Below are positions 1-64,000 of a stretch of 64,000 nucleotides of DNA, one piece after another. Location of the stretch: positions 160,001 to 224,000 of the forward strand of contig CAVYES010000007.1 in NCBI GenBank assembly GCA_963767735.1. Direction: 5' to 3'. Position 1 is the first letter of the stretch, and each line of letters begins with the position of its first letter. Both the position numbers and the translations under genes were made by a program. Source of the stretch: Candidatus Bathyarchaeota archaeon (lineage in GTDB: Archaea > Thermoproteota > Bathyarchaeia > Bathyarchaeales > Bathycorpusculaceae). The notes beneath the pieces were generated by a model that worked only from the letters and a program-made list of their open reading frames with translations, was not told the DNA's origin and ran no database searches.

Positions 1-131
1 AAGCAGCATTGCATTACGATGACCCAAAAATTCTCGCCAAAATCTCTGAAGGGCTAGGCGAACCAATGGATGGGATAGATACTTCAAAGATGGAAGAAAA
101 CCAGAAAATGCAAACCCGGGGAACCAATTGA
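1..131 (+). CDS. pdxS: Pyridoxal 5'-phosphate synthase lyase subunit, C-terminal part (partial)
   Basis: Frame from base 3 reads AALHYDDPKILAKISEGLGEPMDGID...MQTRGTN*, a typical PdxS C-terminus; the TGA overlaps the pdxT TTG start. Confidence 0.85.
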   Translation, partial: AALHYDDPKILAKISEGLGEPMDGIDTSKMEENQKMQTRGTN

Positions 132-754
132 AAGTAGGAGTCATAGCTGTACAAGGTGCGGTAACCGAACACATCGATATTTTAAGGAAAGCAATGAAAG
201 AACTAAAAATCGACGGCTACACCGTACCTATAAGGGCAACTAAAGACCTCGACAATGTTTCTGGGCTTGTTATACCCGGAGGCGAATCAACAACAATAAG
301 TCGATTAATACTTGATGCTGGAGTGCAACAAAAAATAATTGAGCTTGCAAAAGAAGGAATACCAATTCTCGGAACCTGCGCAGGCGCAATCCTTCTGGCA
401 AAAGAGGGTGATGTACAAGTGAAACAGACCAAAACAAACCTACTGGGCCTAATGGAAATGGAGGTCAACAGAAACGCTTACGGTCGACAAGTTGATTCTT
501 TTGAAGTGGATTTGCAAATAGACGAAATCGGAAAAGAACCTTTCAAAGGAATATTTATCCGTGCACCGACCATCGAAAAAGTTTGGGGCTCCACTAGCGT
601 TTGGGCGAAGCACCAAACTAAAGTTGTAGGCGCGAAAAGAGGAAATATTTTAGTCCTAACTTTCCACCCAGAGCTAGGCGAAGACCTGAGAATTCATGAA
701 TACTTCCTAAAAATGGTTTCAAACCAAGAAATTGCTAATGCAAATCGACAGTAA
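128..754 (+). CDS. pdxT: PLP synthase glutaminase subunit
   Basis: GVIAVQGA, IPGGEST, GTCAG, FIRAP and FHPEL motifs; follows pdxS. Confidence 0.95.
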   Translation: MKVGVIAVQGAVTEHIDILRKAMKELKIDGYTVPIRATKDLDNVSGLVIPGGESTTISRLILDAGVQQKIIELAKEGIPILGTCAGAILLAKEGDVQVKQTKTNLLGLMEMEVNRNAYGRQVDSFEVDLQIDEIGKEPFKGIFIRAPTIEKVWGSTSVWAKHQTKVVGAKRGNILVLTFHPELGEDLRIHEYFLKMVSNQEIANANRQ

Positions 755-823
755 TACATCTCTTCGCCAAGCCGTTGAAAAAGGTTGCCACGCTTAAAAG
801 CTAGATTTTACTGATGGTAAGCT

Positions 824-1831
824 ATGAAACTGCCTCCTGGAAAAATCCCGTTAGACATCCTAAAAGAAGTTGTCTTCAAAAACTTGGGTGCCGAACGCAG
901 TGAAGTAGTTTTAGGTCCTGCCGCTGGATTAGATGGTGCAGTATTGGATGTTGGGAGCAAGAACGCCATCGTTTCCATGGATCCCATCACTGGTGCAGTT
1001 GAACGGATCGGATGGGAAGCCATCAACATTAATGCTAATGATGTGGCTACGTTTGGGGTTGAACCCGCCTTTTTCTTCTCATGCTTGCTTTTGCCAGAGA
1101 ACGTTGACAGCAAAATCGTTGAAACCATAAGCAGCCAAATGAACGCCGCCGCCAAGGAGCTGGGCATTGCGATTGTTGGAGGACACTGCGAATCAACTCC
1201 GGGACTGACTAACCCGATAGTGGTTGGCTGCATCATGGGCTTAACTGAAAAAGGCAAATACGTTACCGCTGCAGGCGCCAAAGCAGGCGACAAGCTGATT
1301 TTAACAAAAAGTGCTGGAATTGAAGGCACTGCAATCTTAGCCTCCGACCGCGAAGCGCAACTAAAAAAAGTTTTTACCCCGAGCTTCATAGAGAGTGCCA
1401 AACGTTTCTCCGGTCAAATAAGCATCGTAAAAGACGCCTTAACAGCTTATAGAACAGGCGGAGTCCACGCGATGCATGACCCAACTGAAGGCGGAATACT
1501 AAACGGCATTCACGAAATGGCAGACGCAGCTGGCTTGGGCGTGCGCGTTTTTGAAGAGAAAATTACGGTTGAACCTGAAACCGCAAAAATATGCAGGTTC
1601 TATGAAATTGACCCTTTGCAACTGATTAGTTCAGGCGCGCTACTCATAGCTGCCAAACCTGAAGAAGCAAACAAAATAATCGATGCCTTAAGCCTTGAGC
1701 ATATTTACGCTGACCTCATAGGCGAATTCAACATCTCCCCCAACAAACGAATACTAATGCATAAAGACGACACCGCAGAAATGCTGCCAAGACCTGTCTC
1801 AGACCACCTATGGATTGCTTTAACCAATTAA
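824..1831 (+). CDS. AIR synthase-related (PurM/HypE-like) family protein
   Basis: DPITG, ANDVA, GGHCE, GDKLILTK and MHDPTEGG motifs. Confidence 0.85.
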   Translation: MKLPPGKIPLDILKEVVFKNLGAERSEVVLGPAAGLDGAVLDVGSKNAIVSMDPITGAVERIGWEAININANDVATFGVEPAFFFSCLLLPENVDSKIVETISSQMNAAAKELGIAIVGGHCESTPGLTNPIVVGCIMGLTEKGKYVTAAGAKAGDKLILTKSAGIEGTAILASDREAQLKKVFTPSFIESAKRFSGQISIVKDALTAYRTGGVHAMHDPTEGGILNGIHEMADAAGLGVRVFEEKITVEPETAKICRFYEIDPLQLISSGALLIAAKPEEANKIIDALSLEHIYADLIGEFNISPNKRILMHKDDTAEMLPRPVSDHLWIALTN

Positions 1832-1946
1832 ATCGCGTCTTATTCCACTTAGCGGCACCTGTAAAACAGCACAAAGGTTAATAGATATAATCGAATTTTA
1901 CCGATGGTGCTTTAGGACTCATGCAGCAATTTAAATCAAAAGATAG

Positions 1947-2945
1947 GTGCATGGACGGTTAAAAATGAAAGTTTACGTTAAAACCCCAGCCAGACTACAT
2001 TTAGGACTCATTGATTTAGGAGGCGAACTGGGGCGGGTTTTTGGCGGAATAGGAGTAGCCGTAAATCGACCTAACGTTATTCTTGAGGCAAAATCAGCCC
2101 AAAATCTTGAGTTTTCGGGCGAAAAAAACGAAAATTTACGACCCATAGTGGAACGGCTGCTTAAAAAATATAACATAAAACCCCAAGTTTCTATTAACGT
2201 AAGACAGACCATCCCTGAGCACGTTGGATTAGGTTCGGGAACCCAGTTATCGTTAGCCGCTGCCGCTGCGGTATCAAGGCTTTTTGGTTTGAAGGTCCCG
2301 GTTGAAAGTCTAGCTTGTTTAACGGGAAGAGGATATGTTTCGGGTGTAGGAACAGCACTCTTCAAGCAAGGCGGTTTTGTTGTTGAAGCTGGATTAAAAA
2401 GTCAAGGAAACAAGCCTGCTCCCCAAGCCTTGGAAAATCTTCCGCCGGTAATATTTCGTCAGTCATTTCCAGCAGACTGGTTTTTCGTTATAGCTATCCC
2501 CGACGTTAAAAAAGGATTGTCTGGTCAAGAGGAAGCCAAAGCGTTTGGGCATTTGCAGCCCATGCATAGAGAAAAAGCCGCCCTCATAAGTCACCTGATA
2601 GTTATGGGACTGCTACCAGCGCTCCAAGAAAGAGACATAGAAACCTTTGGAAAATCGTTAACAGAAATCCAAAGCATAGTGGGAGACTACTTTGCAACGG
2701 TTCAAGGAGCACGATTCTCAAGTTCCCCAGCGGGAGACTGCATAAGGCACATGCTGGAAAACGGAGCTCACGGCGCAGGGCAAAGCTCCTGGGGGCCAAC
2801 CGTTTACGGACTCGCCCACGGAGAAGCAGAAGCAAAAAAACTGTCAATTTCAACCAAGAAGTTCTTGCAAGAAAACGTCGGCGGACAAGTATTCTTCACA
2901 ACAGCAAACAATAAAGGAGCCTACATAAAAACAGCGGCATCATAA
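1947..2945 (+). CDS. mptG: Beta-ribofuranosylaminobenzene 5'-phosphate (RFAP) synthase, GHMP-kinase fold; likely start ATG 1965
   Basis: TPARLHLGLIDL, HVGLGSGTQ, GGFVVEAG and GQSSWGPT motifs. Confidence 0.85.
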   Translation: MHGRLKMKVYVKTPARLHLGLIDLGGELGRVFGGIGVAVNRPNVILEAKSAQNLEFSGEKNENLRPIVERLLKKYNIKPQVSINVRQTIPEHVGLGSGTQLSLAAAAAVSRLFGLKVPVESLACLTGRGYVSGVGTALFKQGGFVVEAGLKSQGNKPAPQALENLPPVIFRQSFPADWFFVIAIPDVKKGLSGQEEAKAFGHLQPMHREKAALISHLIVMGLLPALQERDIETFGKSLTEIQSIVGDYFATVQGARFSSSPAGDCIRHMLENGAHGAGQSSWGPTVYGLAHGEAEAKKLSISTKKFLQENVGGQVFFTTANNKGAYIKTAAS

Positions 2946-2992
2946 AAAACAGGTCTTAGAATAACACAAAACGCAAGATTTACTTGGAATAA

Positions 2993-3796
2993 TTGAGGAG
3001 AAAACACGTGAACTTTACACTGGATGATTGGCTTCCGTGGTATAACAAAATTCTTGAAACCTTCGGGTACGACCAGTCGGGAGATCAGCGGGCAACTGAT
3101 TTGCTCAGCGTGTTGCTTGAGGGGCGGGCTGGGCATGTGACTGAACTAAGGAAGCTAATTGAAAATAGACCTGTGTTGGTTTTTGGTGCCGGTCCATCTC
3201 TTGAAGAAGACCTCAGAGAAGTCATAAAAGAAGGACTCTTGAAAAAGACCGTGACCGTCGTAGCTGACGGAGCGACAACAGCCTTCGTTCAAATATCAGG
3301 AACAACACCAAATGTAATCGTAACCGACCTGGACGGAATAATAAGCGACATTGTTTATGCTCAGCGTCTAGGAGCTATTATGGTTATTCATGCGCACGGC
3401 GATAATATTGAAAAGTTGAAAAAATATGTGCCAGAATTCTCTAGAGCTATAGGCAGCACACAGGCGCAGCCCCGTTCTAATGTCCACAATTTTCTGGGTT
3501 TCACCGACGGTGACAGGGCAGTTTTTCTAGCAGCAGGAATGGGGGCTAAACTGATTGCCTTAGCTGGAATGGATTTCGGATGCACCGTGGGCAAATACTC
3601 CAAGAAACAAGTGGCATCAATTGAGGTTAAGAGAAAAAAACTCAAGTTCGGGAAAGAACTACTTGAATGGCTAGCTACTGAAATGGCAGAAAAAATTAAG
3701 CTTTATAACATCACGTTTAACGGGGAAAACATTGAGGGATTTAGAAACATCAAAACCTCAGATTTACAAAAAATTGTCCGAAGCGCAACAATGTGA
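2993..3796 (+). CDS. mptE: 6-hydroxymethyl-7,8-dihydropterin pyrophosphokinase (DUF115/MptE)
   Basis: GAGPSL, ADGAT, VTDLDG, HAHGDN, GFTDGDRA and GMDFG motifs. Confidence 0.85.
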   Translation: MRRKHVNFTLDDWLPWYNKILETFGYDQSGDQRATDLLSVLLEGRAGHVTELRKLIENRPVLVFGAGPSLEEDLREVIKEGLLKKTVTVVADGATTAFVQISGTTPNVIVTDLDGIISDIVYAQRLGAIMVIHAHGDNIEKLKKYVPEFSRAIGSTQAQPRSNVHNFLGFTDGDRAVFLAAGMGAKLIALAGMDFGCTVGKYSKKQVASIEVKRKKLKFGKELLEWLATEMAEKIKLYNITFNGENIEGFRNIKTSDLQKIVRSATM

Positions 3797-3835
3797 AAAA
3801 CAGACTTTTTGGGACTCAAAAGATGCGGGCTACGG

Positions 3836-4453
3836 TTAGAGACCGGGTATATTTGTCTCTACTAAGTTTATGTCCATGCTGTAAGACTGCCCGTCAACAG
3901 TTGGAGAGGTCATGACCATTTTGATTGGCCACTGTATGCTGTTGTCAACGTAGTACGTGGCGCTGACGCCTTGGCTGCTGTATGTGTAGACAGTGCAACT
4001 TCGTGTTCCAAGGTTCGGCAAAGTTATTTGCGCGCTATAAGTGCTATTCAAAGGCAAGCCCTCTGGTTGGTATGTCATGTTTTCCCTGCTTACCCAAGTC
4101 GTAGTCGTGTTCGTCGTTGCGCCAAAGGGTGTTGACATACTGTAGCTAGTTAGGACTTGAATTTGAGTTTCGTTGAGACCGATGATTTCCATGGTTGCGT
4201 TGAAGTTAACTGTCATTGATAGGACAGTGGCTTGGCCTGTGTATGTGGCGTATGCGCCTATTTTAATCCAGGATTGAGAAGTATTTTGATTGCTAGTTTG
4301 ACTGCTAGACGGGTTCTGACCGGTTAATAATAGTCCGCTGGTTAAGGTTGCTGCTAGAGCAATAACTAGGATAGCGACTGCGATTAAGGCTATTTTCTTT
4401 TTGCTGTGGGTAACGATTTTTGTGTTTTGCTGATTGGTTTCCAATTTGGTCAC
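3836..4453 (-). CDS. Hypothetical membrane-anchored/secreted protein
   Basis: N-terminal hydrophobic helix, Ser/Thr/Gln-rich linker, beta-rich domain. Confidence 0.7.
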   Translation of the reverse strand: MTKLETNQQNTKIVTHSKKKIALIAVAILVIALAATLTSGLLLTGQNPSSSQTSNQNTSQSWIKIGAYATYTGQATVLSMTVNFNATMEIIGLNETQIQVLTSYSMSTPFGATTNTTTTWVSRENMTYQPEGLPLNSTYSAQITLPNLGTRSCTVYTYSSQGVSATYYVDNSIQWPIKMVMTSPTVDGQSYSMDINLVETNIPGL

Positions 4454-4600
4454 TTCCAGCGTATTAAGTATTGCGAAACCATATATATCTTTTGGAAGGC
4501 AAACCAGATTTGAGAAATAAATTAAAAAACTACGAACTCAAATCAATTAAGTCAGCCAACATTTTCTAAAAACAACTTTTCAAGAAATCAGTACTATGCT

Positions 4601-5752
4601 TTAGGGTTTTTTGAAAATATCCAACCCTTTTTGCACCGCTTCGCCGAGATAAAGGTTGTCAAAGATTGTGCCTTCGCTTTCTCTTAGTTTCATGACGCGG
4701 ATTATTTCTTCGAATTTGCCGTGAGCTATCCCGTTGGCAAACACCGCCGCACCTTCTGCCGCTTGTTTAGACATCTTTGCCTCGCCTTGAAATCTCACAA
4801 CATCAACGTGCGAGCCAATCGCGCTAAAGAAGTCTTGCAATCTCAACTTTATCGCATCAACGAACGGGGGCATATTTACGAATCGCCCGCTTAGAATCAC
4901 TTCTTTGGGTTTAATGGCGGGTAGAAGTGAGGCAACGTCTTTAACTATTGATTCCATCATTAGGTCATATCCTGCTCGCACTTTTTCGTTGCTTTTGGCA
5001 AGAGTGATGAACTCTTCCAAGGGTTTTGAGGTGTCAATTCCAGCGACTGATGCGCATCCTCCGGTGAAAAGCATGAGTTTTGAGAAATCTTTAACTGTGT
5101 TAGCCAAAGCGTAGGCGACCTCTGAATCCAAGAAGCCCATGCCAAGATATGAGGGAAAACCCGCGGTTCCTGCCATGGCATCAACTATTTGGCCGTTTTT
5201 AATCGCCATCGCCGAGGTATATGCAAATCCTATTTCTAAAAGGATGCAGTTGGTTTCTTCATAGGGGATTTTTAGTCTTTCTGCTTGATTCTTAACTGCT
5301 AAAACGGCACTGAGTACTTTATCGGATGTACCCATGTCTATCTTGTTCGCTTTTCTGTACTTAGGAACCGTCGTTAAGTGAACCACTGACGGCGTAAACC
5401 AAACCTCAAGGTCCGCGGCAGTCTTCATCATTTTCATGGCTTCTCTTAAGCCAATAATCTTCAGCTTCCTTTCCACGTCAGCCTCAGTTACAAAAGTTGC
5501 CAATGCAATGTCTGCGTAGCTTGCATCCTTTGCTTTTTGAAGAGACATTCCGTATCCGGAAGGTCCAACAATTGCATCTATGGAACCCGCGGTCCGTTGG
5601 GTTTCCCTGAGCTTTTCGATTATGACGCTGGGTTTCTTGGTTATTTCGTCTCGAGGTATAGCTGTGTCAATTAAGACTTTTCCGTTTTCGTCGTCGAAAC
5701 CGAAGATGTCCATGGTTTTTGTTCCGGAATCTATTCCGATAGCTTTAACCAT
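4601..5752 (-). CDS. DUF1464 family ASKHA-fold (butyrate-kinase-like) protein
   Basis: GIDSGTKT, GPSGYG, NKIDMGTSDK and ILSGR motifs; 2 bp downstream of the second RFAP synthase. Confidence 0.75.
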   Translation of the reverse strand: MVKAIGIDSGTKTMDIFGFDDENGKVLIDTAIPRDEITKKPSVIIEKLRETQRTAGSIDAIVGPSGYGMSLQKAKDASYADIALATFVTEADVERKLKIIGLREAMKMMKTAADLEVWFTPSVVHLTTVPKYRKANKIDMGTSDKVLSAVLAVKNQAERLKIPYEETNCILLEIGFAYTSAMAIKNGQIVDAMAGTAGFPSYLGMGFLDSEVAYALANTVKDFSKLMLFTGGCASVAGIDTSKPLEEFITLAKSNEKVRAGYDLMMESIVKDVASLLPAIKPKEVILSGRFVNMPPFVDAIKLRLQDFFSAIGSHVDVVRFQGEAKMSKQAAEGAAVFANGIAHGKFEEIIRVMKLRESEGTIFDNLYLGEAVQKGLDIFKKP

Positions 5753-5754
5753 GT

Positions 5755-6717
5755 TTATGCCTTCGAAACGGAAGCGCCACTATTATTTGCTTTAGTGTAG
5801 AATACTTCGCCACCGCTACTCTTCTTTAGGTACTGCTTTAACTCTTCGGTTAGGCGTTTGGCTTCTGCTTCCCCTTGCACAAGGGAGTAGAATGTTGGTC
5901 CCCAAGAGGTTTGGCATGCGCATGAGCTATGTTGCAGCATGAGTTTGATGCCGCCTTCAACCACTTTATTGCGGTATGTGCCTTCCTGATATGAACTCCA
6001 GAATTGCCCGAGCTTTTGGTTAAAAGCGGTTAATCCTTCGCCGAATTCTTTGATGTTTTTCTCTACGAAGGCAGGCATGATTTTAACTAAAACTATTCTT
6101 GAAAGTTGGTCAGATTGCTCTTTTAGCATAACTTTCAAGTTGCCTAATATTTCGTCTTCTTTTGAGCGCATCTTTGTTATTTCAACTCTAGATTCATCAG
6201 GGATAGCCACCACAAAAAACCAGTCTTTCGGCATCGCGCTTTGAAATATGAGAGGCGGAACCATCTTTTCTCTTTGGTCAACTTTGAATCCGCCTTCAAT
6301 TATGAATCCGCCCGTCTTGAATGCGTAGACACCTAATGCAGTTATTGTTCCCCTGCCCATAATTAGAGCCACATCTTCAACGCTCAAATTTAAACCATAA
6401 AGATTGGATAATCCGACTCCGATTGAGAGAGCTAATGTGGTGTGAAATCCTAAGCCAACAAACTTTGGAATCTCTCTCTTAATGTGGACTTCTGCGCCTT
6501 CTATGTGTGTTTTTTCCACAAAGCGTTTTGCAAATTTGAATGCATCTTTATCTTCAGCCTTGATTCCCTTTGCTTTGGCAACTTCAACTTCAAGCGGAAG
6601 ATCAATGGCGAAACCCACCGTTCCATAGAGCCTTCCTAAATCGCCAGTTAAATCAAAATTCCCTGTATGCAAATGTGCCGGAGCGCTAATTGCCAACTTT
6701 TCCAAATAAACCACCAA
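5755..6717 (-). CDS. Second RFAP synthase-family (GHMP fold) protein
   Basis: APAHLHTGNFDL, FVGLGFHTT, GGFIIEGG and CQTSWGPT; divergent paralog of 1947-2945. Confidence 0.8.
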   Translation of the reverse strand: MVVYLEKLAISAPAHLHTGNFDLTGDLGRLYGTVGFAIDLPLEVEVAKAKGIKAEDKDAFKFAKRFVEKTHIEGAEVHIKREIPKFVGLGFHTTLALSIGVGLSNLYGLNLSVEDVALIMGRGTITALGVYAFKTGGFIIEGGFKVDQREKMVPPLIFQSAMPKDWFFVVAIPDESRVEITKMRSKEDEILGNLKVMLKEQSDQLSRIVLVKIMPAFVEKNIKEFGEGLTAFNQKLGQFWSSYQEGTYRNKVVEGGIKLMLQHSSCACQTSWGPTFYSLVQGEAEAKRLTEELKQYLKKSSGGEVFYTKANNSGASVSKA

Positions 6718-6925
6718 GCAATTTTTAAAGACGCAATTAATTAAGTCGAAACTAATAAACTATTAGATTAGGGCTCCGCCAAGTCTTGGGGTGATGTTCT
6801 TCCTTAACCTTCGGGTGTCAACACTCACTGATAGTTCCGCGAACGACCCAACACCAACGTTCTAAAACTTAGAATTAAATATCAGAAAGAGCCTAACCAA
6901 CCTCGCTTGTAGCCTCAGTGATGGG

Positions 6926-7546
6926 ATGGATAAAAATCTGAAAATAGTCTTAGCGGTTGTCTTAATTGTTGTGATTGAAGTAAGTGGAATATTCTGGTTT
7001 CCTGCCTTATCGCGAACACTTAAACCAGCAAGCAGCGGGCCAACTACACCAGCAACCAACGTGGAGCAGATAACCGCACAATATCTTCCAGGATATGTTT
7101 TCCAAACCATTTCAAACTCAGGTGAGGGAACGATTTTTGAATCAGCCACAAGAATCTTTTTGGTTTCCGCCGAAACATATTACGGGTACGCCAACGAGAC
7201 AGTAAAATCACCTAACCCTTTTGAAGGTAACATAATTAACAAGGGCGACCCAATTTTCATAATAAATGCCACATTGAGGAACGATTACAGCCCTCAAAAG
7301 CCACTACCCCTATCCAGGGATAATTACGCATATATTTTCGTCACCGCAGCTCTCTATTCCCAAAATGTAACAATAAATATGAAGGATGTGAGTCCAACAG
7401 ACCCTCAAGTTGGGGGATTTCTCACTGCCTTCATTGTGTTAAGTAGTGGGGAAACGGCTTCTGTTGAGATTTGGTTGGCGACAGGCAATAGGAACATCGA
7501 CCATTACGAAATCAACCTCAGCGTCTTTGGAACTCCACCACCCTAA
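6926..7546 (+). CDS. Hypothetical membrane-anchored protein
   Basis: 206-aa ORF with N-terminal TM/signal helix. Confidence 0.65.
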   Translation: MDKNLKIVLAVVLIVVIEVSGIFWFPALSRTLKPASSGPTTPATNVEQITAQYLPGYVFQTISNSGEGTIFESATRIFLVSAETYYGYANETVKSPNPFEGNIINKGDPIFIINATLRNDYSPQKPLPLSRDNYAYIFVTAALYSQNVTINMKDVSPTDPQVGGFLTAFIVLSSGETASVEIWLATGNRNIDHYEINLSVFGTPPP

Positions 7547-7704
7547 GATTAGCCAGAATTATCTTAAACAATCAAAAATCGACTTATTGATGGGCGACAA
7601 ACCTAGCAAATATCTGGGCGCATTAAAACAAAGTAAATCTGGAAATCATAAAGTAAAGAATAATAAGCCACATCACCATTGCGGTTCACTTGGGATAGGG
7701 TTTA

Positions 7705-8521
7705 ATGGTGGAAACTGGAAAATTGAGGGCTAAATCGCAGGATAGTAAAGGGGTCTTAACTATCGATGTTCAAAACCAAATACCTGAAAACGAAATTGAA
7801 CTAGAAAAAGTCGGAATTGAAGGCCTAAGAAAACTTGTTTCTTTGAAACGGGCTAAAGCCACCTACAACGTTATTGTCACCATAAACAGCTACATTACCT
7901 TGCCAGCTAATCTTCGCGGCGTTCACATGAGCCGTTTTGTTGAATCAGTTAAGGCGACTCCAACCACCGCTTCGTCAATAGAAGATTTGGCTGAACTGAT
8001 TTCGAAACAAGCGTTAGAAAAACATGGAGTTGATTGTCAGACCGAAGTTTTTGGTGAACTTCCTTACGAAAGGACAAGGCCAGGCGGGGAGAAAGAAAGC
8101 TCAATAGCTCAAATGTTCGCTAAATACTCAACTAAGACAGGAAAGAAAACTGCAGGCATTCAAATTAATGGAGCGCTTAGCTTGCCCATGTTCAAAAGCA
8201 ATGTGCAATGGCTTAACTCACAACCAAAGAGGAAGCCTCAGCGTGGAAATAGACTCAAACCAAAAAACCCAACTGCTAGATGTCATCGAGATTTGCAGTC
8301 AAAGTTTTAGTTCACCTATATTTTCATTATTAAAAAGGTCTGAAGAAAAGAAAGTGGTGGAAAAAATGCATGAAAACGCCAGATTCGTCGAGGATGTGAC
8401 GAGAAAGTGCGTGCAACTTTTAAAAGAAAAGTATCCCGACAGGTATTGTAAAGTTAAATGCGTAAGCATAGAATCCATTCACGATCATAACGTTTTTTCA
8501 GAGTGGCGAGGAATCCTATAA
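7705..8521 (+). CDS. mptA: GTP cyclohydrolase IV / FolE2 family, split by a 1-nt insertion near 8178
   Basis: DVQN, KVGI and GVHMSRF in one frame; ACPCS, HNQR, LLKR, NARFVED and ESIHDH in the next; removing one base of CTTA joins them. Confidence 0.85.
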
Positions 8522-8895
8522 TCGAGGTTGCAGCCATGTATCGACTAAGAGTCGAAACAACATTTGATGCAGCACACAACATTCTCGCGTCCAACGGCAA
8601 ATGTGAAAGGCTACATGGGCACACATGGAAAATGGAACTCTTCATTACAGGCGAAAAAACAGAATCAACTGGCATGGTTATAGACTTTAACGTTCTAAAG
8701 ACAAACCTACAAGAATTAGCCGAAAAACTCGATCACACATACCTAAATGAGCTAACAGAAATCGGCAACCCAACATCTGAAAACATTTCAAAATACGCTT
8801 TTGACTTCCTCAAAAAAACGATGCCGAACTCGGTGAAACTAGAAAAAGTAAGAGTCTGGGAAAGCCCAAAAAGTTGGTGCGAATACTCAGAGTAA
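8503..8895 (+). CDS. queD: 6-carboxytetrahydropterin / PTP synthase; likely start ATG 8536
   Basis: FDAAH, CERLHGH, LDHTYLN, NPTSEN and VWESP motifs. Confidence 0.9.
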   Translation: MARNPIIEVAAMYRLRVETTFDAAHNILASNGKCERLHGHTWKMELFITGEKTESTGMVIDFNVLKTNLQELAEKLDHTYLNELTEIGNPTSENISKYAFDFLKKTMPNSVKLEKVRVWESPKSWCEYSE

Positions 8896-9153
8896 TCCAA
8901 ATGAAAAAATAAGTCATGGACATTTAGCTCTATTATTGTCTTTAGGGTATTTGTGTGTGCACATGTCTACTCTCTAGTCTACTAAATGATTCTATTAGAC
9001 GCCAAACATGATTCAACATAGGTGTGCACAGACCCAACGTCCCGCACTTTCAACATGAAAAGGCGTCTTTAACATAAAAAAAACAGGTTTTGATGTAGAA
9101 AAAAAGTCTAAAAAGAAAAATAAGAGCTGATTGTCAACGGGTTTTCGGACTAT

Positions 9154-9591
9154 TTATCTGCTGTGGTCGGCTAATGGATAGCGGCTCATGGCGGCAAGCA
9201 TCACTTCACTGAAGCTTTTTTTGCTGAGGTGCCTGGCAAAATCAGAAGCGGCTATTATACCGACCAACACGTTATTTTTTGTAACGGGAAGCCGCCTTAT
9301 TTTGTACTTGACCATTTTCCTTGCAGCATCTCGCAAGGAGGACCCTTCCTCAATTGTTACGAGCGGATCTGACATTATCTCTGAGACTTTAGTGTCAAGT
9401 GGTTTTTTCTGCGCCATTACCCTCCGTACTAAGTCTCTTTCAGTAACTATGCCTTTAGCCACAACACCCTCCATTACTACAAGATCACCCACGTCCTGTT
9501 GGTGCATCAGCTTCGCGGCTTCAAGAACAGTTCCCAAAACATCAATTGTAATGACATTCGTCGTCATAAAATCTTTAACGGTCGGCATCAC
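9154..9591 (-). CDS. CBS-pair domain protein
   Basis: VKDFMT, GIVTERDL, VSEIMS and IRRLPV motifs. Confidence 0.9.
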   Translation of the reverse strand: MMPTVKDFMTTNVITIDVLGTVLEAAKLMHQQDVGDLVVMEGVVAKGIVTERDLVRRVMAQKKPLDTKVSEIMSDPLVTIEEGSSLRDAARKMVKYKIRRLPVTKNNVLVGIIAASDFARHLSKKSFSEVMLAAMSRYPLADHSR

Positions 9592-9770
9592 TTTAATGGT
9601 CTATAAACTACCGTATAAAAGTTTTGTGACGCTACAATTCTGGAACGGGTTCCAAATACTTTATACTTCTTGGAAGCAGGATTCGAAAATGCCTACCAAA
9701 AGGACAACTTAATATTATTGAGAAAAAGAAAATAAATCAATAACAAAGCTATCAGAGACGGGCAAAAAGC

Positions 9771-9844
9771 GGCCGGGGTGAGGTAGCTTGGTAGCCTAGA
9801 GGCCTGTGGAGCCTTTTGCCAGGGTTCAAATCCCTGCCCCGGCC
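9771..9844 (+). tRNA. tRNA-His(GTG) with genome-encoded G-1
   Basis: Acceptor GCCGGGG/CCCCGGC plus G-1:C73; anticodon arm GAGGC-CT-GTG-GA-GCCTT; T-loop GGTTCAAATCC. Confidence 0.95.
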
Positions 9845-9872
9845 CTCCTCAAACTTCCATGATCCGTTAAGT

Positions 9873-9991
9873 GCAGGGGTCGCCGAGCATGGTCAAAGGC
9901 GTAGAACTGCTCTCCGATAAGAGGGTGGTATGTTAGCTTCAGGAGCCTATCCTGTAGAGGTTCGTGGGTTCAAATCCCACCCCCTGCACCA
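9873..9991 (+). tRNA. tRNA-Leu(CAG) with a 31-nt non-canonical intron at 29/30 (9905-9935); CCA encoded
   Basis: Acceptor GCAGGGG/CCCCTGC, long variable arm; after intron removal the anticodon arm is TAGGC-TT-CAG-GA-GCCTA; the junctions form a bulge-helix-bulge. Confidence 0.92.
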
Positions 9992-10161
9992 TTTCCAATT
10001 CAGCTTTTTTCAGTTATTGTTCATAATTGGGCTAAAACTTTTGTCAAAATTGAGTTGCCCCGTTGAGTGTGGCCTTGGCTGCTATCGTCACAATGTTTAA
10101 GAAGCAATTTCTGCATTGAATAATTATTGTAATCCTTGATTTCCTTTATGGAGGTGAGTTT

Positions 10162-10683
10162 TTGGCGAAAATTAATCCAGGCTCAAATTTCAATGAAGAT
10201 AACGATATTCGAACCGCGCATCCAGGCGGTCTGCAAAATATTAACTTCATAGAACCTAAAATTGACGATAAGGGTAAACTTCACTGCCCAACTTGCGATA
10301 GAGTTTTTAGTTCAAGAGAAGATTACATCAGCCACGCTTTATCTAAACATCAGACCATAGAGCCAAATCGCGCGCGCAAGTTTTTAGCTACGGTTCCATA
10401 CAATATTGGTTTTCATTTTTTCATATCTGAAGGCAGATACACGGGGGAAACAGCTGTTAGTTTAGCAACATTTGCCAGAGAAGTTGAAGTGGCACCGATT
10501 GAATCGATCGATTTTCATTTCAAAAGATCTGACTTCCAAAAGTGGATAGCAGACACCATTAGAGACACTGAATTGTCAACGTCAATCGGAAACGTTGAAA
10601 AAGAACTTGCGGGTGAACCATTGAGAAAAAGACTTCTCTCGATCATAAATGCGCGGGTAAAGGAACTGGAAAATCAAATATAA
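10162..10683 (+). CDS. C2H2 zinc finger + DUF5752-like domain protein
   Basis: CPTC...H....H finger, then FHF...GETAVSL...IESIDFH...DFQKWI; SD GGAGGTGA upstream. Confidence 0.75.
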   Translation: MAKINPGSNFNEDNDIRTAHPGGLQNINFIEPKIDDKGKLHCPTCDRVFSSREDYISHALSKHQTIEPNRARKFLATVPYNIGFHFFISEGRYTGETAVSLATFAREVEVAPIESIDFHFKRSDFQKWIADTIRDTELSTSIGNVEKELAGEPLRKRLLSIINARVKELENQI

Positions 10684-10718
10684 CATTCGTGCAATCTAGG
10701 CGAAGAAAATAATCAAAC

Positions 10719-10760
10719 GGGGCTAACGCTTTTTTTCTAAGCGCCCCTTTTTATTTTTTT
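10719..10760 (+). terminator. Possible hairpin/oligo-T terminator
   Basis: GGGG..CGCT/AGCG-CCCC stem followed by T tracts after the DUF5752 gene. Confidence 0.4.
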
Positions 10761-10865
10761 AGTTTCTAGTGTTTTTGAGCCCTCCTGATCTAATTAACCT
10801 CTGGCTATACAGTTGTCATAAATCTAAGCAATCTTTTAAGCTAACTAAACTCTATAAATATAGGC

Positions 10866-11272
10866 ATGCCTCAAAAAAAAGCGAAGATAGTTGTCACAGA
10901 ACTAAATGAAAGAAGCGGAAAAGGTCTTGCTTTAGACAAACAGATTTTGCTGACCGAAAATATGCAGCAGCCCAAACTGCGAAGAGCATGTGAACATTAC
11001 GTTAAGAACTGGCATGATTTCTATCATGCAGGCCTGTTTTTTCAATGTCTTTCGAGGCTGTAGGCGGCAATCCTGATGAATTCCTACAAGCCCAAGCTGC
11101 CATAGCCATATTGGCTACCTCATTTGACTTGCATGATGATGTCTTGGACAAGTCTCACAAAACCTTTCGCCTTGCTGGAGCTTGGTGCCCTTCCACGCGG
11201 CTTTCTTCCCATGAGCTGCGCAATTTCTTCTCGATTTGCTTCATCAGTCTATGGAATCTGTTGAACTATTAG
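10866..11272 (+). pseudogene. Truncated, frameshifted polyprenyl-synthase-like paralog
   Basis: Two ORF pieces join (HAGLF/SFEAVGG...DLHDDVLDKS) and align with 11387-12376; similarity stops right after the first Asp-rich motif (~11160). Confidence 0.75.
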
Positions 11273-11386
11273 GCTTTGTTTCGCTTCCAGCAACGAACGC
11301 TAACTCAAAATATAAGGGGAGTTTAGAAAAAGATAGCATAGTTTTGGGAAAACAATATATCCGTTCGAAAGCAAATAAAGAACTTT

Positions 11387-12376
11387 ATGGCAAGTGAAAA
11401 TCGAACCGAAAAAGCGATGAAGATTCTGAACGAAAAAAGCGAAAAAGCACGTGCCATTGTAAAACATTCAATCCTTGAAAAACAAATTGGAATAGGGAAA
11501 GTAGACAAGGCTATTGGCCAATATCTTTCAAGATGGAATGATACCACTCGACCCGGCGTGCTTGCGCTCGCCTGCGAAGCAGTAGGCGGAAAAAGAGAAG
11601 TTGTGCCTTTGCAGGCTGCATTATTATTCATCGATGCCACAATGGATATTCATGACGACATCATTGACGAGTCAGTCACTAAGAAGAACAGGAAGACAGT
11701 TTATGGTAAGATAGGGAAGGAGGCGACCTTACTTATTGGTGATGCGTTCATGGTTGAGGGCTTCTACTATCTTCACAAAGCAATAGAAAACCTTCCGACA
11801 GCCCAGAAACTAATGATTATGGACGGAGTAAAAGATTTTCTTTCAGAAGTGGTGGAAGCGCACATATCCGAGGCTCCTTTAAAAACAAAAAAATCGAAAT
11901 TAAGACCCGAAACATACTTCCAGATTTTGACAAAAAAAGCCGCTGATATCGAGGGTCACATGAAAGTGGGCGCTATCTACGGCTGCGGCTCGGCAAAACA
12001 AATAGAGCTTATGAGTAATTATGGGAGAAATATAGGCATTCTTTTGGCGGTAAAATCGGAATTTGTTGACGTTTTTGAGCCTAAGGAGCTTACGCACAGG
12101 ATAAAATATGAAGTCTTACCGCTTCCAGTTCTTTACGCACTGAGAAGCCCTAAATATGGGAAGCAGATCCGAGAAATCTTGAAAAGAGATTGCCTCACCA
12201 ATGAGGATTGTAGAGAGCTTGTAGAAATTGTCTACGAGACAAAAGAGATTGCACTCTTAAAACTACGCATGAAAGATTTAGAAAAAGAGGCGATTATTAC
12301 AACAGATTTACTATCAAACAAAAAGGTTAAAGAAGAGCTTCAGCTATTGGCGGCTTCCATGATAGAAGACCTATAA
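11387..12376 (+). CDS. Divergent trans-prenyltransferase (polyprenyl synthetase fold), candidate ComQ-like peptide prenyltransferase
   Basis: First Asp-rich motif DIHDDIID and LLIGD intact; second motif replaced by AVKSEFVD. Confidence 0.85.
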   Translation: MASENRTEKAMKILNEKSEKARAIVKHSILEKQIGIGKVDKAIGQYLSRWNDTTRPGVLALACEAVGGKREVVPLQAALLFIDATMDIHDDIIDESVTKKNRKTVYGKIGKEATLLIGDAFMVEGFYYLHKAIENLPTAQKLMIMDGVKDFLSEVVEAHISEAPLKTKKSKLRPETYFQILTKKAADIEGHMKVGAIYGCGSAKQIELMSNYGRNIGILLAVKSEFVDVFEPKELTHRIKYEVLPLPVLYALRSPKYGKQIREILKRDCLTNEDCRELVEIVYETKEIALLKLRMKDLEKEAIITTDLLSNKKVKEELQLLAASMIEDL

Positions 12377-12380
12377 ATAC

Positions 12381-12431
12381 TTACCAAGCAAGTACCTTTG
12401 GTTTTTTCCTAATTGCTCGACGCTTCTCCAT
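12381..12431 (-). CDS. Unannotated 16-aa basic peptide ending in Trp (MEKRRAIRKKPKVLAW), candidate prenylated-peptide precursor
   Basis: ATG preceded by SD AGGTGAGGAG; TATA box CTTATAAG about 40 bp upstream; stop 4 bp from the prenyltransferase stop. Confidence 0.75.
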   Translation of the reverse strand: MEKRRAIRKKPKVLAW

Positions 12432-12482
12432 TTCTCCTCACCTGTATATCTGTTCAACACCTCTACGCTTATAAGCTTTGTC
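12432..12482 (-). promoter_or_regulatory. Archaeal promoter and SD for the 16-aa peptide
   Basis: Minus strand reads ACAAAG-CTTATAAG...ACAGGTGAGGAGAA-ATG (purine-rich BRE, TATA, SD). Confidence 0.6.
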
Positions 12483-12562
12483 ATTATACAAGACACGAAA
12501 AGCAACAAACATAGCTAAAATTAATATTAACAATCCGCAAAATTAGTATTCATAAACGCGCT

Positions 12563-13897
12563 GTGCTTAGTAGAGAGAAAATGCGCAAAATCCAAATCAG
12601 AGAGTCCTTTCCTTCACTATTTCTGCTGATCAATAGCATTGTCTGGTTCTCTCTCTCATGGCTACTTATTCAAAACTACATAGGCAACACTTCTTTCAGC
12701 AACATTTTGCTCGTATCATCCGCCTATTTTGGGGCACTTCTCTTATCAGCCATAGTTGGAGCTACATTGCTGCGTAAGAAATTAGCAGGAAAAATCGCGT
12801 TGTTATCATGGGTTTCGCTTGGAGCAGTCGCATGCCTGCTTTCGGCAGTTTTGGTTCATGGGGCAAGTTCGATCGGCCTGGTTTTTTTTTCAATTCTTCT
12901 CGGTGCATTGGCTGGATTAGGTATCCCAACTTGCCTCGCATTATTTTCAGAAGTTACAAAATCAACTAATCGCGGACGCAGCGGAGCAATAGTATTCTTT
13001 CTTATTCAAGCAGTGACGGTTCTAATCTATATTCCCGCTATCAATATAAATGTTGATAACGATTTCTTGGTTCTCGCTGCATGGAGAATCGTGGGCGTAC
13101 TAAGCATATTTTTCTGGGTGCCTCATGAGAAAATTTCTGAGCAGAGCAAAAGTAAGCTCTTAAGCATCATTCGTGAAAGAACTGTTTTTCTCTTATTCAT
13201 TCCATGGTTTCTACTCACCACCGTAAACTTCGTGGAACAGCCTCTAATCCAGCATTACTTTGGAACAGACCTGTACAACACCTACCAGATGGTCGAAATC
13301 GTAATTATTGGCGCTTCAGCTTTTATCGGAGGAGTAATTTGCGACTTCAGAGGACGAAAGGTTTCAGGTATTATAGGCTTTATCTTGTTAGGCGTAGGCT
13401 ACGCTTTTCTAAGCCTTTTATCTGGAACCCAGATTTCCCAAATTCTATGGGTCTTGTGTGATGGAGTTGCTTGGGGATTCTTATATGTTACATTCATCTT
13501 CGTTGTCTGGGGAGATATTTCCCAGGGAAGAGTCCCTGAAAAGTATTACCTTTTAGGCGGCATACCGTTTCTATTATCCAACTTGATCTCAGTTTTGGTC
13601 CAACCTTTTGTAGAGTATGTTCCAATAACCACTTCGTTCTCTTTTGCCAGCTTCTTCTTATTTGTAGCAATTTTGCCTCTACTGTACGCCCCTGAAACTC
13701 TGCCCGAGAAAGCCCTCAAAGACAGAGACCTAAAGGGATACGCAGAGAAAGCCCTTAAGCAGGCCAACAAGGAGGCAAGCAAAAACCAGAAAAAAGATTC
13801 AGCCAAGGCTGAAAAAGAAAACGCGAGCGGAAATGAAGAGTCTGAAGAGAACCCTGCATATGAGAAAGCTCGAAAGTTAGCGGAAAAATACTATTAA
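12563..13897 (+). CDS. MFS-fold membrane protein with charged C-terminal tail
   Basis: About 12 TM segments, GVICDFRGRK motif-A-like loop, PETLPEK after the last helix. Confidence 0.8.
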   Translation: MLSREKMRKIQIRESFPSLFLLINSIVWFSLSWLLIQNYIGNTSFSNILLVSSAYFGALLLSAIVGATLLRKKLAGKIALLSWVSLGAVACLLSAVLVHGASSIGLVFFSILLGALAGLGIPTCLALFSEVTKSTNRGRSGAIVFFLIQAVTVLIYIPAININVDNDFLVLAAWRIVGVLSIFFWVPHEKISEQSKSKLLSIIRERTVFLLFIPWFLLTTVNFVEQPLIQHYFGTDLYNTYQMVEIVIIGASAFIGGVICDFRGRKVSGIIGFILLGVGYAFLSLLSGTQISQILWVLCDGVAWGFLYVTFIFVVWGDISQGRVPEKYYLLGGIPFLLSNLISVLVQPFVEYVPITTSFSFASFFLFVAILPLLYAPETLPEKALKDRDLKGYAEKALKQANKEASKNQKKDSAKAEKENASGNEESEENPAYEKARKLAEKYY

Positions 13898-13898
13898 G

Positions 13899-15056
13899 TT
13901 GGAGTCGCATTCTCAACTCTGCATGTTCTTCCACGTAATAGTGACAACCAAGTGCAATTTGCAGTGCCGCTACTGTTTCGGTGAGTCACTGGATGACTTT
14001 GACGAAAGCTTTGGCGACGATATAGAGGTAGATTATGCTCTTCCCGGCAAAATAAACTATGATGTAGAGCTGCTGGAAAAGTTTTGCCGAAAGGACCCGG
14101 ATTGCGTCCTAACTTTTTACGGCGGCGAACCCTTGCTTGGTGCTAACAAAATCAAGCAGGTAATGGACAATGTTGAGGCCAAGCTTTTTATGATTCAGAC
14201 AAACGGGTTGCTGCTTGATAAGCTCGAGCCAAAATACGTTAACCGCTTTCACACTATTTTAGTATCTGTTGATGGCGAAGAAGCTTTAACTGATTATTAC
14301 AGGGGAAACGGAACTTTCCGCAAAGTCGTAAACAACCTCAAATTAATCAAGAAAAACGGCTTCAGAGGAGAATTAATTGCTAGAATGACAATAATGGAGC
14401 AAACAGACATCGACAAACAAGTCCGATGGCTCTTAGACAACGATGAATTTTCGTTTTCCTCAGTGCATTGGCAATTGAACGCTGGTTTTTGGGGAAACGA
14501 TTACCAAAGGCGCAACTTTGAACCATGGACAGAGACAAGCTACATTCCTGGCGTAAAAAAGCTTGCAAGATTCTGGGTGGACCAAATGGAGGAGGAGAAG
14601 GGCGTTGTTTTGAAGCTTTACCCTTTGCTGGGAATTGCCAATTCGCTTTTGCGTGGAGAGAAAAATTGTTTTATGCGTTGTGGAGGAGGCTGGATAAACT
14701 ATGCCATTCAAACTGACGGTTACATAATTCCTTGCCCAACCATGTGGGGGATGAAAAAGTACTATTTAGGCAACATTAGCAATACTGATCCATGTAAAAT
14801 AAAGAAAATTTTTGTTGACCAGCCGCCATGTACAAAATGCTCGATTCTGAACGTTTGTGGCGGAAGATGCCTGTATGCAAATATAACTAAACGATGGAAT
14901 GATGAAGATTACAGTAAAGTTTGCCGCACAGTTGCAAAACTCGCTGACGCTGTTAAGGCTGAGGTTCCACGGATTCAGCATTTGCTCAAGAAAGGAAAAG
15001 TCAACATAAAAGATTTCGATTTCATCAAGTATAATGGGTGCGAAATTATACCATAG
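13899..15056 (+). CDS. Radical SAM/SPASM protein resembling the archaeal AF0577 (TIGR04084) family; likely start ATG 13923
   Basis: CNLQCRYC, FYGGEP and QTNG; SPASM cysteines CGGG...PCP...CTKC..LNVCGGRC. Confidence 0.85.
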   Translation: MESHSQLCMFFHVIVTTKCNLQCRYCFGESLDDFDESFGDDIEVDYALPGKINYDVELLEKFCRKDPDCVLTFYGGEPLLGANKIKQVMDNVEAKLFMIQTNGLLLDKLEPKYVNRFHTILVSVDGEEALTDYYRGNGTFRKVVNNLKLIKKNGFRGELIARMTIMEQTDIDKQVRWLLDNDEFSFSSVHWQLNAGFWGNDYQRRNFEPWTETSYIPGVKKLARFWVDQMEEEKGVVLKLYPLLGIANSLLRGEKNCFMRCGGGWINYAIQTDGYIIPCPTMWGMKKYYLGNISNTDPCKIKKIFVDQPPCTKCSILNVCGGRCLYANITKRWNDEDYSKVCRTVAKLADAVKAEVPRIQHLLKKGKVNIKDFDFIKYNGCEIIP

Positions 15057-15079
15057 CTCTTGAGGTTATCCATTATATG

Positions 15080-16390
15080 TCATTTCCTTTTTCTGAATAG
15101 TTTGTGTCCTTCTATTTCAGCGTGAAACTCGAATCCGACTTCTATTAGTTTGATTGCGTCTTCCATTGTATCTGCCACTTTGACAGTGAATTGGTCGTTT
15201 GCGTCGCCGTTATAGAGCATTTCTTCGAGGTGAATGTAGTTTTCTGTTGAGGTGATGCTTTTGTGTCCTAGAATCATTTTAACGTGCCATGGGTCTTTAG
15301 TTTTATGTTGTTCTGTGGTTGCTTTCCAATGTCTGAAAGTGTGGAAGTGAATTAGTATCAGTTTTGGGTTAGCTTGGCGTTCTATTATTCTTCTTTTCTG
15401 TAGGAAGAAGCTAGTTCGCATGTCGTCTGCACTGGCAAATATTTTGTTTTTCCTTGCGGGGTTTCTGTTGATTCTAGGAAGCCTTGAAACCATTTCAATA
15501 GCTTTAGCGGATAGCGGCAATATTCTGCTGTTGGATCCTTTTTCTGCTTTTATCCTTACTTTTCGTTGTTCCCAATCTATCGAGAGCCAATCAAGTTCCG
15601 CTATTTCGCCACATCTTGCGCCCGTTTCTTTTAGTAATTGGCAAAAACACGCTTGTTTCTTTCCTAGAGCTGCGATTAATAGGTCTATTTCGTTTTCTGT
15701 GGGTATGTATGGAATTTCGTGTTCGTCGGAGTATTTTGGGACTCGCCATCTTATTTGATTGTAATCAAACCAGCTTCCCAATATTCCTGTAACAGTTTTC
15801 TTTGTGCTTTCTTTAATCGTTGATTTAGCCAACGCTGCCTTAGTGCTTTCGGGATCAAATAGATCTGCTCCGTCCTGCAATAACCGCTTGAAGGATTTTC
15901 GATAGTTTAAGATTGTGCCGTCTTTTCTTCCATCATTCTTTAGCTGTATAAGGAATTTCTCGATTTGCAGCCATGCTTTAACTTCGTTTTCTGTTGGTGA
16001 CTGTTTCCCTTTCTCCGCGCAAGTCTTGATTTCTTGCGTGGAAGCCAAATTTTTCGCATCCTGCGGGATTACGCTTATTTGACTATTTACTTTGTAGGCT
16101 AATTCCTTTTTAAATGATTGTTCAGAAAGATGCTTACTAAATCTGTGCCCATAATCCGCACACCTGTACCGTTGGATGGGCTCGATTGATTGTGCATTTA
16201 ACGGTGCATCTCTGAAACCATCTTTGAATATTCGGTCACTCCCACATTCGGGGCATTCCATAGGCTGAGGCTCTGTAGGTGGGCATTGCGTCTGGCATGT
16301 TTGCCACTCCCCAGAAAACGCATTATCTAATCCCGCAGATGCAATACTTGAGGAGCTGCCCTTTTCCTGAACCTCAACCATAACTTTCAA
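15080..16390 (-). CDS. Tyrosine recombinase/integrase with N-terminal Zn ribbon
   Basis: TGARCGE, HTFRH and LGHKSITSTENY catalytic motifs; CPECGS...YRC N-terminal ribbon. Confidence 0.92.
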   Translation of the reverse strand: MKVMVEVQEKGSSSSIASAGLDNAFSGEWQTCQTQCPPTEPQPMECPECGSDRIFKDGFRDAPLNAQSIEPIQRYRCADYGHRFSKHLSEQSFKKELAYKVNSQISVIPQDAKNLASTQEIKTCAEKGKQSPTENEVKAWLQIEKFLIQLKNDGRKDGTILNYRKSFKRLLQDGADLFDPESTKAALAKSTIKESTKKTVTGILGSWFDYNQIRWRVPKYSDEHEIPYIPTENEIDLLIAALGKKQACFCQLLKETGARCGEIAELDWLSIDWEQRKVRIKAEKGSNSRILPLSAKAIEMVSRLPRINRNPARKNKIFASADDMRTSFFLQKRRIIERQANPKLILIHFHTFRHWKATTEQHKTKDPWHVKMILGHKSITSTENYIHLEEMLYNGDANDQFTVKVADTMEDAIKLIEVGFEFHAEIEGHKLFRKRK

Positions 16391-18981
16391 GGCTCCTCCT
16401 TATCATCAAAACTTGGTATATCAGGAAAAGCTGTCGCAAAGTTGGCGTTAGTGAAGGTTTGCTTTAACTGTTGATAACAGTTCTCGCAGCGTCTAAGTAT
16501 GTCTTTTTGAGGCGTAATGATTTGCTTTGTGACTGCTAAAGCTGTGCAAGCTTCGCATTTTTCACCGGTTGGAATATCTTTGACATAAAAAATGGGCTGA
16601 TGCTGGCCGAGTTTGCCTTCAATCGGTTTCTCCTCTTTCCTCTTTGTCCTTTCAGGAAACACAAGCAAATTGCAACTTTTTTCGCTATCGAGCCTTGATT
16701 CTTGCTCTATTGGCTTCCTATCACTTATTACCTCCGAGGCCCAATATTTTTTCCTCAACACCTCAGGAACGTCAACCAAGGTCTCCTTGCTGTCCTGATG
16801 ATTCTCCGAAAAACTTTTTGCCACCTCTGAGCAGATAAGATGAGAAGATAGAGATAAGAATGATTTAAGCTCGTTTGGGTAATTGGCTTTGTATTCGCTT
16901 ATCTTTTCTGAAAAGACAAACGAATTAACGCTATTTTGCCCATTCACAATTTCATATTGAAAAGGCTTACTACTTTCAACCTCTTTGAGATAGCCATTCT
17001 TAGCGAGTGTTTTCAAAATTCTGGCAGCTGTCACTGACGAGCAGCGCAGTTTTTCGGCTAATTGATTCTTGTTTAATTTATCGCTTTTTTCAATGATTTC
17101 TAAGGCTTCTTTCTGGCGTTTTTCTATCCTGGTGACTGTTTCAATTATAGCGGTTTCAAGGATAGTTAGGGCTAATTCTACATCTTCGCAATCAGCTATA
17201 ACATACGTGTTTTCCTCAAATGTCAGCTTTATCCGTTGCCTTTGGTGAATAAGCGCCAAGATTTTAATGACATTAAGTATCCTCTCGATTTGTGTTCTTA
17301 GAGCGACTTCTTGTTCTTTCTTGTTAGCTAAATCTATCAAGCCAAGAAGGGCAGTTGGTGGAAAAATTACGACTTCTAAGCTAAAATCTAACAAAGCAAG
17401 AGCATTTTTAAAGTCTTTTTCTGAATATACGCTCTTGTTTTGTTCTGGAAACAGTCTGGCTCTCAGGCTTTCCGGTATGCTGGCATCTCTCATTTTCTTA
17501 GCGCATACACGCTTTGTAAGCGTTAAGCTATCATTCATGCTATTTTTGAAAACGCGACGATATAGGTCAGCAGCAACATCTAACCCGCTGTCTGTTGAAA
17601 TAAAGTTTTTGGCGTTTGTTTGAGTTTCTCCTAAAGTCATCTTTCCGGTGATTTCATCGCGCATTGGATAGATTGTTTTAATTCCCTTTCCTTCGCCAAT
17701 AGATCTTAAGCCTAAGGTTCCAGTTTCGCTTCGTATTCCCGCTAACTCGTAAATTATCATTGTGCCTTTGAAGTCTTCAGGAAGGTACTTTATTGCCTCT
17801 GGCGTGCTGGTGGTGAATTCGAACAGCCAGTCTTCGGGAATTAAAGGACTTATTGCTCTTATGCTTTCGTTCTTTCCGCTGCCGCTGTGTCCTGTAATGA
17901 TTTCGCTTATTGGATAATGAGTTTGACCACTAATTGTGAAAATGAAGTTTTGTTTGATTAGATTGTCTTCACCAATTAGATGTTTACGGCCTAAAGATAA
18001 CGCGTGATCAAGCAGTTTTGGGTCCGCTAACAATTTTTCCGCCTTGGCTTTCTCTTCTTTTGTTGCTTCTTCGATGCTTTTTTGGGCTAATGGGCAGCCT
18101 TCGGGTTCGCAAACAGATTTTAAAATCGGATCATTGCAACCGTAAACATAGTTGCCCTGAAGGGCTGACTTGAGTAATGCTTCTATTTCTTTACTGTCCA
18201 GCTGCGGTTCATTAAATTTGTTCCAAGTTCTCAGAAGTTTTAAGCTGGCCTCTGCTTGGTATTGCTTGCAGTTCCCATAGTAGCTTGCTAATCTTATTCC
18301 ATGTTCATTTCTTAGGCCTTCTTCGGTTCCCTTTGTAAGTTCTCTGATACAGTTGGGGTTTTTTCCTCTGTATGATTGATCTGGAGCTTCTTTGCGGTCA
18401 AACCAGGTTTCGCTTTTCCCCTCAGATTTTTCTCCTCTAACGCCTGCGGCATAAAAAGCGTCCAAAAGCAAGCCTTCTAAGTCATTAAGGACAGCAGGTG
18501 AATTGTCATTTATTTTTTTGTAGTTTCGGCTGGGCGCCATAGCGCAATAAGTGTGCTCGCCGAGAAGTTCTATTGCACATTCATTATGGTATGTCTTTAG
18601 AGTCTTGGGCTTAGAATGTACGTAGTATGTCCAGTGTTGGCCTCCGCTTGGTGTTTCCTCGATCATTGTGGCAGGTAGCTCTTTTAAGACACGTTGACCT
18701 TTCTCAATAGCCTTTGGCGAAACATTTTTGACATCAAAATCAATTACTGCTAAGTATAGGCTGTCTTTGTTTTTTGTTCCACAAACAATGCCTATACCGT
18801 CAGCGTCAGAAAAGTTCAAGCTGTCAAATTCTTCTTGTGTTTGTCTCTGTGTTTGCCACTTTTCCCACTTTGTTAAGGGTTGTTTTACTTTTATTGTGAA
18901 TACGTTAAGCCCTATTTCATAGTAAGCTTGGGCCGCACCTAAAAGCTCTGATTTTGACCCGTTTTGCGTCATCATTGTCAC
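16387..18981 (-). CDS. Bifunctional primase/polymerase + PriCT-like + P-loop helicase-like + wHTH replication protein
   Basis: GIGIVCG, IDFDVK and TPSGGQH (Prim-Pol); EGLRN...WN..N (PriCT); GHSGSGKN Walker A; C-terminal wHTH and CxxC..CxxC. Confidence 0.85.
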   Translation of the reverse strand: MTMMTQNGSKSELLGAAQAYYEIGLNVFTIKVKQPLTKWEKWQTQRQTQEEFDSLNFSDADGIGIVCGTKNKDSLYLAVIDFDVKNVSPKAIEKGQRVLKELPATMIEETPSGGQHWTYYVHSKPKTLKTYHNECAIELLGEHTYCAMAPSRNYKKINDNSPAVLNDLEGLLLDAFYAAGVRGEKSEGKSETWFDRKEAPDQSYRGKNPNCIRELTKGTEEGLRNEHGIRLASYYGNCKQYQAEASLKLLRTWNKFNEPQLDSKEIEALLKSALQGNYVYGCNDPILKSVCEPEGCPLAQKSIEEATKEEKAKAEKLLADPKLLDHALSLGRKHLIGEDNLIKQNFIFTISGQTHYPISEIITGHSGSGKNESIRAISPLIPEDWLFEFTTSTPEAIKYLPEDFKGTMIIYELAGIRSETGTLGLRSIGEGKGIKTIYPMRDEITGKMTLGETQTNAKNFISTDSGLDVAADLYRRVFKNSMNDSLTLTKRVCAKKMRDASIPESLRARLFPEQNKSVYSEKDFKNALALLDFSLEVVIFPPTALLGLIDLANKKEQEVALRTQIERILNVIKILALIHQRQRIKLTFEENTYVIADCEDVELALTILETAIIETVTRIEKRQKEALEIIEKSDKLNKNQLAEKLRCSSVTAARILKTLAKNGYLKEVESSKPFQYEIVNGQNSVNSFVFSEKISEYKANYPNELKSFLSLSSHLICSEVAKSFSENHQDSKETLVDVPEVLRKKYWASEVISDRKPIEQESRLDSEKSCNLLVFPERTKRKEEKPIEGKLGQHQPIFYVKDIPTGEKCEACTALAVTKQIITPQKDILRRCENCYQQLKQTFTNANFATAFPDIPSFDDKEEP

Positions 18982-19229
18982 CGTTTTCCTAGATTTGATG
19001 AAAACTCGTCACATGCTTCTGACCGTGCAATTTGGTTGATTTTACCTTTTAAGCAACGACCAACCCAGCTTGAGCAGTCCCAGCATCGGTTTATAGATTT
19101 TCCATTGATGGCTTGATTAAGCAAGTTAGCGGCGAGCGCTGCACAGTCTCTGAGAGCCTCGGAATATCCTTCGGGAAAAGGTTCCCCCTCTTCCTGAAAT
19201 GATGTTTTAATGCAACAGTTGACTGCCAT
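18978..19229 (-). CDS. Small Cys-rich hypothetical protein
   Basis: CWDC...C...C; overlaps the primase start. Confidence 0.6.
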   Translation of the reverse strand: MAVNCCIKTSFQEEGEPFPEGYSEALRDCAALAANLLNQAINGKSINRCWDCSSWVGRCLKGKINQIARSEACDEFSSNLGKR

Positions 19230-19270
19230 TTATCTGTGACACTCCAATTTGATTTGTTTTCTAAGTAAAC

Positions 19271-19486
19271 CTATGGCAAAAGGGCAAACTCTCCGCTCTT
19301 TTTCACACATTGGTTTACCTCCGGTTCTCTGCTAAAAACTGGCTGTAAAGTTATTTTGCCGTTAACTTCTAAAGCAATTGCCACTATCTTTTTGCCAGCT
19401 TCTTGCTCCGCGTTCTTTATCCAGCTTTTAGGTAGCGTTATGCTTTTGCTGTGTCCTACTTCCATGAGTTTTCTTATTATGGGCAT
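19271..19486 (-). CDS. AbrB/MazE-like DNA-binding protein
   Basis: RKLMEVGHSKSITLPKSW. Confidence 0.75.
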   Translation of the reverse strand: MPIIRKLMEVGHSKSITLPKSWIKNAEQEAGKKIVAIALEVNGKITLQPVFSREPEVNQCVKKSGEFALLP

Positions 19487-19561
19487 TTTATTTCACAGTA
19501 TAGACTATGTTACAACAAGGTATATAAGCAATGATTGGCATAATAAGCGTGGTAATGCCCA

Positions 19562-20344
19562 TTGTCAAGGACAAAAACGTTAATCAAACCCGAAATTAAA
19601 GTCGAGAGAGCCTTTGTTAAAAATGCAAATTTAAAACAGTATAAAATGCCCAATGAAACGGGCCTTAGCTACCGTACTGTCCTTAGAACACTCAAGCCTC
19701 TGGAAAGCCGAGGGTTCATTAAGTTAGTAAAGATTGAGCCTTCAAGTAAAGGTGGAAAAGAAAACAAAATCTATGCCTTAACGTTAAAAGGGGTCTTTTT
19801 TTGCCTGAATTCTTTTACACCTGAACAATGCGATTTTGAAGTCAATGGAGGATTTCATTACTCGCTTGATAAAGCAAACGAGGTCATTAAAAGCAAAATT
19901 AAGCCTTACAACTTAAATGATATAATCAACTTCTTAAAAGTCTCAGGCACAGATTTGGATTTTCCAATTTTCAGGGAGATACATTGGCTTCATGAGCATT
20001 TTAGGGAAGACATTTTTCGAGCAATTATGAACGCTGCGAGCCAAGCAATAGCCCGCGACAAACTGCCTAATGTAGACGGCGTGAGAAATATTATGATAAA
20101 TCAAGAAAACAAGAGTCCCGAAGAAACTGAAGTAACCATAAAAGAATTCTTAAATATAGAAACCCTAACATTACGCGATATTTTCACTGAGGCTTTCGCT
20201 TTTCAGCTCTCATTCTTGCAAGGAAAAGGCGACCTTCACAACGAAAGTATCCAGCGCATTTTCGCTAAAGTTGCAGCTGAAATTGAGCAAAGAAACCAAA
20301 GCACACTTTATCCTCTGAAACAACTGGTTGAAACACTAAAGTAG
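19562..20344 (+). CDS. wHTH transcriptional regulator (repressor-like)
   Basis: ETGLSYRTVLRTLKPLESRGFI...IYALTLKG; divergent from the AbrB-primase-integrase unit. Confidence 0.75.
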   Translation: MSRTKTLIKPEIKVERAFVKNANLKQYKMPNETGLSYRTVLRTLKPLESRGFIKLVKIEPSSKGGKENKIYALTLKGVFFCLNSFTPEQCDFEVNGGFHYSLDKANEVIKSKIKPYNLNDIINFLKVSGTDLDFPIFREIHWLHEHFREDIFRAIMNAASQAIARDKLPNVDGVRNIMINQENKSPEETEVTIKEFLNIETLTLRDIFTEAFAFQLSFLQGKGDLHNESIQRIFAKVAAEIEQRNQSTLYPLKQLVETLK

Positions 20345-20416
20345 ACAGCAAATAACCTTGCATTTCTTTTTAATGGATAACTTGAAAAAAGATGCTGTTG
20401 CCGTCGATTATGGGTT

Positions 20417-20828
20417 TTATTGTTGTTTTTGGAGAGCTCGCAGTAATAGTTCATTTTGGCGTATTATAATTTTGTTTTGGTCTATCAGTGCTTTTAGGCC
20501 TGCACCTAATATCTGGTCTGTGCTGTTTCCTGAGAGTAAGGTGCCGAGGCGCATCCAACCTGTTCCTGCTTTCATGCATTGCGAGGTTCATCATATCTTC
20601 TTGCATGCGTTTTTTAATTTCCTCTTCTGTCATTTCGTCAGTTACAAGCAGTTGAACTGAGCCTTTTTCTAGTTTTTCAGCTATTTTTGCACGGTTCTTT
20701 TTTGCTGTTTTGAGGTCTCCTGCTTCTCGGATTCCGAAGGGTTTAGCGTCTGTTCCGCATTCAGGACATTTTTCGCCTTCCTTGATTGGTTTGTCATAGA
20801 CGCAGTCTCGGTTCGGGCAATAGTTCAT
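20417..20828 (-). CDS. Zn-ribbon hypothetical protein, frameshifted near 20575
   Basis: CPNRDC...CPEC; continues in another frame as AGTGWMRLGTLLSG...NELLLRALQKQQ*; SD GGAGGTGA. Confidence 0.6.
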
Positions 20829-20997
20829 TTGGTTAAATAATGGCGTGTTATCACCTCCTATCTACTCAGAGAACTGACAGTTTCCAGTTTTCCTTTTTTT
20901 TCTTATTTCTTTTTCTGTATTCTGGGTCTGGAGGCTCTTCTCGACTACTTTGCATGGTTAACTCAATAAAAGATTAGAAAATCATAGTTTTTTCTGC

Positions 20998-21849
20998 TCA
21001 GCTTTTGCTCCTCTTTCGCTTTCTAGCCGTAAGCACGACAACGATAATAATTGAAATCGCCATGAATAACGACAAAACTGCCAATGAAGGAAATTCTGGA
21101 GTTGTAGGTGTTGCTGTCGGTGTCGAGCTCGTTACTGTTGGAGTTGCAGATGGCAAACTCGCTGAAATTAATGCGTAATCGCTTGATTGTGCGGTTAAAG
21201 AATAACTTGTGATCAAGGGTATTTGACTTGAATCAGTGACGATAATTTCAAAGGGTGATGTACCACCAGGGGAAATGTCTTGGGGATTAGCAAACGTTAA
21301 TCCGGTGTCAACAACCATTCCACTTGAATCATAGCAAGTTGCGAAAATTTCTGTGGCACTTGAGGTTGCTGACCCTGTGTTTTGGATTTGTCCAACGATA
21401 TGAACATCTCCAATAGAATCAGTATAGGAGCTATTAGAGGTAATTTCTAAGCCTTGAGTAATGGAACCGTTTGTTGTAGACGTAACCTGAAGTTTATTGG
21501 TGCTAAATTGAGGTACTAAAGTTGAAGTTGTCTCTATAATGTCAAATGGTGATTTAGCGCCAGGTTGCATATAACTCAATGAAGCGAAAGAAAACTGCGT
21601 ATCGACAACTTGGTTGTTAGTATTATAATAAGTCGCGGTTATCTGCACGTAATCAACCGTGTTGGAACCGGTATTTTGCACTTCGCCTACTATGTGATAA
21701 TCGCCTATAGAATCGGTAAAGCCACTGCTTGATATTACCGTAACGCTATCAGCCTTAACTGAATTCAAGCTTGAAATACAAATAACAGACATTAAGAGCG
21801 TTAATGAAATTAAAATAAGTAGTATTTTGTTGTTCATTTTATTTTCCAT
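20998..21849 (-). CDS. Surface protein with two FxLYD-like domains and a PEF-CTERM-type anchor
   Basis: Signal peptide; repeated HIVGE/QxQNTGS...ATxYD/N...PG..SPF; Thr/Pro linker; PEF-TM-basic tail. Confidence 0.8.
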   Translation of the reverse strand: MENKMNNKILLILISLTLLMSVICISSLNSVKADSVTVISSSGFTDSIGDYHIVGEVQNTGSNTVDYVQITATYYNTNNQVVDTQFSFASLSYMQPGAKSPFDIIETTSTLVPQFSTNKLQVTSTTNGSITQGLEITSNSSYTDSIGDVHIVGQIQNTGSATSSATEIFATCYDSSGMVVDTGLTFANPQDISPGGTSPFEIIVTDSSQIPLITSYSLTAQSSDYALISASLPSATPTVTSSTPTATPTTPEFPSLAVLSLFMAISIIIVVVLTARKRKRSKS

Positions 21850-21976
21850 CTCCGACTGCTCATCGCTTAGTAGGTTAGTTTTATTTTTAAATTTTGTGCT
21901 ACCCTAAAGGTATACCCTAATAGTGCTCGAAAAAACACTTGTCTAACTTGCGGTGCTACCAAATTAGGTTCACAGC

Positions 21977-22165
21977 ATGATTGAATCATACGGCAAACTG
22001 ACTAATCGCCCAACGCAAACAGGCGGAAAAATGTATGATAAGTTCTTCATTTATGTTCCAATAGAGGTGGCAAGGGATAGCGCATTTCCATTCAAAGCTA
22101 ACGAAAGAGTTAAAGTAAAAATTGATGTGGAAAATAAGAGGTTAATTATAGAAACAATAGTTTAA
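21977..22165 (+). CDS. AbrB-like small DNA-binding protein
   Basis: FIYVPIEVARDSAFPFKANERVKVKID. Confidence 0.65.
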   Translation: MIESYGKLTNRPTQTGGKMYDKFFIYVPIEVARDSAFPFKANERVKVKIDVENKRLIIETIV

Positions 22166-22198
22166 CAGATTACTTCTTTTTCTCACAAAAGGCATGAA

Positions 22199-23310
22199 TT
22201 AGACAGTTAGTGTAATTTTCGCAAAATTTGATTGATTCGGACGATACCGCAACGATACAGAGAGTCTTTTACGGCTCAGACTGTCTCTCATTCCGTTGTT
22301 TATTTTTGTATCGCCCTTTCCTTGCTTGCATGACCAAACCTAGTCACCTTCCACGTTGGGGCTACCCCCTGGGTAATCCCCCGAATAATCTGGGGGTTAC
22401 GTTCAGAATATAGAATGGCATCTTTGTCTGTGAAACATAGAGTTCAGCTATAAAGCTTAAGAGGCGTCTGCCAATGCCTATGCCCTGGTAATCTGGTAGG
22501 ACGACCGATGGGCTAACCCCTGTTGCATACCTGATTTCATTTTGATATGCACAACAGCGATAAACGCCACAGGCTTACCCTGATAGATTGCTGCATAGCA
22601 TCGGACGCCTGCTCCGAGCTTGCCGTTCATAATGAAACTGCGAAACATCTTCCATAATTGAGCGCCGCACCGATAAACTTTGAGTTCAATGGGCGGCCGG
22701 CTACATTTTGCGGATTAAACTCCATCGTGTCAGTGCAGAAAACACAATCAGGATCAAGCCAATCGACCACATCGTAGTGACAGGTTACGGCAATGAATTT
22801 CTTTTTTGATCGTCGAACCGCCTTGCTGATGGCAAAAGCACTGACCTTAGCAATCTTGCCGATAGACAACGCTTGTGAACTCATCGAATACTGCTAAGGG
22901 TTTATCTAAGCAAAGTGCGCGGGCGATGTCAACCCTCATTTTTTCCCCTTGACTTAAGCAGTCATAACTTTTTAGCCAGTCCGGTGGTGAGGCGAAACCA
23001 ACGCTGCCGAGCATTCCGGTAATCTCTGAGGTTTCAAGCCCTTCTGGAAAGTCATCCAAGACACATTTGCTTTTGTACTGGAAACCTAGGGAATTATATC
23101 AGGCCTCAGGGAAAATCTGTTTAGCAATACTTGTCTTGCCGGAGCCACTGCGCCCAACTATAACTCCGATTTGCCAATCAAAGTCCTAAGAGGCAAGGAA
23201 CCCTTAAACCGCTTTTCAAGCTTAACATCATTTAGAGTGTAGCTGCCAACGACGTTTTGAGCCCTAAAGCTATCGGCTTCTTCCCAATGTTTTACAATGT
23301 CAAAATCCGT
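22199..23310 (-). pseudogene. ABC-type ATPase fused to GNAT acetyltransferase, multiply frameshifted
   Basis: Pieces give GRSGSGKT, LSQGEKMR...VFDEFTS, VTCHYD and VLPDYQGIGIG. Confidence 0.8.
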
Positions 23311-23851
23311 AGCTTATACCCCTCCGCTTTCAGCTTATCAAAAACTTGTTTTTGGTGGGCTTCGTCTTTGCACTCGACGATTATCTCGTAGGTTTCAGGT
23401 ATAGTTAGCGGAGACTCTTTGTTGTCTAATTCCTGCGGCAGCTTTTCTCCAACTGATTCAAGAAGCGCCTTCAAATGAGTTTCTCGCCGGCTTGAAGTAT
23501 GCGGACATATTCCTCGTTGTCAAGTTCTGTATTGTGTTTGCCCTTAAGCTTGTTTAGAATCTGCCTAAGCATCCGCCTATCAACGTCACTAACTGGCAAA
23601 CGAAGAACTGGAGCAAAAAATTCGCCATGCCCAATGCAAATACTCTCGACGCTGTTCGCCATCAACGAGGACGCCGTCTTTATTGGTCAGTATTGGGTAG
23701 GTCCAGCCGTATTTTTGCAGGCTATGCCAAATCTGTTCTTGCTGCTTAATGGTTGTGCGGTTAGGGTTATTTTGGTCTGCAGTTAAAAGACGGATGTCTT
23801 CTGACGGGGCACATAGGCTTCTGGGACTCTGATCGTCGTTTTCTTTTCCAT
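23292..23851 (-). pseudogene. ParB/Srx-like N-terminal domain protein, frameshifted
   Basis: Pieces give NNPN...SLQKYGWTYPILTNKDG..DGEQR...LNKLKG and C-terminal YEIIVECKDEAHQ. Confidence 0.7.
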
Positions 23852-23870
23852 TTTATACAGCTCATTTTTT

Positions 23871-24318
23871 TTAATTTTTCCGTAATTCCAGCTTGGATAA
23901 AGCCTCTATCATTTCCTCATTTTTTGCCAGTTCTTTTTCAATTTCTGCTGTTCTTTTCTCTTTGTCCTGTTTTTCCTTCAGCGTTTCCAAGCCAAGCGAA
24001 AGAGGCTCTTTACGATCTGTGACTTCTACCATTTTTGATAAGTACGCTGGTTTCTGGGGGTCGCCTGCTGTTTGGAAGTGAAAGCTTGCCATACGGTAGA
24101 GATATTCATAGCGGTTTAATAATGATAAACCGGGCTTTGTCTAAGTCAAAAAGTTGGGTTAGGACGGGTTGCCAACTGTCGCGATTTTCTGCGTCATAGT
24201 AGATATTTCTCTCTGAGGTGTGGTATTTTTCGCTCAGCAACTTCACTATCTCACAGAGAGTAAAGCCTTTAGCTTCGAGCTTTAGGAATTCTAAGCGTCT
24301 TTCAAGGATTTCGTTCAC
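23871..24318 (-). pseudogene. HTH protein (small-terminase-like position), split into two ORFs
   Basis: ERRLEFLKL..KG.TLCEIVKLLSEKY..SERNIYYD HTH; second piece begins 14 bp downstream. Confidence 0.5.
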
Positions 24319-24518
24319 TCAAAACCCTCAAAAATTGAAATGTGGATTTCATTTTCACTGTAGTTTGTGGTTCGTTTTAGCAGGTCACCTTCCAGCTTGA
24401 TTTCTCGGCGCCTCTGCTCCGACAGGAAGTAGTAGGGTTCCTCGAAGATTGGTTGATGGTATTTTCTGCAGATTTTGAAGCAGGCTTCTACTATCTCAAA
24501 GATGTCACTATCATCCAA
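24315..24518 (-). CDS. Hypothetical protein
   Basis: 67-aa ORF overlapping the next start. Confidence 0.45.
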   Translation of the reverse strand: MDDSDIFEIVEACFKICRKYHQPIFEEPYYFLSEQRRREIKLEGDLLKRTTNYSENEIHISIFEGFE

Positions 24519-24527
24519 ATCGTTGCT

Positions 24528-24761
24528 CTAAAAGCATCTATGTTTGGAGCCGCTACTCCAGTTCCAAGTTACATGCCAATAGAGGCGCAAACAAATTTTC
24601 TCATATTCCGTAGCTTGAGCCTGCAGAACCATATGCACTTTATCATAAATAGTCTTCATCTGCAGAAGCGCCTTATAGAAAACTTTGCTTTCAGGATCTT
24701 CCCGCGCTTTAGCGATGTTAATTTGAAAAAGCGCCTCACCTGATTCTTGAGTGCACGTCAT
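24528..24761 (-). CDS. Hypothetical protein (probably a frameshifted fragment)
   Basis: Co-oriented 77-aa ORF; coding-like sequence continues toward 24850. Confidence 0.35.
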   Translation of the reverse strand: MTCTQESGEALFQINIAKAREDPESKVFYKALLQMKTIYDKVHMVLQAQATEYEKICLRLYWHVTWNWSSGSKHRCF

Positions 24762-24928
24762 GCCCTAACATCAATGTATCTTGCTGTGCCAGCGGATATT
24801 TTTCTAGCAGATACTTGCGAGTGGTCAAATAAGTTAGCAGGATTTCCCATTCTCTACCAGACATCAACGATAAATCATTACCTAGCTGGATCTAAAGCTT
24901 CGGGGAATAACTGCTTAAGCGTACAGTT

Positions 24929-27544
<2,616 letters not shown>

Positions 27545-27714
27545 TCAGCGTTTTGCCCTAAATGGCTTTCGTGACAGGACCAGGAATAATCGCAGAAAGG
27601 TCCTTTTCAATCTGCTCGTTTCCTTCTGCCGGCAAAAGCAAAAAATGCATAATCAACTTCAACTATTTAAGATTCTATACCTTTCAAAGATCTCCGTTCA
27701 ATTAGCAAAGACGA

Positions 27715-28473
27715 TTAAGTTGGCATACATAAGAAGTAAAGCCAAGAATCCTTCGCATCGATTAAGTTTGCAGGCATGATTTCTTTGCCTTGCAGACCAA
27801 AGACGCGGATATTTTCAAAGCCCAAAGTCTTTAAATGCTTGACGTGTTCTTCTGGCTTGATATAATGCGTTATCAACCTTAAGTTCAGAGCGTCATCGTT
27901 TAAAAGTAAGTATGGCACTTCTTCTATGTTCTTTTTCAAGTGTTTGTTTATGGAGCGAAATCGATAGAGACGACGCAGTTCATGTGGCACGCGTGCGAGA
28001 CCTATCAAATTTTTAGGGAAATTGAACTTGAACAGTTCAGGAGCACAATTAAGGTTATGCGTTGACATGCAGACATATCCCCATCTTGTGGTGACACGGT
28101 GTATTTCTTTTAAGGCTAATACTCGGTCTTTGTGGCTCATGTAGTCTAAACCGTTAAAACTGAACAAACTGAAGTCAAAACGCCCATCTTTAAACATGGA
28201 GAGGTTTCTTGCGTCAGCCACTTCGAATTGAAACTCTGGAAATTTCTTTCTGCAAGTCTTTATCATGTTGACTGCATAATCTATCCCTATATAGTCCTTG
28301 GTTAGAGTAGCAAAATGTTGTGTGGTGCGGCCTCCCCCACAGCCTATGTCAAGCATGCTCATCTGGGATAGTCTGTTTCTTAACAGGTTTAGAATCGTTT
28401 GTTCTGGTGGCTGCAAGGCATTTAGTTGAGCGTAATATTCAACTATGGCTGATGACTCGTAAGTGCTTCTCAA
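27715..28473 (-). CDS. Class I SAM-dependent methyltransferase
   Basis: MLDIGCGGGRT, GIDYA, VADARNL and FDF..FSFNGLDY motifs. Confidence 0.9.
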   Translation of the reverse strand: MRSTYESSAIVEYYAQLNALQPPEQTILNLLRNRLSQMSMLDIGCGGGRTTQHFATLTKDYIGIDYAVNMIKTCRKKFPEFQFEVADARNLSMFKDGRFDFSLFSFNGLDYMSHKDRVLALKEIHRVTTRWGYVCMSTHNLNCAPELFKFNFPKNLIGLARVPHELRRLYRFRSINKHLKKNIEEVPYLLLNDDALNLRLITHYIKPEEHVKHLKTLGFENIRVFGLQGKEIMPANLIDAKDSWLYFLCMPT

Positions 28474-28917
28474 AATTCACTTATATCTGCCGAATTTTTC
28501 TTGTTTCGCGGTTGTGTCGGCATGAGGGGTACAACTCATGAATCATCTATAGCTTATTTGTTGGTCAAACGGATAAGAACTTTGTGCGTAGCGGGTTATG
28601 AATCGCTTGAAAGCGCTTTCTACGGTCTTAAGTAAGAAATTCAAGCTAAAAACTATTTTTATTGATTTGCCAACCGGTTTATAGCGAATGGTCGCTCTAA
28701 TTTGTACTCAATCAGGAGTACTTTTCTTACTTCATGAAAATCCATAGCGACAATTTTTGGTTGCTGGAATATCTGACCAAACGACATTTTTCAAGACCTT
28801 AGAAGTACACAAAGTTAAGCTCGAAACTACATAATCTCCTTAATTGCCGCAGCATTTGAGACCGCTGAAGATTCATTATTTGTTTCTTGCTCAAACATAC
28901 CATCAAACCCTTGAAAA

Positions 28918-30422
28918 TTATGTGGAAGGAGTAACAGTTGCACCGGAATTACTCCTTTGAACAGCCTTTTTTATGTCATCAATCATAGGTTTGTAGCGTT
29001 CAGAATCCATTGTTTCATGAGACAACTCCTTCGCAGCCGAGATATACCAGTCTTTTAACGTACCTTTTCCAAGAACAGGGTCAGCCAAGACAGCCTTAAA
29101 ATCATTCATACACAGTGAACTTTCAATGCCTGTTTGATTTTCTCTGAGAATTGGCTGCATCTTAGCCTCTTCAACCATAGCTTCTATGTCAGCTGCAGAA
29201 CATCCTTCAGTATCTTTAGCTAACCTATCAAAATCCAAATTCTCTGCTGCACAGCTTCCAACATAATACTGGAACAATTCCTTTCTAGCCGAGCATGAGG
29301 GAGCTGGAATGTAGATGCATTCACCTATTCTGCCGCTACGCTTTAGCGCTGGATCAATTCCCCAAGGCCTATTTGAAGCAGCGATAATGAATAAACCCTC
29401 AGGATTTTTCTCTACCCCATCAATCTCCATAAGCAGTTGATTGAGAGCATCCCGATGAGAACCGTGGCTTTCGCGAGCTACTAAACGCCTGTTGACTCCT
29501 ATGGCGTCGACTTCATCAAGAAAAATAATAGTTGGGATATGCTCTTTCTTTATCATTGCTCTGGCATCGGCAAAAAGCCTATGTATATTCTTCTCGGTTT
29601 CTCCGACGTAGCAGTCCATTAGTTCGTGAAGTTTTGCAGTGATAAGTTTGGAACCTGTTTCGCCAGCCAAAGCCCTAACCAACAATGTTTTTCCGCAGCC
29701 TGGTGGACCATAAAGAAGAATTGCGAAACCACGCTTTTTCTTGTATTTAGCAAACAAATCAGGTCTCTTCATTGGAAGCACCACATTATTCCGCAACTTT
29801 TCTTTTACCTTTTCAAGCCCCTGAACATCAGAAAGCTTGATTACATCTTTCGCTCTTTTCACTTTTTTCCGCAAGTTTGGTTTCTGTGGACTTGTCTGAG
29901 CAAATCATTGAAGTGATGGCTTTGTCAATTGCTGAAAAATCATTTTCAAGCTGTTCATATTCTTCCTCTGTTATCAAATTATCAAAGGATTTTTGAAGGG
30001 TTTTTCCAAGGTCTTGAAAGTCGGATATGGCCTCAAAGAACTCGTAGCTCTCAGGGATGGCTTGAAGAATTGCAGTTTCTTTTGGCTCTTGATTTTTTGC
30101 TTCTAAGAATGTTTTGTTTGTAGAAGTGGGCTTCTTTAAGAAAGCGTTGCAGCAGAACGGAGCTTAAATCGCTAAGAGAGCTTTCCATGTTTTTGAGATG
30201 CCCCTTAGTTAATCCTCGTTTGTACAATGCGTTCTCGTTTGAGGGATCCAGTCTTAAGCATTCACTGTAAGCCACCAACGCTTCTTCCCAAAGATGTGAC
30301 TCAAAGAGTTTCTCCGCCCAGGCACAGTATCCTTGTACCGTGGGAATAGGAAGTGAAAGGCAGACCTTATTCTGGGGTGACGGTAACATAAGCAAAGATT
30401 TGTTTATGGATGGTTCAGACAA
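28918..30422 (-). CDS. TPR + AAA+ ATPase (CDC48/Vps4-like clade), probably one gene broken by indels
   Basis: TPR piece (EALVAYSECLRLDPSNENALYKRG), linker readable in shifting frames, AAA with GPPGCGKT, IIFLDEVD and SNRPWGIDPALKRSGR. Confidence 0.75.
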
Positions 30423-30733
30423 AGTTTCGCCTCTTTGCGCTCAAACAAACAATAGTCACCAAACGACTGGAAGTCCTCCGGTAGGGACTCTATCCTTCAC
30501 TTATTTGATTATTTAAAATTGATTACCTAAAAAATGCTCAATTAAAAAAATAAAAAAGCTAATTTTCACTTAACAATTGAAATAAAATATTGAAAAATTG
30601 CTTGCTTTTCAAAACTGATACATCTAATTTTCTGCGCTTTTTTATATGTAGCCAAAAGAATCGCTGGAGTAAAGTGAAAGGTAGCGCTTCGTCATAAACC
30701 TTATAATTACACGTTCGTTAAAGCTTTTAGATT

Positions 30734-31396
30734 ATGCAAACAGAGCAGCAGATACTATCTTCAACCGTAAAATACGTAAAGGCTAGAGTGCAGCAGGATA
30801 GCACTGGACATGATTGGTGGCACGTTTACAGAGTATGGAAAACTGCCTTAAAAATTGCAAAAGAAGAAAAAGATCCGAGTCTTGATCTTTTCATAATTCA
30901 ACTAGCGGCGTTGCTCCATGATGTCGATGATTGGAAGGCAAGACAACCAGGCGACAAAGAGGATACGAATACGCTTGCATGGCTGCTAAAGGCAGGGGCA
31001 GATAAAGACACTATAGAGAAAGTCTGTGGCATTGTAAGGAATGTTTCATTTAAGGGCGCTGACGTCACGGATGCAATGACGAGCAAGGAAGGCAAGATCG
31101 TACAGGATGCAGACAGACTTGATGCCATTGGAGCAATAGGCATAGCAAGAGCCTTCGCATACGGAGGACATAAGGGAAAAACCATTCACGATCCTGAAAT
31201 ACAGCCCAAACGTCACAAAACCTTTGCAGCTTACAGGGAATCGAATTCAACAACGATAAACCATTTTTACGAAAAGCTCTTGCTGATTAGAGAACGCATG
31301 AACACAGAGACAGGCAAAAGGATAGCAGAAGAAAGAGACAGTTATCTCCGAGCTTATCTGGAAAAATTCCTAAAAGAATGGGAATTAGAAGAATAG
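30734..31396 (+). CDS. HD-domain phosphohydrolase
   Basis: GHDWWH, LLHDVDD, QDADRLDAIGAIG and HFYEKLL motifs. Confidence 0.92.
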   Translation: MQTEQQILSSTVKYVKARVQQDSTGHDWWHVYRVWKTALKIAKEEKDPSLDLFIIQLAALLHDVDDWKARQPGDKEDTNTLAWLLKAGADKDTIEKVCGIVRNVSFKGADVTDAMTSKEGKIVQDADRLDAIGAIGIARAFAYGGHKGKTIHDPEIQPKRHKTFAAYRESNSTTINHFYEKLLLIRERMNTETGKRIAEERDSYLRAYLEKFLKEWELEE

Positions 31397-31553
31397 TCTA
31401 TGGAATATTCATAAAGGTACTTGGAAAAATAATCTTTAGATTCAAAAAAAAGCAGTGAAACCGCACAATGTAATCTTTTTATTTTGTGCGTGAATATGGG
31501 AATTTCCAGAAATGTCGATTTTGAGGCATTATTTTTTCATCGCGGAATTGTCC

Positions 31554-31575
31554 TGATCCGACGGGATTTGAACCC
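31554..31575 (-). other. Isolated tRNA 3'-end-like fragment (possible att scar)
   Basis: Minus strand GGGTTCAAATCCCGTCGGATCA: T-arm plus acceptor-like strand with no 5' half. Confidence 0.45.
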
Positions 31576-31650
31576 TAACTGCATAGACGTCTTTTGGCAT
31601 CAATCAGTTTACTTAACCACGAGTGCTTAGAAGAAAGCTCGTTTATCCGT

Positions 31651-31929
31651 TCAAACCTTTTTTAGCGGCATGTTTTCCGTAGCTTTTTTGCTTGTTGCGT
31701 TAACTGCTACTTCGAACTCAGCTAAGTCGGCAAGAACGCGATTAGTTAAACTATTAAATTTTTCGGGGTTACGTCTTTTGAATTGCTCAAAATGGTAGCG
31801 GTAGCGCATGAAAGCTTTCCAGCCATTAGGACTGTTAGTGTTGTTATCTAAGAGTAAACTTGGTAGTTTACGCTTAACCCTGTCAGCATTCACCAAAAAG
31901 AAAGACTCCTCAATGGTCGTAGAAAACAA
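31651..31929 (-). CDS. Hypothetical protein or fragment
   Basis: 92-aa ORF with protein-like C-terminal half. Confidence 0.4.
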   Translation of the reverse strand: MFSTTIEESFFLVNADRVKRKLPSLLLDNNTNSPNGWKAFMRYRYHFEQFKRRNPEKFNSLTNRVLADLAEFEVAVNATSKKATENMPLKKV

Positions 31930-32209
31930 AAAAGAGGAGAGGTTACGAGTGACGAGAAGAAAATCCCTGATTTCTCGGAAACTACCTCACCTCGGCCTAT
32001 TTCCCATGCTCTTCCGTAGTTTCGGCCACTTTTCGTTAATTCTGCATTAGTTACGAAGATATTGATATGATAAGTTAATTTACGAAAAACAAAAGAAGAA
32101 AAAAAGGGAAAAAGATGCGCGGAGAATGGTGACATCACCACTGAAAATGAGTGCGAAATAATACCTTAATTTTTTATTTATTGATTAAACAATGCAAAAG
32201 ATTGCAATC

Positions 32210-32470
32210 TTACAGTTTCTTGTAAACGACGTCCTTTTCTTTCGCGGGCTGAACCAATTTTAATCCTATGCTTTGTCCGCCTTCAGCTCGTTGAAGAGAT
32301 TTGCCCTCTGTTTGAATAGATTCTGCAATTTGCTCAAAATCAGTCGAAGGACCTTTTACTAGAATGTGATCTCCAACAGATAGGGGTAACATTAATTCAA
32401 CAATTGCCACGCTAATTTTAGAAAAGAAATGTATAACATGCCCAACCTCGATTATGGCGTCTTCCACCAA
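32210..32470 (-). CDS. Small translation-factor-like beta-barrel protein
   Basis: VGHVIHFFSKISVA...LSVGD.I...G..TDFEQ...SIQ...GQSIGLK. Confidence 0.8.
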   Translation of the reverse strand: MVEDAIIEVGHVIHFFSKISVAIVELMLPLSVGDHILVKGPSTDFEQIAESIQTEGKSLQRAEGGQSIGLKLVQPAKEKDVVYKKL

Positions 32471-32668
32471 AGTTTTTATCCTCTCTTTTAAATATAGCTG
32501 GATGCCAATAAAAATCTTATGTATTATAAAATAAATAGAACTAAATAGCTAAAATTTTGGTCTTTGATACGTTTTCATGTGGGTTTATGTTAAAAATGGA
32601 GTTAGTTTTTTTTAAGGGTAGAAAGGTGTTTTTTTGCTGAACGAGATAAAAAAAATCTGAGAATTATT

Positions 32669-32833
32669 TTACCATCCTGAGGTGGCGTCTTCACCAGTTT
32701 GCTCCAACGCCTTCTTTTCTTCGTCGCTGACATCTGGAGGTAAATTAACTTGATGATGACTTTCTTCTATTATTTCTCTTTTCTTCTTTCGCTCCCGAAT
32801 AGTAAATTGACCCCTTTTTTGTTTTTCAGCCAA
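32669..32833 (-). CDS. Unannotated 54-aa hydrophilic peptide (MAEKQKRGQF...GEDATSGW)
   Basis: TTG start with SD GGAGGTGA; 55 open codons; below the ORF-track cutoff. Confidence 0.7.
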   Translation of the reverse strand: MAEKQKRGQFTIRERKKKREIIEESHHQVNLPPDVSDEEKKALEQTGEDATSGW

Positions 32834-32984
32834 AACTTTCACCTCCAAAAATCAGAAAATATTATCCTTTAAAGAATAACGGAAATTTAATGTATTAACA
32901 TGCGTGGTTGTGTAATAACAGCAACAATTAAAATTATAGAATAAAGGTTTAGGGAGATTAAAAAAATTGGAGTTTTTCGATTGC

Positions 32985-33437
32985 TTATGGTTGGTCAATG
33001 GACAATTCTTTTACTCTTGTTTCAATGAATTCGGCAACCTTTTGTTCGCTAAACTCTTTTTCGTTTTTTTGTAGCTGCAACTGCTCTTTTACAATGTTTA
33101 GGAGGTTTTCGATATCTATGGGTTTGATCAGGTATGCGTCTGCATTCTTGTTTAAGGCTGATATAGCATTTTGCATCGAAGGGTAACCTGTCACCATTAT
33201 TTTGCGTGTCCTTGGAACCGTATCCTTAATGAGTTTTAGCAGTTCAACTCCTTCCATGTCAGGCAATCGAATATCTAACAGCGCAATGTTATAAGCTGAT
33301 TTCTGAGTTTTTTGAACAGCTTCTCTTCCGGTGGCTGCTGAATCGACAATGTATCCTTCGTCCTCAAGTATGGTCTTCATGGTGTTCCTTATGTTTTCGT
33401 CGTCATCGACAACGAGGATTTTGGCATGTTTATCCAA
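32985..33437 (-). CDS. Response regulator (receiver domain + short tail)
   Basis: LVVDDD, LLDIRLPDMEG, MVTG and YLIKP motifs. Confidence 0.95.
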   Translation of the reverse strand: MDKHAKILVVDDDENIRNTMKTILEDEGYIVDSAATGREAVQKTQKSAYNIALLDIRLPDMEGVELLKLIKDTVPRTRKIMVTGYPSMQNAISALNKNADAYLIKPIDIENLLNIVKEQLQLQKNEKEFSEQKVAEFIETRVKELSIDQP

Positions 33438-36142
33438 ATTTTTTCACCTCCAATTTCAGGTTTTGGTTCAATTGGCAAAGTAACTATGAAAGTTGTTCCT
33501 TTGCCCTTAGCTGTTTTAACCGTTATTTTCCCCCCATGAGCCTCGACTATGCGTTTGCATATCGCTAAGCCGAAGCCCATACCTTGCGCTTTCGTAGTGG
33601 ACAGAGGGGAGAAAAGTTTGGGCATAATTTCATCACTAATGCCTGTGCCAGTGTCTGTGAAAGAGATTTCCAAGCCATCATTAACTTGTATACTGTCGAT
33701 AGTTAATTTGCCTCCGTTCGGCATTGCATCAAGGGCGTTCTTGATAAGATTTATGAAAACACGTTTTATTTTATCAAAATCTAGCATAAGATTTCGCGTA
33801 TCTTTAAGGCAATTTACAATTTTCACTTTTTCGGGAATCTGAGACATAGATAAAGAGTCATTGAGCAACACGCTTGGGGAACACTCCTTCAACTCTAAAT
33901 GGATTTCTCTTGAGTAATCCAAAAGGTCACTGACAATTTTGTTTGAATAATCCACGCATCTATCGATTGTATCAAGCATTTCTTTAGCCTGGACCTCTGA
34001 GATTTCTGCGCCTTTCTTTTTCAAATAATAAGCTGAGTTTTTGATTCCCGTTAATGGATTGCGTAGATCATGCCCAACCATGCCTGCCAATTCGCCTATA
34101 GCGGCCAGACGCTCGGTCTTAACGAGCTTTGCTTGCGCCTGTTTCAGCAGTTCAGTCCTTTTTTCAATGAGGTCTTCGAGTTTTTCGGAGTACTTAGAGA
34201 GTTCGCTTTGCATACATTTAATTTTTGTAATATCAACTGCAAGTTCCAAGACGGCAACTACATTGCCTTCCTGGTTTTTCATTGGGGTAGAGGTGATCTC
34301 AAGGTTCAGCGTTTCTCCATGACTTTCAACTGTGGTTTCACGTTTGTCAATGCTGGCGCCATCAAAAATTTTCTTGACTCCGCAGGCTGGGCAAATTGAG
34401 TGATTGCCATGAATTGTTTCGTAACAAGTTTTTCTTTCTATATCGCCAAACATTTGTTTCGAGTGTGGGTTAATCCAAGTTATCTTGTAGTCTTTGTCAA
34501 CTATCATAAGCCCTGCACTAATGTTTTGTGTCACTGCTTCAAACTTGTTTTTTTCCTCTTCGAGTTTTTCCTGCAACTGCTTCTTTTCCGTTATGTCAAC
34601 AGTGAGCTCTAAAGCGGCTGTGACCTTTCCCTCTGCGTCCTTAATCGGCGTAGCAATAAGCTCATACCAGCAAGGCAGACCCTTTTCATGCAGGGTTTTA
34701 TTGAAATATTCTCGGGAATCAAAAGATGCCCCAGCAAAAACCTTTTCAGGCCCACAACCGGGGCATATGGTCTCAAGCGTATTAAATGTTGAATAACATA
34801 TTTTGTTTGTAAGGTCGCCCCCGTTGTTTTTCAAAAAGCTGTTTGTCCAAAGTATGCGGTAATCCTTATCAAGTATTACCAGCCCAGCTCCGATGCTTTT
34901 GGTGATGTCTTCAAGCATGTCACGTTCCTGTTTGATGGAGGCTTCCATCTTCTTTTGTTCTGAAATATCCTTAACTATGGCTGCTATGCAATTTTTATCT
35001 TTCAATTTTACTGATGCTACTGAGAGGTCAATCGGAAACACTGTTCCATCCTTCCTCAGCGATGTTAAATCAAAGTGTCTCTTTGAAAATGCATTGTGCT
35101 TTAAGTCGTTCAGCAACGCTTCATAATTCTCACGTCCCCATGACGGAATGATTAGTTCAGACATTTTTCCGCCTACTGCCTCAGCTTCTGCGAAGCCGAA
35201 GATTTTCTCTGCAGCAGGATTCCAATATATGACTTTGTCGTCTTCATCAACTAAAATGATGGCATCCATGGCAGAGGAGCTGATGGCGCGGAATTTTTCT
35301 TCGCTTGCTCGTAGCCCATCTTCGAGTTGTTTGCGTTCGGTAATGTCTTTTACTACTCCGACCGCATTCCATTTACCGCGTAACTTTATCGGCGAAATCG
35401 ATAATTCGGCAGGGAATTCTGTGGCGTCCTTGCGTCGCCCCATTAATTCAACGTTTCCAAATGTGAAATAGCCTGATCCTGTTTCAGTAAACAACTTTAC
35501 GCTTGAGCTGATTCGTTCTCTTCCCTCTTTGCACAGCGTATTTGGAACAACTAGTTTGTGTATATCTTTGCCAATTGCCTCTTTACTTTTGTAGCCGAAT
35601 GTTTTTTCAGCAGCCGGATTCCAACATGTAACCCTGGCTTTTTCATTCACCAAGATCATTGCATCCTTTGATTGTTGGAAAAGCTTCTTGTATTTCATCT
35701 CAGATTCCTGACATTGTTCATCCATTTTTGCAATTTTTACCAGTAGTTGTCCCTGAATCTGCCTTTTTTCCGTTACATCTCGTAGAGTGATTAGGTCAGC
35801 TGGTTCCCCAAAGTAATCAATCGTATTACCTTTTGGCTCAAAAAATCGAGTTTCTCCGTTTACAAGAAATGGGATTTCGTAATTCTCGATTGTTTCGCCT
35901 TTAATTCTTTTCTGGAGTTGATTTATAACAAATATCTTCGTTTTTTCATCAATAATTTTCAGGTCTTCAATATGATTACCTATTAATTCCTCACTTTTTA
36001 TTCCAAGATGAATACATGCGGTTTCGTTGGCAGCCAGCACAATACCTTCTCGATTAAATACCAAAATTGAGTCTGAAACGAAGTTTAGAAGCTCTTGAAA
36101 GTTATCTTTATACGCGTTGCTTTTGCTTTTCTTCTGCATCAA
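33389..36142 (-). CDS. Cytoplasmic multi-PAS sensor histidine kinase
   Basis: About five PAS/PAC repeats (two with C..CG), HDLRNPL H-box, NALDA, DTGTG and GMGFGL. Confidence 0.93.
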   Translation of the reverse strand: MMQKKSKSNAYKDNFQELLNFVSDSILVFNREGIVLAANETACIHLGIKSEELIGNHIEDLKIIDEKTKIFVINQLQKRIKGETIENYEIPFLVNGETRFFEPKGNTIDYFGEPADLITLRDVTEKRQIQGQLLVKIAKMDEQCQESEMKYKKLFQQSKDAMILVNEKARVTCWNPAAEKTFGYKSKEAIGKDIHKLVVPNTLCKEGRERISSSVKLFTETGSGYFTFGNVELMGRRKDATEFPAELSISPIKLRGKWNAVGVVKDITERKQLEDGLRASEEKFRAISSSAMDAIILVDEDDKVIYWNPAAEKIFGFAEAEAVGGKMSELIIPSWGRENYEALLNDLKHNAFSKRHFDLTSLRKDGTVFPIDLSVASVKLKDKNCIAAIVKDISEQKKMEASIKQERDMLEDITKSIGAGLVILDKDYRILWTNSFLKNNGGDLTNKICYSTFNTLETICPGCGPEKVFAGASFDSREYFNKTLHEKGLPCWYELIATPIKDAEGKVTAALELTVDITEKKQLQEKLEEEKNKFEAVTQNISAGLMIVDKDYKITWINPHSKQMFGDIERKTCYETIHGNHSICPACGVKKIFDGASIDKRETTVESHGETLNLEITSTPMKNQEGNVVAVLELAVDITKIKCMQSELSKYSEKLEDLIEKRTELLKQAQAKLVKTERLAAIGELAGMVGHDLRNPLTGIKNSAYYLKKKGAEISEVQAKEMLDTIDRCVDYSNKIVSDLLDYSREIHLELKECSPSVLLNDSLSMSQIPEKVKIVNCLKDTRNLMLDFDKIKRVFINLIKNALDAMPNGGKLTIDSIQVNDGLEISFTDTGTGISDEIMPKLFSPLSTTKAQGMGFGLAICKRIVEAHGGKITVKTAKGKGTTFIVTLPIEPKPEIGGEKIWINMPKSSLSMTTKT

Positions 36143-36581
36143 CCCAAACCTCTAATTTTACCATTTTCCCATCATCTTCATAATGTAGTCTCATGAGCTC
36201 GACATATTGATTAAACGTTAAATCGGGAACAAGCCAGCTTGGACCGCGCCACTCGTAAAAGCAATCGATTTTTTCGTGAAGCTTCTTCATCATAAGTATC
36301 TCCAAATGTTTTGCGGCTACGCCGAAAATGCGTTCAAGTGCACCCGAAAAATCATCGATCCTGTAAGGAATATCTTGCTTTGGAATGATGAATTCTTGTT
36401 CCAAATGAAAGTAAATTAACGTTTTTACGTTTTCTCCTAAAGTCGAAAACGCGCCATCTATAGCCTCCAGTAGAACAGCTTCAAATTTTTTATGCCCAGG
36501 AGCTTTATTACTCAATTGTTTATCCCAACGGTGCCCTTTTTCATTACAGACAGTTATGAACCTATTTTTTTCTCGGTTCAC
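36108..36581 (-). CDS. NitrOD5/DUF3227-like signalling-associated domain protein
   Basis: LLEAID.AFS.LGE.VK.LIYFHLE...IP..I..F..ALE.IFG..A..LE; overlaps the kinase start. Confidence 0.6.
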   Translation of the reverse strand: MNREKNRFITVCNEKGHRWDKQLSNKAPGHKKFEAVLLEAIDGAFSTLGENVKTLIYFHLEQEFIIPKQDIPYRIDDFSGALERIFGVAAKHLEILMMKKLHEKIDCFYEWRGPSWLVPDLTFNQYVELMRLHYEDDGKMVKLEVWVDAEEKQKQRV

Positions 36582-36861
36582 TAATCCTAAAACGAAGGAA
36601 GGGAAGTAAAGGGTTATGAATTTCTAATTATTACCACTAATCAGCTCTGAGCCCTTGACTTGAATACTTTAACTGTTGGATTCGGCCCACTACATTAAAG
36701 ATAAGAACTTGTTCAAACCTCAGATAACCAGCATTATTAATGAAGCAGTATTGAGTTGGTCTCCTTGATTCGCTTTTGGCCTGCGTTTTCCGTGAATGTT
36801 AAGGTTTTTATTATGGCTTGGCTTGTTTCATTTAGCTCCTCTAAAAAGCATATATCCACGT

Positions 36862-36937
36862 GGGGCCGTCGTCTAGCTTGGATTAGGATACATGCCTGGG
36901 GCGCATGCGATCCTGGGTTCAAATCCCAGCGGCCTCA
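36862..36937 (+). tRNA. tRNA-Pro(GGG)
   Basis: Acceptor GGGGCCG/CGGCCTC; anticodon arm CATGC-CT-GGG-GC-GCATG; T-arm CTGGG-TTCAAAT-CCCAG. Confidence 0.95.
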
Positions 36938-37557
36938 TTCAAGATTCTAAACCTAGCAACACAACCGCAGCAAATTTTAGGTTCATATCTTGCCGCAGAT
37001 AGATGCCTTGCTGCAAAGACTGCTGTTTTCGGTTGTCGTTCGATGGATGGATAACGACCGTCTTAAAGCGACTTTCGAGTTGGTTCTCAGAAAGGCGGCT
37101 TCTACGAAATATAACTTGCGCTTAGTGGAAATTGAACTTGAGGGTTCAATTTTATCGTTTTTTTCCTGCGGAAGAAGGCTGGATTGGGCTTGAAACTGGA
37201 AATCGGGTTAAAAACCGCTTGATCTCCTTAGAAGTTGTGAACCTTTTACATGGAAAACAGAGGCTAGTTTGAACTTTTCGCATGTTGAGAGAGCACGATT
37301 TTGACGTGATTTTGTAGGGTTTGAGTGGCTCCTGAAGTGGTGGTCGTTGTGGGAAGAAACCATACGTCGACGATTCATTTATGAGGTAAGGGCGGTTCGT
37401 TGCCGAACGGTTTCCGCCAGTTCTCTTGGTTTTCAGGCCGCTTTGGCATATTGTGAACAGGGACAGGTACGTTTTGGTTTCAGGGTACGGTTTGCACGCT
37501 CTACCGTGCTCGCGGCACCATAGCATCAGACTTATCGTAAGTTTTTTTATACGAAAC

Positions 37558-37793
37558 TTAGGCAGCGAGCTTCTCTAAGTTGAGGCAATCTACAAAAGCG
37601 TCAATGAACCGTACCGGGTTTTGCTTGTCGACGTAATCATCAAGTATGTTTGGGAAGAGAACTGACTGATTTCTGTAATGGCCTGTTATGTGTTCGCTCA
37701 TGGCTTTTCAGCTCTTTCTGTTGCTCTAAAGCTAGTCTAGATTTAAGGTTAACGGAAAATAGCAAGCAAAGAAAGAGACTTTTCACTCAGTCT
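37558..37793 (-). mobile_element. IS1182-family remnant: 47-aa transposase N-terminus (37558-37701) and one terminal IR-like end
   Basis: RNQSVLFPNILDDYVDKQNPVRFIDAFVDCLNL; end sequence AGACTGAGTGAAAAGTCTC. Confidence 0.7.
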
Positions 37794-37825
37794 GATCTGG
37801 GTCTTAGACCCAGCGGGCCTCACCA
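37794..37825 (+). repeat. Degenerate copy of the tRNA-Pro 3' end (att-like)
   Basis: GAT-CTGGG-TCTTAGA-CCCAG-CGGGCCTCA-CCA versus tRNA GATC-CTGGG-TTCAAAT-CCCAG-CGGCCTCA. Confidence 0.65.
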
Positions 37826-38098
37826 CAAATTCACCAAATGACCTAAGAACCAGTTATCTGAAAGTACGTGCCTTGTATGGCAGCTTAATTTTTTGGATTA
37901 ATCTTCTAAAAAGCTAAAAATAAGGTCTTTGCAAGATTCTAGTTAATCAACCAATGCAGAATGATTTGTTTTTTTAAAATAAAAAAAGAGAATAAGTTTT
38001 ATGGGAGTCGTAAAATTAGGGAAGCATTTTGAGTATTTTGGGTTATTCGTTAGGATGATTGAAGCGAATGATGTTGAAGGATGGAGTCTGAGTTTGTG

Positions 38099-38197
38099 TT
38101 AAAGTTTTGTTTTGAGTTCCAACTTTATGCTGTACCCTATGAAGGCAAATGAACCGATTATTGTAGCTATTGAGGCTATATCAATTATTCCAAACAT
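38099..38197 (-). CDS. Unannotated 32-aa single-TM micropeptide (MFGIIDIASIATIIGSFAFIGYSIKLELKTKL)
   Basis: SD GGTGA; TATA-like ATTTATAT upstream; similar to 44459-44566. Confidence 0.75.
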   Translation of the reverse strand: MFGIIDIASIATIIGSFAFIGYSIKLELKTKL

Positions 38198-38383
38198 ATT
38201 TTCACCATTTTATTGTATACTTATGTACTTGCACAGCTAAATATAAATACAGTTGTGATTTGTTCATAATTATTCATAAACACTTGACAGCTGTCTAAAA
38301 TCCAACAGAAAATTTATATGCAATAACACCTTAATACTGTTAAGCTTAAACCTAAACAAGTAAAAAGAAAAAGAGGAAAAAAA

Positions 38384-38632
38384 TTGAAAGCCTATATACT
38401 CTTAAGCACTAAACCCGGCACGTCATTGGACGTCGTTAAAAAAATAAAAGAAAAAGTCACAGGGACCTGCATAGTATCTGCGGACGCAATCTTCGGCCGA
38501 TACGACGCAATAATAGTTCTAGAAGCCCCAGCACTTGAAGACATAAACCAAGTAGTTTACAAAATAATCGAAAAAGACCCCAGCGTGATCCGCACTGAAA
38601 CATCCATAGTTTTATCACCAATGCAACAATGA
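38384..38632 (+). CDS. Stand-alone Lrp/AsnC ligand-binding (RAM) domain protein
   Basis: KAYILL...PG...FGRYDAI...RTETSIV; no HTH. Confidence 0.85.
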   Translation: MKAYILLSTKPGTSLDVVKKIKEKVTGTCIVSADAIFGRYDAIIVLEAPALEDINQVVYKIIEKDPSVIRTETSIVLSPMQQ

Positions 38633-38736
38633 ACTCTTAGACAGAAACCAAAATTTCCCAAATCATTTTTTTTTTTTTAAAAATAAGATTTCAGGAAGAA
38701 AATAATACGGCTTATCCGAAATAAACTAATTCTATC

Positions 38737-39063
38737 TTAAATGGATGGAGATGTGGAGGGGGCGGTTTCTTCGGTGCATTTTGGTCCTTTGTGAGCTTTA
38801 AGTACAATGGAGCTTACGGTGCTTTTTACGCCTTTTATTTTCATGATCTTGTTCTTGAGGATATCTCGAAATTCTTCTATGTCGGCAGCTGAAACCAAAG
38901 TTACGATGTCAAATTCGCCTGTAACTTCGTATAATTCTTCAAGGTGTTCCAGTTGGGCAAGTGAGGTTAATACGGTATCCATTTCTGGAGATTCCACAAA
39001 TATATCGACGAATGCAAGGAGTCTTGGCATATGGGTCTTGCCATATTGAACATGAGTTTCCAA
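38737..39063 (-). CDS. Stand-alone RAM domain protein
   Basis: YEVTGEFDIV...IKGVKSTVSSIVL; no HTH. Confidence 0.85.
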   Translation of the reverse strand: METHVQYGKTHMPRLLAFVDIFVESPEMDTVLTSLAQLEHLEELYEVTGEFDIVTLVSAADIEEFRDILKNKIMKIKGVKSTVSSIVLKAHKGPKCTEETAPSTSPSI

Positions 39064-39213
39064 TATTTATACTTTTTCTCGCATGCAGACAATTATTCCA
39101 TCCTTTACCTGACAAATGTGCGGCATCAAAGTTAAAAATTGGACATTTGAAAAAAAGAGCCATCGCTTGTGTTTTGGCATTCAGCAATCACGAGTTTACC
39201 AAGGGCTAAAACA

Positions 39214-39690
39214 TTAACTTGTGAAATTACCATAAACAGACGGATAATCTTTTATTAGCAACAGATTAAGCTGCAAAGGGTCCACATATGGACTGCCAAA
39301 AATCCAAAGCGTTCCCTGCTGATTCTGGTTCACCAGATTTGTTAACGAATCAACAGGAATTCCGGTTGCATTACTTATTCCAGGTATCTGCGCGTAAGCT
39401 TGCTGAAGTGTGATATCGGGGTCGACACCTGACGCTGATGGCGATACTGTCTCGTTCCTTGTCTGGAAGAACATAGGCGAAGTGAAGTTTTGAGCGATAA
39501 GAGCCGACCCTACGTTTTGCCCGTTGAGCTGGACTAATTCGCCGTTCGCTTGGTAGGGAAAGAAAACTTGGCCTATACCTGTGATTACTAATGGAAAAAG
39601 TATTCCGCAAATCAACAGCGAAACCAATGTCAACCCTATAATCGGTCTCAGGTTCTTCAGGACCCATTTTCGTTTTTGTTCAGTTGTCAT
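39214..39690 (-). CDS. kdpC: K+-transporting ATPase subunit C
   Basis: FP.QANG...VGSALIAQNF...SASGVDPDI...LNL. Confidence 0.9.
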   Translation of the reverse strand: MTTEQKRKWVLKNLRPIIGLTLVSLLICGILFPLVITGIGQVFFPYQANGELVQLNGQNVGSALIAQNFTSPMFFQTRNETVSPSASGVDPDITLQQAYAQIPGISNATGIPVDSLTNLVNQNQQGTLWIFGSPYVDPLQLNLLLIKDYPSVYGNFTS

Positions 39691-39704
39691 ATTTTCTTTG
39701 CTTC

Positions 39705-41885
39705 CTAAATGTGAAGTACTCCACCAAGGAGCAGATCTATCAATTTAATTCCAACGAAGGGCACAATAACCCCGCCCACACCATAGATTAAGGTGTTCTT
39801 GAGGAAAAGAGCCATTGTGCTCGTGGGCTTGAAAGCGATTCCTCGCATGGCAAGCGGAATCAAAAGCGGAATGACGATAGCGTTGAATATGAGAGCCGAC
39901 ATGACAGCGCTTTGCAAGTTGTATAAATGTAAGATGTTTAGAGCGCTTAGCGATGGAATGGCTGTTGCCATGATAAAAGGCATGATTGCGAAGTACTTGG
40001 ACACATCGTTAGCTATGCTAAAAGCAGTAACCGCGCCTCGAGTCATAAGCAACTGTTTCCCAAGCATGACGACATCAATTATTTTTGCTGGATTCGATTC
40101 TAAGTCAACCATGTTCGCTGCCTCCTTAGCAGCTTCTGTGCCAGAGTTCATGGCGAGACCCACATCGGCAGCTGCAAGTGCTGGGGCATCATTACTTCCA
40201 TCGCCAATCATTGCCACAATTCTGCCTTCAGATTGCTCCCTCTTGGCGATGTTGTACTTGTCCTCGGGCTTTGCCTGCGCCACATATTCGTCCATTCCAA
40301 CCTCTGACGCAATACTTTTGGCAGTAAGCGGCTGGTCTCCAGTTATCATGACTGGGCGGATTCCCATGACTTTAAGAGCTGCAATTTTTTCTTTTATGCC
40401 TTCTTTCAGGACGTCTTTCAATCTGATTATTCCGATGATTTTGCGGTTTCTTGCGACGGCTATAGGTGTTTCGCCCTCCACAGATATTCCATCTACGATA
40501 AGGTCGTAGTTTGGAGGAACGGAATCTACAATTTTTTTGATCGATTCTGGAGCGCCTTTGTAGATTTCAATTTCAGCGTCAATTCTTGCTGCAACGCCCT
40601 CTTCAGGCACTATCGAGGATTTTCTTCTGATTCTCAGTCGGTCTCGTCCTGATTTGTCACCTTTCGGCAGCGTTAAGCCCATGTGAGTTATTTTCACTCC
40701 ACTAGTGCGGGTGCTGGCTGAGAACGGGTAAGTTTCTGAAAGCGCGAGAGAATTCAGTTCTTTCGGTAAGAAACCTTTCTCATATGCGAGCTTAAGTATG
40801 CTACGACCCTCTGGGGTATCATCATGCCAAGAAGAAAGGAAGGCTGCTTCACCTACTTCTTCTTCCGTAAACCCTTCCATTTCCACGAACTTTATTGCTT
40901 GCCTGTTTCCTACTGTAATGGTGCCTGTCTTGTCGAGCAGAACGACATCCGCATCGCCAGCTGTTTCTATCGCCTTGCCGGACTTTGCGATTATTTTGCT
41001 TTTGTACAGTCTGGACATTCCAGAAAGCCCGATTGCGGGAAGAAGAGCACCTATGGTTGTTGGGAGGAGGCAAACGTAAAGTGCTATTAGCACGGAGAGG
41101 TCAGCGCCTAAACCCAAAGCGACCGATATGCCTAGCAAAGTAAGTATTATAATGGTGAAGATAGCGGTTAATCCAATCAGCACGATGGTTACCGCAACTT
41201 CGTTAGGCGTCTTTGGTCTCTTAGAAGATTCAACCATCTTTATCATTTGATCAATGAAGGTCTCGCCAGGATTCGTCGTAACCTTCGCGGTCAAAGAATC
41301 GCTGACGAGTCGTGAGCCTCCAATAAGCGAGTCTCCAGGCGCCTTCCGAACCGAAGCGGATTCACCCGTAACAAGCGACTCGTCAACCATGGCGATTCCT
41401 TCCAGTATATCAGCGTCTAAAGGAACGACGTCGCCTTTTTCAATCAGGATAAGATCATCTTTTCTTAGTTCAGTCGATTTTACATCGACTATCTTCCTCG
41501 TCCATTCTTCCGTTACGATTTTTTTAGCCGGCACCTCAGTTTCTAATTTTCGTAAAGCACCGGCTGTGCTTTTTGCCTGTTGCTCAGCAAGAGCATCAGA
41601 GAGGGTGCTGAACCAAACGGTAATGAGGAGAATTGCGGCGACTGCAATATAGAAGCCTCGCAGGCCGACGCTGGCTACTGACCCGAAAGCCTGTGGAGCG
41701 ATGGCCATTGCTGCAACAATAAAGAACGTGATTTCAACTATTAGCATCACTACGTTTTTGAGCAGTGATTTAGGGCTTAAACGGATTAACGAATCAATCA
41801 GCACTTTTTTAGAGAGCTTCATTCCTTCATAGGAAGGTTCGCTCCTCTTTGCCGGTGCTAAAGTTTTCGTTTCATCAGAAGCCAT
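39705..41885 (-). CDS. kdpB: K+-transporting P-type ATPase subunit B
   Basis: TGES, CLLPTTIG, DKTGT, KGA, TGD, GDGSNDAPA and NDVSKYF motifs. Confidence 0.96.
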   Translation of the reverse strand: MASDETKTLAPAKRSEPSYEGMKLSKKVLIDSLIRLSPKSLLKNVVMLIVEITFFIVAAMAIAPQAFGSVASVGLRGFYIAVAAILLITVWFSTLSDALAEQQAKSTAGALRKLETEVPAKKIVTEEWTRKIVDVKSTELRKDDLILIEKGDVVPLDADILEGIAMVDESLVTGESASVRKAPGDSLIGGSRLVSDSLTAKVTTNPGETFIDQMIKMVESSKRPKTPNEVAVTIVLIGLTAIFTIIILTLLGISVALGLGADLSVLIALYVCLLPTTIGALLPAIGLSGMSRLYKSKIIAKSGKAIETAGDADVVLLDKTGTITVGNRQAIKFVEMEGFTEEEVGEAAFLSSWHDDTPEGRSILKLAYEKGFLPKELNSLALSETYPFSASTRTSGVKITHMGLTLPKGDKSGRDRLRIRRKSSIVPEEGVAARIDAEIEIYKGAPESIKKIVDSVPPNYDLIVDGISVEGETPIAVARNRKIIGIIRLKDVLKEGIKEKIAALKVMGIRPVMITGDQPLTAKSIASEVGMDEYVAQAKPEDKYNIAKREQSEGRIVAMIGDGSNDAPALAAADVGLAMNSGTEAAKEAANMVDLESNPAKIIDVVMLGKQLLMTRGAVTAFSIANDVSKYFAIMPFIMATAIPSLSALNILHLYNLQSAVMSALIFNAIVIPLLIPLAMRGIAFKPTSTMALFLKNTLIYGVGGVIVPFVGIKLIDLLLGGVLHI

Positions 41886-43533
41886 TCTTTAACCCTCCGA
41901 AGAATGATCCAAGTGGTCCAATCGCCAAGAACGGGAAGAACGATAACACTACTAGTATGATGATGCTGACAACTAGAACTATAGTAAATAGTAATGTGTC
42001 GGTTTTGAGCCCTGTGCTGGTGCCAGTTCGTTTTCGCCCGATCATGGAGCCTGACAGTGCAAGCAAGATTAGAATTGGACCATAGCGTCCTATTAAAATG
42101 ACTATGGCAGTAGCTATGTTGAAGAACGGTGTATTTCCTTGGGCGCCTAGGAAATCTGAACCGTTGTTCGCTGAGGCTGACGTGAATTCCCATAGGATTT
42201 GAGTGAAACCTATAGAGCTTCCGTTGACGCCAATGGCTGCCGCTGCGCCCGAAGCATACGCTGTTACTGTGGGTATTAGTATGGAAATGGGATGAAGTAG
42301 GAAAGCCACCATGACAAGCAATACGTCATGACCAGTGATCTTGACGCTCAGGTATTCAGGAGTTCTTCCAGACATTAATCCAACGACGAAGACGGTAATT
42401 AAGACGAACATTACCATGTACATCATTCCAACTCCTTTCCCACCTGGAATCGACTGAATGAACATCCCCAGGAAACCAGAAGTTATCCCCAGAGGATGAA
42501 TCCCGGAAAGCGAAGCGTTAACGGAGCCAGTTGTGCACATAGTCGTAATCACAGTCCATAAAGTGGAAGAGAAACCGCCGAACCGAGTTTCAATTCCTGG
42601 ACCAATTGCGGGAATAGATGGAATAAACGCTAAAGCTAGAACGCCTCCGCCAAGAATCAAAGTGCCCCCTAAAAGGGGTATGGATTCGCTTTTTTTGCCT
42701 ATCATTTCACCGAAAACAAAGAGCAAAGCTAGCGGAAGCAGCAGCATCAGAATTATCATGATGACGTCAGTGTATTGGGAAGGGTTCATGAAGGGGTAGG
42801 CAGCGTTTGCACCGTAAAAGCCGCCGCCGTTTGTGCCCAATTGCATTATGCCGTCCAGGGAAGCAACAGGTCCAGCTAGAATTGTTTGTGTAGCCCCCTC
42901 TATCGTCTTTAGTGTGGTGTAGCCGGTGAGGGTTTGGGGTACACCCAAAGCAAGAAGTACGATTGAAGCTACAAAGGCGAGGGGCAAGAAAATTCTTGTA
43001 ATGGATCTGGTGAAGTCAACGTAAAAGTTACCCATGTCTTTTGAGCTGGGGATTAATCCTCGGATAAATGCGATCCCTACGCATATTCCTGTGATTGGAG
43101 AGGCAAATTGAAGCCACTGGAGAACGCCTATTTGGCTAAGATAAGAAAAAGCTGCTTCGCCGTTATAATGTTGCAGATCAGTATTTGTCGTGAAAGAGAC
43201 TGCCTGCATGAAAGCAAGGTCTGGATGTATGTCGGGGAAATGCATGGGGTTAAGGGGCAAGCTGCCTTGGAAGACCATGATTAGAAAAGCGACAACAATC
43301 ATGACTACGTTTACCATCAGGGCTGCAAGAAAGTACTGCTTCCACCCCATCGTCTGCTCTGTGTCTACGCCAATGATTTTGTAAATGAAGTTTTCAATTG
43401 GGTTGAATATTTTATCTAAACGGCTTGGTTTTCGATTATAAACTGCGACGAGATATGGCGCTATAAGTTTCGCTAAAACTAATGCTACACCAATAATTAG
43501 AACGACTGCCAGCGCCTGAACTGCATTTGTCAA
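41875..43533 (-). CDS. kdpA: K+-transporting ATPase subunit A
   Basis: SFTTNTDLQHY, LGTNGGGF, TTGSVNA and SANNGS pore motifs. Confidence 0.96.
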   Translation of the reverse strand: MTNAVQALAVVLIIGVALVLAKLIAPYLVAVYNRKPSRLDKIFNPIENFIYKIIGVDTEQTMGWKQYFLAALMVNVVMIVVAFLIMVFQGSLPLNPMHFPDIHPDLAFMQAVSFTTNTDLQHYNGEAAFSYLSQIGVLQWLQFASPITGICVGIAFIRGLIPSSKDMGNFYVDFTRSITRIFLPLAFVASIVLLALGVPQTLTGYTTLKTIEGATQTILAGPVASLDGIMQLGTNGGGFYGANAAYPFMNPSQYTDVIMIILMLLLPLALLFVFGEMIGKKSESIPLLGGTLILGGGVLALAFIPSIPAIGPGIETRFGGFSSTLWTVITTMCTTGSVNASLSGIHPLGITSGFLGMFIQSIPGGKGVGMMYMVMFVLITVFVVGLMSGRTPEYLSVKITGHDVLLVMVAFLLHPISILIPTVTAYASGAAAAIGVNGSSIGFTQILWEFTSASANNGSDFLGAQGNTPFFNIATAIVILIGRYGPILILLALSGSMIGRKRTGTSTGLKTDTLLFTIVLVVSIIILVVLSFFPFLAIGPLGSFFGGLKNGF

Positions 43534-43590
43534 TTAATCCGAAACTCCAGATAACATTCGTGCTCACTATGGCTCCTTTCCGCTCCTGTT

Positions 43591-43881
43591 CTATTTTGCT
43601 ACCGAAGTATTAATTTTTGCCGCTAAACATTTGGGTCCCTTATGAGGCTGCAAAATTATCGTTACTATAGTGCTCTTTATGCCGTTAATCTTCAGTATTT
43701 TCTTATGCAGGACATCCCTGAACTCTTCAAGGCAAGACGCAGAAACTAAAGATACAATGTCGTATTCTCCGGCTACATCGTAGACTTCTTCGATATTTTT
43801 TAGTTCAGCGAGGGCCGTCAGCACATAATTTTTTTGGGACGGCTCAACGAATATATTAACAGACGCTAACAACCTGTTCAT
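43591..43881 (-). CDS. Stand-alone RAM domain protein (paralog of 38737-39063)
   Basis: YDVAGEYDIV...INGIKST; shares the HKGPKC tail. Confidence 0.85.
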   Translation of the reverse strand: MNRLLASVNIFVEPSQKNYVLTALAELKNIEEVYDVAGEYDIVSLVSASCLEEFRDVLHKKILKINGIKSTIVTIILQPHKGPKCLAAKINTSVAK

Positions 43882-44458
43882 AACAAGACTGCCCTCTTAT
43901 CTAAAAGAATGATCTCTACTATCGCTGAGCAAGTTCTTGGCTGGAACATGGTCGTAAAACTCTGCAATTTTTCTTCTCCTTAACTTTCATACTCATAACA
44001 TCTTTTCCTAATAAAGCTATTTGTGACTTGTACATAATTATTTGGTAAAGCTGAACTAATTTACACCAAAATGTCTAATAATTGAAAACATGAACGCATC
44101 ATAAACGTAAAGTTATGAAAACATGTTGAAACGATAGGTCCTCCAAACCACAAAGTTCCTACGAAATAGAAACGTAGCTGGCCTTAAAACCAGTCAAATA
44201 AATTGATTTTTTTACTAATTTGCTCTTATCAAACAACTTTATGGCTACATGTAAAGATCGATATGCCTCTCCAAGAACGAAAGGCAACAACCATTTGTCG
44301 AAACAAACAGTAATTACCCAGCCAAACGTCTAACTTCAGTTATCACAATTGTACAGCTTTTTTATTTTTCTTAAAAGTTATGAACACTTCACAACCACAT
44401 TTATATAGGATGAAGCACAACTAAAAATCGTTCAATAAAACTGAAATTTGGTGAAAAA

Positions 44459-44566
44459 ATGTTGGGATTATTGGATATATTCTGGACATGCGTAATATTT
44501 GGGTCAATAGTCACAATAGGCTACCAGCTCCGTTCAGAAATAAAAAATGGCAAACTACCATCATAA
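44459..44566 (+). CDS. Unannotated 35-aa single-TM micropeptide (MLGLLDIFWTCVIFGSIVTIGYQLRSEIKNGKLPS)
   Basis: SD GGTGA; TTTATATA box near 44400; similar to 38099-38197. Confidence 0.75.
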   Translation: MLGLLDIFWTCVIFGSIVTIGYQLRSEIKNGKLPS

Positions 44567-44877
44567 GTTAATTTCTTGTTCACGCGCAAACATTTCGATT
44601 TTAATAAATATTAGCCAAACTTGGCTACAAAGCAATCATAAAAGCTTTCTAATAAAAGTCGTTTTATTGTCGAAATCTTATATGAAGAACGGATTGGGCA
44701 AGAAAAACCTGGAGAATCCTAGAGCCGTTACCGAGTCTTCCTAAAGAAAATCGATTTGGGCATTTGGAACTATGTTTTTCTCCGCCCATATTTGAATTTT
44801 TCTTTTGGTCAATAAAACAGTCTAATCATAGTCTTTTATCCATAAATTTATCGTTTTTATGGAAATACTTGCAGTTA

Positions 44878-44894
44878 TTCATAATTATTATGAA
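44878..44894. promoter_or_regulatory. Palindrome TTCATAA-TTA-TTATGAA, candidate operator
   Basis: Perfect 7-3-7 inverted repeat just upstream of a TTTATA box; recurs at 47548. Confidence 0.55.
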
Positions 44895-45128
44895 CAAATC
44901 TTAATTAGGTTTATATTTCGCTAGACCTGATTTATTGACTAATAATTTGGTGTTACTAGATGAAAAAGAGAATGGAATCTCCAAATGTAAAAGAGTCAAG
45001 CAGAAAGCACAAAGCACTAATCGTTAAAAAAGGCAAAAAACTATTTTCCGCTATTATCTGCTTGTCTCTCAGAGGAGGGAAAACATATATCTTCTGACGC
45101 AACTGATGCAAAGACTCAAAAAACTCAA

Positions 45129-46688
45129 TTGAAAAAAACCCTCGGCCTCGGCGGCGTAACAATAAACGCCATGGCATTAATAGCCCCAGGGGCTTTCTTG
45201 TGGCTTACTTTTCAGATAAACGCAGCCCAGACCTCGCCGTCTGGCGCTTCAACAGCCAACGACATATTTTTTGGCCTTACAATAGCGTTAATTTTGGCGT
45301 TCCTAACTGCCGCTTCTTATTCGTGGCTAGCCCAACGTTACCCCGATGCTGGTCCAGGCAGTTCGTATTACTTTGCTCAAAGAGCCTTACTAGACAACGG
45401 AGCCAGCAACACTTCAGCCAGAAACGCAAAGTTCGGTATCGGCTGGATTTCTCACCTCTACTATTGGGTCTACCCAGGGGTTATGGTTGCAGCGATGTCC
45501 CTCTTGCTAACATGGATTTTATCAGTACTTGGCTTCAGCATTTCACCCTTAGGAGAAATCGCTATTGCCTGCGCATTTGCAGTGGTTACAGGCGCTATAG
45601 CTTACCGCGGAATTCAAGGATCAACAAAAACAAACCTTCTCCTCAACATAGTTCAAATCGGAATGCTGGTCATAATCACCGGAATGGCCTTGGCATTCCG
45701 TTTTACTAACCCTCAACACGTATCCTTTACATTCACTAGCTTAGGCGGAATAGTCACACCTCACGATATCAGCTTCGTGTTATTTCAAGCGACCATCGCC
45801 ATCTTAGTACTAGTAGGATTCGAATCCGCAACAGCATACACCGGAGAAGCCAAAGATCCAAAGGTTGTTCCAAAGGCAATAATTTTATCTTTGATCATTC
45901 AAGGCGCCTTCGCGTACCTATTTGAATACTTTGGAGCCGAGGCATGGATGAACAACAGCTATACCATAACACAAAACGGCAAGACATTTACGGGATTTGG
46001 CGCCGCAGCAGTTTCGACCGCTCCCATCGGGGATATGGTTCACAACCTGGGAAACGTATTCCTTGGAGGCAACGGATTCACGCTAGAGCTAATAGTGGCT
46101 GCAATTGTGGCAGCTGCAATATTAGGCACTACCCTCGCATGCATGAACACCGGCGTTAGAGTAACTTACGCAATCAGCCGAGACACCGAAGTGCCTTATC
46201 ACCTCAGTAAGCTAAACCCAAAATACTCCACTCCAGCGATTGGCATCTGGGTAATGACAGCCGTTGCAGCCGCTATTGGATCCTTCGGAGTACTAACAAT
46301 CACAAACCTAACATCAATTACATTGCTATCAAACTTTGGCACCTTCCTGCTGTACGGACTAACAAACCTGATAGCGTTAATCGCGTTCACTAAAGAACGC
46401 AGTAACATACTAAAACGCAGAGTAGTTCCAATCGCAGGCTTCGCTGCCAACGCTGTCATGATGGCAACAATCGTGTACCTCAGCTTTGCAGGCGGAGGGG
46501 CTTCAGCATCAGAAGGAATCTTCGCTATAGCCGGCACCGCAATATGGTTGGCAATAGGTTTAATCTATTTCCGCGTCAACTCAAAATCAAAGTCCTCCGG
46601 TTTGTTCCCATTCCCAGGGAAAGACGAGGACGAAATCAAGACTGCAAGCAGTAAATCCAGAGCCTTCAAGTTCTGGAAAAAAAATTAG
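45129..46688 (+). CDS. APC-family amino acid/polyamine permease
   Basis: IAPGAF, GSSYYF and LVGFESATAYTGEAKDP; about 12 TM segments. Confidence 0.92.
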   Translation: MKKTLGLGGVTINAMALIAPGAFLWLTFQINAAQTSPSGASTANDIFFGLTIALILAFLTAASYSWLAQRYPDAGPGSSYYFAQRALLDNGASNTSARNAKFGIGWISHLYYWVYPGVMVAAMSLLLTWILSVLGFSISPLGEIAIACAFAVVTGAIAYRGIQGSTKTNLLLNIVQIGMLVIITGMALAFRFTNPQHVSFTFTSLGGIVTPHDISFVLFQATIAILVLVGFESATAYTGEAKDPKVVPKAIILSLIIQGAFAYLFEYFGAEAWMNNSYTITQNGKTFTGFGAAAVSTAPIGDMVHNLGNVFLGGNGFTLELIVAAIVAAAILGTTLACMNTGVRVTYAISRDTEVPYHLSKLNPKYSTPAIGIWVMTAVAAAIGSFGVLTITNLTSITLLSNFGTFLLYGLTNLIALIAFTKERSNILKRRVVPIAGFAANAVMMATIVYLSFAGGGASASEGIFAIAGTAIWLAIGLIYFRVNSKSKSSGLFPFPGKDEDEIKTASSKSRAFKFWKKN

Positions 46689-46980
46689 CTCCCCTTTTTC
46701 TTTTTTAAGAAAACTATGGAAAATTTAATAAACAGTGTATATTTTAGTTCAAATTCGATTTTTTGCTTTGTAATTTGCTTTCGAACTTGACAATTCAATA
46801 ACGAACATTCTTTTACTTCACATTTAATGCCTCAACCTGCAAATGATTCAAATTCTTCAATCTATATTTCAAAATAACTGAGCAACGGCAACCCTAACCC
46901 CTCAGCCTTTCTAAACATTCTGGGTTTACTGGTGAACTCAGTACGCCTAGTGGACTTTTACATAATTTTTGATACTTTTC

Positions 46981-47045
46981 CAACCGTTTCAAACCATTTC
47001 TAACCATTTTCAACCAATTCCACCCGTTATAAACCGTTTTAAACC
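46981..47045. repeat. Imperfect 10-bp tandem repeat, about 6.5 copies (consensus nAACCRTTTY)
   Basis: caaccgtttc/aaaccatttc/taaccatttt/caaccaattc/cacccgttat/aaaccgtttt/aaacc. Confidence 0.75.
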
Positions 47046-47547
47046 TCAACCTGCAAAGATTTTAAGCCCTGAACCAAAAAAGCAACCCAAAAAAAGCTTT
47101 TTTAAAAAAGCACGAAAAAATTGTTTTTACCTATCTTCTACTCAGAACAGTGCCAAGAAAAGAAAAAAACTTTACCGCCACTAATATTTATCTGAAAAGG
47201 GATCGGCTAAATGTACACGATAGGTGAAAGAACGCGGGTAAATTAGAAAGAACTGGGTTTGTTGAAATGGAGCAAAACTAACAATCAAACAACAAGAAAT
47301 AGCTTAGAAAGAACTTAAGCAATTGAAACCACCCAAGTTTGAAAGCGTAAGGTGTACTTTATTTTACTTTTCATCTACTTTTCTTCATAACTCTTTTTTG
47401 AAAGATACTGTGCGGTTGACAATGAGAGTCCATTATAATCTGTTCTTCAATGTTCCGTTTAGTTTTTGAAGCTTTTTTCAATGATGACACCAATTTCGAT
47501 TTTACAAAGTGGTATGTTCAGGGAAATATAAACGTAGTTAATACTTG

Positions 47548-47564
47548 TTCATAACTTTTATGAA
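47548..47564. promoter_or_regulatory. Palindrome TTCATAA-CTT-TTATGAA, candidate operator
   Basis: Same arms and spacing as 44878-44894. Confidence 0.5.
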
Positions 47565-47655
47565 AAGCTGAATTATTTTGTAATAATAACTTGTTATGAT
47601 GAACAACCAAAAAAGGTCTGGAGACTTGAACCGCATGATCCAAACAATAGATTGG

Positions 47656-48570
47656 CTAAATGGTTCCTATGATTAACCCTATTGTAAAGCTGAGCAGTGG
47701 CACAATCACCCAGCTTAAAGCTATCAGCAGAAACGGCTTAACCGAGACGAACTTGGATTTGTAAGATATTCCTGTTCCAAAAACTGCCGACGCCAAAGCT
47801 TGAGTGTTGGAAAGTGGAATATTTAAAATCGTAGCCGCCTCAACGAGAACCGTTGAAACCACAAGCGTCGCCGTAGCATTTGGGTACCGCATGAGAAAAA
47901 GCTCTTGAGCAACCCTACGAATCTCGCCAGCACTCAAATAGAATGTTCCGATAAATATTGCAGCAATTGCCGCTATGACGTTGGTTATATTGAAACCGCC
48001 CGTGGCAACTATCAACCCGAGGGTATTTGCTCCTAGAACATATGAGGTTGAAAACGCTAAAACAATTATCAGGATTTTGTAGGTTTGTAGTCTTCGCCAA
48101 ATGTTTTCGGTCCAGTTACGATTTATGATTCTGATGAGGTAAAACGCAAAAACTATAGCGATCAAAGGTGCCAAAACCCACATGGCCGCCACCTCAGCAA
48201 TGTAAGCGCTGTTTGTAAGTGCACCAGTTGCAATGGATAAGCCTGCGAGCAAACCGACAAGCGCCATGCTCATAGATGCTGGCACTCTAATTAAGTCGGC
48301 AACAACAAAAATTAATATGGCCACCAGCAAAGCTTCTGCCCGAAACTGCAAAGTCACATTTGGCAGCAGCACATGTATTGTTTTTATCATGCTGACGCCT
48401 TGGGCAACGAGTCCCAGTGAAAATCCTGCAGCGCCCAGCAGCATTCCAAGTCGTTTACTTATGATTCTTGAGCCTACGGCGGGGCCAACACAAGCGGACA
48501 GATTGTTGCCGGCAACTAACATTACCGTGATGAAAGTTAATATCAAAATAGCGATGGAAAGCCAAAGCAT
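47656..48570 (-). CDS. PiT-family inorganic phosphate transporter
   Basis: GNNLS and GANTL repeats, PLSNTQ; downstream of DUF47. Confidence 0.85.
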   Translation of the reverse strand: MLWLSIAILILTFITVMLVAGNNLSACVGPAVGSRIISKRLGMLLGAAGFSLGLVAQGVSMIKTIHVLLPNVTLQFRAEALLVAILIFVVADLIRVPASMSMALVGLLAGLSIATGALTNSAYIAEVAAMWVLAPLIAIVFAFYLIRIINRNWTENIWRRLQTYKILIIVLAFSTSYVLGANTLGLIVATGGFNITNVIAAIAAIFIGTFYLSAGEIRRVAQELFLMRYPNATATLVVSTVLVEAATILNIPLSNTQALASAVFGTGISYKSKFVSVKPFLLIALSWVIVPLLSFTIGLIIGTI

Positions 48571-48576
48571 GCCGCG

Positions 48577-49296
48577 TCACTTAGTAATAGAGGTAACTAC
48601 GGATACGATGAGATCTGAGAGGTCCTCGCAGGAATCAAGTACGTCGTCGCATTTGTGCAAAAGCTCGGAATAATGGAAGAACTGCAAGTAATGCAAGTTC
48701 GGCGTCATGTTGTATAGCCTGTCAAATCCCCCGTTTTTAAAGTCATCGCCCTGTTCTTCCAAGGCTTCAATTTCTTTGCGCAGCTCCAAAATCTCTGAAA
48801 CGTTGGATGAGGAGAGCGCCTGAGTGAGCTTTGAGAGGGATGTTGTCGCGAGTGTAAGGAGGTTCATGTATACAGAGTCCCAACCGGGACGTTTCATTTC
48901 GAAACCCGCAGAGTAAACCTTCGCCATTCGATCTAATTCTCTGCTGAGGTAATAATACAAGTCAACTATGTCGTCAGCAACTTGGACGGATCTAAGCAGG
49001 TCATCTATTATGTTGGGGCTGATGGCGCCGCTTGTAATGTCTTCGCTTATTTTAAAGGCTATATCATCAGATTTTTTCTCAAGCAACTGCATGGCATTCA
49101 TGGTTTCAGTTACCTGTTTTTCGTTGACATCTACATTAAACATGCTTGACACGAGAGTGTTAGCTTCTGAAGCGATAGCTATAATTTGAGTAAGCTCAAC
49201 GAAAATATTTTTTTCTCCAACAACCAAGACACCCCTGAGGCTTTTCAGCATAAACATCCTCCCAAATTTCAAGTTCAGTAATACTCGGTCAAGCAA
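48577..49296 (-). CDS. DUF47 / PhoU-like phosphate transport regulator
   Basis: LEKKSDDI, DDIVD, LEEQGDD and DSCED motifs. Confidence 0.85.
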   Translation of the reverse strand: MLDRVLLNLKFGRMFMLKSLRGVLVVGEKNIFVELTQIIAIASEANTLVSSMFNVDVNEKQVTETMNAMQLLEKKSDDIAFKISEDITSGAISPNIIDDLLRSVQVADDIVDLYYYLSRELDRMAKVYSAGFEMKRPGWDSVYMNLLTLATTSLSKLTQALSSSNVSEILELRKEIEALEEQGDDFKNGGFDRLYNMTPNLHYLQFFHYSELLHKCDDVLDSCEDLSDLIVSVVTSITK

Positions 49297-49407
49297 TATT
49301 AAGTATTTAAAATTTTCAAGTTTGCTTATAGCGACAAGATTAAAGATTGATTAAAGATGAAATGCTAAAAGCAAGGGCTTTGAGAGATTCTGGAAGTTCG
49401 CGTTCAA

Positions 49408-49890
49408 TCAAATAACTTTGCTGTATTCTTTTACGGCGTTCAAAGCAATCAGCGTGGTGGTTCTCTTTATGAAGCGTTCAGTCAGCAGTTTTTTTAAGTA
49501 ACCATTAAGGCTTGCATTGTCTCGGAACTTGGCGAAGACAATTGCATCATACTCTCCGGTTATATCGTAAACGGATAAGACATTGCTTTCTTTTGCAATT
49601 TCATTTTCGACTTCGATAATATGTCCGCCTTCAACCTGAATCATGATAATAGCAGTCAAGGTATAACCCATCTTCGCGGCGTCAACAACGGGCACGTATC
49701 CAAGAATTACGCCTTCACGCTCTAGACTATCAAGGCGATTGTGCAGAACATTTGGGGTTATCCCAACCCTGTAAGCTAGCTTACGCAAACTTACTCGTGA
49801 ATCTTCTTCCAATGCCCGTATGATTTGCAGATCAATGTTGTCCAATTTTATCGTTGGGGTTTCACTCAGTTTTAAGCCCAAAATTCTCAA
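49408..49890 (-). CDS. Lrp/AsnC transcriptional regulator
   Basis: LDNIDLQII..L.EDSR.S HTH plus ITGEYD RAM domain. Confidence 0.93.
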   Translation of the reverse strand: MRILGLKLSETPTIKLDNIDLQIIRALEEDSRVSLRKLAYRVGITPNVLHNRLDSLEREGVILGYVPVVDAAKMGYTLTAIIMIQVEGGHIIEVENEIAKESNVLSVYDITGEYDAIVFAKFRDNASLNGYLKKLLTERFIKRTTTLIALNAVKEYSKVI

Positions 49891-50181
49891 CCCCTAATGT
49901 TTTACTTGACGTTTGTTTAGTAAAACAAGAGATATATAAACATAACCGCATAAAAATTGGAACATTGTAAACAATAGTAAGCCTCGAAACCGCTTGAATA
50001 GACAATCGATACATGGGCAATTTACGAATGTACATTGATTACGAAATCGAGAGGTTTTTGACAAATACATAGCAACCCTAGACGAATCCTTCATTAACCA
50101 AGATTGCATAATGATGTAACGTTTATTTGGATGTACCAATAATTTAAATCCTAACGCTAAGTAGCTGATATATTCATAAAA

Positions 50182-51708
50182 TTGAAAAATAACCTGTTTG
50201 AAATGGATGATTTGCAGATGGCGAATAATGATGTGGACGTACTCTTAACTGCTGATAGAACACTAATGAGCAATTACCACGGTAACGAATTTCTGGGCTT
50301 CGGTACGTGTGCTCCGTCCAACTTCATCCCTGACGTCTTATACAGTTACATGTTTTTTCCGCCGATAGGGACAAGCAAGGGGTTGCCGACCGCCGCGCCT
50401 TATGGATTAAGAAAAATCGAAGCTCAACTGCAGAAAGAAGGCTTTAACGTTTTAACAATTAGTCCACAGCATCTTCGAAAATACCTTAAAACCGCCAAAG
50501 TTATTGGCATTCACACTATGGACCCGTTTGGTTTCGGTCCGGCATCAACTACATTGGCATCTGTTTTTCATAAAGAGCCATTTTTAGCAAGGCACTTCCA
50601 TGCATTAGTAACCAGCCCCATCATCAGAGAAGCTAAAAGAAATGGAGTAAAGGTAATAGTGGGCGGTCCGGGTGCATGGCAGTTCCGCTACAGACCACAA
50701 CTCGTTGAAAAAAAAGTGATAGATTGCGTCGTAGAGGGAGAGGCAGAAAACGTTATAGGAAAAATTTTCAAAGCAGCCTTAAGCGGCGAGGTGCTCCAGT
50801 CTCATTATGAAGTTTTAGCTAAAGACGCACCTCGGCTGGAAGATATACCCGACATCACGCAGCCTTCCGTTAATGGTTTAATTGAGCTTGGAAGAGGCTG
50901 CTGCCGAGGATGTGAATTCTGCAATGTTACGCTCAGACCACTGCGTTGGTACCCTTACGACAAAATCATTCGGGAATTGGCTGTCAACGTTGAAGTTGGC
51001 AAACATCGTGTTATCTGTCTACATGCTGAAGACGTAATGCTATATGGTTCGCAAAATGCAGTTCCAAATGACGAAAAACTGCTGAAACTTCATGAGTTGG
51101 TCATGAGCAAGGTTCACGCGATTAGTTGGAGTCACTGCTCATTAGCAGCCGTAGCCTCAAAACCGAAGCTTGTCTCTAAACTCTCAGAAATTATACTTCA
51201 GAAGCAAGCATGGTGGGGAGCAGAAATCGGTGTTGAAACCGGTTCAGCTGAACTCGCCAAAAAAATCATGCCAGCAAAGGCACTTCCATTTAAGCCTGAA
51301 GAATGGCCTCAAGTTGCACGACAAGGGTTTGGAATAATGCACGATCACAAACTAATCCCTGCAGCAACGCTCATTGTTGGACTTCCTGAAGAAACTGAAG
51401 GCGATATTATTAAGACGATGGAACTTGTAGACGATGTTAAAGATTGCCGAAGCCTTATTGTACCTTTATTCTTTGTTCCGCTGGGTCGGCTGAAAAACAA
51501 GGATTGGTTCAGAGAAACAGAAGTGAATAAACTACATGAGCAACTAATGTTCCTATGCGCAGAGCACAGCATTCGCTGGGTTGACAATCTACTGGACATG
51601 TCATTCATGGATAAGGGGTATAGGGTTGCTTTGAAAGAATTTTACAAGGTCTTCGCGGGATTAGCAAAAAGGCAATTAAGACGCTCTGAAATTACAGAGT
51701 TACAGTGA
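50182..51708 (+). CDS. B12-binding-domain radical SAM protein
   Basis: APYGLRKIEA, VGGPGAWQ, EGEAE, RGCCRGCEFC and GVETGS motifs. Confidence 0.88.
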   Translation: MKNNLFEMDDLQMANNDVDVLLTADRTLMSNYHGNEFLGFGTCAPSNFIPDVLYSYMFFPPIGTSKGLPTAAPYGLRKIEAQLQKEGFNVLTISPQHLRKYLKTAKVIGIHTMDPFGFGPASTTLASVFHKEPFLARHFHALVTSPIIREAKRNGVKVIVGGPGAWQFRYRPQLVEKKVIDCVVEGEAENVIGKIFKAALSGEVLQSHYEVLAKDAPRLEDIPDITQPSVNGLIELGRGCCRGCEFCNVTLRPLRWYPYDKIIRELAVNVEVGKHRVICLHAEDVMLYGSQNAVPNDEKLLKLHELVMSKVHAISWSHCSLAAVASKPKLVSKLSEIILQKQAWWGAEIGVETGSAELAKKIMPAKALPFKPEEWPQVARQGFGIMHDHKLIPAATLIVGLPEETEGDIIKTMELVDDVKDCRSLIVPLFFVPLGRLKNKDWFRETEVNKLHEQLMFLCAEHSIRWVDNLLDMSFMDKGYRVALKEFYKVFAGLAKRQLRRSEITELQ

Positions 51709-51811
51709 AAAATCTTTGATTTTTCCTAACTTCTGCTATTTTTTTCTTTGTAACTGGGTTTGATTTGGTGTAACCTTATTATGCTCATTTTAATTCAGTA
51801 AATATGAGGCA

Positions 51812-52537
51812 GTGAAATTGTCAGAGGAGTCAGGCGCAAAAGAAGATTGCAAGATAACCGTTGTCGAGAATGGGCCCTATCTGGTTTCTGGAAGCATCCC
51901 ATTGTTTACTGCGATAATATCATGTGACGCACATGGGATTCCAGCTACATGGGTTATAGGAAAAAACTTGAAGACTACAGAAAATTATTTGTTATGCCGG
52001 TGCGGTCAATCCAAAAACAAGCCATTTTGCGACAGCAGCCACTTGAAAGTGAATTTTGACGGGACAGAAGCAAGTGACAATGAACCTTTCGAAAAAATGG
52101 CTAAGGAAATTGATGGTCCAGAATTAACGTTGAAGGATGCGGAAATTCTTTGTGCTTCAGCGCGTTTTTGCCATCGAGGCGGGGATATTTGGGATGCAAT
52201 TCCCAGGTCAAACAACCCGACTGTAAAGAAAAACGCGATAGAAAACGCCTTCGATTGCCCATCAGGCAGGCTTGTAGTTTTAGATAAGACAACGGGCAGG
52301 ATACTTGAGTCTGCTTTAGACAAGTCAATAGGCATAATTGAGGATCCAAGTAAAGGCGTAAGTGGGCCATTTTGGATTCGCGGTGGAATTCCAATCTACT
52401 CGGCAGATGGCAAACTCTATGAAGTGCGAAACCGCGTGACGCTTTGCCGTTGCGGAAAATCCACAAATAAACCGTTTTGCGATAGCAGTCATTATCCAGA
52501 AGAGTCGGACAGAGAACCCGCTAGAGAGGTGAAATAG
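51812..52537 (+). CDS. Twin CDGSH-type Fe-S domain protein with central Fe-S domain
   Basis: Two LCRCG.S.NKPFCDSSH motifs flanking C..ARFC...CPSG. Confidence 0.9.
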   Translation: MKLSEESGAKEDCKITVVENGPYLVSGSIPLFTAIISCDAHGIPATWVIGKNLKTTENYLLCRCGQSKNKPFCDSSHLKVNFDGTEASDNEPFEKMAKEIDGPELTLKDAEILCASARFCHRGGDIWDAIPRSNNPTVKKNAIENAFDCPSGRLVVLDKTTGRILESALDKSIGIIEDPSKGVSGPFWIRGGIPIYSADGKLYEVRNRVTLCRCGKSTNKPFCDSSHYPEESDREPAREVK

Positions 52538-52539
52538 AA

Positions 52540-52866
52540 ATGAGTAAAAGACAGCGAGAGCAAACGGAAGAAAACATTGAAGACATTTTGAAGTCTAAAG
52601 ATAAGGCATTTGTGCTCTTCTATGCTTCATGGTGCCCATATTCCCAAGAATTCCTTCCCGTTTTTAAAGAATACGCCAAAGCCAATCCGCAAGAATGCAT
52701 AAGCGTTGTGATCGATGACAAACCAGACCTATGCGACAAATATGCAATCGAATACTACCCTACTGTGCTTCTTTTTAAAAAGGGAATGGTGCACAAAAGA
52801 CTTGATGCCACGCCGGGAGCGGGATTAACAAAGAAGGAACTGTTAGAACTTACCAAAAATCCATGA
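52540..52866 (+). CDS. Thioredoxin-fold protein (CxxS)
   Basis: FYASWCPYS and YPTVLLFK motifs. Confidence 0.88.
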   Translation: MSKRQREQTEENIEDILKSKDKAFVLFYASWCPYSQEFLPVFKEYAKANPQECISVVIDDKPDLCDKYAIEYYPTVLLFKKGMVHKRLDATPGAGLTKKELLELTKNP

Positions 52867-52960
52867 AACGTATTGCGGCAACAGGAAACAATTTTGCATT
52901 CCAAGCTCGCTTCCGCAAAAGTATTTATAATTACCGCCATCAAGCAACTAAGTTTTGGGT

Positions 52961-53713
52961 TTATTTCCATTTAGTTAGTATTTCTTCTCTTTGGAAAGTT
53001 GCTTTGGCTAGGTAGAACAATGTGACGTCTACGACGGCTATTACTGCGGAAACTGCTAAGACGAGCAGGATAATGGGGAATGTGGTGAGTTCGATTGCAA
53101 AAACCAGCAGAAGTATCAGGGGGATAACGACGTATGTCCCGAGCTGCTGAGCTGCACGTATGTCGTTTACCCTGGAAGATATGATGACGTTGGCTTCGAC
53201 ACTTAAAACGCAGGCTAAAGGCGCCAGGACACCCAGTATTACTGCAAAATCTGTGTTCGGAAGCAAGAATAACCCGAATTTAATGTAGGACCAAACATCC
53301 ATTATTGTTAGGAATATTGCTGTGCCAATGTAAGTTACGCCCATAGTTGGGAGGAAGGTGGCTAAGCTTTTGCCCAACAGTAGCTCGCCATCTGTCGTCG
53401 GAGTAGCCAATAAGGGTTCAAGGCTTTTTTCGATTTTTTCGCCTACAATGCTGTACGAACCCATTATCGCAGGGAGAATTACGGGTATTATAACAAAATA
53501 CATCGAACCTGTGATTGCGACCGTATTAGCAGCACTAATGAATTGAACTCGTGTAAGTGTGGATGCTTGGGCTTCTAACGCATATGTGAGAATAAGGGGA
53601 AGTACCACGCCTGCGGCGAAGGGTAGGGCAATTAAGGAGTAGAGGATGTACTTGTTTTTCTTGAATACACTCAAGTCTTTTGAAGTTACTATCCATGACT
53701 TCCATAATCTCAT
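52961..53713 (-). CDS. ABC-2 type permease
   Basis: SIVGEK...SLEPLLATP...LLGK. Confidence 0.9.
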   Translation of the reverse strand: MRLWKSWIVTSKDLSVFKKNKYILYSLIALPFAAGVVLPLILTYALEAQASTLTRVQFISAANTVAITGSMYFVIIPVILPAIMGSYSIVGEKIEKSLEPLLATPTTDGELLLGKSLATFLPTMGVTYIGTAIFLTIMDVWSYIKFGLFLLPNTDFAVILGVLAPLACVLSVEANVIISSRVNDIRAAQQLGTYVVIPLILLLVFAIELTTFPIILLVLAVSAVIAVVDVTLFYLAKATFQREEILTKWK

Positions 53714-54639
53714 TACGCCGTCGCCTCCCGGATCAATTTCAAGTAGACATCTTCAAGGGTTGACCGCAACTCCGTTACGTATTGGATGTTTCCGCCCGCC
53801 GCTACAATCGCCCGCACCAACTCAGGATTATCTTTCTCTGGATCATCAATTTCGAGAATTAACTTATTGTCGCTGGTTTTCACGTTCTTCACCGCACTCA
53901 GCCCCTTAACAGCAGCTAAAACCGGGCTGGTGACGCCGTCCAGATGGACTATGGTTTTTCGATTGTATAAGCTGTGCTCCAAGTTTTTGGGTGAGTCAAC
54001 CGCAATTAGACGAGTTTTCAGGATGGCGATGCGGTCGCAGAGCCGCTCTGCTTCGTCTAGGTTGTGAGTGTTCAGGAAGATAGTGCGTTTCTCTTTTTTG
54101 AGGCCCAGAACAAAGTCCCGAACTGTTTTTGAGGCTTCCGGGTCCAAATTCGCTGTAGGTTCATCCAGAAACAACACTTGAGGGTCATGGATTAGGGCGC
54201 GGGCGATGGCGATTTTCTGTTTGGTGCCTTTTGAGAATGTGCCGACGGCGTCTTCTCTACGCTCCCAGATGCCCAGCAGCCGCAGGAGATGTTCAATGTT
54301 TTCCCGCCGCTTCGCTTCAGGAACCTCATAGAGTTTTCCGTAAAAGTCAAGGTTGCGGTAGGCACTTAAACTGTCGTATAAACCGACGTTTTCGGGCAAT
54401 ATGCCAACCATTTTTCTTATCTTGAGACAGTCAGCTTCATTGTCAACGGCAAAGTCGCCAATGCGGGCGTTACCGCTGGTTTTGCCGATTAAACAGCAGA
54501 GCATGCGCACAGTGGTGGTTTTTCCTGCGCCGTTGGGTCCAAGAAAACCAAAAACCTCACCCTCATCCACGTGCAGGGTGAGGTTATCTACAGCTGCTAG
54601 ATTGCCGAATTTTCGGGTGAGATTCTCGGTGTCAATCAT
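53713..54639 (-). CDS. ABC transporter ATP-binding protein
   Basis: GPNGAGKTT, FSKGTKQK and LDEPT motifs. Confidence 0.95.
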   Translation of the reverse strand: MIDTENLTRKFGNLAAVDNLTLHVDEGEVFGFLGPNGAGKTTTVRMLCCLIGKTSGNARIGDFAVDNEADCLKIRKMVGILPENVGLYDSLSAYRNLDFYGKLYEVPEAKRRENIEHLLRLLGIWERREDAVGTFSKGTKQKIAIARALIHDPQVLFLDEPTANLDPEASKTVRDFVLGLKKEKRTIFLNTHNLDEAERLCDRIAILKTRLIAVDSPKNLEHSLYNRKTIVHLDGVTSPVLAAVKGLSAVKNVKTSDNKLILEIDDPEKDNPELVRAIVAAGGNIQYVTELRSTLEDVYLKLIREATA

Positions 54640-54667
54640 GCCCTACTCTATCCAACATCAATTAGGT

Positions 54668-54937
54668 TTAAGCTTTTTCGTATTTAGATTCTTCTATACG
54701 CTTCTTTTCCAGCTCTTCCTCGGTTGGTTGAGTTTCAACGGTTTGCTGTTCTTGGCTTTTTTCTCGCTCAGGATAAGTGATTTGATCTTTGACAGAGGAC
54801 ATTAGGTTAAAGAAGCTACGTTTCCCACAGGCAGGACACTTGTATAACCTCAAAGGCCCAAGGCGCACAGCTGAATCAAATGGTGCATAATTTTTTTCGA
54901 AGACGGCTCCACATTTCTTGCATTTTAGCCTAGCCAT
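54668..54937 (-). CDS. Small Zn-ribbon protein
   Basis: CKKC...CPAC with charged tail; upstream of the ABC genes. Confidence 0.75.
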   Translation of the reverse strand: MARLKCKKCGAVFEKNYAPFDSAVRLGPLRLYKCPACGKRSFFNLMSSVKDQITYPEREKSQEQQTVETQPTEEELEKKRIEESKYEKA

Positions 54938-55119
54938 GCTGAATCAACGTAAGTCATTTCTCAATGTTAGATTAAAGTTTACCTGACAGGTAAAATCTTT
55001 TGCCATAAATTTAATCAACATGCCTGTTATGTTAGCATATTCTTTGGGTTAAGCCGTCGATAAATTGAAGGCTCGCTTGGTAGTTAATCTTTTTTAGATT
55101 GACCTGTTTGTTTTGAGAT

Positions 55120-56361
55120 ATGACTACTGCCATTTTTTGGCGCAGGGATGTACTTTCAAACGGTTTAAGAGTTCTACTATTCCCACGGCAATCTGCAAAT
55201 ACGACGCAATTATCAATCGCTGTTGAATATGGGTCGAATCAAGAACCCGAAGAAATAGCCGGATCCGCCCATTTCCTTGAGCACATGCTGGCGGGAGGTT
55301 CAACAAAACGAATTCAACTGTCTCGAGGAATCGAAAATTCCGGCGGAATTTTAGACTTTTACACCGAACACGAGTATATGATGAGCACCATGAATATCTT
55401 GCCCATTAAGTTAGCTGAAGCTTCTTTTGTCCTTTCCGAATTGCTTTTTAGCCACAGTTTTGAAGAAGAAAAATTCAAACAAGAACGCAAAATAATTCTA
55501 AACGAACTAGCGGAATCCTCAGATGACCCGACAGAACAAGTTGAAGAATTGTTGCTTAAGAGTTTATTTAAAAAGCATCCTGTGAAGCGTCCAATTGGCG
55601 GTTTCTCAAAAACCATAAAACAATTAAATTTAAATCAACTGCGCAATACACATGAAACAAATTATATTCCTCAAAACATGATATTGATATTAACGGGTAG
55701 TTTCTCTGAAAAAGAAAGTGAAATAATCCTTAAAGATTTTGAGAGCAAAACTACCGAGAAAACGCTTTTAAGAAAGACAACTCCCGTTGAATTGGGTAAT
55801 CCTGAGCCGCTGGTTATAAAGAAAAAACCGGGATTAGCACAAACATATCTGAGCATCGGGGCTAGGACGGTTAGTTCAAGTCAAAAAGACGCACCTGAGT
55901 TAGATGTGTTAAGTGCATTACTTGGTGGAGGCAATAGCTCAAGATTATTTATAGAACTGCGTGAAAAGAACGCCTTTACTTATGATGTCAATTCGTACAA
56001 TGACGTAGGTGTAGATTTTGGTTACTTCAGCATCAACTGCGCCGTGAAAAATAAAAATTTGGTTAAAACAAAGGAAATAATCCTTAAAGAATTATCTAAA
56101 CTGAGAATGGAAAAAATTCGAAACGATGAACTTGAAAGAAGCAAAAACTTGATTATTGCGGATATTCTCAGGGGAATAGATAATCCTCAGGAAACCTCAG
56201 AAATTCTTGCTTATATGGAAATACAATTTAACAGTGAGACATCATTAGTAGACTACATCAGCAAAATCCAGGCAGTTTCAAATGAGAATATAATGGATGC
56301 TGCCAACACTTACCTTCAGGAAGATAATCTTTCAACAGTTCTTCTTAGCCCAAAAAAATAA
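55120..56361 (+). CDS. M16 family (pitrilysin-like) peptidase
   Basis: AHFLEHM, ERKIILNE and SSRLF.ELREK..Y motifs. Confidence 0.92.
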   Translation: MTTAIFWRRDVLSNGLRVLLFPRQSANTTQLSIAVEYGSNQEPEEIAGSAHFLEHMLAGGSTKRIQLSRGIENSGGILDFYTEHEYMMSTMNILPIKLAEASFVLSELLFSHSFEEEKFKQERKIILNELAESSDDPTEQVEELLLKSLFKKHPVKRPIGGFSKTIKQLNLNQLRNTHETNYIPQNMILILTGSFSEKESEIILKDFESKTTEKTLLRKTTPVELGNPEPLVIKKKPGLAQTYLSIGARTVSSSQKDAPELDVLSALLGGGNSSRLFIELREKNAFTYDVNSYNDVGVDFGYFSINCAVKNKNLVKTKEIILKELSKLRMEKIRNDELERSKNLIIADILRGIDNPQETSEILAYMEIQFNSETSLVDYISKIQAVSNENIMDAANTYLQEDNLSTVLLSPKK

Positions 56362-56417
56362 TTTACTTCTTTATGAGATAATTGTGGAAGTAGTTTTTTC
56401 AAGCTACTATTGTTAAT

Positions 56418-56635
56418 GAGGTGCCGTTTGGCAGACTCCTCTAACTGCCTGAAAGGATGCCCAGAAATACACATTTGGGAGCCTAAGCCCCATAGTGCAG
56501 ATTTGGGACGGAGCCATATCTTGGCAGCAGGTTTGTCTACCAAACGACTCGTTCAGTTCGTCGCCAATATCCTAACGTGATTAAAAGGAAAATAAGGGTT
56601 TGCGGTAGTGCCATGGCAGTCACAAGCAACCTGCA
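56418..56635 (-). ncRNA. Candidate structured non-coding RNA of unknown class
   Basis: 14-bp long-range helix (56535-56548 with 56423-56436) with two G-U pairs only on the minus strand, enclosing three hairpins; GC-richer than nearby spacers. Confidence 0.4.
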
Positions 56636-56707
56636 AGCTTTCGCTGAATAGATTTAACTATAAATAAGGAGCTATAGTTTTTGTTAACTCTTGAGGCGAA
56701 ATAGAAG

Positions 56708-57037
56708 TTGAATTTGGAAGAGATGAAGAAGCAAATAGAATCTCTTGTAATAGCAAAAGGATTTTACAATAACCCCGAGGATATTCCAAAGAAACTGCTC
56801 TTCGCTTTCATAGAGCTGGGCGAAGCTAGCGATGCTTGGAAAAAAGGATTGACTGAAGAAAAAATAGCTGAAGAACTAATCGACGTGATGTTTTATGTTT
56901 TAGATGCAAGCCGCTTAGCCTGCCCAAACATGAACCTCGACGAAGTATTCCAAAAAAAACTTGAAAAAAACTTTAACCGCCCGTTCCAATACGGCGAAGG
57001 CCACCGCAAGAAACAGTCAGAAGAAAACAAAAAGTAA
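56708..57037 (+). CDS. MazG-like nucleotide pyrophosphohydrolase
   Basis: ELGEASDA...AEELIDV. Confidence 0.85.
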   Translation: MNLEEMKKQIESLVIAKGFYNNPEDIPKKLLFAFIELGEASDAWKKGLTEEKIAEELIDVMFYVLDASRLACPNMNLDEVFQKKLEKNFNRPFQYGEGHRKKQSEENKK

Positions 57038-57051
57038 CAGACGAAGTTTTT

Positions 57052-57510
57052 ATGGCACCTCTTTCAAGTAGTTGTGGACCAAAAGTGGACTTTACTTATC
57101 CTGTTTACATACAGTTTGATTGCAATAGATGTGGTTTATGCTGCTGTGACACAAAACAAAAAACTAGGCATATTCTTCTTTTAGAAGCTGAAGCCAAAAA
57201 GATTGCCTCTCATACCTCTCGGCCCATACTTGATTTTTCAGTGGAAAATAAGGATCAGCTTCCCTACGTTTATGAAATGAAAAAGACATGCGAAGGCAAA
57301 TGCATCTACTTAAAACGTAATCAATGCAGCATTTACCCATTAAGGCCTTTAATCTGCAGGTTTTACCCCTTTGAGTTAAAATTCGACGAGAAGAAAGGTT
57401 TGCATAATTTTGATTTTACGTTTGAGTGCCCAGGAATAAACCAAGGCAAACTTATAGGTGAAAAAGATTTTAAAAAATTGTTCAAGTTGGCGCAAGAAAG
57501 CTTAGAATGA
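57052..57510 (+). CDS. YkgJ-family cysteine-cluster protein
   Basis: CNRCGLCC...CIYL...CSIY..RP..CRFYPF. Confidence 0.88.
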   Translation: MAPLSSSCGPKVDFTYPVYIQFDCNRCGLCCCDTKQKTRHILLLEAEAKKIASHTSRPILDFSVENKDQLPYVYEMKKTCEGKCIYLKRNQCSIYPLRPLICRFYPFELKFDEKKGLHNFDFTFECPGINQGKLIGEKDFKKLFKLAQESLE

Positions 57511-57518
57511 GGCTATCA

Positions 57519-58025
57519 CTAGAGTTGTTGGAGCACATCGGGCTGTTCTAAAATGATGCCGCAGTAATGACACTTTAATGACAAGGGCTCCTCGTTTTTA
57601 ACGTAAAACTTTGACACTACTGGTTCTTCGCTGTTACTTATACAACACGGATTTACGCATTTAACTATCCCTTTAATAGCTTTCGGTAATTTAACTTCCA
57701 GCTTTTCAACAACCTTGTAATTATGGATAATGTTGATTGATGCGTGAGGAGCAACCAAAGCAATCCTGTTAACTTCCTGCGAGTTAAGTGCTCTACCCTC
57801 AAACTTCACAATGTCCTTAACTCCGAAGCGTTTGCTTGGAATATTAATTGCAATAGTGATTACCCGTTTTTCCTTACCGGTAATTCCTAAAATCTTGATG
57901 ACGTCCAACGCGTATCCACCTCTAATGTGGTCGATAACTGTACCATCTTTGATTTTTGACACCCGAAGTTCCATTTCGCTCATTTGAATCCTTGTCCAGT
58001 AAAAGACTATTGCATCCGGCACCAA
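57519..58025 (-). CDS. pyrI: Aspartate carbamoyltransferase regulatory subunit; likely start at MSEMELRV
   Basis: VSKIKDGTVIDHI, KDIVK, C.NP.CI and C.YC motifs. Confidence 0.95.
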   Translation of the reverse strand: MVPDAIVFYWTRIQMSEMELRVSKIKDGTVIDHIRGGYALDVIKILGITGKEKRVITIAINIPSKRFGVKDIVKFEGRALNSQEVNRIALVAPHASINIIHNYKVVEKLEVKLPKAIKGIVKCVNPCCISNSEEPVVSKFYVKNEEPLSLKCHYCGIILEQPDVLQQL

Positions 58026-58055
58026 ATAAGATTTTACATTAAAAATGGGGGACTA

Positions 58056-58778
58056 TTATAGGCGAGATGAACGCAGGTCAATGACAGTTGTACCGGCAAA
58101 CTTGTCAAAGTACCTCATGAATGTGGGATTTTTGAGTCGCCACCCAATAAGCAAGTCAAAGGGCAACAGAGGCAAAATTTTCCCAAAGTTCCTAACTGCT
58201 GCATGGTCATAGAACATTTTCTTTCCGTCAGTTCTAACGACCTTCAAACCCATAATGCGCTTGCCTATGGTTTGACTGTTGAATCCTTCAAGCAAAGTAG
58301 AGTAAAGCCAAAGAAGCCCCACGGTAATGAAAAGCACTGTACCGGTTAAAGCAGTTAAAAAGGTTGGTACCGACATAGAAAGGACCTGAGGCAGAAAAAT
58401 TATCGCCATCGTAATTGCGAGTATTAATGCGAAATCGATTAGAAAAGCAAAAATTCTGTTTTTTAATGAAGCAAGCGGAAGTTGGCTTTCTTTTCTTTGT
58501 ACATCCGCCACTTCTGCCCAACCTTCCACGTCATGGATAACTCTTACTGCGCTTTCACCAGCCCTGCTTAACTTATACTTACCAGTAGGGGTTTGCTCTA
58601 TGAAAACCTCTAACGAGCGAAGGTGAAAACTTAATTTTCCCGTATCAACCTTTAGCAAATTCAGCAGTTCAGTGAAAGATGACTCGCCTTTTTCGCTCAG
58701 GTTAAGCAGTATTTCACGTCGTAAAGGATGGGAAAGGATCGAAAGTATCTTTGAAATATGTTCTTGATCTACTGCCAT
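58056..58778 (-). CDS. wHTH + RDD-domain membrane protein
   Basis: ArsR-like HTH, then R..AFLID...QTIGKRIMGLKVV...D.FAGT.V. Confidence 0.85.
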   Translation of the reverse strand: MAVDQEHISKILSILSHPLRREILLNLSEKGESSFTELLNLLKVDTGKLSFHLRSLEVFIEQTPTGKYKLSRAGESAVRVIHDVEGWAEVADVQRKESQLPLASLKNRIFAFLIDFALILAITMAIIFLPQVLSMSVPTFLTALTGTVLFITVGLLWLYSTLLEGFNSQTIGKRIMGLKVVRTDGKKMFYDHAAVRNFGKILPLLPFDLLIGWRLKNPTFMRYFDKFAGTTVIDLRSSRL

Positions 58779-58936
58779 GTTTCAGAACCAAATATTATGT
58801 TAACTTGTTAATTATGGGCGGTTTTGGCATATTTAACAGTATTCTTACAGTACTGCCATATAAGTCCAACCCAAAAAACTCGGGTAATGTTAGGGAAAAC
58901 ATAGTCTTTAAGTGAAAAGAAGCTATAATTTACGTT

Positions 58937-59836
58937 GTGTCAAGCGCTGAAGTGGCAGTTAAGGTATTCCGACAACTTGAAAGTGAAGATTTCAGAATAC
59001 TAAACATAATCGAATCCGCTATGAGCAAACGTGAATTTGTACCAGTAGAGCAAATAAAAAAATATGCAAAACTGCCAATGGACCGCATAGAATTTACTTT
59101 AGGCAAACTAAACAAGCTGGGATTAATATACAGATCAAAAGGAGCTTACGTTGGACACACCTTGAACTATGCAGGCTACGATTCCCTGGCGATAAATACC
59201 CTTGTCAAAGCAGGCGTAATTGACTCGTTTGGGGGAAGTCTTGGGGTTGGGAAAGAAGCGGATGTTTATGACGCATTAAGTTCCAGTGGCAAACGTATAG
59301 CAGTGAAATTTCACAGACTAGGCAGAATAAGTTTTAGGCAAACGAGAAGAAAAAGAGGCTACATACGAGAGCATTCCACGTGGCTTTTCCAATCGCATGT
59401 CTCAGCAGAAAAAGAGTTCCAAGCGATGCAACTTGTTTACAAAAACGGCGTTTCAGTGCCAGAACCAATAAGCCAAAACAGGCATGTTATTGCCATGGGA
59501 ATGATTGAAGGCGCAGAATTATCCAAATACAAAGAAATTTCAAAGCCGGAAAAAATCTTAAAAGAAATATTGCGCAATGTTAGGAAGGCGTACTTGAAAG
59601 CGCATGTTATTCACGCAGATCTCAGCGAATACAACATCATCCTAAAACCCGATGGGCACATACTCATTATTGACTGGCCCCAATACGTGATGTTTAATCA
59701 TGCGAACGCGCAGGATTTGCTTGAGCGAGACCTTAAAAACGTGCTTACTTTTTTCAACCGCAAGTTTAATGTAAAAGTAGCTATTGAAGAAGCCTGCGAT
59801 TATGTAACTGGGAAAACCAGAAGTCTGGTTATTTAA
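58937..59836 (+). CDS. rio2: Rio2-type Ser/Thr kinase
   Basis: N-terminal wHTH, GVGKEADVY, KFHRLGRISF, HADLSEYN and IDWPQ motifs. Confidence 0.92.
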   Translation: MSSAEVAVKVFRQLESEDFRILNIIESAMSKREFVPVEQIKKYAKLPMDRIEFTLGKLNKLGLIYRSKGAYVGHTLNYAGYDSLAINTLVKAGVIDSFGGSLGVGKEADVYDALSSSGKRIAVKFHRLGRISFRQTRRKRGYIREHSTWLFQSHVSAEKEFQAMQLVYKNGVSVPEPISQNRHVIAMGMIEGAELSKYKEISKPEKILKEILRNVRKAYLKAHVIHADLSEYNIILKPDGHILIIDWPQYVMFNHANAQDLLERDLKNVLTFFNRKFNVKVAIEEACDYVTGKTRSLVI

Positions 59837-60078
59837 TGTTTATCTGCGTCTAGCACGATGTAGAGAACGTTGTTTCCGCGAAGCAGCACATTGCCATAGT
59901 TTGTCATCAATTGTTCATCTTTGGACTCGTTTGCGCCTTCAAGAAGAATATTCATGTGCCCGTCACATTTTATCATTTTTCCCTTATAGTCATAACCGTT
60001 TTTGAGAATAACTTCAATATTTCCGTGCAACTGTTTTATGAGAACATTCAACGGTTTCTTACTTGGTTCCATCGTCAT
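59833..60078 (-). CDS. Sm-like (LSm/SmAP) RNA-binding protein
   Basis: V.LKNG..Y.G....D.HMN...RGNNV. Confidence 0.92.
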   Translation of the reverse strand: MTMEPSKKPLNVLIKQLHGNIEVILKNGYDYKGKMIKCDGHMNILLEGANESKDEQLMTNYGNVLLRGNNVLYIVLDADKH

Positions 60079-60268
60079 AATTATCGTGTCCTAGTATATT
60101 GTTTGTAATATCCATGAACCTATGACCCAATATAAAAGCCTTATGAAAACCATTAGCGCAACTGAAAATAAAAGCCTCATTTAAGGTCTTTGGTAAAAGT
60201 TATGGAAAGCGTTCGTCAGCTAAATGGCTAAAAAAAGAGACTTGGGGTAGATGCTTGTACAGGGCATT

Positions 60269-60522
60269 TTAGATTCTGGACAGTAGTGATAAGAGTGCAA
60301 CTACTAGGAAAGCAATGCCAGTCCAAAACAAGTCACCACCAGTAAGGAAATACACGATGCTGCAACTATAATTGCTGGAATCAGAATTAGAAAAAGTTTT
60401 ATCAGAATTATTATTATCAAGCCAATTATGACCAGAATGATAAGAAATGGAATGCTAATTGCGCCAAGCCCCAAGCTGCTTAGAACAGAACATATTATCG
60501 GTAAAAACAATGCGAAGTTCAT
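60269..60522 (-). CDS. Small hydrophobic membrane protein (frameshifted near its end)
   Basis: Ile/Leu-rich ORF continuing as LTGGDLFWTGIAF...LLSRI* in other frames. Confidence 0.55.
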
Positions 60523-60592
60523 GAGTTATCCTCAATAAAAATGTGTTGAATGCAAGTAATATACATTTTTGCCGCGGCTTGTCGGTAAAAAT

Positions 60593-61105
60593 TTAGGTTT
60601 TAATTTTTGATTTGATTTTTGGAATAACCTCTTTTTGCGTTTGCACAACCCCGTAGGTTGTTATCCTAAACTTATCGTCCAAAGTCTTCTGTACCACTCC
60701 ATTTTTTGCAAGTTCGCCTAAGCGCGTGCTGGTTATTTTGCCGCTTTTTTCAAGCTTAACTTGCAGCTCATCTTTCGATTGTGAGTCGCTGTTGAGCATG
60801 CCTAGTTGGTGCCCAAGGTACTGGGCGGCCAGCCAAATCGATAAGGCTTCATTATCCGTTAACTTGTTCTTAGGAGTCAGCAGGCTTGCGCCGTCGCCTG
60901 AAAAAGCCACTATGCCGTTTAAGTCTTTGGCGAGCTGCTGAAGGTCAACGCTTAGCCAAAGTTTTTGTGCTATTTCGAATGAGGGAATAAAGTCTTTGAA
61001 AAACTGGTTTACCAAGAGCCATGCATCTTGCGGGTCAGCGGAAAACTGCTGCTCAATTCCTTTATATTTGATTTGAACTTGGATTTTTTCTGCTTTTTGG
61101 CTCAA
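60593..61105 (-). CDS. Hypothetical protein with C-terminal wHTH
   Basis: 170-aa ORF; TSTRLGEL..NG.V....FRIT..G. Confidence 0.75.
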   Translation of the reverse strand: MSQKAEKIQVQIKYKGIEQQFSADPQDAWLLVNQFFKDFIPSFEIAQKLWLSVDLQQLAKDLNGIVAFSGDGASLLTPKNKLTDNEALSIWLAAQYLGHQLGMLNSDSQSKDELQVKLEKSGKITSTRLGELAKNGVVQKTLDDKFRITTYGVVQTQKEVIPKIKSKIKT

Positions 61106-61587
61106 CTCATTTTGCCTCTAAGCTTCTTGAGAACTTCTTCTTCAACCCATTTCTCGCCTTGAATTGTGAGCTTAAAATCTGGCTTGTTCGGGTCAGGCTT
61201 GAACACTTGCCCCCGCTTAGTCATCTCATTGAGTCGTGCTGGCACCATGCTTTTTATTCCGCTGGACTCCAAAAGCTTAGTTATTTGCGCCGCCGTGTTT
61301 TTTCGGTCTTGAGACGCGTAAAGAACCAAGCCGACTGCTTCGTAGTGGGTGAGGCTTTCGCGGGTAACTATGACTGGGCCTTCGGTTGTAGGTTCAACTA
61401 TGCCTTTTAACTGTGCTCCCGACGGCGTTAGCTTGTTTGAAACGAAATCAGATAGTTTCTCAACAAAGTTTTCAGGGATAATTCCCAACATGTCAAGAAT
61501 TTCTTGAGGGTTCTCGCCTTCAATGACGACTTCTCCGAAAGGGGTTTTTATACGTACTTCAATGTGCTTCATTTTACGCTTCTCCAC
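61102..61587 (-). CDS. Hypothetical protein with C-terminal wHTH (similar to 60593-61105)
   Basis: PARLNEM.KRG.V....FKLT..G; overlaps the next gene by 4 bp. Confidence 0.75.
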   Translation of the reverse strand: MEKRKMKHIEVRIKTPFGEVVIEGENPQEILDMLGIIPENFVEKLSDFVSNKLTPSGAQLKGIVEPTTEGPVIVTRESLTHYEAVGLVLYASQDRKNTAAQITKLLESSGIKSMVPARLNEMTKRGQVFKPDPNKPDFKLTIQGEKWVEEEVLKKLRGKMS

Positions 61588-61661
61588 TTACCCATTGCTA
61601 TACACTATGTTAAGCCTTTTTAGGATTTGCGGCTCAGCGCTGACTTTTGCGAGTAAAACGG

Positions 61662-63577
61662 TTATTTAAGGCGGTCTCTCAACAGCTTGGCAACCAATTC
61701 AGGATTAGCTTTTCCGCGGACTTCTTTCATTACAGCGCCCATAAGCATTCCGTAAGCGTTCTTACCCAACTTATCAACTGACTGCTTGTTAGCTGCAACC
61801 GCGCGGTCAATAATCGGTGCCAGCTCAGCTTCAGTTAACATTTTCAAACCCAATGCGGCTACTGCATCCTGCACTGATTTGCCCTCGTTCTTTGAAAGCC
61901 AACCGAAAACGTCTGCGACCGCTTCCTTTGCAAGCATTCCTGAACCGACAACGCTAAAGATGCTTTTGATTTGGTCATCTCCGACTGTTTCGACTTGCAA
62001 GCCTTCACGTTTTAGAGACTTTAAAGTCTCAGTCAAAAACGCTGCCACGGTTGAAGCTTGAACGCCAGTTTCTTTTACGATTTCGCCGAAGAGCAGATCG
62101 TATTCTGAGTCGGCAATTTGCTTGGCTAACTTCTCGTTCAAGCCGTACTGTTTTATCAAGCGTACGAGTTTTTTTTCGGCGGGTTCAGGCAGGTTTTTAC
62201 GTACTTTCTCAACTAATTCGTCGGTTATTAGTGTTGGCGGGATATCGGTTTCAGGGTACATTCTTGCGGCGCCCGGTCTTGGACGCATGTATCTTGTGGT
62301 TCCATCATCCTTTGCAGTTCGAGTTTCAGCTGGCACACCATTCACTGCTTCCTGTGCACGTTCAACAACGGCTTTCAGAGCATCTCTAACGTTCTCTTCC
62401 GTGTCAGCTACAAAAACTACGCGCATCCTGTTCGGCAGCTGTAACCGCTTTTCTTACGGCTTCCGTTTCCTGCTCGGTGATACCGTAATTTGGCATCTCA
62501 TCGGTATGGAATATTCCTCCAACTCTTCCCCAAAACTTTGCGTAGTCAGAAAGCTCCGTTCCAACACGAAAGTTAGGCATAAGTTCACGCTTTAGCAGTC
62601 CTGCGAAGCCTGGAAGTTTAACTGCCATAACTCTCTGGTTGCTATCGACGGCTTTGCGAATGACCTTGCATTTTGTCCCCATGAAAATGCTTCCAACTTC
62701 AGCAAAATTCTGCGTAAGGTCGGTTGTTTTAACGCCTCGTCTTTGCAAGTTCCTCTTTTACGTTGATTAAGCCAAGTTGGCGTTGAACCTCATACTCTAC
62801 CACTTTGGAGATTAACTCAAGCTCTTGAACGCCTTTTATCTCGATTAAGGCGCCGTTTGGCAAGGAAACGTTCAAGTCCTGACGTATAGTACCAAGCCCA
62901 CGCATAACTTTGCCAGTGTCACGCAGAATCCTCCCGATAGCGAACGCAACTTCCTGCGCTTCCATCGGCGAGTAGATTACCGGTGCTGTAGCAACTTCAA
63001 TAAGTGGTATTCCTAATCGGTCAATGCGGTAACGGATGGTTTTGCCCTCGTCCTCGGTTCCCGTTTTGCGTGCCGCATCCTCTTCCAGACTTGCCGCTTG
63101 CATCGGAATGATTTTTTCTCCGACTTTGATCCAGCCGTCTAACGCGATGATGCAGGTACGCTGAAAACCACTTGTGTTTGAGCCGTCGATAACGGTTTTG
63201 CGCATAACATGAACTTCGTCAACCGGCTCCATATTCATCATCAAAGATGCAGTCAAAACCACCTCTACGGCATCCAAGTTTATGGGGTGCGGCGGCTCCT
63301 CATCCATCTCGACGAGGCACGCGCTTGTCTTGTTGGCTTCGTAGAGGATTTTTACGCCTTTTTGGAATTCAAAATAGGCGGCGGGGTCAACTTGGCCTAG
63401 TTCACTCTGTGTTGGTCGCAGCCGACGAAGGAAAGTGATTTCTGGTGCTTCCTTGAAGAGTTCAGGTGGGCAACTGCAGAAAAGTTTTGAGCCCGTATTT
63501 AGTTGCTGGTGGATTTCTAAACCTACTTTTAACCCGACTTTAGCGTAGTCAATTGCCACTTTTTTCTCCTCCTTCAA
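61662..63577 (-). CDS. gatE: Glu-tRNA(Gln) amidotransferase subunit E, split into three ORFs by two apparent 1-nt insertions (~62745, ~62420)
   Basis: GLEIHQQL, RKTVIDGSNTSGFQRT, DRLGIPLIE, GTIRQDLN, GIFHTDE and RPGAARMYPETD across three frames. Confidence 0.93.
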
Positions 63578-64000
63578 CTATGCAGTCCTGCGGAAGCGTC
63601 CTTGGCAAGAATTCTCCTGCGACGTTAGTTTTCAAAAGTACTGCTGCTTCTTGGGGATTGTCTGTTTGTCCGAGAACCCACATGAGTTTGACAAGGGCTG
63701 TTTCAGGGAACATGTCGTCCGTTGGGATTACACCGAATGACAGCAAGTCTCTGCCCGTATCGTATACGTTCATGTTTACTCTGCCCCAAATACACTGGGA
63801 AGCCAAAGCAACCACCACACCTTGTGCCACAGCATTTTTTATGGCGTCAAAGCAGTATTTGCTCACATGACCCAACCCTGAGCCTTCCAGCAAAATGCCC
63901 CTGATGCCTCGGCTGACATACCAATCGATGACTGCTGGGTCAAACCCCGGATAAAACTTAATTAACGCAACTTTATCGCTGAAATTGGGTTTCAAAACCA
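63549..64000 (-). CDS. gatD: Glu-tRNA(Gln) amidotransferase subunit D, C-terminal part (partial)
   Basis: KFYPG, EGSGLGHV, SQC..GRVNMNVY.TGR and DM.PETA.VKLMW; upstream of gatE. Confidence 0.93.
   Translation of the reverse strand, partial: VLKPNFSDKVALIKFYPGFDPAVIDWYVSRGIRGILLEGSGLGHVSKYCFDAIKNAVAQGVVVALASQCIWGRVNMNVYDTGRDLLSFGVIPTDDMFPETALVKLMWVLGQTDNPQEAAVLLKTNVAGEFLPRTLPQDCIVEGGEKSGN

Follow-up and report, generated by a model that had tools for sequence, protein, structure and literature searches.

The analysed window, a stretch of 64,000 nucleotides from a Candidatus Bathyarchaeota archaeon assembly (contig CAVYES010000007.1), carries a compact group of genes around a polyprenyl-synthase-like gene (Table 1). 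An original prediction, made from the sequence alone, had proposed a ComQ/ComX-like system for a Trp-prenylated peptide at this locus, and the elements it listed were all recovered in place: a broken and an intact synthase gene, a 16-codon open reading frame (ORF) ending in Trp, an MFS gene and a radical SAM gene that starts 1 bp past the MFS stop codon. The micro-gene is oriented tail-to-tail to the synthase-like gene. The MFS gene, which had been described as divergently transcribed, is so relative to this small ORF but not relative to the synthase gene, as both of the latter lie on the plus strand.

Table 1. Features of the locus, with positions given in the numbering of the window.
Feature	Position	Strand	Basis or remark
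Synthase-like gene relic, N-terminal piece (frame A)	10866..11063	+	ORF; 48-67% identity to N-termini of intact homologues in L044, L046, L049, L053
Synthase-like gene relic, second piece, other frame, with first Asp-rich motif	11045..11272	+	Homology stops near 11155
Intact trans-isoprenyl-diphosphate-synthase-fold gene, 329 aa, predicted non-elongating prenyltransferase	11387..12376	+	PF00348, motif analysis, AF2 model
Micro-gene, 16 codons + stop: basic head, P-K-V hinge, Trp-terminal tail	12381..12431	-	ORF and family conservation
Divergent control region between micro-gene and MFS gene	12432..12562	.	Sequence; upstream-region profile
MFS transporter gene, 444 aa	12563..13897	+	PF07690 match
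Radical SAM/SPASM gene, family TIGR04084; judged a conserved neighbour outside the module	13899..15056	+	303 bits vs cut-off 225

The intact enzyme matched PF00348 with 75 bits in profile searches, and its best NCBIfam match, IdsA, scored 89 bits, which is below the equivalog cut-off of 468. The AF2 model (pLDDT 95) displayed an all-alpha synthase fold, and the closest solved structure by both profile (E 1.7e-36) and fold (Foldseek TM 0.80) was 1wy0, the archaeal type I geranylgeranyl-diphosphate (GGPP) synthase of Pyrococcus horikoshii; chains of Ord1 were also among the fold and profile matches. The enzyme family was found in 60 of the 301 genomes of the class. Homologues are publicly annotated as geranylgeranyl pyrophosphate synthases.

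The first Asp-rich motif is kept, with D90, D91 and D94 invariant among 66 sequences. The second is degenerate in the window's enzyme and its subclade (S/A-E/D-x-x-D) but not in most relatives, where D/E-D/E-x-x-D is retained. GKR..RP and RRG are the basic IPP-binding motifs, and the FQ motif is likewise typical of chain-elongating synthases. In 52 family members, W-x-D, K..T and non-Q residues, respectively, stand in their place, whereas all three (GGKR..RP, RRGKPT and FQ-x-x-DD) are present in 1wy0 and in the genome's own three canonical paralogues, which scored 158-217 bits compared to 75 bits for the window enzyme. Lacking the basic motifs that hold IPP, the enzyme is predicted to catalyse prenyl transfer instead of chain elongation.

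The 16-codon ORF is a member of a conserved micro-gene family, beyond what is expected by chance. When homologues of the enzyme were collected and their flanks scanned, as the original prediction had proposed, a micro-ORF in the same arrangement (tail-to-tail to the enzyme gene and divergent from the MFS gene) was found in 44 of 52 loci, with 4 more identified by eye, and in 69 of the 80 loci of a second set (named Bathyarchaeia). A strict motif detector, designed after the peptides had been viewed and applied to mutually related loci, returned it on the minus strand in 30/52 loci, on the plus strand in 0/52 and in only 4 of 2600 shuffles. The start codon is ATG in 37 of 42 distinct ORFs, and the distance from the enzyme-gene stop ranges from -11 to about +50 nt, so that the two overlap or abut. 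The hinge Arg is encoded 23 times by CGN and 14 times by AGR, its preservation across these switches indicating selection on the residue; all four Pro codons are used, and within one close group the variable sites were distributed 6/3/12 over the three codon positions. No recognisable micro-ORF was found in one clade (L063, L065, L070, L126 and L143), despite the presence of both enzyme and MFS genes.

A Shine-Dalgarno-like GGTGAGGAG is located at 12434-12442 on the minus strand, 3-11 nt ahead of the micro-ORF ATG, and an A/T palindrome, the TATA-like GCTTATAAGC, at 12467-12476, approximately 40 nt upstream of the micro-ORF, while a conserved ATATACAG box also lies inside the control region. 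The position profile of 98 distinct upstream regions revealed a purine-rich box at -11 to -7, with G at -10 in 73%; from -42 to -38 the regions are rich in A/T and poor in C. Judged from sequence, the control region may function as a promoter. On the strand of the enzyme gene, the Lys-rich head of the peptide reads as a T-run, which could act as a terminator for that gene.

The peptides comprise 12-23 residues. Their head is rich in Lys and Arg, a P-[V/I/M]-R hinge follows, and the tail is short and aromatic; the hinge is the most conserved part and the C-terminal end the most variable. The tails are rich in Trp, with 35 Trp among the tail residues of 42 distinct peptides. In the full set of 96, Trp occurs among the last seven residues of 55 peptides and is terminal in 19, while 41 have no Trp and 15 no aromatic residue at all in these positions (e.g. 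tails of the T-L-P-P type); Trp prenylation can therefore not be family-wide. All seven loci in which the enzyme is at least 61% identical to that of the window, however, encode a 16-aa peptide ending in Trp. The expected Trp-terminal small ORF is thus a trait of the window's subclade rather than of the family.

Co-folding of enzyme and peptide, another proposed check, gave an ipSAE of 0.54 for the 16-mer compared to 0.07 for the best control, with at least 95% of the contacts shared between runs and a partner pLDDT of at least 63. This passes the mark, but only weakly (verdict 'weak support'). In the calibration, which included no chain under 30 residues, 58 of 80 solved complexes and 2 of 110 mismatched pairs scored at or above the mark; only 7 of these 80 complexes, but both mismatches, did so with a score of 0.60 or below.

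The MFS gene matched PF07690 (MFS_1) with 53 bits (cut-off 33) over residues 20-325, and is located downstream of the enzyme gene in 20/20, 50/53 and 78/80 loci of three sets. Across 14 loci (91 pairs), the pairwise identities of enzyme and MFS were correlated (Spearman 0.74) while those of enzyme and radical SAM protein were not (-0.10), with median identities of 36, 40 and 75% for enzyme, MFS and radical SAM protein, respectively. Enzyme and MFS constitute one fast-diverging block that co-diverges, and the last 250-340 nt of the MFS gene belong to the conserved flank, marking a recombination boundary. The broken synthase gene is not a partner of the intact one but the relic of an older allele, left by cassette replacement: both of its frames are 48-73% identical to the N-termini of intact homologues, and the DNA homology to L049 and L053 spans about 10803 to 11155, where it ends. 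The overlap of the two frames at 11045-11063 shows a frameshift in addition to the truncation.

The radical SAM gene had been listed among the elements of the peptide system, but its distribution and divergence are those of a conserved neighbour. It follows the MFS gene in 16 of 20 loci, and in profile searches this TIGR04084 gene scored next-best to PapB-type peptide maturases. It is single-copy in 72 of 101 relatives, and in at least 13 of those 72, searches with the enzyme detected no cassette; conversely, a 99% complete genome (G066) contains the cassette and no TIGR04084 match, genus g7 has 0/2, and in G098 the two lie 18 kb apart. Identities of the radical SAM protein amount to 66-90% between loci whose enzymes share 30-70%, and a TIGR04084 match was also obtained in Sulfolobus acidocaldarius. 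As each occurs without the other and their divergence is uncorrelated, the radical SAM gene was rejected as part of the module. Further downstream, a PAS kinase is encoded in 8 of 21 loci and a receiver in 7 of 21. The window's kinase is 81% identical to that of L049, which shares the flank type, but 58% to that of L035, which shares the cassette type; the kinase tracks the flank and not the cassette, which has no cognate sensor kinase. The radical SAM and downstream two-component genes are syntenic neighbours only.

Synthase-fold prenyltransferases acting on peptide Trp include ComQ, PalQ (C-terminal Trp), StheQ and ChrPC, according to the available portions of the sources (PMC10853753; 10.64898/2026.08.29.745113; PMC13290415). 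In the accessible text of PMC13290415, such enzymes have been described only in a few bacteria and all characterised ones modify Trp; the known Trp prenyltransferases are described there, and in the accessible part of 10.64898/2026.08.29.745113, as sharing a conserved Gln one turn ahead of the (pseudo) second motif. This Gln was absent from our enzyme family alignment, where Ala, Thr, Leu or Ile is found instead. Membership in the ComQ family is putative. StheQ/StheX from Sphaerobacter thermophilus and Ord1 are portrayed, in the same part of 10.64898/2026.08.29.745113, as homodimers of the synthase fold in which the first Asp-rich motif forms the only donor site and indole serves as acceptor; on that description the cassette enzyme resembles them in fold and donor site, but the Gln that they carry a helical turn ahead of the pseudo second motif is Ala, Thr or Leu in the cassette family. 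PalQ of Paenibacillus alvei belongs to the synthase superfamily, and its prenyl acceptor is strictly a C-terminal Trp, as far as the available text of PMC10853753 and PMC13290415 extends. The window's subclade, in which all peptides end in Trp, is similar to PalQ/PalX in this respect and in the basic residues ahead of the aromatic end of the PalX core. PalX, however, has a large NHLP leader that is cleaved, whereas the window's precursor is 16 aa in total, and PalQ clusters with a histidine kinase, unlike the cassette.

No archaeal synthase-fold peptide prenyltransferase, and no work on the Bathyarchaeia family, was found in our searches of the literature. The ComQ/ComX system of Bacillus subtilis (with ComP/ComA) resembles the locus in its retained first Asp-rich motif and in the adjoining short peptide gene, whose product carries Trp close to the C-terminus. 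Its enzyme, peptide and membrane protein covary between strains (pherotype polymorphism), as the cassette does here. In contrast to ComQ, the cassette enzyme is archaeal, comes from an archaeal GGPP synthase (best solved relative 1wy0) and is devoid of the Gln/N-D-x-x-D pseudo-motif. The precursor is 12-23 aa compared to roughly 55 aa for ComX, the peptide gene is convergent, and the varying membrane partner is an MFS protein rather than a histidine kinase such as ComP.

The core unit is a three-part cassette specific to Bathyarchaeia, consisting of the enzyme, the micro-peptide gene and the MFS transporter. It may be a ComQ/PalQ-like system for a prenylated and exported micro-peptide, a tentative reading to which we give a probability of roughly 40%; prenylation, export and sensing are steps that we infer. 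The enzyme, probably descended from an archaeal GGPP synthase, would bind an allylic prenyl diphosphate via the first Asp-rich motif, bind the peptide and prenylate its tail; for peptides of the window's type, the acceptor would be the C-terminal Trp. The resulting cationic lipopeptide would be exported by the MFS protein and could serve extracellularly as a signal or as a membrane-active compound, and enzyme, peptide and transporter would diversify and be swapped as one block, yielding specificity types. The convergent orientation, by which the micro-gene has a separate transcript direction and is not co-transcribed with the enzyme gene, was counted against peptide prenylation, as were the missing Gln, the acidic second motif of most family members, the possible terminator role of the T-run and the clade devoid of a recognisable micro-ORF.

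A possible alternative, which we consider unlikely though far from negligible, is that the enzyme acts on a non-peptide substrate, as a synthase-derived terpene synthase or small-molecule prenyltransferase whose product is exported by the MFS protein, the micro-peptide being an accessory (a regulator or binding partner of enzyme or transporter). Most relatives have lost the IPP motifs but retain both acidic ones, a pattern also described for synthase-like terpene synthases, and the clade with enzyme and MFS but no recognisable micro-ORF, as well as the peptides without an aromatic tail, would fit. This would leave unexplained why a hypervariable-tail peptide accompanies the enzyme in about 85-90% of loci and why enzyme and transporter diverge so fast, and the complex prediction, weak pass as it is, points to enzyme-peptide contact. 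It is more doubtful that the micro-ORF is cis-regulatory instead of encoding a functional product, either as a leader or arrest peptide or as an antisense unit with control over the enzyme-gene 3' end or the divergent MFS promoter. Its position in the shared control region, overlapping or abutting the enzyme-gene stop, the T-run opposite its Lys codons and the several peptides ending in Pro or R-A-G-P-like sequences, which resemble known arrest motifs, agree with such a role, but there is no same-strand downstream gene, Arg is retained through CGN/AGR switches, and the conserved hinge and variable C-terminal end are the opposite of the pattern in arrest peptides.

The micro-peptide could also be matured into a RiPP by the neighbouring radical SAM/SPASM enzyme (TIGR04084), leaving the synthase-like protein a minor role, a view favoured by the 1 bp spacing, the frequent synteny and the score next to PapB-type maturases; given that gene and cassette each occur alone, diverge without correlation and that the former has a match in S. 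acidocaldarius, we hold it to be very improbable. Hardly credible is an ordinary GGPP synthase for membrane lipids beside a small ORF that is noise: the public annotations, the fold and the first Asp-rich motif agree with it, but the three higher-scoring canonical paralogues, the lost IPP motifs, the occurrence in only 60/301 genomes and the small-ORF statistics (30/52 vs 0/52) do not.

Whatever the chemistry, a conserved micro-gene has been overlooked beside a gene publicly annotated as GGPP synthase. If the ComQ/PalQ-like reading is true, it would imply an independent archaeal origin of peptide prenylation, with the shortest known precursors (12-23 residues), and natural enzyme-peptide pairs that differ in their tails would become available for peptide lipidation. 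A bolder proposal, which we regard as a long shot, is that this is the first peptide-based cell-cell recognition in archaea, in which type-specific prenylated micro-peptides and a covarying MFS-fold exporter or receptor would define pherotype- or kin-like groups within Bathyarchaeia populations and a cassette swap would change the group. The prenylated-peptide reading, if correct, would open a concrete and testable approach to social or antagonistic behaviour in a group that ranks among the most abundant uncultured archaea.

The genes described in the original prediction were all present as stated: a broken and an intact synthase gene, a 16-aa ORF ending in Trp, an MFS gene and a radical SAM gene, with a single base between the MFS stop and the start of the latter. 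The term "divergent" also holds when applied to the orientation of the small ORF relative to the MFS gene. This micro-ORF was the only Trp-terminal ORF of 8–40 codons in the intergenic space; 131 nt separate its start from that of the MFS gene, and 4 nt its end from the synthase stop. It is directly preceded by GGTGAGGAG, with the palindrome GCTTATAAGC approximately 40 nt upstream. Further to the left, 86–120 nt around a tRNA-His gene are 90–98% identical in three homologous loci (L046, L049 and L053), and a zinc-finger gene lies between the tRNA gene and the relic synthase gene.

Features of the region, in window coordinates
Feature	Position	Strand	Basis or remark
tRNA-His gene	9772-9845		
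C2H2 zinc-finger/DUF5752 gene	10162-10683		
Two overlapping synthase-like gene fragments	10866-11063 and 11045-11272	+	ORF map
Intact polyprenyl-synthase-fold gene, 329 aa	11387-12376	+	PF00348, 75 bits
Micro-ORF, 16 codons, ends in Trp	12381-12431	-	ORF search of intergenic space
MFS gene	12563-13897	+	PF07690, 53 bits
Radical SAM/SPASM gene	13899-15056	+	TIGR04084, 303 bits (cut-off 225)
Integrase	15080-16390	-	start of ~17-kb stretch
PrimPol/PriCT/wHTH protein	16387-18981	-	~17-kb stretch

The comparison covered homologous loci from the window's genus, order and class, plus a set of named assemblies. In three sets, the enzyme gene was followed by an MFS gene at 20/20, 50/53 and 78/80 loci, usually across a gap of 165–270 nt, and the opposite strand of this gap almost always carried an ORF of 12–23 codons whose stop lay at −11 to about +50 nt relative to that of the synthase gene. 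A loose motif scan, outside which L024 fell as it is cut after the enzyme gene, recovered the micro-ORF at 44 of 52 loci. Inspection of the eight misses added four more (L028, L030, L031 and L058) and a frameshifted copy (L027), while L063, L065 and L070 had none. The second set, which consists likewise of related loci and shares genomes with the first, so that the counts are not independent, yielded 69 of 80; among seven of its ten misses that were inspected, four (L088, L135, L151 and L152) held family-like ORFs with non-ATG starts, L126 and L143 held no micro-ORF, and at L093 the relevant region lay outside the stretch inspected. A strict detector (ATG, Shine-Dalgarno-like word, 12–23 codons and motif), whose motif was designed after the peptides had been seen, responded on the minus strand in 30 of 52 gaps, on the plus strand in 0 of 52 and in 4 of 2600 Markov-shuffled gaps.

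Selection acts at the level of residues, not of bases: the hinge of the peptide (P-[V/I/M]-R) switches between CGN (23) and AGR (14) codons for Arg and uses all four Pro codons, and variable sites in one closely related group are distributed 6/3/12 over the codon positions. The window's own group gave no clear signal (variable sites 8/9/10; 99 synonymous versus 150 non-synonymous pairwise codon differences). Overall, the micro-ORFs form a conserved family of coding genes. A search of sequencing runs listed no RNA data set, and four DNA runs yielded only short contigs of low depth, uninformative about expression or population variation.

Upstream of 98 distinct micro-ORFs, an A/T-rich, C-poor block at −42 to −38 and a G in 73% at −10 would fit an archaeal TATA box with a short leader. 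In the shared control region (12444–12500 in the window and the same place in relatives), conserved near-palindromes resembling TGTTCAACA and TGTACAACA flank the TATA-like element, and an ATATACAG box lies 13–22 nt before the micro-ORF ATG; together these may form an operator for a regulator.

The 96 distinct peptides analysed (L030, L058 and L134 were left out as false picks) contain 24% Lys, 12% Arg, 9% Pro and 4.7% Trp, with Asp, Gln, His and Cys nearly absent. P-x-R occurs in 82 of them, followed by a hydrophobic and aromatic tail of 2–7 residues; the last seven residues contain Trp in 55 peptides and any aromatic residue in 81. The tail types track the enzyme clades. The expectation of a Trp-ended small ORF at homologous loci was borne out in the window's clade (enzyme identity at least 61%), where 7/7 loci encode a 16-aa peptide with an M-E-K start and a W end, but not family-wide, with Trp terminal in only 19 of the 96. 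Peptides of the sister clade end in F-T-I-like tails, and Trp-less x-L/F/Y-P-x tails occur in other clades.

A confident AF2 model of the enzyme (pLDDT 95) adopts the trans-isoprenyl-diphosphate-synthase fold. Among solved structures, profile and fold searches both placed it closest to the Pyrococcus horikoshii GGPP synthase 1wy0, with the indole prenyltransferase Ord1 among the weaker matches. Three canonical paralogues are encoded in the genome, scoring 158–217 bits against 75 bits for the cassette enzyme. Compared with these paralogues and 1wy0, the enzyme family keeps the first Asp-rich motif invariant, replaces GGKR..RP by W-x-D..(R/H)-P and RRG by K-x-x-x-x-T, and has lost the FQ before the second Asp-rich motif. 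A degenerate second motif is confined to the window's subclade (S/A-E/D-x-x-D), whereas most relatives retain an acidic D/E-D/E-x-x-D. Judged by these motifs, the enzyme is altered relative to canonical synthases. The basic residues of the GKR and RRG motifs bind IPP, and their loss suggests a non-elongating prenyl donor enzyme. The known synthase-fold peptide prenyltransferases keep a Gln one turn before the pseudo second motif, according to PMC13290415 and the StheQ preprint (10.64898/2026.08.29.745113). This Gln is absent from the cassette family, and the cassette enzymes would therefore at best work like such prenyltransferases, without being established members of the group.

Co-folding of the enzyme (66-row alignment) with the 16-mer lent weak support to the proposed pairing, with an ipSAE of 0.54 against 0.07 for the best control, at least 95% contact agreement between runs and a partner pLDDT of at least 63. 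In a calibration with chains all of at least 30 residues, 58 of 80 solved complexes attained the ipSAE mark, as did 2 of 110 mismatched pairs; only 7 of the 80 complexes, but both of the mismatched pairs, did so at values up to 0.60.

Homology at the DNA level to the flank-type loci L049 and L053 spans 10803–11155 and resumes from 13554–13644 through the radical SAM gene, while homology to L035 and L036 runs from 11340/11506 onward; the synthase fragments share 67–73% protein identity with L049. Given this two-sided pattern, the broken gene, originally listed as part of the locus, is the stump of a resident allele displaced by a cassette of another type; the right junction falls within the MFS gene, in its conserved 3' end. 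Separately, ~17 kb (15080–~32200) separates the radical SAM gene from the genes that usually follow it. An 80%-identical fragment of the integrase in this stretch adjoins the radical SAM gene in L051, while L046 has a 35%-identical homologue upstream of the cassette; the 3' end of the radical SAM gene was not found repeated within the window, as it might be at an attachment site of the neighbouring element. Uninterrupted homopolymers (148 T, 180 A and 1411 T) at 24931–26669 explain the bins of 20–24% GC and the long "ORFs" at 24747–26777; they appear to be artefacts of assembly or reads and not a biological feature.

Tandem arrangements were seen at several loci. The end of the enzyme gene and the micro-ORF region are duplicated in L006, L078 and the closest relative, L035 (9298–9793), which has two identical micro-ORF copies ~309 nt apart. 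In L042 (7582–9634) and L043 (7697–9749), from genomes of another family than the window's, two intact synthase-like genes in tandem precede one micro-ORF and one MFS gene, and no second micro-ORF was seen between the two; they may represent a heterodimer or a recent duplication. Two tandem MFS genes follow the enzyme gene in L051 (10270–13274), and the ORF maps of L041 and L046 each show two MFS-family ORFs, which in L041 cover adjoining parts of one protein and may be a single frameshift-split gene.

Across the 14 loci with all three genes, the enzyme, MFS and radical SAM proteins had median pairwise identities of 36%, 40% and 75%, respectively. Over the 91 non-independent pairs, enzyme and MFS identities correlated (Spearman 0.74) and form a co-diverging block, while those of the radical SAM protein followed neither (−0.10 and 0.02, respectively). 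The radical SAM family is single-copy in 72 of 101 relatives, at least 13 of which lack a cassette match with the enzyme as query, and is also matched in Sulfolobus acidocaldarius; in one relative's genome (G098) 18 kb separate it from the cassette, and in another with the cassette (G066) no family match was found. A literature search for TIGR04084 returned unrelated accession-like strings and no paper on it. A role as a lipid enzyme was rejected, as the B12-binding radical SAM enzymes dealt with in preprint 10.1101/2025.10.20.683597 differ in architecture. Beyond this gene, loci of the genus carry genes for a receiver and a PAS histidine kinase, with a small uncharacterised gene before them and another uncharacterised gene after; in the window, all four lie at 32213–36491, behind an inserted element. 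The kinase is 81% identical to that of L049 and 58% to that of the cassette-type L035, and thus does not travel with the cassette, and other families have PadR-type regulators as neighbours instead. A role for the two-component genes as a ComP/ComA analogue was accordingly discarded, since they track flank phylogeny and are absent from other families. The enzyme-MFS correlation and the independence of the radical SAM and kinase genes delimit the module to enzyme, micro-gene and MFS transporter.

A literature search on synthase-fold peptide prenylation returned bacterial systems only and nothing on this Bathyarchaeia family. Trp-less peptide types, the missing Gln and a clade without the micro-ORF are the main points against a prenylated peptide. 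The best-supported mechanism is nevertheless a micro-peptide that is prenylated and exported, with enzyme, peptide and transporter forming type-specific sets; we tentatively assign it a probability of about 40%. The enzyme would bind a prenyl donor and prenylate the micro-peptide, which would then be exported, and the product may have a signalling or antagonistic role.

Follow-up and report, generated by a model that had tools for sequence, protein, structure and literature searches.

A conserved antisense micro-gene beside a prenyltransferase-like gene of soil Bathyarchaeia, a candidate precursor of a modified peptide

Comparison of related loci shows that positions 12431-12381 on the minus strand of the window, by which we mean the whole 64,000-nt stretch of Bathyarchaeia DNA analysed here, hold what is, judged by its sequence, a genuine, conserved and independently promoted micro-gene. 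It belongs to soil Bathyarchaeia and co-evolves with a prenyl-enzyme look-alike and a transporter, an arrangement resembling bacterial peptide-pheromone loci. The best reading of this micro-ORF is that of a precursor of a modified peptide, for which it is a candidate. The convergent isoprenyl diphosphate synthase-like (IDS-like) protein, which co-diversifies with the peptide, is a likelier modifying enzyme than a generic RiPP maturase. Among the uncultured archaea of soils and sediments, Bathyarchaeia are one of the most abundant groups and, to our knowledge, nothing is known of how they interact with each other. In the literature searched, no peptide-based signalling or ribosomal lipopeptide was described for any archaeon, and nothing relevant by title was found for Bathyarchaea with RiPPs or peptide quorum sensing.

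The micro-ORF (12381..12431, minus strand) starts with an ATG at 12431-12429, runs for 16 codons (MEKRRAIRKKPKVLAW) and ends with a TAA at 12383-12381. It is preceded by the SD-like word GGTGAGGAG (12434..12442, minus strand), which lies within AGGTGAGGAG (12443-12434) and is separated from the ATG by 2 nt. The archaeal promoter element of the micro-ORF is a palindromic TATA box, CTTATAAG (12468..12475, minus strand), with 37 nt between its 3' end and the ATG, and a BRE-like ACAAAG (12476..12481, minus strand) adjoins it on the minus-strand upstream side. The initial annotation had named this whole series, from the BRE-like word to the TAA, and every element was recovered when the sequence was re-read. 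Its statements of a gap of 4 bp to the stop of the prenyltransferase gene and a share of seven Lys/Arg among the 16 residues proved equally accurate: the convergent polyprenyl-synthetase-like ORF, hereafter the IDS-like gene, ends at 12376, leaving 4 nt before the micro-ORF stop at 12381. The C-terminal part of the peptide reads ...KKPKVLAW. On the plus strand, a run of six T (12402..12407), likely an oligo-T terminator, is found downstream of the IDS-like stop and is complementary to the Lys-Lys codons in the micro-ORF. Oligo-T acts as a termination signal in archaea, and we infer a dual use of this run, as terminator and as Lys codons. The Lys-rich part of the micro-ORF overlaps the oligo-T run, and some of its conservation might therefore reflect a role in terminating the IDS-like gene.

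Conservation was examined in 61 non-duplicate related spacers located downstream of the IDS-like gene. By fixed criteria, an antisense polybasic ORF of 12-22 codons was present in 54 of them, compared with four of 61 on the sense strand and with a mean of 7.3 (maximum 14) in 50 shuffles that keep the composition. The frame is thus kept in orthologous regions, as the initial annotation had expected of a real gene, and the start, SD and promoter are widely kept with it. Indeed, the start codon is ATG in 48 of the 54 ORFs, SD-like words precede the micro-ORF in related loci, and the promoter aligns across loci as (C)RAAA followed by TTTTAAAG or CTTATAAG, with the BRE/TATA oriented towards the ORF; this BRE/TATA promoter is itself part of the nhmmer profile that detects the element in relatives. 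Searched against the genome, the profile of promoter and ORF gave a single match (E 6.4e-11), the runner-up having an E of 0.028. As a gauge of chance, ORFs loosely defined by a length of 10-25 aa, K or E as residue 2, at least 30% K/R, a Trp among the last five residues and an SD-like word upstream, number 11 in the whole 3,044,997-bp genome, both strands included.

The substitution pattern was then compared between reading frames. In two groups of close relatives, with eight and four sequences, the pN/pS of the ORF frame (0.34 and 0.31) is the lowest of the six, that of the other five ranging from 0.56 to 1.32; in a broad group of 17 sequences, the ORF frame (0.62) does not stand out from one antisense frame (0.61). 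An Arg that is invariant in this broad group is encoded by all six Arg codons. Furthermore, the peptide is retained in duplicate copies within three loci (L061, L065 and L071), and the two copies of L065 differ by a synonymous AGA/CGA change. Collectively, the codon changes in the micro-ORF look like protein-level selection.

The encoded peptides are 12-22 aa long, with a polybasic N-part that usually carries a K-P-x-R-like motif and a hydrophobic or aromatic tail of 3-5 residues; Lys and Arg make up about 36% of their content. The micro-ORF is always located antisense between the trans-IDS-like gene and an MFS transporter gene. The terminal Trp, which the initial annotation expected orthologous regions to keep, is invariant in the allele type of the window (8/8 aligned sequences) but not family-wide, where 15 of 53 peptides end with Trp and 30 have one among the last five residues. 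Trp or Tyr is present in the tail of 40 of the 53 peptides, and neither is found in the other 13, for example in the tails ...PVRVLP and ...PVSISI. The tails of allele type C end with ...GGWY or ...AGWI.

The convergent gene (11387..12376, plus strand) encodes an IDS-like protein of 329 aa with a trans-isoprenyl diphosphate synthase fold (PF00348, 75 bits), which matches 14 NCBIfam synthase models, each with a score under its curated cut-off. Its AF2 model (pLDDT 94) adopts the trans-IPPS fold, with a Foldseek TM of about 0.8 to GGPP synthase (0.81 to 1wy0). Canonical synthases (TM 0.7-0.8) outrank the indole prenyltransferase Ord1 (rank 27, TM 0.70), and the fold is therefore no specific sign of a peptide transferase. 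A motif table of 36 family members shows that the DDxxD of the FARM and the KT lysine are present in all of them (36/36 each). At motif I, GKRxR in synthases, neither Lys nor Arg is found (0/36 for both). At the RRG after the FARM, 33 of 36 members have a K followed by a non-Arg residue, and the second Arg occurs in none (0/36); the Gln of the synthase motif FQxxDDxxD is absent as well (0/36), and the K/R position after the SARM is a Cys in 22 of 36. The SARM itself, SEFVD in the window, is degenerate in many members, with D (11 of 36), S (9), E (9) or A (7) at position 1 and E (21) or D (15) at position 2, a pattern unlike NDxxD. The position just before the SARM is never Gln (0/36), being A in 14, T in 7, I in 6, V in 6, L in 2 and S in 1. 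The three housekeeping paralogues in the same genome retain most of the synthase motifs. The longer family members P0005, P0030, P0029 and P0096 carry no informative fused domain.

Judged by its IPP-binding basic residues, the IDS-like protein would not fit a chain-elongating trans-isoprenyl diphosphate synthase. We infer that it retains the prenyl-donor motif and has lost the IPP-binding residues, a combination that would point to prenyl transfer to an acceptor other than IPP. The same motif losses would also fit an IDS-derived terminal terpene synthase.

On the other side of the micro-ORF is the MFS transporter gene (12563..13897, plus strand; GTG at 12563, likely start ATG at 12581; PF07690, 53 bits), whose product gave no match in a phmmer search of the PDB. 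According to identity windows, the first ~360 residues of this transporter belong to a variable block, whereas its last 40-80 are conserved. The right flank of the block is formed by a conserved gene for a radical SAM/SPASM protein (13899..15056, plus strand; TIGR04084, 303.5 bits against a cut-off of 225), which begins 1 nt past the MFS stop and is 68-89% identical within the genus. The left flank holds two tRNA genes (9772..9988, plus strand) and is also conserved, 9668-9992 being 79-86% identical to L021 and L022. Between the flanks, the allele-type cassette extends approximately over 11340..13554 (plus strand), without DNA similarity to the closest relatives by the radical SAM gene. Indeed, no blastn match to L022, L023 or L021 falls between 11155 and 13554-13644, the similarity to L022 resuming at 13554; with L046, the similarity runs from 11340 to 14932. 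Just upstream of the cassette, 10829..11272 (plus strand) is a remnant of another IDS-like allele type, composed of a promoter and ~95 N-terminal codons, frameshifted. Its ORFs 10866-11063 and 11045-11272 show 60-78% identity to the IDS-like N-termini of L022, L023, L031 and L033, and at the DNA level 10829-11155 shares 72-76% identity with L022 and L023. The window keeps, in this segment, the 5' remnant of a replaced allele type.

Eight pairs of loci with close radical SAM proteins and different peptide types were compared per 40-aa window. The IDS-like protein and MFS residues 1-~360 are 10-55% identical in these pairs, the MFS end 48-95% and the radical SAM protein 70-100%. Peptide types, which were grouped by eye, change six times on the IDS-like tree, the minimum, and 16 times on the tree of the adjacent radical SAM gene, where the shuffled mean is 18.9. 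Shared topologies are rejected by AU tests (p 3.5e-7 and 2.9e-50), for which the clades were chosen with the trees already in view. Other families of the order possess the IDS-like/peptide/MFS trio too, there without the radical SAM gene; in these other-family loci, MFS is the next gene in 28 of 29 and a peptide ORF was found, with the search criteria applied, in 25 of 29. Together, these comparisons show that the IDS-like gene, the peptide and the MFS N-part diversify together as deeply diverged allele types between conserved flanks. They also show allele types that have been exchanged between lineages, their distribution being discordant with the adjacent radical SAM/SPASM gene. This allele-type structure suggests a specificity system, either for kin signalling or for antagonism with self-protection.

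The promoter of the micro-ORF carries an additional element. Between the TATA box and the SD is an operator-like 17-mer, TGTTGAACAGATATACA (12443..12459, minus strand). Its degenerate form TGTTSRACAGATAWACA, a motif defined after both copies had been seen, has exactly two occurrences in the 3.04-Mb genome, the second being at the corresponding position, between the TATA box and the start codon, in a PadR gene promoter of contig C4. An inverted copy of the 17-mer is present in relatives on the other side of the TATA box. The inverted-repeat motif was also considered as a general promoter feature, which was ruled out by its near uniqueness in the genome. In the f6/f7 families, two PadR genes flank the cassette in five of seven loci, and one precedes it in the other two. 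A putative operator that is common to PadR-family regulator genes and covers the transcription start of the micro-gene could place it under PadR-type control.

Several known systems resemble parts of this locus. In microcin C, the precursor is leaderless and very short (the heptapeptide MccA), MccB acts on it and the MFS pump MccC exports the product. The likeness lies in the very short leaderless precursor gene and the MFS pump, but the modifying enzyme of microcin C is an adenylyltransferase, and no such gene is present in this locus. In staphylococcal agrBDCA, allele groups are seen in the processing enzyme, the peptide and the N-terminal part of the sensor, with conserved flanks. Here the likeness concerns population genetics only, since the agr chemistry (thiolactone) and proteins differ.

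The peptide-prenylating systems of bacteria also resemble this locus, as far as the available portions of the cited sources describe them. As in ComQ-ComX of Bacillus and StheQ-StheX of Sphaerobacter, a trans-IDS-fold enzyme with intact FARM and, in many members, a degenerate SARM adjoins a small-peptide gene, with a Trp near the C-terminus in the allele type of the window and in part of the family (PMC5331326; bioRxiv 10.64898/2026.08.29.745113), the kept FARM and degenerate SARM being reported in that text for ComQ itself (PMC5331326). These loci are also polymorphic, in that variation in the enzyme is matched by variation in the peptide and in the N-terminal membrane portion of the following gene, the rest being conserved (PMC5331326; PMC4008528; bioRxiv 10.64898/2026.08.29.745113); in comQXPA, described as polymorphic, the membrane domain at the N-terminus of ComP is variable (PMC4008528). 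However, the archaeal peptide has 12-22 aa and no long leader, unlike ComX (53-58 aa), its gene is antisense and convergent instead of co-directional, and its neighbour is an MFS transporter and not a histidine kinase. In the accessible part of a review, all characterised trans-IDS-like peptide prenyltransferases target Trp, and the Gln immediately upstream of the SARM is given as the Trp-recognition determinant (PMC13290415). The present family differs from ComQ-type enzymes, which were compared by published features, in that none of its 36 members has this Gln and many of its peptides have no Trp.

PalQ of Paenibacillus alvei is reported, in the sections available, to prenylate only a C-terminal Trp (PMC10853753) and to favour a Gly before it, the core of its substrate PalX being DNVRRFFW (PMC10853753; PMC13290415). 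This core is basic and then aromatic, like ...KKPKVLAW in the window, and the preference for Gly recalls the ...GGWY and ...AGWI tails of allele type C. On the other hand, PalX is described there as having a nitrile-hydratase-type leader domain and being cleaved, PalQ as keeping the Gln beside the SARM, and the PalQ cluster as including a histidine kinase, all unlike the locus studied here.

By analogy with ComQ/ComX or PalQ/PalX, we tentatively favour, as a plausible model, that the peptide is the acceptor substrate of the IDS-like enzyme and the cargo of the MFS transporter, under a PadR-type operator. The IDS-like protein would transfer a prenyl group, most likely to the C-terminal tail of the peptide (to the Trp in the allele type of the window), and the MFS protein would then export, or take up, the lipidated cationic peptide. 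A much more ambitious version, which we regard as unlikely, would be a first archaeal peptide-pheromone (pherotype) system, in which a leaderless micro-peptide is lipidated on its tail by a new branch of IDS-derived transferases that also accepts non-Trp residues, is exported and recognised by an allele-specific MFS protein and is sensed through PadR, with balancing selection and swapping between Bathyarchaeia species. If the enzyme does lipidate Trp-less peptides, this would widen the chemistry of IDS-derived prenyltransferases, enzymes that attract interest as peptide-lipidation tools. Three genes and a synthetic 16-mer make the locus a concrete test set, with dozens of natural allele pairs for specificity work, and it illustrates that a 51-nt gene missed by gene callers can form the centre of a conserved cassette.

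It is also conceivable, if somewhat doubtful, that the peptide stays unmodified and is a small accessory or regulatory protein that co-diversifies with its binding partner, be it the MFS transporter, the IDS-like enzyme or PadR. Conservation and co-diversification fit this explanation equally well, and it would accommodate the 13 of 53 peptides with neither Trp nor Tyr in the tail, the absence in all 36 enzymes of the Gln by which known peptide prenyltransferases recognise Trp, and the ties of the cassette to PadR genes, with one of which it has an operator-like element in common. However, known transporter-binding small proteins span the membrane, for which 12-22 residues with about 36% Lys/Arg are too short and too basic. 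Nor would an unmodified peptide account for the obligate presence in the cassette of an IDS-fold enzyme that lacks an IPP site, and duplications of the peptide gene alone are more typical of precursor genes. Alternatively, the act of transcription or translation could matter and not its product: antisense transcription into the IDS-like 3' end, or ribosome pausing at the polybasic KKP stretch, could tune the convergent gene or the MFS promoter, which is divergent. In 45 of 53 cases the two convergent stops are indeed at most ~20 nt apart, with an overlap in six, the transcript would be antisense to the 3' end and terminator of the IDS-like gene, and the micro-ORF promoter bears the operator-like 17-mer. 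We nevertheless find this improbable: the tail and the P-x-R are conserved at the amino-acid level, with six Arg codons in use and a low pN/pS, the non-polybasic tail is type-specific and co-varies with enzyme clades, folding of the putative micro-ORF transcript gave no significant RNA structure (z -1.2), and Rfam at a permissive threshold gave no match within 12250-12650. That there is no gene at all, only a purine-rich complement of the terminator region which is open by chance, is hardly credible. The plus-strand T-run does coincide with the Lys codons and open frames of 16 codons are common by chance, but shuffles that keep the composition yield a mean of 7.3 ORFs against 54 in 61 real spacers, the start codon, the SD and the oriented BRE/TATA are conserved, and the pN/pS signal is frame-specific.

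The remaining alternative assigns the peptide to the radical SAM/SPASM neighbour, as the precursor of a RiPP modified by the TIGR04084 enzyme and exported by the MFS protein. The next-best named matches of this enzyme are peptide maturases such as PapB and a nif11-type maturase, and in most loci of the window's family its gene begins 1-30 nt after the MFS gene (16 of the 20 with an IDS-like gene, the other four ending too early). In the literature search, no paper was found for TIGR04084, and only unrelated matches for AF0577 among those listed. Yet this radical SAM gene is absent near the cassette in all seven f6/f7 loci examined, and in other families the orthologues of the enzyme occur among unrelated genes, without the cassette. 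The variable block, moreover, does not include the enzyme, which keeps 70-100% identity per window between loci whose peptides show no sequence relationship, and the 53 peptides contain a single Cys in total for thioether links. The radical SAM domain of the enzyme begins at residue 13, and therefore there is no room for an N-terminal peptide-recognition domain. We consider this alternative quite improbable; the peptide is probably not a partner of the radical SAM enzyme.

A search of sequencing runs found the locus in 18 DNA runs and in no RNA run. Contigs from four DNA runs, compared with the window, are short (151-529 nt) and carry little weight because they possibly come from the source study. 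In three of these runs they are 100% identical to the window, some of them span the cassette borders (11313-11543 and 13530-13680), and none differs within the micro-ORF. In run X5, two letters differ, at 14193 and 14981.

On re-reading of the window, the promoter, SD, 16-codon frame and 4-nt stop spacing described in the initial annotation proved accurate. On the minus strand, a BRE-like ACAAAG (12481-12476) precedes the TATA box CTTATAAG (12475-12468), which a 25-nt spacer separates from the SD-like AGGTGAGGAG (12443-12434); the ATG at 12431 opens a frame of 16 codons, MEKRRAIRKKPKVLAW, closed by TAA at 12383-12381. This stop lies 4 nt from the end (12376) of a convergent ORF encoding a protein with the fold of trans-isoprenyl diphosphate synthases (IDS-like; 11387-12376, plus strand), which matches Pfam polyprenyl_synt with 75 bits; its matches to 14 NCBIfam synthase models all fall far short of the respective curated cut-offs. 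The divergent neighbour, an MFS_1 transporter ORF recognized by its domain match (12563-13897, plus strand), starts at GTG 12563 or ATG 12581 in a verified frame and is followed by a radical SAM/SPASM gene of family TIGR04084 (13899-15056, plus strand; 303.5 bits, cut-off 225). A plus-strand T6 run at 12402-12407 is likely the oligo-T terminator of the IDS-like gene; since it complements the two AAA Lys codons of the micro-ORF, this stretch may serve a dual purpose.

Scanning both strands of the 3.04-Mb genome with loose criteria for such ORFs returned 11 in all, and a DNA profile of promoter plus ORF matched this genome once (E 6.4e-11; next best E 0.028). For comparison between genomes, we combined three sets: sequences upstream of radical SAM orthologues, taken from 38 genomes; 21 loci found by the IDS-like protein; and 29 loci that a profile search recovered from 151 genomes belonging to the order. 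Removal of six duplicates left 61 spacers downstream of an IDS-like gene. Fixed criteria (antisense strand; ATG, GTG or TTG start; 9-32 codons; SD-like word upstream; Lys+Arg of at least 20%; stop no more than 130 nt from the convergent stop) detected an ORF in 54 of the 61, compared with 4/61 on the sense strand and a mean of 7.3 (maximum 14) in 50 composition-preserving shuffles. The seven misses were read by eye: L027 has an apparent frameshift in an A-run, L028 keeps the frame without a canonical start, L075, L089 and L104 contain ORFs that failed the filter or overran the cut, and L110 and L112 show nothing convincing. Promoter and micro-ORF occur twice in L061 (~3998-4408), L071 (~4005-4342) and L065 (2571-2670 and 4002-4101); in the latter, the second copy is situated upstream of the IDS-like gene, and a synonymous AGA/CGA exchange separates the two ORFs. 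We regard the micro-ORF with near certainty as a real gene, and likewise as the core of a hypervariable cassette of three genes in Bathyarchaeia that had not been described before; that there is no gene at all appears highly improbable.

The automatic pick in L026 is probably the wrong ORF of its spacer and was excluded, leaving 53 peptides of 12-22 residues with a mean Lys+Arg content of 36%. A P-x-R motif lies within the last nine residues of 34/53, replaced by K-P-K-V in peptides of the window's type, and the tail consists of 3-5 mostly hydrophobic or aromatic residues. Trp is found among the last five residues in 30/53 and Trp or Tyr in 40/53, while 15 peptides end in Trp and another 15 in Ile. 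As these counts indicate, terminal Trp is a trait of some allele types, including the window's (8/8), and not of the family. Of the two features that the initial annotation expected orthologous regions to keep, the frame is widely retained and the Trp only within certain types.

Substitution patterns were compared between frames. Among the eight sequences of the window's allele type, which align over 16 codons without indels, the ORF frame has a pN/pS of 0.34 versus 0.56-1.07 for the other five, and among the four of a second type 0.31 versus 0.62-1.32. In the alignment, CGT, CGC, CGG, AGG and AGA are all used for Arg, stops are TAA or TGA, and some Lys/Arg swaps involve two or three nucleotide substitutions. 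When 17 sequences of a broader group were aligned over their last nine codons, pN/pS gave no discrimination (0.62 versus 0.61 for one antisense frame); this group's invariant Arg is encoded by all six Arg codons. No Rfam family matched the micro-ORF region, and the computed fold of the putative transcript is no more stable than that of shuffled sequences (z -1.2). We consider it unlikely that a regulatory act of transcription or translation explains the locus.

The gene order IDS-like, antisense ORF, MFS, radical SAM is found in 16 of 20 loci identified by the IDS-like protein, the other four ending too early, and an MFS gene follows the IDS-like gene in 28/29 loci of the order-wide sample. 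Within the genus, identity to the window is 68-89% for the radical SAM protein versus 30-66% for the IDS-like and MFS proteins. Nor do the rankings agree: the three closest relatives as judged by radical SAM (84-89%) show only 33-36% identity in the IDS-like protein, whereas a relative with 69% in radical SAM reaches 66%. Seven peptide types, sorted by eye, require six changes on the IDS-like tree, which is the minimum and was reached by 0/200 shuffles, compared with 16 on the radical SAM tree (shuffled mean 18.9). AU tests rejected both forced topologies: the IDS-defined clade when imposed on radical SAM data (p 3.5e-7), and the clade from the radical SAM tree when imposed on IDS-like data (p 2.9e-50). 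These values are descriptive, since the clades were chosen after viewing the trees. Eight pairs were compared whose types differ although their radical SAM genes are close; over 40-residue windows, identity is 10-55% in the IDS-like protein, 12-55% in the first ~360 MFS residues, 48-95% in the last MFS window or two and 70-100% in the radical SAM protein. DNA of the window matches the related locus L022 at 9156-9992 (86-88% identity), 10829-11155 (72%) and 13554-15080 (81%), with no similarity between 11155 and 13554. Since 10829-11272 is a frameshifted remnant, comprising the promoter and ~95 N-terminal codons of the close relatives' allele type, the present cassette evidently replaced an older allele. 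In four soil DNA runs, short contigs spanning parts of the two cassette borders showed no conflict, although they may share a source with the assembly. In another family, several genomes have a tandem pair of IDS-like genes or 2-4 cassettes each (L088 and L089, from G069 and G042, among others).

The IDS-like family comprises 107 clusters at E up to 1e-30 (among 1.84 billion representatives), its few named members being annotated as polyprenyl or GGPP synthases of Bathyarchaeota. An AlphaFold2 model built with 34 family sequences has a mean pLDDT of 94, and Foldseek places this prediction among trans-isoprenyl diphosphate synthases (TM 0.7-0.8), with the indole prenyltransferase Ord1 at rank 27 (TM 0.70). 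When 36 members were aligned with three ordinary synthases of the window's genome, the FARM DDxxD, inside an invariant D-x-H-D-D-x-x-D, and the KT-motif Lys were retained in 36/36. On the other hand, the motif-I Lys, the motif-I Arg, the second Arg of RRG and the Gln before SARM were each found in 0/36; in the post-SARM GKxT, Cys replaces the basic residue in 22/36, and Asp occupies the first position of SARM in only 11/36. By PMC5331326 and what is established for these enzymes, the retained motifs hold the allylic diphosphate and the lost ones IPP. Since the donor parts are kept and the IPP-holding parts lost, the enzyme should, judging from its motifs, ionise a prenyl diphosphate without condensing it with IPP.

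Comparable systems are known in bacteria. ComQ, homologous to trans-IDS enzymes, combines a conserved FARM with a pseudo-SARM and prenylates a ComX Trp three or four residues from the end (PMC5331326), and PalQ is strict for the C-terminal Trp of the basic-aromatic core DNVRRFFW (PMC10853753). StheQ/StheX, from Chloroflexi, is described by its authors as an extension beyond Firmicutes, and the word 'archaea' is absent from their text (bioRxiv 10.64898/2026.08.29.745113). Polymorphism is high at the comQXPA locus, where ComP has a variable N-terminal membrane domain and a conserved cytoplasmic part; archaea go unmentioned in this census (PMC4008528). According to a 2026 review, all characterised trans-IDS-like peptide prenyltransferases target Trp and have the Gln before SARM (PMC13290415). 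The Bathyarchaeia family resembles ComQ/PalQ-type systems in enzyme fold, retained donor site, small adjacent peptide, population structure and, in the window's type, C-terminal Trp, but lacks both that Gln and a family-wide Trp, and for this reason we do not assign it to the ComQ or PalQ families.

The peptide is always accompanied by the IDS-like enzyme and the MFS protein, which vary with it. Prenylation and export of the peptide is the best-supported mechanism, which we infer tentatively; we propose that the locus works as ComQ or PalQ systems do, possibly with a wider acceptor range. An unmodified accessory peptide is a less probable reading. The radical SAM enzyme is a less likely partner, because no radical SAM gene lies near the cassette in seven loci that represent two further families of the order, its orthologues in other families have unrelated surroundings, the gene lies outside the variable block, and all 53 peptides together contain a single Cys; a radical SAM product is thus unlikely. 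In the same seven loci, PKD-domain, ParA-like, flavodoxin or DUF5752 genes lie downstream of MFS.

In each of these seven loci, the gene just before the IDS-like gene encodes a PadR-family protein, and five of them have a second, divergent PadR gene. In relatives, an inverted repeat flanks the micro-ORF TATA box. The 17-mer TGTTSRACAGATAWACA has exactly two copies in the window's genome, one between the TATA box and SD of the micro-ORF (12459-12443, minus strand) and one at the equivalent promoter position of a contig C4 gene that belongs to a divergent PadR pair; by our own arithmetic, the degenerate word, defined after both copies were seen, is expected by chance ~0.003 times per genome. Since this word is common to both promoters and PadR genes adjoin the cassette in those seven loci, the micro-gene is probably under PadR-type control. 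Between the genes of the C4 pair (L121 1200-1560; G000 contig C4, 524220-525083), a perfect palindrome, ATATGTCC-N6-GGACATAT, adjoins the shared 17-mer; this arrangement also occurs beside the cassette in L114, L116, L119 and L120.

Directly downstream of the radical SAM gene, a XerA-like tyrosine recombinase (15080-16390, minus strand; 89 bits, below cut-off) has weak N-terminal zinc-ribbon matches; no homologue was seen in related loci, most of which end near that point. Three abutting homopolymer runs at 24931-26669 (T x148, A x180, T x1411), which account for the 20-24% G+C block of the composition profile, look artefactual (from assembly or as a placeholder) and not biological. Two tRNA genes occupy 9772-9988; the second (9873-9988, 116 nt), adjoining tRNA-His, was called by Rfam and not by ARAGORN, and is probably an intron-containing archaeal tRNA. 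The stretch 9993-10828, ~580 nt longer than the matching gap in L022, contains a C2H2 zinc-finger/DUF5752 ORF (10162-10683), and a DUF5752 gene also adjoins the cassette in L119.
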